Assembly: GCA_963843975.1 (NCBI GenBank)
Contig: CAWJMG010000003.1
Span: 810,001 to 842,000 of the forward strand
Source of the DNA: an uncultured Actinomycetes bacterium
Lineage (GTDB): Bacteria; Actinomycetota; Actinomycetes; S36-B12; CAIYMF01
Length of the DNA: 32,000 nt
Direction of reading: 5' to 3'
Part shown: piece by piece, positions 1-32,000 of the stretch
Layout: each line of letters starts with the position of its first letter
Position numbering within the stretch: position 1 is the stretch's first letter
Made by a program: the position numbers and the translations under genes
The notes under the pieces: generated by a model
Seen by the model: only the letters and a program-made list of their open reading frames with translations
Databases searched by the model: none
What the model was told of the DNA's origin: nothing

Positions 1-126
1 GACGGAGACGACGACCCCGCGGTCGTCGACGCGGACCGGGAAGGCGTCGACGTACACCATCGGGACGCGGTCGCGCGCCTGCTCGAGGTCGTCGTGGGGC
101 AGCCACCCTGCACGGGCATCGGTCAT
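1..126 (-). CDS. N-terminal 42 codons of a gene continuing past the left edge; possibly NUDIX-type hydrolase, family not secure
   Basis: ATG at 126-124. Reverse translation is MTDARAGWLPHDDLEQARDRVPMVYVDAFPVRVDDRGVVVSV, with G/C at nearly every third codon position. Missing from the ORF track only because it is truncated. Confidence 0.45.
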   Translation of the reverse strand, partial: MTDARAGWLPHDDLEQARDRVPMVYVDAFPVRVDDRGVVVSV

Positions 127-243
127 CTCGCTCACGGACCCACGGTACGGCGCCCGGGTCGACGTCCCGCAGGTGGACGCCCCGCGGCGCGCCGCGAAAG
201 CCCCGGATCGCCCGGCGCACCCGGCGCGGGGCAGGATGGGCGC

Positions 244-642
244 ATGCGACTCACGCTTCGTGCCGACGGGGCTGCCGACCTCGACCTGGTCTGGCAGCGC
301 TACTCCGTCCCGGAGCTGTGGAGCACGTGGGCGCCGCAGATCCGTCGCGTCGAGTGCTCCGCCGAGCGCCTCGCGGTCGGGGTCACCGGCATGGTCTTCG
401 GCGTCATCCCCAACATCGGCGCCGGCTTCGAGGTCGTCGAGTACGACGAGGAGCACTGGCGCTGGTCGTGGGACGTCGTCGCCGGGCCCGTGCGGATGCA
501 CCTCGACCACCGCAGCGAGGCGAGGATCGGCGGCGGCACCAGCACGGCGCTCGTCGTCGACGGCCCTGCAGCGGCGGTCATGACCTACGCCCCCGTCGCG
601 CGCATCTCGCTCGAGAGCCTGGTGCGACCCCCCAAGAAGTGA
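244..642 (+). CDS. SRPBCC (polyketide cyclase/dehydrase-like) family small protein
   Basis: Internal ATG at 244 of ORF 94..642. The upstream 50 codons are Pro/Arg/Gly low-complexity. From MRLTLRADG onward the composition is coding-like, with W-rich SRPBCC-like motifs (LWSTWAPQI, EEHWRWSWDV). Confidence 0.6.
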   Translation: MRLTLRADGAADLDLVWQRYSVPELWSTWAPQIRRVECSAERLAVGVTGMVFGVIPNIGAGFEVVEYDEEHWRWSWDVVAGPVRMHLDHRSEARIGGGTSTALVVDGPAAAVMTYAPVARISLESLVRPPKK

Positions 643-648
643 TGCGGC

Positions 649-1126
649 TCAGGCGTTCTCGGGCCGCTTGTTCGGCTTGAGGGTCCACAGCACGGTCACG
701 GCGCCGGTCACGAGCCGCTCGTCCCCCTCGCCCGTCGTGCAGCTCGACCTCGACGTGGAATTCCGGCCTCCCACCAGCCTTCAGCGTGGCCAGCACAGCA
801 TCGGCCTTCGAGGCCATGTGCGCCGTCGCCGTCACAGGGCCGCGCGCGACCTTGAGGTACTTGATGGTCGCCTCGACGGCGAGCGGGGTGACCTCGCCCA
901 GCATCTCGCCGTAGTTCGAGAGCACGATCGCCCCGGACGCCGTCTCGGCGAGGGTGAACATCGCGCCGGCGTGCAGGCCACCGATGTGGTTGTGGTACCT
1001 CGCGTCGTCGGGCATGCGGACCACCGCGTGCTGCGGGGTGAGCTCGAGGTACTCCAGGCCGAGGGTGCCGACCATCGGGACGGCGGTGGGCATGGTCGAG
1101 CGGACGGTGTCGAGGTCGAGTGCCAT
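649..1126 (-). pseudogene. PaaI/hotdog-fold thioesterase interrupted by a +1 frameshift (one extra base near 730-733), or an assembly indel
   Basis: From ATG 1126 the product is MALDLDTVRSTMPTAVPMVGTLGLEYLELTPQHAVVRMPDD..HNHIGGLHAGAMFTLAETASG, which is hotdog/PaaI-like. After ..FHVEVELHD the track frame loses its G/C third-position bias. The +1 frame has all-G/C third positions: (G)EGDERLVTGAVTVLWTLKPNKRPENA, stop at 651-649. Confidence 0.7.
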
Positions 1127-1157
1127 GCGGACGACCCTACGCGTTAGCGTCGCCTGC

Positions 1158-1703
1158 ATGCCGTCCCAGGAGCAGCCTCTCGAGCCTCCCGAGAGGGAAG
1201 GCCAGCCTGACCGGCCGACGGTGGTCGTCTTCGACGTCGACGGAGTGCTGGCCGACGTACGGCACCGGCTGCACCACGTGGAGACCAAGCCGAAGGACTG
1301 GCCTGCGTTCTTCGGCGCCATGTCTGAGGACGCCGCCCTGCCCGAGGGCGTGGCCCTCGCACGTGAGCACGCGGCAGCCGGCCACGCGATCGTCTACCTG
1401 ACCGGGCGCAACGAGACCTACCGTGGCGTCACCGAGGCATGGTTCGCCGAGCACGGCCTCCCTGCAGGCCGCCTGGTGATGCGCCGGGACGACGACCGCC
1501 GCCCTGCGCGGTTCTTCAAGCCGCAGGCCCTCGCCCGCATCGCGCGCAACGCCACGGTGGTCGCCGTCGTCGACGACGACACCGCGGTGGTCGAGGTGCT
1601 GCGCCGCGACGGCTGGCCCGTCGTGCACGCCACCTGGATGCGAGCCGCGCAGGACCAGCAGCAGACGCTCTTCGACGCACAGGAGACCGACGGCCGCACC
1701 TGA
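1158..1703 (+). CDS. HAD-superfamily phosphatase (polynucleotide 3'-phosphatase-like DxDGV type)
   Basis: ATG at 1158, in frame within ORF 954..1703. Contains VVVFDVDGVLAD (the DxDG nucleophile motif) and the later YLTGR and VDDD motifs. Confidence 0.75.
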   Translation: MPSQEQPLEPPEREGQPDRPTVVVFDVDGVLADVRHRLHHVETKPKDWPAFFGAMSEDAALPEGVALAREHAAAGHAIVYLTGRNETYRGVTEAWFAEHGLPAGRLVMRRDDDRRPARFFKPQALARIARNATVVAVVDDDTAVVEVLRRDGWPVVHATWMRAAQDQQQTLFDAQETDGRT

Positions 1704-1707
1704 CAGC

Positions 1708-1740
1708 GGGCCGGGGCGATCGCGGTGATCGCCCCGGCCC
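1708..1740. terminator. Bidirectional intrinsic terminator hairpin shared by the convergent HAD gene and rtcB
   Basis: Perfect 14-bp stem GGGCCGGGGCGATC / GATCGCCCCGGCCC with a 5-nt loop, lying between the stop at 1703 and the stop at 1758. Confidence 0.7.
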
Positions 1741-1757
1741 TCTCCCTGCCCGGGAGG

Positions 1758-2924
1758 TCAGACGCCCTTGTAGTTGAGGACCTGCGACAGCGTGCGCACG
1801 GGGCGCACGAGGTCGCGCTGGTCCTCCATCACCTGGTCGATGTCCTTGTAGGCGAGCGGGTGCTCGTCGACCAGACGCTCGGCGTCGGCGTCGTTCCAGC
1901 TGCGCCCCTCCATCGCCTCGCGCAGCGAGGCGACCGACAGCGTCTTGTTCGCCGCCGTGCGTGAGAGGCGGCGACCGGCACCGTGCGAGCAGGACTCGTA
2001 CGACGCCGCGGAGCCGAGGCCCTCGACGATGTACGACCGCGTGCCCATCGAGCCCGGGATGATGCCGAGCTTCCCCGCGCTCGCCTGGATCGCTCCCTTG
2101 CGGGTGACCCAGACCGTCCGGCCCCGGTGCTCCTCCTGCTGCGTGAAGTTGTGGTGGCAGTTCACGCGGCTGGTCTCGATCCCGGTGCGGCCGAGCTCGG
2201 CCTCGACCTCGACCAGCACGAGGCGCAGCATCTCCTCGCGGTTGGCCGCGGCGTACGCCTGCGCCCACAGGAGGTCCGCGACGTAGGCCTCGAACTCCGG
2301 CGTCCCGGCCACCAGGTACGCGAGGTCCGGGTCCGGAAGGCTGATGAACCAGTCCTTCATCAGACCCGTGGCCACCGCGATGTGGTGAGCCGCGAGCTGG
2401 TTGCCGATGCCGCGCGAGCCCGAGTGCAGCACGACCCAGACCCGGTCCCGCTCGTCGAGGCAGACCTCGACGAAGTGGTTGCCCGAGCCGAGCGAGCCGT
2501 ACTGCGTGCGCGCCGTGCGCAGCTGGCGGTCGGACAGCTCGGTCGAGGGGTCGCGGCGCACGACCTCCATGACGTCGACGTCGCGAGCGTCGTGGCCCTT
2601 GCCCATGCCGGCCGGGACCACCTGGCGGATGCGGTCGTGCAGCGCTCCGAGGTCGTCCGGCAGGTCGTGGCTCGTCAGCGAGGTCTCGATCGCGGCCATG
2701 CCGCAACCGATGTCGACGCCGACGGCCGCCGGGATGATCGCGCCCTCGGTCGCGATGACCGAGCCCACCGTCGAGCCCTTGCCGACGTGGGCGTCGGGCA
2801 TGAGGGCGAGCGGCTTCACGACGAACGGCATCGAGGCCGTGCGCCGTGCCTGGTCCATGGCCGCGGGCTCCAGCGTCGAAGCCCACGACAGGACGGACTT
2901 GTCCGTGCCGAGAGACGGGGTCAT
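1758..2924 (-). CDS. rtcB: RNA-splicing ligase RtcB
   Basis: RtcB signatures: MPDAHVGKGSTVG, GNHFVEVCLD, HSGSRGIGN, NCHHNF, HGAGR. The ATG at 2924 is preceded by AAGGAG; the track start at 2963 adds 13 unsupported codons. Confidence 0.93.
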   Translation of the reverse strand: MTPSLGTDKSVLSWASTLEPAAMDQARRTASMPFVVKPLALMPDAHVGKGSTVGSVIATEGAIIPAAVGVDIGCGMAAIETSLTSHDLPDDLGALHDRIRQVVPAGMGKGHDARDVDVMEVVRRDPSTELSDRQLRTARTQYGSLGSGNHFVEVCLDERDRVWVVLHSGSRGIGNQLAAHHIAVATGLMKDWFISLPDPDLAYLVAGTPEFEAYVADLLWAQAYAAANREEMLRLVLVEVEAELGRTGIETSRVNCHHNFTQQEEHRGRTVWVTRKGAIQASAGKLGIIPGSMGTRSYIVEGLGSAASYESCSHGAGRRLSRTAANKTLSVASLREAMEGRSWNDADAERLVDEHPLAYKDIDQVMEDQRDLVRPVRTLSQVLNYKGV

Positions 2925-3028
2925 GACTCCTTGCTCCTGTCGGTCAGGTGCCCTGTAGGACACAAGCGCAGGAACGTACTAGCCGTGACCCCTTGCGCGC
3001 GTGCGAGTTTCGCCCGCACCCGCCCCGA

Positions 3029-5953
<2,925 letters not shown>

Positions 5954-6019
5954 GGGGGGCTCTCAGTGGTGACGGCCGAGCGCGCTCGGCAGGCGACCCC
6001 GTCGCGCGGGCGCGCGTCG

Positions 6020-6230
6020 GTGGGGTCCCCCTCTGTCCATGCGCGAGCCCGCGCGCCTGAGAGGCTTCACCGGTTCCTGCGGAGAGGAACGGCTTGCACC
6101 GTCGGCGGGGACCAGAGGTCCCGCTTTCCAGAGGCGCCAAGCCTGGGCGGTCCATGATGCCTGAGAGGTTGACGGGGAGTTGCTCCTTCGGCGCCTGCCG
6201 CTGGCTGCGACAGGTCTCTCCCGCCCGGGT
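6020..6230 (-). promoter_or_regulatory. Tandem glycine riboswitch (two aptamers) in the gcvP leader
   Basis: Reverse strand, aptamer 1: GGGAGAGACC..GGCGCCGAAGGAGCAACTCC..CTCTCAGGC. Aptamer 2: CTCTGGAAAGCGGGACC..CGCCGACGGTGCAAGCC..CTCTCAGGC..GGACAGAGG. The palindrome GCCGAGCGCGCTCGGC at about 5977-5992 is a possible expression-platform hairpin. Confidence 0.85.
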
Positions 6231-6341
6231 TGCGGCGCGAGCACGAGACTACCCGCGCCGGAGCCCTCCGGCGTCCCCGGGCGCGCCGACGGCCCCGGTC
6301 GAGGACCAGGGGCGGCTACGGGCGGGTTGAGCCGGACAGGC

Positions 6342-6959
6342 TCAGACGGCGGATCGCGCGGCGCGGCGGGCGGCGAGCTCGTCGCCCTCGACGTCGGGGA
6401 TGTTCGGGGTGCCGTCGATACGCTCGCTGGGCAGCTCGGCGAGGTCGCCCTCGACCTCGCGCCAGACACGGCCGACGGCGATGCCGAAGACGCCCTGGCC
6501 GCCCTGCACGAGGTCGATGACCTCGTCCTGGCTGCGGCACTCGTACACGCTGGCGCCGTCGCTCATGAGCGTGACCTGGGCGAGGTCGTCCACGCCGGAC
6601 TCGCGCAGGTGCTCCACGGCGGTGCGGATGTTCTGCAGGGAGACCCCGGTGTCGAGGAGGCGCTTGATCACCTTGAGCACGAGGATGTCGCGGAAGCTGT
6701 AGAGGCGCTGGCTGCCCGAGCCGTGGGCGGTGCGGACCGAAGGCTCGACGAGCCCGGTGCGCGCCCAGTAGTCGAGCTGGCGGTAGGTGATGCCGGCGGC
6801 GGAGCAGGCGATCGGGCCGCGGAAGCCGACGTCGGCGGGCATGGCCCGCACCTCGTCGCCGAACAGCAGTCCCTGGCGACCGGCGACCACCGCAGCCGCC
6901 TCGGCCTCGGCCTGGCGCTGACGGTCGTCGGCCTCGTGGCCCTCGTGCACTCCGTTCAC
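6342..6959 (-). CDS. MerR-family transcriptional regulator (position of M. tuberculosis Rv1830)
   Basis: HTH region GITYRQLDYWARTGLVEPS..GSGSQRLYSFRDILVLKVIKRLLDTGVSLQNIR. GTG at 6959 lies 5 nt after AGGAGG. Confidence 0.85.
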   Translation of the reverse strand: MNGVHEGHEADDRQRQAEAEAAAVVAGRQGLLFGDEVRAMPADVGFRGPIACSAAGITYRQLDYWARTGLVEPSVRTAHGSGSQRLYSFRDILVLKVIKRLLDTGVSLQNIRTAVEHLRESGVDDLAQVTLMSDGASVYECRSQDEVIDLVQGGQGVFGIAVGRVWREVEGDLAELPSERIDGTPNIPDVEGDELAARRAARSAV

Positions 6960-7041
6960 CGGAGACCTCCTGGAGCCGCCGCCGGTGCCGCGGGTGGGGG
7001 AAGCACATCGCGAGAGTTACACCGGGGACGTTCTGCATCGA

Positions 7042-7070
7042 ACGCTAGGACTGCGCGGGGGTCGGGTCAA
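7042..7070 (-). promoter_or_regulatory. Candidate sigma-70-type promoter for the MerR gene at 6959
   Basis: Reverse strand TTGACC (7070-7065), 17 nt spacer, TAGCGT (7047-7042), about 80 nt upstream of the GTG. Confidence 0.4.
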
Positions 7071-7113
7071 CGCAGCGGGCCCCGACACGCCGGACGGATC
7101 TGCCGGCGACCTC

Positions 7114-7138
7114 AACCCTCACCTAGAGGTCGAGGGTC
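7114..7138. promoter_or_regulatory. Copy 1 of the 25-bp 7-11-7 palindromic motif (candidate operator)
   Basis: Plus strand AACCCTC-acctagaggtc-GAGGGTC. Reverse strand GACCCTCGACCTCTAGGTGAGGGTT. Sits in the spacer between the nuclease stop (7147) and the MerR promoter. Confidence 0.45.
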
Positions 7139-7146
7139 TGCCGTGC

Positions 7147-7636
7147 TCAGCCCTGCTCGGGGGCGGCGTTCCCGCCGAGGAAGTCGTCCGGCGAGATCTC
7201 GTCGAGGAAGGCCCGGAACTTCTCGACCTCGTCCTCCTGCTCGTCCGGCACAGCGATGCCGGCCGTCGCGAGAACGCCCTCGGCGCCGTAGATCGGGGTG
7301 CCCGTGCGCAGGGCGAGCGCGATGGCGTCGGACGGACGGGCGCTGACCTCCACGCCGCCTTCGAAGACGAGCACCGCGAAGAAGACTCCGTCGGCGCAGC
7401 TCGGTGATGCGCACCTCGCTGAGGGTGTGGCCGAGCGAGGCCACGACGTCGCGCAGGAGGTCGTGCGTCAGCGGCCGCGCCGGGACGACGCCCTGCTGGG
7501 CGAAGGCGATCGCGGTCGCCTCGACAGCACCGATCCAGATCGGGAGGTATCGCTCCCCCTCGACCTCGCGGAGCAGCACGATCGGCTGGTTCGACGGCAT
7601 CTCGACCCGGACACCCACGACGTCCATCTGGCGCAT
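7147..7636 (-). pseudogene. Bifunctional nuclease (DUF151) family gene carrying a +1 frameshift (extra C near 7393-7394), or an assembly indel
   Basis: N-terminal part [80 protein letters not shown] is in one frame. The continuation (R)[71 protein letters not shown] is in the ORF 7147..7374 frame. The span is 490 nt, i.e. 163 codons plus 1 base. Confidence 0.8.
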
Positions 7637-8437
7637 GGGTGCAGCGTAGCCGTCGGTGCCGGCCGTGCGACTCGACCGAGAGGGTGCGACTGGAGGCGTC
7701 AGCGACGGAGCCTCGGTGGCGAGCCCGGCCTTCACGAGGGAGGCGTGCAGGCGCACCGACAGCGCCGCGAGCTCGCGGATCGCGTCGTCGGCGCGCTGCT
7801 GGCTCTCCGGGTCGCGCTGGCGCAGCATCGGGGTGACGACCTGCTCGACGAGACCCACCTCGCGGTCGGCCGCCACCTTGAACGTGCGCAGGTGCCGGGG
7901 CTCGATGCCGAAGGCCGCCATCTCCGCGACCGTCGAGGCGATCACGAGGGTGTCGCCGTCGTAGTGCTGGCCGCGCTTGGTGATGAGGCCGTATCCCTCG
8001 AGCTGCTCGAGGAGGGAGTCGCTCAGGCCGCTGGCCTCGAGCAGCTCGCCGCGCGAGAGGCGGACGTCGGCGTTGCCGCGGAAGGAGTCTGCGGACGGCA
8101 TGCCGTCGGTGGAGACGAGCGCGCGCGGCACCCGGGGGCCGTCGGCGCTGGACGCCGGAGGCTCGAGACCGCGGTCGATCGCCTCGAGGTGCTCGCGGAT
8201 GACCTTGAGCGGGAGGTACTGGTCGCGCTGGCAGGCGAGGACGTACTTCAGCCGCTCGACGTCGGCGTGGCTGAACTTGCGGTAGCCGCTCGCGGTGCGC
8301 TGCGGGGTGATGAGCCCCTCGCCCTCGAGGAAGCGGATCTTGGAGATCGTGACGTCGGGGAAGTCCGGGCGCAGCACCTCGAGGACGTCGCCGATGCCCA
8401 TGAGGCCGCGCGCGGACGCGCTGGGTACGGCGCTCAT
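7637..8437 (-). CDS. MerR-family regulator (FtsR / Rv1828 position); 3' end undefined because no in-frame stop precedes the nuclease gene
   Basis: N-terminal HTH MGIGDVLEVLRPDFPDVTISKIRFLEGEGLITPQRTASGYRKFSHADVERLKYVLACQRDQYLPLKVIREHL. The ATG at 8437 overlaps the FHA gene stop (ATGA). The ORF 7112..8437 runs on into the nuclease frame. Confidence 0.78.
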
Positions 8438-8943
8438 GCGCCCTCACCTGAGGCAGCCTCGAGGAACACGAAGCGGTACTTGCCGATCTGCACCTCGTCG
8501 CCACCGGCCAGCAGCTGGCTGTCGATGCGACGGCGGTTGACGTAGCTGCCGTTCAGCGAGCCCAGGTCGGCGAGCTCCCAGCTGCCGTCGACGGCGTGGA
8601 GCTCGGCGTGGCGGCGTGACACCGTGACGTCGTCGAGGAACAGGTCGCACTCGGGTGCGCGGCCGAGCACCACGGCGCCGACGGCCGGGTCGAGGTCGAA
8701 GCGGGCACCTTCCTGCGGTCCGCGCAGGACCACCAGGACGGCGTGGCCGTGGCCGAGCCCGCCCACACTCGTCGGGTCGACGGTGGGAAGCGGGGCGGAG
8801 TCGCCCTCCGAGGCGATGCGCACGCCGAGGACGCCTGTCTGGAACGCAGCCTCAGGACCTGCTTCGAGAAGCGCCCCGCAGGACGCGCAGAAGTGGTCGT
8901 GATCCTCCGCCAGGTGACCGCACCTAGGGCACTCCCGGCTCAT
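8434..8943 (-). CDS. FHA-domain protein (OdhI/GarA position) with an N-terminal CxxC..CxxC zinc ribbon
   Basis: FHA core LGRAPECDLFLDDVTVSRRHAEL..GSLNGSYVNRRRI..GDEVQIGKYRFVFL. N-terminus MSRECPRCGHLAEDHDHFCASCG. The ATG at 8943 lies 4 nt after GGAGG. Confidence 0.9.
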   Translation of the reverse strand: MSRECPRCGHLAEDHDHFCASCGALLEAGPEAAFQTGVLGVRIASEGDSAPLPTVDPTSVGGLGHGHAVLVVLRGPQEGARFDLDPAVGAVVLGRAPECDLFLDDVTVSRRHAELHAVDGSWELADLGSLNGSYVNRRRIDSQLLAGGDEVQIGKYRFVFLEAASGEGA

Positions 8944-8974
8944 GCGGCCTCCACTGATGCGCTGCCCGACGTCC

Positions 8975-8999
8975 AATCCTCGACATGTCGTCGAGGGTG
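8975..8999. promoter_or_regulatory. Copy 2 of the 25-bp palindromic motif (candidate operator), just downstream of the predicted -10
   Basis: Plus strand AATCCTC-gacatgtcgtc-GAGGGTG. Reverse strand CACCCTCGACGACATGTCGAGGATT. Confidence 0.45.
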
Positions 9000-9006
9000 C
9001 AGGCCG

Positions 9007-9036
9007 AGACTACGGACCTGCGTACGGCAGGGTCAA
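9007..9036 (-). promoter_or_regulatory. Candidate promoter of the FHA-MerR-nuclease operon
   Basis: Reverse strand TTGACC (9036-9031), 18 nt spacer, TAGTCT (9012-9007). Flanked by motif copies 3 and 2. Confidence 0.45.
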
Positions 9037-9043
9037 CAGCATG

Positions 9044-9068
9044 AACCCTCGACATCAGGTCGAGGGTT
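9044..9068. promoter_or_regulatory. Copy 3 (best) of the 25-bp palindromic motif; part of a perfect 14-5-14 palindrome at 9040-9072
   Basis: CATGAACCCTCGAC-atcag-GTCGAGGGTTCATG. Lies 17 nt after the gcvH stop and 7 nt upstream of the -35 TTGACC. It could also serve as the gcvH terminator hairpin. Confidence 0.5.
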
Positions 9069-9089
9069 CATGCCGTGCGGTGCGGGGGC

Positions 9090-9479
9090 TCAGCCGCCGA
9101 CGAGGGCGGCGTACGCGGCGGCGTCGAGCAGGCCGTCGAGCGAGGCGCCCGCGGCCACCTGCACCTCGGCGAGCCAGCCGGCGCCGTAGGGCTCGGAGTT
9201 GATGGTCTCCGGGCTCGTCTCGACCGCGTCGTTGCGGGCCACGACCGTGCCGGAGACCGGCGCGTAGATGTCCGAGACGCTCTTGGTCGACTCGACCTCG
9301 CCGCAGGGCTCCCCCGCTCTGACGACGGCGCCGACGGTGGGCAGCGTGACGAACACGATGTCGCCGAGGGCGTCCTGCGCGTGGTCGGTGATGCCGAAGC
9401 GGACGGTGCCGTCGGCGGTCGGCTCGACCCACTCGTGCTCGGGCGTGTAGCGCAGGTTGTCGGGGGTCTGGCCGGCCAT
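9090..9479 (-). CDS. gcvH: Glycine cleavage system H protein
   Basis: MAGQTPDNLRYTPEHEWV.., with lipoyl-lysine motif GEVESTKSVSDIYAPVSG. The ATG at 9479 is preceded by GAAGGAG. Confidence 0.93.
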   Translation of the reverse strand: MAGQTPDNLRYTPEHEWVEPTADGTVRFGITDHAQDALGDIVFVTLPTVGAVVRAGEPCGEVESTKSVSDIYAPVSGTVVARNDAVETSPETINSEPYGAGWLAEVQVAAGASLDGLLDAAAYAALVGG

Positions 9480-9502
9480 GCGGGGAGCTCCTTCGGTCAG
9501 GG

Positions 9503-10303
9503 TCACGAGCCGCTCGGGCTCGGGGCGGGGCGAGCGTATTGCGGTGTCGAGACCGGCTGCAACGCGGTGACGAGCACGTTGGTGTCGGCGACCACGTCGA
9601 TGGACCCTCCGGCTGTGCGGACGGTGTCCGCGACACCGCCCGGGATCTCCAGCGCGGTGGCGAGGGTGGACGAGTCCCCGATCACCGAGAGCCGGTACGG
9701 CGTCGTCAGGACCGTGCCGGACACCGAGACGCCCCGACCGCCGGGCTCGTCCTCGAACCAGGTCGAGGCGACCACGCGGACGTCGCCGATCTGGATGGCC
9801 TCGGCCCCGGCGTCCCGCAGCTCCTGCACCGCGTCGAGCAGCACGGCCGAGGTGATCGCTCCCCCGCCGTCCTGCAGTGTCACGCGGATGCCCGTGCCCG
9901 TGGCGGGCACGGTGCCGGCGAGGATCGCCAGCGCGTCGGCACGGGCGCGCGAGGCGGCGAGGCGCTGCTCCTCGCTCCCGGACAGCAGCCGGTCGCGCGC
10001 GGCCTCGAGCGCACGCTGCTCCGCCTGCAGCCGCGCCTGCCGCTCGGTGAGGTCGTCCAGCACGCGCACGATCTCGTCCTCGCGCGCGGTGGCGAGCAGG
10101 CCGGTCTGCGCCGAGCCCTGGGTCGCGGCGACCCCGGCGAACCCCAGCCCCACGAACAGAAGCCCGATCACCGCCTGCTGGACCGTGGCCCGGGGCGCGA
10201 GCGCGGTGCGCAACCGCGAGCGGGCAGCGGTCGCCTCATCCGGCGTTCCCTCGGACGTCTCCGTCGACGGGCCGGCCTCCGCGCTCCCCGTGTCGTCGCT
10301 CAT
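9503..10303 (-). CDS. DUF881-family membrane protein (Rv1825 position)
   Basis: One N-terminal TM segment, a coiled-coil region, then GIRVTLQD..VLLDAVQELRDAGAEAIQIGDVRVV..TPYRLSVIG, typical of DUF881. ATG at 10303, just after the upstream stop at 10308. Confidence 0.8.
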   Translation of the reverse strand: MSDDTGSAEAGPSTETSEGTPDEATAARSRLRTALAPRATVQQAVIGLLFVGLGFAGVAATQGSAQTGLLATAREDEIVRVLDDLTERQARLQAEQRALEAARDRLLSGSEEQRLAASRARADALAILAGTVPATGTGIRVTLQDGGGAITSAVLLDAVQELRDAGAEAIQIGDVRVVASTWFEDEPGGRGVSVSGTVLTTPYRLSVIGDSSTLATALEIPGGVADTVRTAGGSIDVVADTNVLVTALQPVSTPQYARPAPSPSGS

Positions 10304-10307
10304 CGGC

Positions 10308-10640
10308 TCATGCCTTGAGGAGGCGACGACGGATCGCGGCGACGTTGGCGAAGATGCGCATGGCGAGGACGACGACGACACCCGTCGAGATCTGGGCGCC
10401 GACCCCGAGCTGGTCGCCGAGGAAGACGAGGAACGCGGCCACGACGACGTTCGACAGGAACGAGATCACGAAGACGCGGTCGTCGAACACGCCGTCGAGC
10501 AGAGCGCGGGCCGCCCCGAACACGGCGTCGAGCGCAGCGACGACCGCGATGGGGAGGTAGGGCTGCATCCACAGCGGTACGTCCGGCTGCAGGACGACGC
10601 CGAGCACGATGCCGATCAGGAGCCCGATCGCTGCGATCAT
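10308..10640 (-). CDS. Small basic membrane protein (DUF1290 / Sbp, Rv1824 position)
   Basis: 110 aa with 3-4 TM segments: MIAAIGLLIGIVLGV..PYLPIAVVAALDAVFGA. Overlaps the upstream gene by 4 nt. Confidence 0.85.
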   Translation of the reverse strand: MIAAIGLLIGIVLGVVLQPDVPLWMQPYLPIAVVAALDAVFGAARALLDGVFDDRVFVISFLSNVVVAAFLVFLGDQLGVGAQISTGVVVVLAMRIFANVAAIRRRLLKA

Positions 10641-11521
10641 CGCTCACCCTCCTCGCCCGCTGTGGCGGTCGACGTCGCCGGATCCACCGTAGCCGCGGGG
10701 ACGCCGGGAATCCGCGCGCGCACCGGCAGCAGCGCCGTGGAGGCCGGCAGCAGCAGCGACTCGGACCGCTCGACCCCGACCTGGAGCCCGAACTGGTCGG
10801 AGACGCCGGCGAGCTCGCGGCCCGACGTCGTGCGCGGGAATGCGGTCGCCATCGCGGCGCCGTCCCCGATCGCCTCGACGCGGTAGGGCGGCACCAGCGG
10901 TCGGAAGTCGACGAGGATTGCGGCGCCAGCTGACCGGATGGCCGTCGTCGACGTGATGCGCACGCCGTTGACGGCCACGGCCTCGGCACCGGACGCCCAC
11001 AGCCCGTTGACGGCGTTCTGGACGTCGGAGTCGAGCACGCGGCCCGGGTCGTCGGGCGTCGCGGCGTCCGACCCGGTCGCGCCGTCGAGGACGACCACGA
11101 GCCCCGGGCCGGTGACGGCGGTGTAGCCGGAGGCCGACTCCAGGGAGGCGATCCGCTCCGCCAGCGCCGCACCCTCCGCCGACTGCGTGAGCAGCACCTC
11201 CTGAGCCGCGGCGAGATCGGCGCGCGTCGTCGCGATCTCCTCCTCCCGCGCGGCGACGTCGCTCTGGGCCTGGGTCGCCCGTTCGACGAGCACCTGCCGG
11301 GCCTTCTCGGCCTCGGGCGCCGCGGCCTGGCGCTGGGCGACCGACAGCGCGAGGACGCCCGCCACCACGGCGCAGGTCAGGACGAACAGGATGCGCGTGC
11401 CGCGACTGGGCCGGGTGCCCTGGTGCCTGCGCGCGGCCTCGGCGTACTCCTGCGCGGCGTCGTCGCGCACGAGCTCGCGCAGCAGCGCCATCGACGCCGC
11501 CGGGTCGCGCTCGGCCGCCAT
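10637..11521 (-). CDS. DUF881-family membrane protein (Rv1823 position)
   Basis: In-frame ATG at 11521 (MAAERDPAASMALL..), sharing one base with the pgsA stop (TGATG). Contains GPGLVVVLDG..VQNAVNGLWASGAEAVAVNGVRI..PPYRVEAIG. Confidence 0.8.
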   Translation of the reverse strand: MAAERDPAASMALLRELVRDDAAQEYAEAARRHQGTRPSRGTRILFVLTCAVVAGVLALSVAQRQAAAPEAEKARQVLVERATQAQSDVAAREEEIATTRADLAAAQEVLLTQSAEGAALAERIASLESASGYTAVTGPGLVVVLDGATGSDAATPDDPGRVLDSDVQNAVNGLWASGAEAVAVNGVRITSTTAIRSAGAAILVDFRPLVPPYRVEAIGDGAAMATAFPRTTSGRELAGVSDQFGLQVGVERSESLLLPASTALLPVRARIPGVPAATVDPATSTATAGEEGER

Positions 11522-12114
11522 CAGGGACGTCGCAGGATCCGTCGGGCCTGCTCGATGTAGAGCACTCCGGCCCACCAGTAGAGGACCGTGCCCCAGATCG
11601 CGAACGCCCATCCGATGATGCGGGCCACGTCGTGGTAGTCGATGCCGGCGGCATCCGCGCCGTCGCCGAGGAGCAGGAGCGGGAAGGCGTAGAGCAGGTT
11701 GAACGTGGCTGCCTTGCCGAGGAAGTGCACCGGGAGCCCGGTGATCCCCCTTCGCTTGAGCAGTGCGAGGAACAGGCCCACCACGACGTCGCGCGCGAGC
11801 AGAAGGATGACGAGCCACCACGGCACGATCGAGCGGATCGCGAGGCCGATCAGGGTGGCCGCGATGTACAGCCGGTCGGCGAGCGGGTCGAGCAGCTGCC
11901 CGAGCCGGCTGATCGAGTTCGTGGCGCGAGCGATCTTGCCGTCGAGCCAGTCGGTGAAGCCGGCGACCATGAGGACGACGAGCGCCCAGCCGTCCGCCTG
12001 CGGCACGAGGATCAGCCAGAGGAAGAGGGGCACACCCAGGAGCCGCAGGAACGACAGCATGTTGGGCACGGTGAGGATGCGGTCGGTCTGGACCTCGGTC
12101 TCCTGCACGTCCAC
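11521..12114 (-). CDS. pgsA: CDP-alcohol phosphatidyltransferase (phosphatidylglycerophosphate synthase-like)
   Basis: Signature DWLDGKIARATNSISRLGQLLDPLADRL (D..DG..AR..G...D...D) and multiple TM segments. GTG start at 12114. Confidence 0.88.
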   Translation of the reverse strand: MDVQETEVQTDRILTVPNMLSFLRLLGVPLFLWLILVPQADGWALVVLMVAGFTDWLDGKIARATNSISRLGQLLDPLADRLYIAATLIGLAIRSIVPWWLVILLLARDVVVGLFLALLKRRGITGLPVHFLGKAATFNLLYAFPLLLLGDGADAAGIDYHDVARIIGWAFAIWGTVLYWWAGVLYIEQARRILRRP

Positions 12115-12123
12115 GTCGCGACC

Positions 12124-12975
12124 CTAGCCGCCCGTCGGCTCGTCGGCCGCCGCTGCGTCGTCCCTCGGCGGTGCGTCCGCCGGTGGCGCGCCCTCCGGGG
12201 CCGGCCCGGAACCGGGCAGAACGGTTGCAGCCGCAGGGGCCGTGTGGGCACCCACGGATGCCGACGTCTTGCGACGCCGCGCACCGAGCAGCAGCGCGAC
12301 CGCGACCCCGAGCAGGATGACGCCGGCTCCCCCGATCACCAGCGCGGCCGGCCACGCTCGGTCGACCTCGAGCGTCACGGCGAGGTCGGCGTCCAGCGAC
12401 GGGGTCGCGTCCGCGCGCATGAGGACGACGGTCGAGCCCGCCGGGATCCGGGCCGTGAGCTCGGCCGGCGAGCCCTCGTCCTGCCGGAGCCAGAACTGCT
12501 GCGCCGACGGCGGCGGCGGCTGCTGCGTGCCGGGCACCGTCCGGGTCGTGGTGGAGCCTCCGGTCGACAGCTGGGCAACCACGTCGTACGGCGCACCTGC
12601 GAGATAGGTGTCGAGGTCGGATCCGTTCGCGACGCCGAGGAACAGCGGAGCGCCGTCGGCCGAGGTCGCCGAGAGGGTGAGCACGCCGACGCCGTCCGGC
12701 ACGGGCAGGCCGACAGCGTCGACCTGGAGGCCGTCCACGAGCAGCGCGACGCCGGCGGCACGGACTCGGGTGGGCTCGGTGGTGACGGTGCCGTCCGGCC
12801 CGAAGGCGAGGCCGACCACGATCCCGCCTGCGAGCAGGGAGCTGCCCAGGACGGCGGCCGCGACCCCCGACACCACGAATCCTGCACGCGACACGTCGTC
12901 ACGGTAACCCCGTGCGGGCGTGCGGCGCGGCCGCGCCACGGGTGCGCCCGCCTGCTCGGCCGACCGAGCGGGCAT
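12124..12975 (-). CDS. Hypothetical bitopic membrane protein (TM near each end, Pro/Ala-rich tail)
   Basis: High G/C third-position bias throughout. TM helices FVVSGVAAAVLGSSLLAGGIVVGLAF and AALVIGGAGVILLGVAVALLL. The start is uncertain: ATG 12975 or GTG 12894. Confidence 0.65.
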   Translation of the reverse strand: MPARSAEQAGAPVARPRRTPARGYRDDVSRAGFVVSGVAAAVLGSSLLAGGIVVGLAFGPDGTVTTEPTRVRAAGVALLVDGLQVDAVGLPVPDGVGVLTLSATSADGAPLFLGVANGSDLDTYLAGAPYDVVAQLSTGGSTTTRTVPGTQQPPPPSAQQFWLRQDEGSPAELTARIPAGSTVVLMRADATPSLDADLAVTLEVDRAWPAALVIGGAGVILLGVAVALLLGARRRKTSASVGAHTAPAAATVLPGSGPAPEGAPPADAPPRDDAAAADEPTGG

Positions 12976-12984
12976 GATCGGCAC

Positions 12985-13272
12985 GTGACCGCTGACCAGC
13001 CGCTGACCCTCGCGGCGCTCAAGCTGCGCTGGATCGACGTCCTCTACGACCTCGAGGCACGGCACCGCACGGCGTGGCTGGCCCTGTTCGACGGTCGGCT
13101 GGCCTCCCTCGACGGCGACGTCCTGGTGCTCGACTTCGTGGACGCGACCAAGATGGCCGGCGTGCACGGCTACGAGCGGGCAGCCAAGCCGACGTTCCTC
13201 GACGCGATGAGCGACTCGATCGAGCACGTCACCGGCCAACGCCTTCGCATCGTCACGACGCGCGACGTCTGA
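12985..13272 (+). CDS. Small conserved hypothetical protein (95 aa)
   Basis: GTG at 12985 within ORF 11632..13272. From that point third positions are nearly all G/C (VTADQPLTLAALKLRWIDVLYDLEARHRTAWLALFDG..). Confidence 0.6.
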   Translation: MTADQPLTLAALKLRWIDVLYDLEARHRTAWLALFDGRLASLDGDVLVLDFVDATKMAGVHGYERAAKPTFLDAMSDSIEHVTGQRLRIVTTRDV

Positions 13273-13370
13273 GGGCCCGGGAACCCGGTGCAGGAAAGTC
13301 CGACACCGAGGCAACCTCCGGGGCACCTGCATCCGTCTCTGCTTCGACGACGAGCAGAGCGGAGGCAGGG

Positions 13371-13877
13371 ATGACGACCGACCACGACGCGCAGTTCACG
13401 GCGTGGGTGGAGCGCACGGTCGGATCACTGCGCGGCACGGCGTACCTGATGTGCGGCGACTGGCATGCCGCGGACGACGTGGTGCAGGACGCGCTGGTGC
13501 GGGTGTACGAGCGCTGGCACCGCATCCGCCCGGATGCAGCGACGTCGTACGCACGTCGGGTGATCACGACAGCCACGATCGACCGCGCCCGGCGGCCGTG
13601 GCGGCGCGAGGTCTCCAGCGACGTCCTGCCCGAGCACGTCTCCCCGCGTGAGGACGAGACGCCGTACGACGTCGTCGGCGCCCTCGCACAGCTGCCCCCG
13701 CGCCAGCGCGCCGTGCTGGTCCTGCGGTTCTTCGACGACCTCGACGTGAACGAGACCGCACGTCTGCTCGGGATCACGCCCGGCACCGTGAAGAGCACGA
13801 CCTCGCGCGGGCTCGAGAGCCTGCGCGTCCTGATGCGAACGCCCGTGCACGCGGGCCTGTCCGAGGAGACACCATGA
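13371..13877 (+). CDS. ECF-type RNA polymerase sigma-70 family factor
   Basis: Region 2 AYLMCGDWHAADDVVQDALVRVYERW and region 4 LPPRQRAVLVLRFFDDLDVNETARLLGITPGTVKSTTSRGLESLR. The ATG at 13371 lies 5 nt after GGAGG. Confidence 0.9.
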   Translation: MTTDHDAQFTAWVERTVGSLRGTAYLMCGDWHAADDVVQDALVRVYERWHRIRPDAATSYARRVITTATIDRARRPWRREVSSDVLPEHVSPREDETPYDVVGALAQLPPRQRAVLVLRFFDDLDVNETARLLGITPGTVKSTTSRGLESLRVLMRTPVHAGLSEETP

Positions 13878-14461
13878 GCGAGAACGACATCCGCACCCTG
13901 ATGGGGACCGCGGCGGCCGACGCACCGGCCCGCGAGTTCAGCACGCCTGTCATCGCGTCGGCTGCCGCCGCACGCACCCGCCGCCGTCGCGCCTGGTACG
14001 GCGTCGGCGCCCTCGGTGCCGCTGCGGCGGTGACCGTCGTGGCCACTGTGTCCCTCGGTCTCCTGGGCAACGAGGGCACCAAGACACCGGTGGCCAGCGC
14101 GCCGACGTCGTCCGCACCCGTGGTCGACCCCGGCGGGATCTCGCTCCCGGTCAGTCTGCCGCTCGGCGAGCTCGTGGGCGTCGTCGACGGCGCGCTGCCG
14201 TCCGGGACGTCCGTCGCCGAGCTCCCGGTCGAGGCGGCGTTCACCCCCGACGGCGCGATCACGCTGCCCCTGACCACGGCCGGCGGCAGCGCCGAGCTCG
14301 CGATCACGGCGAGCGCTGCCGGCTGCACCGCCACGTCGGCGGGCCTGGACCAGACCACGCTGGATGCGATCTCGTCGGCGGTCTGCACCGCGGCGGCGGC
14401 CTACCCGAACCAGCCCGGCACCGTCCTGCCCGGCAGCGGCTCGATCGACCCCGCGTCCTGA
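13874..14461 (+). CDS. Single-pass membrane protein, putative cognate anti-sigma factor
   Basis: ATGA overlap with the sigma gene. Short cytoplasmic N-terminus, an RRRR anchor followed by TM WYGVGALGAAAAVTVVATVSLGLL, then an Ala/Ser/Thr-rich exported domain with 2 Cys. Confidence 0.6.
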   Translation: MSENDIRTLMGTAAADAPAREFSTPVIASAAAARTRRRRAWYGVGALGAAAAVTVVATVSLGLLGNEGTKTPVASAPTSSAPVVDPGGISLPVSLPLGELVGVVDGALPSGTSVAELPVEAAFTPDGAITLPLTTAGGSAELAITASAAGCTATSAGLDQTTLDAISSAVCTAAAAYPNQPGTVLPGSGSIDPAS

Positions 14462-14469
14462 TCGGGGCG

Positions 14470-14500
14470 GAGGGGCGGTGCGCACGTCGCACCGCCCCTC
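14470..14500 (+). terminator. Intrinsic terminator hairpin after the sigma/anti-sigma pair
   Basis: Perfect 13-bp stem GAGGGGCGGTGCG / CGCACCGCCCCTC with a 5-nt loop, 9 nt after the stop. Confidence 0.7.
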
Positions 14501-14620
14501 TGTCATGTCACGACTCGCGGAAGCAGCGGGAATCTGGACCAATCCGCCGACCGACCTGCTCCGAACGAGTGATGACTGCGCGTCGACCGGACGCGCGGCG
14601 GACTCACCCCGGAGTACCTC

Positions 14621-15931
14621 GTGACCTCCACCCCATCGCGGCGTCGTCGCCGCCTGCTCGCAGTGTCGGGCGCCGTCGCGGCGTCCTCGCTGGCCGTCGG
14701 CGCAGCCGTCGGCCTCGGCACGTCCACCGCCTCGAGCCACCGTGAGGCCCCGCTCATCGCGGGCACCCCCAAGCTCGACAACACCGACGTCTACGCGTTC
14801 GTGAGCCCCGACAAGCCCGACACCGCCACGATCGTGGCGAACTTCAACCCGTTCGAGGACCCGGCGGGCGGCCCGAACTTCTACTCGTTCGACCCGAAGG
14901 CGCGCTACTACATCAACATCGACACCAACGGGGACTCGGAAGCCGACATCATCTACAGCTGGCGGTTCAAGACCAAGGTCCGCAACCCCGGGACCTTCCT
15001 CTACAACACCGGCCCGGTGACCCGCCTCGGTGATGCAGACCTCAACGTGGTCCAGAACTACGACCTCGTCGAGTGGAAGCGCAACGGCGGCGCGCGGTTC
15101 CTCGCCAAGGGCCTCTACACCGCGCCGGCCAACGTCGGCACGGCGTCGATGCCCAACTACGCCGCCCTCCGCACGCAGGCGACGTACGCCCGCGGCGGCG
15201 TGACGACGTTCGCCGGCCAGGCCGACGACCCGTTCGCGCTCGACCTGCGCGTGTTCAACCTGCTCTACGGCGGCAACCTGAGCGAGGTCGGCAACGACTC
15301 GCTGAAGGGCTACAACGTCCAGACCGTCGCCATCCAGGTTCCGGTGTCCAAGCTCGGCGGCAAGAAGAACATCATCGGCGTCTGGTCCTCGACCAAGAAG
15401 GCCACGTCGAGGGGCTCCTACGTCCAGGTCTCGCGCCTCGGCATGCCGCTCGTCAACGAGGTCGTCATCCCGCTGAAGGACAAGGACAAGTTCAACGCGT
15501 CCAAGCCCTCCGGCGACGCGCAGTTCCTGAAGTACGTGACCAAGCCCGAGCTGCCGAAGCTGCTCAACGCGGTCTACGGCCTGCCCGTGCCCAAGGAGCC
15601 GCGCAACGACCTCGTGCAGGTGTTCCTGACCGGCGTCCCGGGGCTCAACCAGCCCAAGAACGTCAAGCCCTCCGAGATGCTGCGGCTCAACCTGACGCGG
15701 TTCTCGGGGCAGACGTACAACCGGCTCGGCGTGATCGGCGGCGACCTCAACGGCTTCCCGAACGGCCGTCGCCTCGCTGACGACATCCTCGACGCCTCGC
15801 TGCAGGTCGTCGCAGGCGAGCTCGTCGGCCACCCGAACGACCTGGGTGACGGCGTCGACGCCAACGACGTCCCGTTCATGGACACGTTCCCGTACGTCGC
15901 ACTCCCCCACAGCGGCTCCACCGTCCGCTGA
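14621..15931 (+). CDS. DUF4331 domain-containing exported protein (Tat-type signal)
   Basis: GTG at 14621, 6 nt after GGAG. Carries an SRRRRRLLAV twin-arginine signal and SHREAPLIAGTPKLDNTDVYAF.., the N-terminal signature I associate with DUF4331, then ..SRLGMPLVNEVVIP.., FPNGRRLADD. Confidence 0.88.
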   Translation: MTSTPSRRRRRLLAVSGAVAASSLAVGAAVGLGTSTASSHREAPLIAGTPKLDNTDVYAFVSPDKPDTATIVANFNPFEDPAGGPNFYSFDPKARYYINIDTNGDSEADIIYSWRFKTKVRNPGTFLYNTGPVTRLGDADLNVVQNYDLVEWKRNGGARFLAKGLYTAPANVGTASMPNYAALRTQATYARGGVTTFAGQADDPFALDLRVFNLLYGGNLSEVGNDSLKGYNVQTVAIQVPVSKLGGKKNIIGVWSSTKKATSRGSYVQVSRLGMPLVNEVVIPLKDKDKFNASKPSGDAQFLKYVTKPELPKLLNAVYGLPVPKEPRNDLVQVFLTGVPGLNQPKNVKPSEMLRLNLTRFSGQTYNRLGVIGGDLNGFPNGRRLADDILDASLQVVAGELVGHPNDLGDGVDANDVPFMDTFPYVALPHSGSTVR

Positions 15932-16003
15932 CCAGTGCGGGGCCCCGGCACAGCCGGGGCCCCGCACCGCACCCGTTCCGCACCAGTCTCCGGGAGACGC
16001 GCC

Positions 16004-17242
16004 GTGACCACCACAGACCTCCGCCCCGCTGCACCATCGGCGCAGCCGCGTCGCCGACGCGCCCGCGTGGCCCTCGTGCTCGTGGGCGCCGTCGCCGTCG
16101 CCGGCCTGGTCGGGGCGGGATCGCTGCTGCGCCCGACGACCGCGCCGGCGCAGCAGGCGCAGGAGCCGTCCGGCCCGACCACAACGGTCGAGGGCCTCGC
16201 CGCCTACCTGGAGTCGGTGCCCGATGATTGGCACGGCTGGTCGAGCCTCGGCGGCCTGCAGCTCGAGCGCGCGCGCTCGACGGGCTCGCCCGAGTGGTAC
16301 GGCCGGGCCGAGCAGTCGTTCCGCCGCTCGCTGCAGATCAGGCCCGACGGCAACCCGCCCGCACTGGCCGGGATCGCCGCCGTCGATGCGGCCAAGCACG
16401 ACTTCGTGGTCGCCGAGTCCGGCGCCCGCGCCGCCCTCGCAGTCAACCCGCTCGACGCGACAGCGCAGGCGATCCTCGTCGACGCGCTCACCGAGCTGGG
16501 GAGGTACGACGAGTCGCTCGCGGCCGCGCAGCGCCTCGACGATACGCACCCCGGGCTCTCGTCGTACACGCGGCTCGCGTACCAGGAGGAGCTGCGCGGC
16601 CATGTGGCGGAGGCGCTCTCGCTCCTCGCCCTCGCGGCCGACGATGCCGCCACCCCCTCGCAGGCCGCCTTCGCGCGCTACCAGGAGGGCCTGCTCGCGC
16701 TGCAGTCCGGCGACGTCGAGCGGGCCGAGCGGTCGTACGCCGCGGGAGCGGCCGTCGCACCGGACGACCTGACCCTGCTCCACCTCCGGGCCCGCATCGC
16801 GGTCGCCCAGGGCGATTCCGCTCTGGCCGCAGACCTCTTCCGCACGCTGGTGCAGCGGCGTCCGACAGCGGCGTTCGCGATCGAGGCCGCGCAGGTGATG
16901 ACCCGGTCGGGCGACCAGCGCGAGGCGTCCGACCTCGTCGCGCTCGCCCAGGCGCAGCTCGCCGTGAACCGCGCGAACGGCGTGGAGCCCGAGCCGTCCG
17001 ACGTCGTCCTCGAGGCCACGTACGGCGCCCCCGCGACCGCACTGCAGATGGCCGAGTCGCTGTGGTCGAGGCAGAAGGGCGTGTACGCCGCGGACGCCTA
17101 CGCGGTCGCGCTGCACGCCGTGGGCCGAGACGGCGAGGCTCTCCGCTTCGCCGACCGCGCCCTCGAGCTCGGGACGACGACGCCCTCGCTCAGCGAGCAC
17201 CGTGACGCGATCCGCGCCTCGCTCGCCGGCGGTGCCTCATGA
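16004..17242 (+). CDS. Membrane-anchored tetratricopeptide-repeat protein
   Basis: GTG at 16004 after GGGAGA. RRRR followed by TM VALVLVGAVAVAGLVGAG, then repeated Ala/Leu-rich helical pairs (TPR-like). Its stop overlaps the next start (ATGA). Confidence 0.75.
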   Translation: MTTTDLRPAAPSAQPRRRRARVALVLVGAVAVAGLVGAGSLLRPTTAPAQQAQEPSGPTTTVEGLAAYLESVPDDWHGWSSLGGLQLERARSTGSPEWYGRAEQSFRRSLQIRPDGNPPALAGIAAVDAAKHDFVVAESGARAALAVNPLDATAQAILVDALTELGRYDESLAAAQRLDDTHPGLSSYTRLAYQEELRGHVAEALSLLALAADDAATPSQAAFARYQEGLLALQSGDVERAERSYAAGAAVAPDDLTLLHLRARIAVAQGDSALAADLFRTLVQRRPTAAFAIEAAQVMTRSGDQREASDLVALAQAQLAVNRANGVEPEPSDVVLEATYGAPATALQMAESLWSRQKGVYAADAYAVALHAVGRDGEALRFADRALELGTTTPSLSEHRDAIRASLAGGAS

Positions 17243-18891
17243 GGTCGCGTCGGCTCGGCCTCGCGTCGCTGCTCGTCCCCGTGGTGGTCGTGCTCGCTGC
17301 CCCCACGGCGTCGGCGCACCCGCTCGGCAACCTGTCTGTCAACACCTACGACGGTGTCGTCGTCGCACCCGACGGCGTGCGGGTGGACCACGTGGAAGAC
17401 ATCGCCGAGGTGCCCTCGGTCGCCGCACTGCGGACGGCCGACACGGACGTCGACGGCACCACCTCGCCGGCGGAGCTGGGGGCCTGGGCCGGGAGCCGTT
17501 GCGCCGCAGCCGCTTCGCGGATCCGGGTGGCCGCCGACGGCACGCCCCTCGACCTCGGCGTCCGCACAGCCTCCGCCACGACAGCGCCCGGCCAGGCCGG
17601 TCTGGCCACGGTCCGCGTCGAGTGCGACCTCGGCGCCGACCTCCGCGTGGCGGCAGCCACCGCCGTCACAGTGGACGTCGCCCCTCCGACAGACCTGGGG
17701 TGGCGCGAGATCACGGTCGCGGGCGACGGCACCACTGTGGTGTCCGCGAACGTCCCGTCGGCCAGCGTGAGCGCGCGGCTGACGTCGTACCCCGGCGACC
17801 TCACGACGTCGCCGGACGAGCGGAGCGCAGCCGCAACGATCAAGCCCGGCGGGCCGCGCCTCGCCGTCGCGGCTGCTTCTGGACCGCTCGGTGTCGTCAC
17901 TCGAGGCGTCGACGGGGTGACCACCGCGGTCGAGGGCCTGGCCACCGCGTCGGGCCCGTTCGCGCTGGTGCTGCTCGTGCTCGGCGGCCTCGTGCTCGGC
18001 GCGATGCACGCGCTCGCCCCCGGGCACGGCAAGACGGTCGTGGCGATGGCTGCGCTCGCGGGCCAGGGCGCTCGACGCCGTGAGCTCGCACGGGCCGCCG
18101 CGACCCTCGGCGCGAGCATCACGCTCGCGCACACCGGGAGCGTCGTGCTGGTCGGCGTCGCTCTCACCGCGCTCGGGGCCGTCGTGCCCGCGGCGCTGTT
18201 CCCCGCGCTCGCGGTCGTGGCAGGCGGGATCGTCGTGGCGGTCGGCATCGGCCTGCTGCGCGGTCGCGGCGGCGCCCACGTGCACGGCCCCGGCGGCCAC
18301 ACCCACGGCGACCACGACCACGACCACCACGACCACCACGGCGAGGCTCACGATCACGGGAGTCACCACGGCCACGACGCCCCCGCACCGCCCTCCCCTG
18401 CGCGGAGGCAGGAGGCCGCGCTCTCGGCCACGGCAGTCCTGGACGACACCGGCACCGAGCCCGTCGTGACCGCGCACGTGCACGACCACGCGCACGACCA
18501 CGACCACGACCACGACCACGCGCACGCGCACGCGCATGGCGACCACCCGGAGCACGACACGGGCACCCGGCGTCGCACGCTCGTGGCCCTCGGCGCGGTC
18601 GGCGGTCTCACGCCGAGCCCGACGGCGCTCGTCGTCCTGCTCGGCACCCTCGCCGTGGGGCGGCCCCTGGCGGGCCTGCTCGCGGTCCTCGCCTTCGGGA
18701 TCGGCATGGCCCTGACGCTCGTCGGGGCCGGGCTGCTGGCCGTGGTGCTCGGCCGACGCGCGGCGGACCTCGCGGTCGCGCGCGGGCTGCCGCTCCGGTG
18801 GCTGGCGCTGGTGCCGCGGCTCGCGGGCGCGGCGGTCGTCTGCGCCGGCGTGTTCCTCGCGCTCCGCGGCGTCCTCGACCTCGTCGGCTGA
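17239..18891 (+). CDS. NicO/RcnA-like nickel/cobalt-type permease fused to an N-terminal exported domain, with two His-rich loops
   Basis: Signal peptide ..AAPTASA/HPLGNLSVNTY. Permease signature GAMHALAPGHGKT. His-rich loops HVHGPGGHTHGDHDHDHHDHHGEAHDHGSHHGHD and HVHDHAHDHDHDHDHAHAHAHGDHPEHD. C-terminal TM bundle. Confidence 0.85.
   Translation: MRSRRLGLASLLVPVVVVLAAPTASAHPLGNLSVNTYDGVVVAPDGVRVDHVEDIAEVPSVAALRTADTDVDGTTSPAELGAWAGSRCAAAASRIRVAADGTPLDLGVRTASATTAPGQAGLATVRVECDLGADLRVAAATAVTVDVAPPTDLGWREITVAGDGTTVVSANVPSASVSARLTSYPGDLTTSPDERSAAATIKPGGPRLAVAAASGPLGVVTRGVDGVTTAVEGLATASGPFALVLLVLGGLVLGAMHALAPGHGKTVVAMAALAGQGARRRELARAAATLGASITLAHTGSVVLVGVALTALGAVVPAALFPALAVVAGGIVVAVGIGLLRGRGGAHVHGPGGHTHGDHDHDHHDHHGEAHDHGSHHGHDAPAPPSPARRQEAALSATAVLDDTGTEPVVTAHVHDHAHDHDHDHDHAHAHAHGDHPEHDTGTRRRTLVALGAVGGLTPSPTALVVLLGTLAVGRPLAGLLAVLAFGIGMALTLVGAGLLAVVLGRRAADLAVARGLPLRWLALVPRLAGAAVVCAGVFLALRGVLDLVG
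18277..18379 (+). repeat. His/Asp-coding CAC/GAC-rich repeat block 1 inside the permease gene
   Basis: Runs of cacgac / caccac / cacggc units encoding the first His-rich loop. Confidence 0.6.
18475..18558 (+). repeat. Hexanucleotide microsatellite-like block 2, (CACGAC)n/(CACGCG)n
   Basis: cacgaccacgcgcacgaccacgaccacgaccacgaccacgcgcacgcgcacgcgcat encodes (HD)n(HA)n. Confidence 0.65.
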
Positions 18892-18897
18892 GTCGCC

Positions 18898-19749
18898 TCA
18901 AGCGAGCCGCAGCACCATGAGGTTGTCGCGTGCGTCCTTGCGGTCGTCCGCGACCGCGATCAGGCCGCCGCCCAGGAAGGCGAGGCCCTCAGGCTTCGCC
19001 ACCTTCTTCGGCAGCGGCATCGCGGAGGTCGCGGCGACGGAGCCACCGGGCACCAGCGGGAGTACCAGCTGCGCGAGGCAACGACCCTGGTCCGACAGCA
19101 CCCATACGCCGCCCTCGTGGTCGGGCGCGAGGTCGCTGAGGTCGGATAGATCGTCGGTGCCGTCGCCGTCCCACGGCCACCACGCCAGGGCCACCAGGCC
19201 GTCCTCGTCCAGGGGCGGCGCCCAGCCTTCGTCGTGAGGCGGGAGGTTTGCGGCCGAGACGCCTTGCGGCAGAGCATCTCTCGGGCCGAACTCCACCAGG
19301 CCGGCGGGCTTCTTCTCCTTCGCCACCAGCACGTGGCCATCGCGGAGCAGGAGGACTCCCTCCCCTCGCGAAGCGCCCTGCTTCGACCAGCTGGCGTGCA
19401 GGTCTGCGACGGTGCTCGTGTCGAGGGTGAACCGCGACAAGATGCGCCGCGTAGCGAGGTCGACCCCGCCGACCATCGACGTCCCCTCGGTCAGCACCCA
19501 GACTCGGCCGGCACCGTCGAGCGCCAGCGCCTCGAGCTGCGTGGCGCGCTCCTCGTACCCGGGCCGGGCTCCCACGTCGTCGGCGGTCACCACCTCGAAC
19601 TCGCCGGGCACGCCGTCGACGACCGTGGTGATGGCGAACGCCACGCGGTCGTCGCCGAGTGCGAGCAGCAGGACTCCGGCGTCGGTGCGACGAGCGGTCA
19701 GCCCCGACACCTCGGGCAGGGGCACCGAATGGGTGGCGATCCGCTCCAT
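18898..19749 (-). CDS. Hypothetical protein (no family assigned from sequence alone; somewhat lower third-position G/C than neighbours)
   Basis: ATG at 19749 (MERIATHSVPLPEVSG..). Long uninterrupted ORF with repeated beta-strand-like segments. Convergent with the permease gene. Confidence 0.65.
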   Translation of the reverse strand: MERIATHSVPLPEVSGLTARRTDAGVLLLALGDDRVAFAITTVVDGVPGEFEVVTADDVGARPGYEERATQLEALALDGAGRVWVLTEGTSMVGGVDLATRRILSRFTLDTSTVADLHASWSKQGASRGEGVLLLRDGHVLVAKEKKPAGLVEFGPRDALPQGVSAANLPPHDEGWAPPLDEDGLVALAWWPWDGDGTDDLSDLSDLAPDHEGGVWVLSDQGRCLAQLVLPLVPGGSVAATSAMPLPKKVAKPEGLAFLGGGLIAVADDRKDARDNLMVLRLA

Positions 19750-19807
19750 GCACGCATGGTGGCGCACGGGCCGGGATCCTGGCGGGACTCCGGGACGTTC
19801 ACCCTGC

Positions 19808-20536
19808 GTGGACCCCCTCGCTGCACCGCACGACAGCCTGCTCCAGCGCTACGAGAGGGCGAGCCGTCGACCGCTGGTCGCCGCGGCGATGGCGTACGTG
19901 GTGGCATACGCGCTGCCCGTGCTCATGCCCGCGATGCCCCGGACGGACGCGGGCCTCCTCGACCTGCTGGGTGCGCTGCTGTGGGCCGCGTTCCTGGTCG
20001 ACCTCGGCGTCCGCGCAGTTCTGTCCGGCCGCCCCGGCCGCTGGCTCGTGCGGCACCCGATCGACGTCGTCCTGGTCCTGCTGCCGGTGCTGCGGCCGCT
20101 GCGCGAGCTGCGCGGCCTGACGGCCGACGCCTACACCTCGGGGACGCGTGCCGCCGTCGGGCGCGCGCTGGCCGCGGCGCTGGCCGGCGTCGCCTACCTG
20201 ATGCTGGTCGGCGCTGTCGCCGTGCTCGACGCCGAGCGCTCGGCAGCGGCGTCTCACATCACGACGTTCGGCGACGCCCTCTGGTGGGCAGCGGTGACGG
20301 TCACGACCGTCGGGTACGGCGACACCTACCCCGTCACGGTCGTGGGACGGCTCGTGGCGTTCGCGCTCATGCTCGTCGGGATCAGCCTGCTCGGCGTGCT
20401 CACGGCGTCGGTCGCCGCCTGGTTCGTCGGCCGCACCCGTGAGGTCGAGAACGAGGTGCTGGTCGAGCTCCGCGCTCTGCGTGCCGAGGTCGCCGACCTC
20501 CGCTCGACCGTCGAGCGCGGCTCGTCGTCCCGCTAG
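19808..20536 (+). CDS. Potassium channel family protein
   Basis: Selectivity filter TVTTVGYGD. An S4-like Arg-rich helix LVRHPIDVVLVLLPVLRPLRELRGL. C-terminal coiled coil. GTG 19808 was chosen so that the conserved LQRYERASRRPL lead-in is included. Confidence 0.85.
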   Translation: MDPLAAPHDSLLQRYERASRRPLVAAAMAYVVAYALPVLMPAMPRTDAGLLDLLGALLWAAFLVDLGVRAVLSGRPGRWLVRHPIDVVLVLLPVLRPLRELRGLTADAYTSGTRAAVGRALAAALAGVAYLMLVGAVAVLDAERSAAASHITTFGDALWWAAVTVTTVGYGDTYPVTVVGRLVAFALMLVGISLLGVLTASVAAWFVGRTREVENEVLVELRALRAEVADLRSTVERGSSSR

Positions 20537-21141
20537 CCGACTGCGCCCGTGTCGAGAACGTTGGCCGCGATGCGTTCCGCGATGCCGCGCCGCACCAGGC
20601 TCGCTGCCGCGCTCTCTGGCTTGCGCGCGGCCTCGGCGATGAAGCACGACGTGAACTCCGGCCCGATCCCGAGACGGGGGTGGTGCGCCACGACCTCGGC
20701 GCGCAGATCCTCCGGCCACCAGGACGGGTTGCGACCGCTGATGTCGAGCCCGGTGGCGATTTCGAGGAGGTAGCCCTCGGGATCCGCCGTGACGTCGACC
20801 GAGTCCCACATGTGGCGCTCGATCACCTCGGCGGCGCGCACGCCCCGCTCGGGTGTCCACCCGGCCCCTGCTGCGAACACGCGCGCGACGTCGCCTCCCG
20901 CGCGCTCGAACGGGACCGCATGGCTGTCGAAGGACGCCACGAGCCCGATGTCGTGCAGCATCGACGCCACGTACAGGAGCTCGGCGTCGTACCCGATGCC
21001 GTGCGCGTCGCCGTACGCCGCAGCCCACAGGTACGAGCGCTCGCTGTGGTTGGCGAGCGCCGGCGAGGCGAACGTCGTGACGACCCAGCGAGCCTGTTCG
21101 GCGGCGCTGGTGGAGGGCAGGCCGATGTCTGCGATGCGCAT
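20533..21141 (-). CDS. HD-domain (metal-dependent phosphohydrolase / cyanamide-hydratase-like) protein
   Basis: NHSERSYLW ... ASMLHDIGL (the H..HD signature). ATG at 21141. Its stop overlaps the channel stop in the palindrome CTAG (20533-20536). Confidence 0.75.
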   Translation of the reverse strand: MRIADIGLPSTSAAEQARWVVTTFASPALANHSERSYLWAAAYGDAHGIGYDAELLYVASMLHDIGLVASFDSHAVPFERAGGDVARVFAAGAGWTPERGVRAAEVIERHMWDSVDVTADPEGYLLEIATGLDISGRNPSWWPEDLRAEVVAHHPRLGIGPEFTSCFIAEAARKPESAAASLVRRGIAERIAANVLDTGAVG

Positions 21142-21261
21142 GAGCCGATGCTGGCAGCGCTGCCCGGTCGCGCCCATGCCGTTGACGACAACGAGCGGGA
21201 CGAAACCGCCAGCGGCCATGAGGGATCTGGCCGCACCCCGGTTGTGCGGTCCGGTGCGGGA

Positions 21262-21978
21262 TCACCCCACGACGGTGAAGCCGTGCCGGAAGCCCAGTGC
21301 GGTCAGCGTCTTGATCCCCGGGATGCCGTCGGCGCTGGTGCCTCGGAAGCTCAGACCCCGCTGCCATGCGGCGTACGCCTCCACCGTCCGACGGCCGAAG
21401 GAACCGTCCACGAACTGCTCGTCGAGCAGACCCTCGGCAGCGAGCGCCTTCTCGACGAGCAGGGTCCCGGCCAGGTCCGTCAGGTGTCCCTGTGGGGCCG
21501 GTGGATCCGTGATCGCGGCGGTCTGCACGGACGTCAGCGACACCGTGCCCTTCGCGGGCGGTGCAGCGCCGGTCTTGTCGGGGGCGAGATCGATCCACGA
21601 ACCGTGGAAGTAGGGATCGGCCCACCCGAGGTACTGCGACGTCCGCCAGGACTCCTCGATCCGCCCGATGCGCACGACCGAGATGCGTCCCTTCACCACG
21701 ATGTCGTTGGAGGCGATGGTCCCCGGCGCGACGACGATCGCCGTGTGGCCCCACGTGCCGATGTCCCAATAGGCGACACCGCCGGTCACCGGAGGGCCCG
21801 AATGCTTGTGCGCGTCGGGGATCGCCTTCCAGTGGACGATCGCGGACTCGTACCCCGAGTGCGCCAGGCCGTAGCAGATGCCGACGAAGTGGTCGCAGTG
21901 GCGGCGGTAGTCCTCCGAGGGGTCCTGCGCCTCAGCCAGTGCCGTGGCGACGGCCTTGGTGGCGGTCCGGAGCCGCAT
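21262..21978 (-). CDS. Endolysin-like cell-wall hydrolase: N-terminal Cys/His (CHAP or NlpC/P60-like) domain plus C-terminal peptidoglycan-binding domain; no signal peptide
   Basis: RRHCDHFVGICYGL .. GGVAYWDIGTWGHTAIVV gives a Cys..His papain-like pattern. The C-terminus LVEKALAAEGLLDEQFVDGSFGRRTVEAYAAWQRGLSF..DGIPGIKTLTALG is PG_binding_1-like. ATG at 21978. Confidence 0.65.
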   Translation of the reverse strand: MRLRTATKAVATALAEAQDPSEDYRRHCDHFVGICYGLAHSGYESAIVHWKAIPDAHKHSGPPVTGGVAYWDIGTWGHTAIVVAPGTIASNDIVVKGRISVVRIGRIEESWRTSQYLGWADPYFHGSWIDLAPDKTGAAPPAKGTVSLTSVQTAAITDPPAPQGHLTDLAGTLLVEKALAAEGLLDEQFVDGSFGRRTVEAYAAWQRGLSFRGTSADGIPGIKTLTALGFRHGFTVVG

Positions 21979-22172
21979 GTCACTCGTCGCCTGGGTCGGA
22001 CGGCGCCTTGGAGGGCGCCAGCTCGTCCGGCTCCTCGATGAGCGAGGCGGCCAGGAGGTCGAGGTCCTCAGGGTCAGGAACCGGCATGGCATCCCCTGTC
22101 GCAGGGTCGGACGTCCCGTGAGGATTCTGCGCAGAAGTCGCGACGACCGCTACCCCTCGTCGGGGCGGACGT

Positions 22173-22370
22173 CTTGGGTCGGGACGTCGGGCCAGCGTGA
22201 GGGACGCCGCTCGGATCCTTGGGCTGACAGGATCCGTCGCAGTGGGGCGCCAGGGAGCGACAGGGCGGCGCCTTGGGTCGGGACGTCGGGCCAGCGTGAG
22301 GGACGCCGCTCGGATCCCTGGGCTGACAGGATCCGTCGCAGCGGGGCGCCAGGGAGCGACAGGTGGCGCC
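22173..22370. repeat. Tandem direct repeat, two copies of about 99 bp, each ending in a 13-nt copy of the tRNA-Pro 3' end
   Basis: Copies 22173-22271 and 22272-22370 differ at only a few positions. Each contains GGATCC..GGGCTGACAGGATCC followed by GTCGCAG.GGGGCGCCAGGGAGCGACAGG. Confidence 0.85.
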
Positions 22371-22390
22371 ATCGGCGCGGGGGTCGGGCC

Positions 22391-22491
22391 GGGCGCGAAG
22401 GACTCCTCCCAGATCAGAGGGAGCCCGACACAACGACAGAGGGACGACCTGACGGCCGTCCCTCTGTCGTTCTGTCGGGCTGACAGGATCC
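22391..22491. repeat. Paralogous copy of the tRNA-Pro downstream module (conserved flank + long hairpin + tRNA 3'-end fragment)
   Basis: GGGCGCGAAGGACTCCTC..AGAGGGAGCCCGACA-hairpin-CTGTCGGGCTGACAGGAT matches 22549-22646. The hairpin core sequence differs but remains self-complementary. Confidence 0.75.
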
Positions 22492-22580
22492 GTCGCAGAG
22501 TGGCGCCAGGGAGCGACGGGGCGGCGCCTGCGGCGCGGGGGTCGAGGCGGGCGCGAAGGACTCCTCACAAATCCAGAGGG

Positions 22581-22631
22581 AGCCCGACAGACGACGAAGG
22601 CCGGCCGCAAGCGGCCGGCCTTCGTCGTCTG

Positions 22632-22638
<7 letters not shown>
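22581..22638 (-). terminator. Long GC-rich hairpin immediately 3' of tRNA-Pro, incorporating its last 7 nt
   Basis: AGCCCGACAGACGACGAAGGCCGGCCGC-AA-GCGGCCGGCCTTCGTCGTCTGTCGGGCT. Confidence 0.6.
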
Positions 22639-22705
<67 letters not shown>

Positions 22706-22792
22706 AGCTCCGACCGCGAGGATCACCCGCGATCGGCCCACGAAGGTTACCCCACGTGGTGCGTGCCGATGAAACCGGCCGCTGGCTGCGGC

Positions 22793-24343
22793 TCAGCTCC
22801 GGCGACGCTTCTCGCGCACCCGGAGGTTGACGCGCAGCGGCGTGCCCTCGAAGCCGAACTCCTCGCGCAGCCGGCGCTCGATGAAGCGGCGGTAGCCGGC
22901 CTCGAGGAAGCCCGTCGTGAAGAGCACGAACGTCGGCGGCTTCGTGGTGGCCTGGGTGCCGAACAGGATGCGCGGCTGCTTGCCGCCGCGGACCGGGTGC
23001 GGGTGCGACTGCACGAGCGTGGCGAGGAACGCGTTGAGCCGCGACGTCGGGATGCGGGTCTCCCAGCCCTCCAGCGCCTTGTCCAGCGCCGGCACGAGCT
23101 TGTCGGTGTGCCGACCGGTCCGCGCGCTGATGTTCACCCGCGGCGCCCACGCGACCTGGTGCAGGTCCCGCTCGATCTCGCGCTCGAGGTACTTGCGGCG
23201 CTCGTCGTCCATCAGGTCCCACTTGTTGAACGCGAGCACGAGCGCGCGTCCGCTCTCGACCACCATCGAGAGGATCCGGGTGTCCTGCTCCGCCATCGGC
23301 TTGTCGGCCTCGAGGAGGACGACGGCGACCTCGGCCTGGTCGAGCGCGGACTTTGTGCGCAGCGACGCGTAGTACTCGTGACCGCTCGCCTCATGCACTC
23401 GCTTGCGGATACCGGCGGTGTCGACGAAACGCCATGTCACGCCTGCGATCTCGACGAGCTCGTCGACGGGGTCGACCGTCGTTCCGGCGACGGAGTCGAC
23501 CACCACGCGCTGCTCCCCCGCGAGCTGGTTGAGCAGGCTCGACTTGCCGACGTTGGGCTTGCCCAGCAGCGCGATGCGACGGGGGCCCTTCGGCTCGGCG
23601 ACTCGGGAGCCCTCGTCGGGGAGGATCGCGATGAGGTTGTCGAGCATGTCGCCCATGCCGCGGCCCTGCAGCGACGACACCGGCTGGGGCTCGCCGAGTC
23701 CGAGCGACCACAGCATCGCCGCGTCCGCCTCGCCGCGACTGTCGTCGACCTTGTTGGCGATGAGGAGCACGGGCTTCTTGGTGCCGCGCAGCACCTTGAC
23801 GACGTCCTCGTCGGCGTCGGTCGCCCCGACCGTCGCGTCGAGCACGAACATCACGGCGTCGGCCTCGCGCATCGCGCGCTCGGCCTGAGCGGCCACCTGC
23901 GCAGCCATGCCCTTCGCCTCGCGCTCCCAGCCGCCGGTGTCCACCAGCAGGAACCGGTGACCGGACCACTCGCCCTTGTAGGTCACGCGATCGCGGGTGA
24001 CTCCAGGGACGTCCTCGACCACCGCTTCGCGGCGGCCGATGATGCGGTTGACAAGCGTCGACTTGCCCACGTTGGGGCGCCCGACGACCGCGACGACGGG
24101 CAGCAGCTCGTCGTCGTCCTCGTCGTCCCACGACGTGTCGTCGAGGTCGAAGCCGAAGGCGGCGAGCGTCTCCGCCGAGATCTCCTCGTCGTCGCCGAGG
24201 TCGCCGAGGTCCGGGAGGTCGTCGTCATCGAGGTCGTCGACGACGATCACCTCGTCGTCGTCCCAGGCGGCGTCGTCGATGTCGGCGCTCGGCTCGAGAG
24301 CCGACCCCTCGCGGAGGTCGTCGGGCTGGTCGTCGGGGGTCAC
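22793..24343 (-). CDS. der: Ribosome-associated GTPase Der (EngA) with a long acidic N-terminal extension
   Basis: Two G domains ([17 protein letters not shown]; [21 protein letters not shown]) plus a KH-like C-terminus. GTG at 24343 overlaps the upstream stop (GTGA). Confidence 0.95.
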
Positions 24344-25038
24344 GTGGTGCTCCGGTGGTCTGAGGTGGACACGGGCAGGGGGCCGGGAAGGTCCTGCCCC
24401 GTACGTCGGACTGCTTCGTTGACGTGGTCGGACAGCGCCTGGCGCAGACGCTCCCCCGAGCGGGCCACGACAGCGCGGCGGCGCGCGTCGCCCGCGACCG
24501 CGATCGCGACCGGTGCGCCGAACACCACGTGCACGGTGGAACGCAGCCGGGGCAGCGCATCCTTCCCGGCTCCGTCGGGCCGCGCACCGAGGATCGCCAC
24601 GGGCACGACTGGCGCGGTGCTGAGAGAGGCCAGGTAGGCCGCGCCGTGACGCAGGTGCTGGACGTCCCCTGCCCCACGGTGAGCCTCAGGGAAGACGCCG
24701 ATCACGCCGTCCGCTGCCAGCACCTCGAGGGCCTGGAGAAGAGCACTGCGATCGGGGCCGTCGTACTCGAGGCGGATCTGGCTGGTGGCGCGCATGAGGC
24801 GGTCGATCGGCGGCACGAAGATCTCGCTCTTGGCGAGCACGTGCACGGGTCGCGGGCTCGCTGCAGCGAGGACGATCCCGTCGAGGAACGCGGTGTGGTT
24901 CGCCACGAGGATCACAGCACCGTCGGCCGGCACGTGGTGGGAACCGGTGACGCGCACCTTCCACAGCCGTGAGACCAGGGCAGCGAGGTTGCGGCCGGTC
25001 GCGGCCCCGGAGGTGCTGAGGGGCTGGGGCTCGATCAC
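24340..25038 (-). CDS. 1-acyl-sn-glycerol-3-phosphate (lysophospholipid) acyltransferase family protein
   Basis: The acyltransferase HxxxxD motif ([10 protein letters not shown]) and FPEAHRG. The GTG at 25038 overlaps the cmk stop. Confidence 0.85.
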
Positions 25039-25751
25039 GGGGCGGTCCGCTCGCGCACGAGGCCGGCCACGACTGCGACGACCTCGGCGAGCCCGAGGTG
25101 GGTGGCGTCGACCACCACGGCGTCAGCCGCCTGGGCGGTGGGAGACGCGGCGCGGGTCGCGTCGGCCCGGTCGCGGCGCGCGAGGTCGGCGGCGATGACC
25201 TCGGGCGCGGTCACGTGGGCGCGGCCCGCCGCGGCGTCCTCCGCAGCCCGCCGGGCAGCACGGACGGCCGGGTCGGCCACGAGCCACACCTTGAGGTCGG
25301 CCTCGGGCAGGACGACCGCGCCGATGTCGCGGCCCTCGACGACGATGCCCTGGCCGGCGGCGAGTGCCGTCTCGACCGCACCACGCTGGAGCTCGACGAG
25401 CTGAGCACGCACCTCGGGGACGGCTGCCACGGCGGAGACGGCCGAGGTCACCGACTGCTCACGGATGGCCCGCGAGACGTCCACCCCGTCGAGGCGCACC
25501 CACGACTCATCCGGATCGGTGGACCACTCGAGGTCGGCGGCGCGGGCCGAGCCGGCCACGGCCGCGGGGTCCTCCGTCGGCACGCCGTCGCGGAGGACCG
25601 CCCAGGTGATCGCGCGGTACATCGCCCCCGTGTCGAGGTAGCGCAGGCCCAGCTCACGCGCCACGCCCCGCGACACGCTCGACTTGCCCGAGCCCGACGG
25701 GCCGTCGACGGCGACGACAGCCGTGGCGGGGCCGACGGTGCGGGGGTCCAT
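25035..25751 (-). CDS. cmk: Cytidylate kinase
   Basis: VVAVDGPSGSGKSSVSRGVARELGLRYLDTGAMYRA (P-loop) and VVEGRDIGAVVLP. Confidence 0.93.
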   Translation of the reverse strand: MDPRTVGPATAVVAVDGPSGSGKSSVSRGVARELGLRYLDTGAMYRAITWAVLRDGVPTEDPAAVAGSARAADLEWSTDPDESWVRLDGVDVSRAIREQSVTSAVSAVAAVPEVRAQLVELQRGAVETALAAGQGIVVEGRDIGAVVLPEADLKVWLVADPAVRAARRAAEDAAAGRAHVTAPEVIAADLARRDRADATRAASPTAQAADAVVVDATHLGLAEVVAVVAGLVRERTAP

Positions 25752-26031
25752 GCGGGGCTCCGGGTGCTGAGGGGTCGGACGGCTGACGGGCGGGCGCGCC
25801 CGCGCGCGGACGGCCTCCAGAGCCTACGGCCACGAGGAGGTGGCTCCGCCCGGAGCGGGCGCTCGCGCGACGTGACGTGAGACCGATCCGGCGATGGAGC
25901 GACCTGTCGCCGTGTCGACATTTCACAGTGAAGTGGAAGCTGTCGTTGGTGGGTTCTCATGTCGACTTACCGCTCTAGTGCTAGAGCCATACCGGGTGCG
26001 TCGGTGCAGGTCAGGGGCTTGGACCAGCCCA

Positions 26032-27150
26032 TCAGGCTCTAACGTCCCAGCCTGCGAGCCGGAGGCCTTGCGCCAGCGCATCGGCCGAACCGGGCGCGAC
26101 CTCGAGCTCGACCAGGCCGGTCGGGCGTCCCTGGGCGTGCTCGATCCGCACGTCCTCGAGGTTGACGCCGGTGCTGCCCGCATCGGCGAACAGGCGACCG
26201 AGCTCGCCGGGGCGGTCCGCCACGGACACCGACACGACCGCCCAGGCCACCGGTGCCCTGCCGTGCTTGCCGGGCACCCGCAAGTAGCCGGCCACGCCGT
26301 CCTCGAGCGCACGACGTACCTCGACCGTGCCGGCGGCTCCCTCACGCAAGCCGTCCCGGACAGTGCCGAGGCGGGCGATGAGCGCGTCGAGCGCATCGGC
26401 CACGGGGTCGGCGTTGCTCGTGAGGATGTCCGACCAGAGCACGGGGTCCGATGCCGCGAGCCGGGTCACGTCACGAAGGCCCTGACCGGAGAGGCGGACG
26501 CCCGTCTCCCCCAGCCCGGCAAGCCCCGCCGCGACCGTCGAGGCGACCACCTGCGGTGTGTGGGAGGTCAGGGCCACGGCCCGGTCGTGCTCCTCCGGGG
26601 TGGTCACCACGCTGACGGCACCCAGCGACTCGACGAGCGCGACGACGGCGGCGGTGCGGACGGGGTCGGTGGCAGCCGTGGGTGTGAGCGCCCACACCCG
26701 GTCGGCGAACAGATCGGCCCGTGCAGCCGCGGGGCCCGACACCTCGCGCCCCGCCATGGGGTGCCCCGGCACGTAGCGAGCCAGATCGGACGGATCAGAG
26801 GCCAGAGCCTCGACCTCACCCTGAAGTCTAGCCTTGGTGCTTGCAACATCGCTCACTGTCGCGTTGATGTACGTACGTAGTGACGACGTAATGACTGAGG
26901 CAGCTGCGGAGGGCGGAACGCACACGATCACCAGGGCTGCAGCGGCGCCGTCGCTCGACCCGCGCCACTCGGAGAGGGAGATGCCTGCTCCACGCTCGAG
27001 CGCGACGGCGAGCGCAGCGGGGTCGTCGTCCTGGAGCCACACCTCGCGGCCCAGCGCCCGCAGAGCCAAGGCGATGGAGGTGCCGATCAGACCCGTCCCC
27101 ACCACGAGGACGGCGCCGTCGGTAGCAGCCGGCCGCTCCAGCATGCTCAC
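26032..27150 (-). CDS. tyrA: Prephenate dehydrogenase with C-terminal ACT domain
   Basis: Rossmann VLVVGTGLIGTSIALAL, then SDVASTK, VPGHPMAGRE and SHTPQ. GTG at 27150 overlaps the aroH stop. Confidence 0.88.
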   Translation of the reverse strand: MSMLERPAATDGAVLVVGTGLIGTSIALALRALGREVWLQDDDPAALAVALERGAGISLSEWRGSSDGAAAALVIVCVPPSAAASVITSSLRTYINATVSDVASTKARLQGEVEALASDPSDLARYVPGHPMAGREVSGPAAARADLFADRVWALTPTAATDPVRTAAVVALVESLGAVSVVTTPEEHDRAVALTSHTPQVVASTVAAGLAGLGETGVRLSGQGLRDVTRLAASDPVLWSDILTSNADPVADALDALIARLGTVRDGLREGAAGTVEVRRALEDGVAGYLRVPGKHGRAPVAWAVVSVSVADRPGELGRLFADAGSTGVNLEDVRIEHAQGRPTGLVELEVAPGSADALAQGLRLAGWDVRA

Positions 27151-27509
27151 TGCGCGAGGTCCTGGCGCAGGGCTTCGGCCCCCCGCAGGTAGACGTGGGC
27201 GACCTCCGACCGCGGGCGATCCAGCTCGGCGTGCGCCATCACCCGCACCACCCGGGACAGGGCCCCCGGCACCGCGATCTCCTGGGCGCAGATCAGCGGC
27301 ACGTCGCCCAGGCCGATCTCCCGGGCAGCGGCCGCCGGGAACATGCAGACGAGGTCCGGCGTCGAGGTGAAGATCACCGAGATCAGGGAGTCCGTTCCGA
27401 TGCCGTTGCGCTCGAGCATCGTGCGCACGAGCTCGACGACCGCCTCGGTCATCTCGGCGGGATCGTCGGCGGACAGCCGGGTGGCGCCGCGCAGCGCTCG
27501 GACGGACAC
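27147..27509 (-). CDS. aroH: AroH-class chorismate mutase
   Basis: VRALRGAT.., STPDLVCMFPAAAAREIG, ICAQEIAVPGALSRVVRVM and HVYLRGAEALRQDL closely parallel B. subtilis AroH. GTG 27509 (after AAAGGGGA) is preferred over the track start at 27536. Confidence 0.85.
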   Translation of the reverse strand: MSVRALRGATRLSADDPAEMTEAVVELVRTMLERNGIGTDSLISVIFTSTPDLVCMFPAAAAREIGLGDVPLICAQEIAVPGALSRVVRVMAHAELDRPRSEVAHVYLRGAEALRQDLAQ

Positions 27510-28025
27510 GGGATCCCCTTTCGGTCGACGCCTCACCTTAGCGATCCAGCGATCCCTCGCCTTGATGACTCACCGATGAGACGCTCCATCGGTAGGAAGA
27601 TCTATCGGTGCACAGACCTACCGGCAAAGCGCCGAACAGGTTTATCGATCTACCGCTACATCACCAATGCGACGTGACGCTACAGCGCTACTCCCCCGTT
27701 CCCGCCCGGCAGGAGTCGGCGGTCCACCCAAAGCTGACAGGGGCCGTCTGGGATCCCGGCGTCTCGGGCCGAACTGCCGGCCTCGATGGCGGCCGCCGGG
27801 GGTCACCAGCCCGCTGACCTGCATCGATGGTGTGCCGCCGGCCACCTGCGCGAGTCCCTGCGGGGGAGACGGATCGGTTTGTCGACATACTCCGGATGGG
27901 ATCCATCTGCGGTGCGAGTCGACAAAGCCACATAGCCCCACTCAGGGGAAACCCGTGGTTTTGTCGACCTAGCGATGAAGCGCTACCTCGGCAGATCTAC
28001 TCGCCCACCGAGAGGACTGCGGCGG

Positions 28026-28808
28026 TCAGAGCCCGACGGCGGCGTAGAGCTCGCCGACCTCCTGGATCGACAGCGTGCGGACCTTGCCCGAGCGCAGGTC
28101 ACCGAGACCGATGGGGCCGACCTTGACCCGCACGAGGCCCTCGACCGGGTGGCCGACCTCCTTGAGCAGGCGGCGGACGATGTGCTTGCGGCCCTCGTGC
28201 AGCACCAGCTCGACGAGGCTCCGGCCAGGAGCGGAGGTGACGACGCGGAACCTGTCGACGCGGACGATGCCGTCCTCGAGGTCGACGCCCTCGCGCAGCC
28301 TCTTGCCGAGGTCGCGCGGGATGGTCCCCCGCACCTGGGCGAGGTAGGTCTTGGTGACCCCGTGCGAGGGGTGGGCCAGCCGCTGGGCGAGGTCCCCGTC
28401 GTTGGTGAGCAGCAGGAGGCCCTCGGTGTCGGCGTCGAGGCGGCCGACGTGGAAGAGGCGCTCCTTGCGGCCCTTCAGGTAGTCGCCCACGCACGGCCGG
28501 CCACGGTCATCGCTCATCGTCGAGTGGACGCCGCGCGGCTTGTTGAGGGCGAGCACCACATGACCGGGCGCGGTCGGAATGCGCATGCCGTCGACCTTGA
28601 TGGCCGAGCGCGCGGGATCGACCCGGAGTCCCTGCTCGAGGACGATCCGGCCGTCCACCTCGACCCGACCCTCGTCGATCATCTCCTCACAGGCGCGACG
28701 GCTGCCGATCCCGGCCGCAGCCAGCACCTTCTGAAGCCGCACTCCGGACTCGGAGGACGTGCTCGACGTTTGGGGGCTCACAGTCTCAACCTCAACTTCA
28801 CATTTCAT
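28026..28808 (-). CDS. rluB: Pseudouridine synthase, RluB/RsuA family (S4 domain + catalytic domain)
   Basis: S4 domain RLQKVLAAAGIGSRRACEEMIDEGRVEVDG and catalytic motif HVGRLDADTEGLLLLTNDG. An alternative start at GTG 28781 (after GAGG) is equally plausible. Confidence 0.88.
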   Translation of the reverse strand: MKCEVEVETVSPQTSSTSSESGVRLQKVLAAAGIGSRRACEEMIDEGRVEVDGRIVLEQGLRVDPARSAIKVDGMRIPTAPGHVVLALNKPRGVHSTMSDDRGRPCVGDYLKGRKERLFHVGRLDADTEGLLLLTNDGDLAQRLAHPSHGVTKTYLAQVRGTIPRDLGKRLREGVDLEDGIVRVDRFRVVTSAPGRSLVELVLHEGRKHIVRRLLKEVGHPVEGLVRVKVGPIGLGDLRSGKVRTLSIQEVGELYAAVGL

Positions 28809-29535
28809 CGGCTAGTGCATCAAGTAGTTCAATGTCCGGCAGGTAGTCAGCCAAAGGAGGCAACTCCGCCAGGTCGGACACCCCGAGGCGCTCAAGGAAG
28901 AGGTCCGTGGTCCGGTACAGGATCGCCTGGCTCGTCGGATCGTGCCCCGCCTCGGCGATGAGCCCGCGGCTGGTGAGCGTGCGGATCACGCCGTCCACGT
29001 TGACGCCGCGCACGGCGGAGATCCGCGCCCGGCTGACGGGCTGCTTGTAGGCCACCACGGCCAGGGTCTCGAGCGCGGCCTGGGTGAGCCGCGCCTGCTG
29101 CCCGTCGCGGACGAAGCGCTCGACGATCTCCGAGCAGTCCGCCCGCGTGTAGAAACGCCACCCGCCGGACACCTCGCGCAGCTCGAACCCACGGCCCTCG
29201 GCGTCGTACGACGCGGCCACCTGGCGCAGGGTGCGGAGCACCTCGTCGGTCGGCCGGCGCACGAGAGTGGCCAGCGTGGGCACGTCGAGCGGCTCGTCGG
29301 TGACCAGGAGGAGGGCCTCGAGCGCTGCCGACAGGGTCGGTGCGCCGAGGCTGTCGGCCGGCTGGTCGTCCTCGTCGGTGCCGTCGAGGTCGCCCGCAGG
29401 GCCGTCTGCCGGGGCCTCCGCGCCTTCCGTGGCGTCCGGGGCGCCCGTGGACTCCTCGGGGGCCGTCACGGCCTCCTGGGCCTCCTGCAGGGCCTCCTCG
29501 GCGCCGTCCGCGGTCGGGACGTCGGGCTCGCTCAC
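28798..29535 (-). CDS. scpB: Segregation and condensation protein B
   Basis: LEALLLVTDEPL, GGWRFYTR, LTQAALETLAVVAYKQPVSRARISAVRGVNVDGVIRTL. GTG at 29535 overlaps the scpA stop (GTGA). Confidence 0.9.
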   Translation of the reverse strand: MSEPDVPTADGAEEALQEAQEAVTAPEESTGAPDATEGAEAPADGPAGDLDGTDEDDQPADSLGAPTLSAALEALLLVTDEPLDVPTLATLVRRPTDEVLRTLRQVAASYDAEGRGFELREVSGGWRFYTRADCSEIVERFVRDGQQARLTQAALETLAVVAYKQPVSRARISAVRGVNVDGVIRTLTSRGLIAEAGHDPTSQAILYRTTDLFLERLGVSDLAELPPLADYLPDIELLDALADEM

Positions 29536-30449
29536 GCGTCTGCCTCCGTGCTCTCATCGTCCTCGGCCGTCGGGCCGGTCGTGGGGTCGTCCTCGTCCGG
29601 GTCGTCGCCGATGACGACGCCCGAGATGTCTGCGATGTCCTGATCCGTCACCTCAGCGGCTGCCTCGAGCTCTGGCTCGGCCACCGGGCTGCCCTCGTAC
29701 TCCTCCACCGCGACGACGACCTCGCCGTCCGCGGGGCCGGTCCAGCGGACGTGCAGCTCGCCGAGGGGGTCGACCTGGTCGAAGGCCACCGAGCCCTCGC
29801 GGTAGAGCTCCAGCAGCGCCAGGAACCGGGCCACGACGAGCAGCGTGGTGTCGCAGTCGGCGGTGAGGTGCCGGAAGGTCTGCGAGGGGTTGCGGCGCAG
29901 CCGCTCGACCAGCACGGCGGCCTGCTCGCGGACGCTGACCCGCGGGGCGTGGATGTGCGATATCCCCACGGCAGCAACGGGTTTCGGCGCGAGGGCGCGC
30001 CCTGCGAGGACCGCGAACTCCACCGGGCCGAGGCCGAGGAGAACCTCGGGCAGCAGGTCGGTGAACTCCGGGTCGAGGCCGACCGTGCGCGGGCGCCGGC
30101 GACCTCCGGAGCGCAGCATCTCCCCCAGCAGCTCGGAGACGTCGCGGAAGGCGCGGTACTGCAGGAGCCGGGCGAACAGCAGGTCGCGGGCCTCGAGCAG
30201 CGCGAGATCCTCCTCGTCCTCGACCTCGCCCGAGGGCAGCAGGCGGGCCGCTTTGAGGTCGAGCAGGGTCGCGGCGACCACGAGGAACTCGGTGGCCTCG
30301 TCGAGGTCCCACTCCGGGCCGCGGGCGCGGATGTGCGCGAGGAAGTCGTCGATGACGGTGTGCAGGGCCAGCACCGTGACGTCGAGCTTGTGCTTGGCGA
30401 TGAGCGAGAGGAGCAGGTCGAACGGCCCCTCGAACTCGTCGAGGCGCAC
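29532..30449 (-). CDS. scpA: Segregation and condensation protein A (conserved core; the likely N-terminal extension lies in another frame, see findings)
   Basis: VRLDEFEGPFDLLLSLIAKHKLDVTVLALHTVIDDFLAHI.. is the ScpA/kleisin N-terminal motif, with a winged-helix C-terminus. Confidence 0.88.
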   Translation of the reverse strand: MRLDEFEGPFDLLLSLIAKHKLDVTVLALHTVIDDFLAHIRARGPEWDLDEATEFLVVAATLLDLKAARLLPSGEVEDEEDLALLEARDLLFARLLQYRAFRDVSELLGEMLRSGGRRRPRTVGLDPEFTDLLPEVLLGLGPVEFAVLAGRALAPKPVAAVGISHIHAPRVSVREQAAVLVERLRRNPSQTFRHLTADCDTTLLVVARFLALLELYREGSVAFDQVDPLGELHVRWTGPADGEVVVAVEEYEGSPVAEPELEAAAEVTDQDIADISGVVIGDDPDEDDPTTGPTAEDDESTEADA

Positions 30450-30768
30450 CGAGAACCCGTCGCCGGGCTCTCCTCGCCCAACCCCGGCTCGACCGTCGTC
30501 GACTCGTCGGCCTCCGCAACCGCAGCGGCGTCCGCCACCTCGGGCACGGCGTCGTCAGGCCTCGCACCCGGGGCGGGCGCAGGCCCGGACGGGTCGGAGG
30601 CCAGGACGTCGATCACGCGCGGAAACCTACCTTCCGCGGGGCACGGCCCGGACGCGCGAGCGGCAGCGGCCGCCCGGCGCGTCGCTGAAGCGGCGGCACG
30701 ACCTACCTGCTCGTTCGGCTCGGGCGAGAGCCGATGAATCGGTGTGTCGACACATCTACGCCCTCTGA

Positions 30769-30784
30769 CCTGCAACGATGCAGG
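30769..30784 (-). terminator. Weak candidate terminator hairpin after the RHH gene
   Basis: CCTGCA-ACGA-TGCAGG, about 22 nt downstream of the stop at 30806. Confidence 0.3.
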
Positions 30785-30805
30785 ACAGTGGGCGCGGATG
30801 ATGCG

Positions 30806-31261
30806 TCAGAGGCCGCGCAGCCTGCGGACGAGGATGCTCTCCTCGCCCTTGGCCTCGAGGTCGGCGATCACCACGGCGACGGCCTCGCGGACGATGCGCC
30901 CGCGGTCCACCGCCATGCCGTGCTGGGCGCGCAGGGCCAGCTTCGCCTGCTCGAGGGCGACGAGCTCCTCGGGCGAGACGTAGACGGTGATCTTCTCCTC
31001 GTGCCTCTCCCGGCCGGTGGGGCGGACGTCGCCGGCGCGCGCCCTGCGCTTGGGCGTGGACCGCACGCGAGTCGGGGCAGAGGCCGTCGCGGGTGCGGAG
31101 TCCTCCACGGCCTCGAGGCGCGGCTCGGCCGGAGCCGGCGCCGCCGCCAGCGCCACCGCAGCGGCCGGCTCGGGTGCCGGTGCCGACGCGGGCTGGTCGG
31201 CCCCGTCGGAGGTGCGCCGGAAGAGCTCATCGGCTCCGGGCAGCGTCGCTCGTCGGCTCAT
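30806..31261 (-). CDS. Small DNA-binding-type protein: disordered Ala/Pro-rich N-terminus plus C-terminal ribbon-helix-helix-like fold (ParG/CopG-like)
   Basis: ATGA overlap with the ParA stop. The C-terminus KITVYVSPEELVALEQAKLALRAQHGMAVDRGRIVREAVAVVIADL has a strand-helix-helix pattern. Confidence 0.65.
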   Translation of the reverse strand: MSRRATLPGADELFRRTSDGADQPASAPAPEPAAAVALAAAPAPAEPRLEAVEDSAPATASAPTRVRSTPKRRARAGDVRPTGRERHEEKITVYVSPEELVALEQAKLALRAQHGMAVDRGRIVREAVAVVIADLEAKGEESILVRRLRGL

Positions 31262-32000
31262 GGGGCCAGCACCTCCCGGGCGAGCTGGCGGTACGCCGTG
31301 GCGCCCGTCGAGCTCGACGCGTACGTCGTGATCGGCTCGCCCGCCACGGTGGTCTCGGGGAAGCGCACGGTGCGGGCGATCACCGTGTGGAAGACCTTGT
31401 CGTCGAACGCCTCCACCACACGGGCCAGGACCTCCCGGCTGTGCAGTGTCCGACTGTCGTACATCGTGGCCAGAATTCCCTCAACCTCAAGTCGAGGGTT
31501 AATGCGTTCCTGAACCCGATAGATGGTGTCCATGAGGAGGGCGACGCCGCGCAGGGCGAAGAACTCGCACTCCAGCGGGATGATGACGCCGTCGGCTGCC
31601 GCCAGGGCGTTCACCGTCAGCAGGCCCAACGAGGGCTGGCAGTCGATGAGGACGATGTCGTACTCCCCCAGCACCGGGGCAAGGACCCGGGCGAGGGTCT
31701 GCTCGCGGGCGACCTCGGAGACCAGCTGGACCTCGGCGGCGGACAGGTCGATGTTGCCCGGAAGCAGGTCGAGGCCGGGGACCGAGGTCTTGAGCAGGAC
31801 GTCCTCGATCGAGACGTCGCGCTGCATGAGCAGGTTGTAGACCGTCAGGTCGAGCTCGTGCGGGTTGACCCCCAGGCCGACCGAGAGCGCACCCTGGGGA
31901 TCGAAGTCGACCACCAGCACCCGGCGGCCCGCCTCGGCCAGCGCAGCGCCGAGGTTGATCGTCGTCGTGGTCTTGCCGACGCCGCCCTTCTGGTTGCACA
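31258..32000 (-). CDS. Orphan ParA/Soj-family ATPase (PldP / Rv1708-like), 5' end beyond the right edge
   Basis: The frame is open to the window edge: ..CNQKGGVGKTTTTINLGAALAEAGRRVLVVDFDPQG (deviant Walker A), then IDCQPSLG and ATMYDSRT. The track start at 31920 is only the first in-frame GTG. Confidence 0.9.
   Translation of the reverse strand, partial: CNQKGGVGKTTTTINLGAALAEAGRRVLVVDFDPQGALSVGLGVNPHELDLTVYNLLMQRDVSIEDVLLKTSVPGLDLLPGNIDLSAAEVQLVSEVAREQTLARVLAPVLGEYDIVLIDCQPSLGLLTVNALAAADGVIIPLECEFFALRGVALLMDTIYRVQERINPRLEVEGILATMYDSRTLHSREVLARVVEAFDDKVFHTVIARTVRFPETTVAGEPITTYASSSTGATAYRQLAREVLAP
31476..31500. promoter_or_regulatory. Copy 4 of the 25-bp palindromic motif, embedded in the ParA coding sequence
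   Basis: Reverse strand AACCCTCGACTTGAGGTTGAGGGAA, 20 of 25 identical to copy 3. Encoded by the rare codons att aac cct cga ctt gag gtt gag gga att. Confidence 0.45.

What the first reader, a model, noticed from the sequence alone, without database searches (positions are those of the whole stretch)
13371..18891. ECF sigma/anti-sigma pair next to a DUF4331, TPR and His-rich NicO-like permease trio: an uncharacterised envelope metal-handling module
Five co-directional genes make up this cluster.
- An ECF sigma overlaps (ATGA) a single-pass membrane protein with no recognisable zinc anti-sigma motif.
- A perfect 13-bp hairpin follows that pair.
- Three tightly packed genes come next (the last two coupled by ATGA): a Tat-exported DUF4331 protein, a membrane-anchored TPR protein, and a 550-aa protein.
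- The 550-aa protein has an exported N-terminal domain of roughly 230 aa joined to a NicO/RcnA-type permease (HALAPGHGKT) with two long His/Asp loops.

DUF4331 has no established function that I know of. The trio plus a dedicated sigma looks like a regulated extracytoplasmic capture-and-transport system for Ni/Co/Cu-type metals. I cannot name a characterised member.
Basis: partly seen in the sequence, partly recalled or inferred. Interest (0 to 1): 0.7.

Follow-up and report, generated by a model that had tools for sequence, protein, structure and literature searches.

The report
Conserved DUF4331–TPR–permease metal-handling operon
Three neighbouring genes (a secreted protein of unknown function, a membrane-anchored adaptor, and a metal channel with its own external metal-catching domain) recur together from actinobacteria to cyanobacteria and proteobacteria and probably handle copper- or nickel-type metals at the cell surface, but their promoter matches a SigK-type sigma factor, not the sigma factor encoded next door.

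Summary
The five genes, both ATGA overlaps and the 13-bp hairpin are real.

The trio DUF4331 / TPR / 550-aa permease is a true conserved unit. It is complete in 68 of 71 actinobacterial loci with enough flank. It recurs in Nostoc, and in beta-, gamma- and alpha-proteobacteria with the NicO-type permease replaced by HupE/UreJ-2.

The permease's exported domain starts with an invariant His directly after the signal peptide. Its model best matches the Cu-bound 'anglerase' Ang-1 domain (PDB 9GCE, 2025).

DUF4331's mature end is an invariant Ser-Ser-His, an ATCUN-like motif.

The adjacent sigma/anti-sigma pair is not the conserved partner. It is present only in Longivirga-level relatives, is followed by a terminator-like hairpin, and is unrelated to SigK.

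The trio has its own promoter-like motif, CAATCC-N15-CCGAAC. This matches the published M. tuberculosis SigK consensus CCATCC-N15-CCGAAT. It is conserved upstream of DUF4331 in about 60-75 of 86 loci. In 53 of 69 loci a bona fide SigK/RskA pair lies next to the trio.

Verdict:
- The metal-handling trio is supported.
- A 'dedicated adjacent sigma' is not supported.
- The SigK link and the NicO-type anglerase-like fusion appear undescribed.
- Metal identity and transport direction remain inferred.

The parts
13311..13338 (+). Promoter-like motif GCAACC-N17-CGTCT upstream of the sigma gene. It is probably the sigma operon's own ECF-type promoter.
   Evidence: Both hexamers are conserved between the window and Longivirga while the flanks diverge (A4). 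The pattern occurs 3 times in the window against 1.04 expected. The promoter function is inferred.
13371..13877 (+). ECF sigma factor of the SigE-family (TIGR02983). It is not SigK-type.
   Evidence: Pfam Sigma70_r2/r4 hits and TIGR02983 at 161.6 bits, above the 141.55 cutoff. No similarity to Streptomyces SigK (E = 0.19).
13874..14461 (+). Single-pass membrane protein translationally coupled to the sigma (ATGA). It is a possible anti-sigma factor without a ZAS or RskA domain.
   Evidence: ATGA overlap. No Pfam family. No similarity to RskA. The anti-sigma role is inferred from position only.
14466..14504 (+). GC-rich stem-loop with a perfect 13-bp core (14470-14482 / 14488-14500). It is a likely factor-independent terminator of the sigma operon.
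   Evidence: Sequence and RNA fold, where it is part of a -91 kcal/mol region with z = -4.25. It has no T-tract, so the simple terminator scan does not flag it.
14539..14566 (+). SigK-type promoter-like motif CCAATCC-N15-CCGAAC (-35-like 14539-14545; -10-like 14561-14566).
   Evidence: It is the only strong PWM hit in the 32 kb window, at 27.1 bits. The motif is conserved in the same position in most related loci. It matches the published M. tuberculosis SigK consensus CCATCC-N15-CCGAAT (supplement of PMC4821874).
14576..14598 (+). 9-bp stem-loop at the predicted 5' end of the operon mRNA.
   Evidence: Fold. It is conserved in Longivirga and L084, with a compensatory G-C to A-U change in L084 (A5). 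Its function is unknown.
14621..15931 (+). DUF4331 protein (436 aa), exported. Its predicted mature N-terminus is Ser-Ser-His-Arg-Glu-Ala-Pro. It has a DxNGDxxxD loop and lacks the C-terminal membrane anchor seen in many homologues.
   Evidence: PF14224 at 503.8 bits. A37-S38-S39-H40-R41-E42 are invariant in 73 sequences. The ASSHREAP motif is identical in gamma-proteobacteria. Model pLDDT 78, pTM 0.82, with residues 1-42 disordered.
15935..15967 (+). Intercistronic perfect 15-bp hairpin directly after the DUF4331 stop codon.
   Evidence: A hairpin of -25 kcal/mol or stronger follows the DUF4331 stop in 85% of 80 loci, against 0% of intragenic control windows.
16005..17242 (+). Membrane-anchored TPR protein with an extracytoplasmic TPR domain (412 aa from GTG 16005; the longest ORF starts at 15935).
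   Evidence: TPR_16, TPR_2 and other TPR Pfam hits. N-terminal RRRRAR followed by a hydrophobic span. Homologous to the TPR partners in Adhaeribacter (E = 1e-19), Nostoc (E = 7e-10) and Lichenicola (E = 3e-4).
17239..18891 (+). 550-aa fusion protein. It comprises a signal peptide (residues 1-26), a His1 beta-sandwich domain (residues 27 to about 210), and a NicO-type permease core (about 240-550).
17317..17955 (+). Exported anglerase-like domain beginning with invariant His27 (ASA|HPLGN). Conserved Asp54 and Glu57 are candidate co-ligands.
   Evidence: A26, H27, P28, G30, D54 and E57 are invariant in 74 sequences. pLDDT is above 90. The top Foldseek PDB hit is 9gce, the Cu-bound Ang-1 domain (E = 1.1e-3, prob 1.00, TM 0.47). 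The same HPLGNF start is found in Nostoc.
18274..18549 (+). His/Asp-rich disordered loop (residues 346-437, two clusters). It is predicted cytoplasmic.
   Evidence: pLDDT below 50 with no helix. Its only PDB sequence similarity is compositional, to the ZnT7 His-rich loop. The topology is inferred from three membrane helices lying between the external domain and the loop.

Best explanation
The conserved functional unit is a three-gene operon, 14539-18891, with its own promoter. It is not a five-gene module.

**Proposed components**
- An exported DUF4331 protein whose flexible mature N-terminus (Ser-Ser-His) can chelate Cu(II)/Ni(II)-type ions. The hairpin after its stop codon suggests it is made in excess of the other two proteins.
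- A membrane-anchored extracytoplasmic TPR adaptor.
- A permease whose external beta-sandwich domain begins with the N-terminal histidine exposed by signal-peptide cleavage. This resembles an anglerase-type mono-histidine brace. The domain is tethered to a NicO-type six-helix core with invariant membrane histidines and a cytoplasmic His/Asp loop.

**Proposed working model**
Metal is captured outside the membrane by DUF4331 and/or the His1 domain, with the TPR protein holding the partners together. It is then passed through the permease. Uptake is favoured but not shown.

**Regulation**
Transcription starts at a SigK-type (ECF18/19) promoter and depends on a SigK/RskA pair encoded elsewhere in this genome. 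The neighbouring SigE-family sigma and its membrane partner form a separate transcription unit ending at the 14470-14500 hairpin.

**Shown**
- Gene identities and the co-conservation of the trio.
- The swap of permease family across phyla.
- The promoter motif and its match to the SigK consensus.
- SigK/RskA adjacency in other genera.
- The invariant N-terminal His motifs.
- The fold resemblance to Ang-1.

**Inferred**
- Signal-peptide cleavage sites.
- Metal binding, metal identity and transport direction.
- The role of the TPR protein.
- The presence of SigK in this genome.
For: **Trio conservation**
- 68 of 71 actinobacterial loci with at least 4.5 kb downstream have DUF4331, TPR and the N-domain/NicO gene in order.
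- Relatives at 72-74% identity keep the trio in unrelated contexts.

**Cross-phylum recurrence**
- Nostoc pNPUN01 has DUF4331-TPR-'ADA|HPLGNF...HALSPGHGKT'. Its permease is 33% identical over 358 aa, E = 2e-56.
- Marinobacter, Pseudoalteromonas, Lichenicola and a Comamonadaceae plasmid have DUF4331, then a TPR-like protein, then a HupE_UreJ_2 permease. An N-terminal extension beginning with signal peptide + His was checked directly in the first three.
- This is non-orthologous replacement of the permease core, keeping the His1 domain architecture.

**Metal link**
- NicO hits in 71 of 74 orthologues; H257, H263 and H298 are invariant.
- The N-domain's best PDB match is Cu-bound Ang-1, 9gce.
- Ang-1 and Ang-2 bind Cu with Kd of about 60-75 nM, and Ang-1 binds Ni, via a His1 brace (PMC12537917).
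- DUF4331's 'A|SSHREAP' is invariant from actinobacteria to gamma-proteobacteria, and Nostoc has 'A|SDH'.

**Regulation**
- The motif ATCC-N15-YCGAA occurs in 59 of 86 upstream regions, against a background of 0.008 per 250 nt. CCGTAT variants add more.
- It is a unique hit per locus.
- The published SigK consensus is CCATCC-N15-CCGAAT.
- A divergent SigK (NF007228, 292 bits, cutoff 226) plus RskA (RskA_N/RskA_C) sits next to the trio in Streptomyces. In 27 of 53 loci it has its own CCCATCC-N15-GCGAAT motif.
- 53 of 69 loci have SigK+RskA adjacent.
- Pseudoalteromonas has a SigK-like sigma (31% identical, E = 1e-36) plus an RskA_C anti-sigma, then a terminator, then TGCATCC-N16-CGTAT, then DUF4331.
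- The window motif is conserved among the window, Longivirga, L084 and L082 while the flanks diverge.
Against: - No experiment supports any step. No metal-responsive regulator site or riboswitch was found.
- DUF4331 has only one invariant His but many invariant Asp/Asn/Arg residues, which would suit a Ca-binding protein or an enzyme as well as a Cu/Ni binder.
- Its fold has no solved relative.
- The resemblance to Ang-1 is fold-level only. Foldseek E = 1.1e-3 and TM 0.47. hhalign probability against Ang-1-like domains is 2.5%. There is no sequence hit.
- NicO/RcnA relatives include exporters, so the direction is open.
- SigK/RskA was not found in the 32 kb window or in 21 kb of Longivirga. Its presence in this genome is assumed.
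- The 80 genome loci are mostly Streptomyces and are not phylogenetically independent.
- Some DUF4331 genes lack the permease (L019, L007) or sit beside type II secretion genes instead.
Confidence: 0.55

Rival explanations
1. The adjacent ECF sigma and its membrane partner are the dedicated regulators, and all five genes form one regulated module.
For: - The pair is adjacent and on the same strand, and it is conserved in Longivirga at 88% DUF4331 identity.
- A sigma, anti-sigma, DUF4331 order also occurs in Pseudoalteromonas.
Against: - The Pseudoalteromonas pair is SigK/RskA-type, and the window pair is not.
- No homologue of the window pair lies near DUF4331 in 80 other genomes, nor in relatives at 72-74% identity.
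- A strong hairpin separates the units.
- The sigma's own conserved upstream motif, GCAACC-N17-CGTCT, differs from the trio's CAATCC-N15-CCGAAC.
Confidence: 0.15
2. An efflux or protection system. The NicO/RcnA-type permease exports excess Ni, Co or Cu from the cytoplasm, collected by the cytoplasmic His/Asp loop. DUF4331 and the His1 domain buffer or remove the metal outside. The system is induced by envelope metal stress via an ECF sigma with an extracytoplasmic sensor.
For: - The best NCBIfam match is the RcnA-type 'nickel/cobalt efflux transporter' subfamily.
- The His-rich loop is predicted cytoplasmic.
- From my own knowledge, not tested here: ECF/anti-sigma control with a periplasmic sensor is typical of the CnrYXH Ni/Co resistance system.
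Against: - The RcnA model score is far below its cutoff (56 bits against 195).
- A tethered external His1 capture domain facing the channel was interpreted as an uptake device in the only characterised analogues (PMC12537917).
- HupE/UreJ permeases, which replace NicO in proteobacterial versions, are described there as nickel permeases for assimilation.
Confidence: 0.2
3. A metallation or maturation pathway. DUF4331 is an extracytoplasmic metalloenzyme or metalloprotein. The permease supplies its metal across the membrane, and the TPR protein is its assembly chaperone.
For: - DUF4331 has about 100 invariant positions, including many charged residues, which looks like an active site.
- The TPR protein has weak similarity to the CcmH/CycH apocytochrome chaperone TPR domain (22-28 bits).
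- The DUF4331-TPR pair is more constant than the permease.
- The Tat-like signal here would fit export of a folded protein.
Against: - No catalytic family or fold relative was found.
- The Tat motif is not conserved.
- The conserved hairpin implies DUF4331 is made in excess of its supposed maturation factors, which is compatible with this model but not predicted by it.
Confidence: 0.15
4. The system is not metal-related. The permease is a LysE/TauE/DsbD-superfamily exporter of a small molecule or of reducing equivalents, and the trio serves envelope maintenance under SigK control.
For: - Public annotations of the orthologues are inconsistent: 'sulfite exporter TauE/SafE', 'UreH domain', 'nickel transporter'.
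- DsbD_2 scores about as well as NicO on this protein (24.6 against 21.0 bits).
- The M. tuberculosis SigK regulon includes the DsbD-like DipZ (my own knowledge) and fasciclin proteins (PMC7509140).
Against: - The protein has no cysteine pair in its membrane helices (sequence).
- It has the invariant H-x5-H-G-K and H-T motifs, long His/Asp clusters, and an invariant His1.
- It is replaced by the HupE/UreJ-2 metal permease in other phyla.
Confidence: 0.07

Closest known systems
Anglerase-permease fusions (Ang-1 / Ang-2 domains on HupE/UreJ-2; Franco Cairo et al. 2025, PMC12537917; PDB 9GCE)
   Same: - Signal peptide followed directly by an invariant His.
- Beta-sandwich external domain with a helical insertion after the second strand.
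- Flexible linker to a multi-helix metal permease.
- A conserved acidic residue about 28-31 positions after His1 (Ang-2 uses His1/Asp33).
- 9GCE is the best structural match.
   Different: - The permease core is NicO-type, not HupE/UreJ-2.
- There is no significant sequence or profile similarity to Ang-1-like domains.
- The paper does not mention the long His/Asp cytoplasmic loop, the obligatory DUF4331 and TPR partners, or ECF control.
- Metal binding is untested here.
NicO / RcnA family Ni/Co permeases (Pfam PF03824; E. coli RcnA)
   Same: - H-A-x-x-P-G-H-G-K motif.
- Six-helix core.
- Central His-rich loop.
- Orthologues pass NicO.
   Different: - This protein itself is below both curated cutoffs.
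- It carries an extra exported domain of about 210 aa.
- It is embedded in a DUF4331-TPR operon.
- Transport direction is unknown.
SigK/RskA (ECF18/19) regulon of Mycobacterium tuberculosis
   Same: - The promoter motif matches CCATCC-N15-CCGAAT in sequence and spacing.
- SigK/RskA pairs flank the trio in Streptomyces, Actinomadura and Pseudoalteromonas.
- One Streptomyces plasmid places a fasciclin (MPT70/83-like) gene, with the same motif, next to the trio.
   Different: - The known regulon (mpt70, mpt83, the sigK locus) contains no DUF4331 trio as far as the accessible literature shows.
- The activating signal of SigK is stated to be unknown (PMC7509140).
- No SigK/RskA is present in this window.
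CnrYXH-type ECF control of metal transport, and YcnI/CopC-type His-brace copper proteins (named from my own knowledge, not tested here)
   Same: - An ECF sigma with an extracytoplasmic sensor controls a metal transporter.
- An N-terminal-His copper site sits on a small exported beta-sandwich next to a membrane transporter.
   Different: The protein families are different. No sequence relationship was found or sought beyond Pfam/NCBIfam.

Membership tests
DUF4331 (PF14224) | Full-length match to the Pfam profile above the gathering score | tested here: met
   503.8 bits against a cutoff of 27, covering profile positions 1-421 of 421.
NicO (PF03824) | Score at or above the Pfam gathering threshold | tested here: not met
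   The window protein scores 21.0 bits against 27.7. However, 71 of 74 aligned orthologues match at E <= 0.05, with the best at 4.4e-12.
NicO / RcnA | Signature H-A-x-x-P-G-H-G-K after the first membrane helix, and a central His-rich loop | tested here: met
   HALAPGHGKT is at residues 257-266. H257, P261, G262, H263, G264 and K265 are invariant. The loop spans residues 346-437. Treating this motif as the family signature rests on my own knowledge.
RcnA-type efflux subfamily (NCBIfam NF007454) | Score at or above the curated cutoff | tested here: not met
   56.2 bits against 195.
Anglerase (Ang-1/Ang-2) | Histidine as the first residue after signal-peptide cleavage, strictly conserved | tested here: met
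   A26 and H27 are invariant in 74 sequences, with small residues at -1 and -3. The same is seen in Nostoc. The cleavage site is predicted, not measured.
Anglerase (Ang-1/Ang-2) | Ig-like beta-sandwich fold related to 9GCE | tested here: inconclusive
Anglerase (Ang-1/Ang-2) | Fusion to a HupE/UreJ-2 (PF13795) permease | tested here: not met
   The C-terminal core is NicO/DsbD_2-like. All ten shorter homologues of the N-domain that were tested are NicO fragments or have no hit, and none carries HupE_UreJ_2.
Anglerase (Ang-1/Ang-2) | Cu(II)/Ni(II) binding by a mono-histidine brace | not testable with these tools
   Requires purified protein with a native N-terminus (thermal shift, EPR, crystallography, as in PMC12537917).
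SigK/RskA (ECF18/19) unit | Sigma matches the SigK model, and the anti-sigma has RskA_N/RskA_C domains | tested here: not met
   The window sigma is TIGR02983, and SigK is not among its top families. BLASTP against Streptomyces SigK gives E = 0.19. The partner has no Pfam hit and no similarity to RskA.
SigK regulon target | Promoter CCATCC-N15-CCGAAT upstream of the gene | tested here: met
   CAATCC-N15-CCGAAC at 14540-14566 matches 5 of 6 bases in each hexamer with exact spacing. It is conserved in relatives. Its activity is untested.
ATCUN motif (NH2-X-X-His) | Free N-terminus, His at position 3, no Pro at position 2 | tested here: inconclusive
   With cleavage after invariant A37, the mature end is S-S-H, or S-D-H in Nostoc. 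Cleavage after S39 would instead give an N-terminal His. The site was not measured.
Zinc-binding (ZAS) class I anti-sigma factor | HxxxCxxC motif in an N-terminal cytoplasmic domain of about 80-90 aa | tested here: not met
   The cytoplasmic part is about 40 aa with no His or Cys. There is no zf-HC2 hit.
Tat substrate | Twin-arginine motif conserved in the family | tested here: not met
   SRRRRRLL is present here and in Longivirga. Streptomyces homologues have GRKG or GRRS, and gamma-proteobacterial ones have plain Sec signals.

The most novel reading that the evidence does not exclude
The DUF4331 / TPR / His1-domain-permease operon is the ancestral core output of SigK/RskA-type ECF signalling, shared by actinobacteria and proteobacteria. 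If so, the long-unknown signal of SigK/RskA is the availability or excess of a Cu/Ni-type metal at the cell surface. DUF4331, with more than 8000 homologues and no literature, would be a new class of secreted protein that binds metal through its processed N-terminus and hands it to a tethered anglerase-like receptor on interchangeable permeases (NicO or HupE/UreJ-2).
Probability: 0.3. Interest if true: 0.8.

Novelty: new variant of a known kind. Interest (0 to 1): 0.62.

Why it matters
**DUF4331.** It is a large family. More than 8000 homologues scored in one search, and no paper in a library of about 8 million mentions it. Here it acquires a defined context: a fixed TPR partner, a metal permease with a His1 capture domain, and a SigK-type promoter.

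**Anglerases.** The finding extends the 2025 anglerase concept to a second permease family. It also adds two obligatory partners that the original description did not note.

**SigK/RskA.** It offers a concrete, testable hypothesis for what SigK/RskA responds to. The signal is stated to be unknown in M. tuberculosis (PMC7509140). SigK also feeds into sigC (PMC4821874), which I recall being linked to copper acquisition.

**Annotation.** These permeases are currently named inconsistently as nickel transporter, sulfite exporter TauE/SafE, or UreH-domain protein. Also, proximity of an ECF sigma gene is not a safe basis for assigning its regulon.

Tried and rejected
**Literature**
- Searches for DUF4331 and PF14224 found nothing.
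- Veyrier 2008 is not held, and the ECF-reclassification paper has no supplement text held.
- The search 'SigK' + 'CCGAAT' and the search for RskA with metal terms gave only noise.

**Sequence searches against solved structures**
- No real relatives were found for DUF4331, the permease, their profiles, or the N-domain alone. The only matches were compositional, to His-rich loops.

**RNA and signal scans**
- Rfam at a permissive E-value over 12500-19500 gave no riboswitch or leader.
- The sigma-70 promoter and T-tract terminator scans gave nothing, as expected for this GC content.

**Fold searches**
- Foldseek of the DUF4331 model against the PDB gave no hit with E <= 1e-3 and no TM above 0.15.

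**Neighbourhood searches with the window sigma pair**
- tblastn of the window sigma and its partner against 80 DUF4331 loci found nothing.

**Testing whether the N-domain is Ang-2 or occurs on HupE/UreJ-2**
- The word-indexed search returned only fragments.
- The exhaustive search found 1876 clusters, but the listed hits are NicO fusions.
- hhalign against three Ang-1-like domains gave 2.5% probability.
- So homology to Ang domains is not established.

**Alternative readings considered**
- A thiol-reductant (DsbD/CcmH-like) pathway was considered because of the weak DsbD_2 and TPR_CcmH_CycH hits. It was rejected because there is no membrane cysteine pair.
- The GGGAACC...GTCCGA sequence at about 13279 was considered as a SigM-type promoter. 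It was rejected because the spacing is 12 rather than 17 and it is not conserved in Longivirga.

Full report
**1. What is in the window**

The region 13371-18891 holds five + strand genes in a 72% GC actinobacterial sequence. The closest named relative is Longivirga aurantiaca, with 88% identity for DUF4331 and identical synteny.

- **Gene 1, 13371-13877.** An ECF sigma of the TIGR02983 'SigE family' (161.6 bits, cutoff 141.55).
- **Gene 2, 13874-14461.** It overlaps gene 1 by ATGA. It encodes a 195-aa single-pass membrane protein with a cytoplasmic end of about 40 aa. It has no Pfam family and no His/Cys motif.
- **Stem-loop.** A perfect 13-bp inverted repeat, 14470-14482 / 14488-14500, follows gene 2. 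It extends to 17 pairs on folding.
- **Gene 3, 14621-15931.** A full-length DUF4331 (E = 6e-151).
- **Gene 4.** A TPR protein with an N-terminal membrane anchor.
- **Gene 5, 17239-18891.** It overlaps gene 4 by ATGA. It encodes 550 aa with HALAPGHGKT at residues 257-266.

- The TPR gene probably starts at GTG 16005, giving 412 aa as in Longivirga. This leaves a 73-nt spacer that contains a perfect 15-bp hairpin, 15935-15967.
- The two His/Asp clusters belong to one disordered loop, residues 346-437.
- The NicO and RcnA-type model scores of this protein are below their curated cutoffs.

**2. The trio is a conserved unit; the sigma pair is not part of it**

A profile-guided scan of one genome per species returned 80 DUF4331 loci, mostly Streptomyces, Actinomadura and Nocardioides.
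- tblastn with the window proteins shows DUF4331, TPR, N-domain and NicO core in that order in 68 of the 71 loci with at least 4.5 kb of downstream sequence. Two more have DUF4331-TPR only.
- None of the 80 loci has a homologue of the window's sigma or its partner within 8 kb.
- Metagenomic relatives at 72-74% identity keep the trio in quite different neighbourhoods without any sigma gene.
- Only Longivirga shares the five-gene arrangement.

**3. The trio crosses phyla and the permease family is swapped**

tblastn of DUF4331 against 72,556 plasmids found 41 records in Actinomycetota, Pseudomonadota, Bacteroidota and Cyanobacteriota. The alignments almost always start at His40. Annotated neighbourhoods were as follows.

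| Source | Arrangement |
|---|---|
| Nostoc punctiforme pNPUN01 | DUF4331, TPR, 488-aa protein starting 'ADA\|HPLGNFTINHY' and containing 'HALSPGHGKT' plus a His-rich loop. It is a direct homologue of the window permease (E = 2e-56). |
| Streptomyces anulatus plasmid | DUF4331, TPR, 'nickel transporter' |
| Marinobacter, Lichenicola, a Comamonadaceae plasmid | DUF4331, (small ORF), TPR-like protein, HupE/UreJ protein |
| Pseudoalteromonas | ECF sigma, RskA_C anti-sigma, terminator, DUF4331, Ig-like protein, TPR, HupE_UreJ_2 |
| Adhaeribacter, Miltoncostaea | DUF4331-TPR only; the former lies next to TonB-dependent receptors |
| Two Rhodobacterales plasmids | DUF4331 beside type II secretion genes |

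- The three proteobacterial HupE/UreJ-2 proteins whose sequences I read (Marinobacter, Pseudoalteromonas, Lichenicola) have an N-terminal extension of about 180 aa that begins with signal peptide + His: 'KA|HQLS', 'WA|HKSS', 'DA|HSAS'.
- The TPR partners are mutually homologous across phyla. For example, window against Adhaeribacter gives E = 1e-19, and against Nostoc E = 7e-10.
- A fixed DUF4331-TPR pair is therefore joined to either of two unrelated metal-permease families, each carrying an exported His1 domain. This is strong comparative evidence for a shared function centred on a metal.

**4. The exported domain of the permease**

- In an alignment of 74 orthologues, A26, H27, P28, G30, D54 and E57 are invariant. 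H257, P261-K265 and H298 are invariant in the membrane core.
- The AlphaFold model (pLDDT 75) gives a confident beta-sandwich for residues 34-203, with helices inserted after the second strand. Membrane helices follow, and residues 346-437 are disordered.
[quoted passage not shown] Weaker similarity to the Zn-binding PA4063 follows.
- The source paper (PMC12537917) describes 'anglerases'. These are beta-sandwich domains that start with the His exposed by signal-peptide cleavage. They bind Cu(II) with Kd of about 60-75 nM, and Ang-1 binds Ni at 220 nM, through a mono-histidine brace (His1 plus Asn41 or Asp33). They are tethered to HupE/UreJ-2 permeases and are proposed to swing between an open, metal-fishing state and a closed, channel-facing state.
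- That paper does not mention NicO, TPR, sigma factors or DUF4331.
- Sequence-level homology between the window domain and Ang domains could not be shown. I therefore call the domain anglerase-like, not a member of Ang-1 or Ang-2.
- The domain family is large: 1876 clusters at 50% identity. In the listed hits it is fused to NicO.

**5. DUF4331**

- The family profile begins exactly at Ser38.
- 'A-S-S-H-R-E-A-P' is invariant in 73 actinobacterial sequences and identical in Pseudoalteromonas and Marinobacter. The 25%-identical Nostoc protein has 'A-S-D-H'.
- Small residues at -3 and -1 favour cleavage after the Ala. This gives a mature N-terminus X-X-His, the pattern of the amino-terminal Cu(II)/Ni(II) (ATCUN) site. 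That reading is established chemistry applied by inference.
- Cleavage two residues later would instead give an N-terminal His.
- The first 42 residues are disordered in the model (pLDDT 78, pTM 0.82), which suits a flexible chelating tail.
- The rest of the protein is a beta-rich body plus helices. It has no solved relative.
- It has only this one invariant His but many invariant Asp/Asn/Arg residues and a DxNGDxxxD loop. An additional ligand-binding or catalytic function cannot be excluded.
- Many homologues end in a low-complexity linker, a hydrophobic helix and RRR, which forms a C-terminal membrane anchor. The window protein lacks this.

**6. Regulation**

*The motif.* Upstream of DUF4331, about 55-80 nt before the start codon here, lies GGACCAATCC-N15-CCGAAC (14536-14566).
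- A weight matrix built from related loci finds this as the only strong site in the 32 kb window (27.1 bits). It typically finds one site per 17-kb locus, always in front of DUF4331.
- A relaxed pattern occurs in 59 of 86 upstream regions, against 0.008 expected per 250 nt. About a dozen more carry the variant CCGTAT.
- The element is conserved between the window, Longivirga, L084 and L082 while the sequence upstream of it is not.

*The SigK link.*
- It matches the M. tuberculosis SigK consensus CCATCC-N15-CCGAAT, including the spacing (supplementary table of PMC4821874).
- In Streptomyces the gene pair transcribed divergently from the same intergenic region is a bona fide SigK (NF007228, 292.5 bits, cutoff 226) and an RskA anti-sigma (RskA_N, RskA_C).
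- In at least 27 of 53 such loci, sigK has CCCATCC-N15-GCGAAT in its own orientation, as expected for an autoregulated ECF.
- SigK+RskA lie next to the trio in 53 of 69 loci with enough flank. They are divergent in Streptomyces and downstream on the same strand in Actinomadura.
- The Pseudoalteromonas sigma is 31% identical to Streptomyces SigK (E = 1e-36). Its partner has RskA_C. The DUF4331 gene there is preceded by TGCATCC-N16-CGTAT.

*The window's own sigma.*
- It has no detectable similarity to SigK, and its partner has none to RskA.
- Its own upstream region carries a different motif conserved with Longivirga, GCAACC-N17-CGTCT.
- I conclude that the trio is a SigK-type regulon member and that the adjacent sigma operon is a separate unit. 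SigK itself was not seen in the window, so its presence in this genome is assumed.

**7. Operon anatomy**

- Two of the three long perfect hairpins with short loops that I found in the window bracket the DUF4331 gene.
- A hairpin of -25 kcal/mol or stronger directly after the DUF4331 stop is present in 85% of 80 loci, although its sequence differs between genera. No intragenic control window reaches that value.
- This fits partial termination or 3'-end stabilisation that makes DUF4331 more abundant than the two membrane proteins. That is the usual relation between a soluble binding protein and its membrane partners. This reading is inference.
- A 9-bp stem-loop at the predicted 5' end of the mRNA, 14576-14598, is conserved with one compensatory change.

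**8. Mechanism and rivals**

*Best reading (0.55 as a whole).* This is an extracytoplasmic Cu/Ni-type metal relay. DUF4331 and the tethered His1 domain capture the ion, the TPR protein scaffolds them, and the NicO-type core moves the ion across the membrane. The operon is transcribed by SigK-type holoenzyme.

Sub-claims by my estimate:

| Sub-claim | Estimate |
|---|---|
| The trio handles a transition metal | about 0.75 |
| SigK-type promoter | about 0.75 |
| Direction is uptake | about 0.45 |
| The metal is Cu or Ni rather than Co/Zn | about 0.5 |

*Rivals.*

| Rival | Estimate |
|---|---|
| Efflux/protection system of the RcnA/Cnr kind | 0.2 |
| Maturation pathway for a DUF4331 metalloenzyme | 0.15 |
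| Non-metal exporter | 0.07 |

Nothing here is experimental.

**9. Novelty and score**

- The individual pieces belong to known kinds: ECF-controlled envelope systems, NicO permeases, and anglerase-type capture domains.
- The following appear new relative to the accessible literature:
  - the NicO-type anglerase-like fusion;
  - the obligatory DUF4331 and TPR partners;
  - the cross-phylum permease swap;
  - the assignment of this operon to SigK/RskA.
- This gives a concrete handle on two unknowns: the function of DUF4331 and the signal of SigK.
- I rate it a new variant of a known kind, with interest 0.62.

Noticed in passing
window 15935-15967; loci L001-L085: A strong GC hairpin sits immediately after the DUF4331 stop codon. 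It is conserved as a structure but not as a sequence in 85% of 80 loci. This suggests differential expression within the operon.
   Followed up: partly
window 14576-14598: A 9-bp stem-loop lies at the predicted 5' end of the DUF4331 mRNA. It is conserved in Longivirga and L084, with a compensatory G-C to A-U change. No Rfam match was found.
   Followed up: partly
L096 10005-10882 (Streptomyces anulatus plasmid NZ_CP109253.1): A fasciclin-domain gene lies just downstream of the trio. It belongs to the same family as the SigK-regulated MPT70/MPT83 of M. tuberculosis. It has its own ACCAATCC-N15-CCGAAT motif about 220 nt upstream. No fasciclin homologue was found in the other loci or in the window.
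   Followed up: partly
L088 and L092 (Sulfitobacter and Paracoccus plasmids): Here DUF4331 sits next to a type II secretion gene cluster and an A24 prepilin peptidase, with no TPR or permease gene. This hints that DUF4331 is released outside the cell in some proteobacteria.
   Followed up: no
alignment A1, e.g. P0027, P0057, P0104: Most Streptomyces-type DUF4331 proteins carry a C-terminal low-complexity linker with an L-x-G-G motif, a hydrophobic helix and RRR, which looks like a membrane anchor. The window and Longivirga proteins end right after the domain.
   Followed up: no
L066, L068, L072, L075 (Streptomyces), upstream of DUF4331: A subset of trio loci lacks both the adjacent SigK/RskA pair and the SigK-type motif. 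They share a different conserved upstream sequence (GAGACCGAACAAGAC...GCGCACGTA). They may be paralogous operons under another regulator.
   Followed up: no
window 22164-22705: Two overlapping tandem-repeat arrays (99 nt x 2.1 and 157 nt x 2.1) and a perfect 28-nt inverted repeat (22581-22638) abut a tRNA-Pro(GGG) gene at 22631-22705 on the - strand. This may be a remnant of an integration site.
   Followed up: partly
L089 (Adhaeribacter swui plasmid): An 806-aa DUF4331 protein and its TPR partner lie divergent from two TonB-dependent receptor genes, with no permease gene adjacent.
   Followed up: no
names given by sources: Orthologues of the 550-aa protein are annotated inconsistently in public records. 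Names include nickel transporter, HoxN/HupN/NixA family, sulfite exporter TauE/SafE, and urease accessory UreH domain protein.
   Followed up: no
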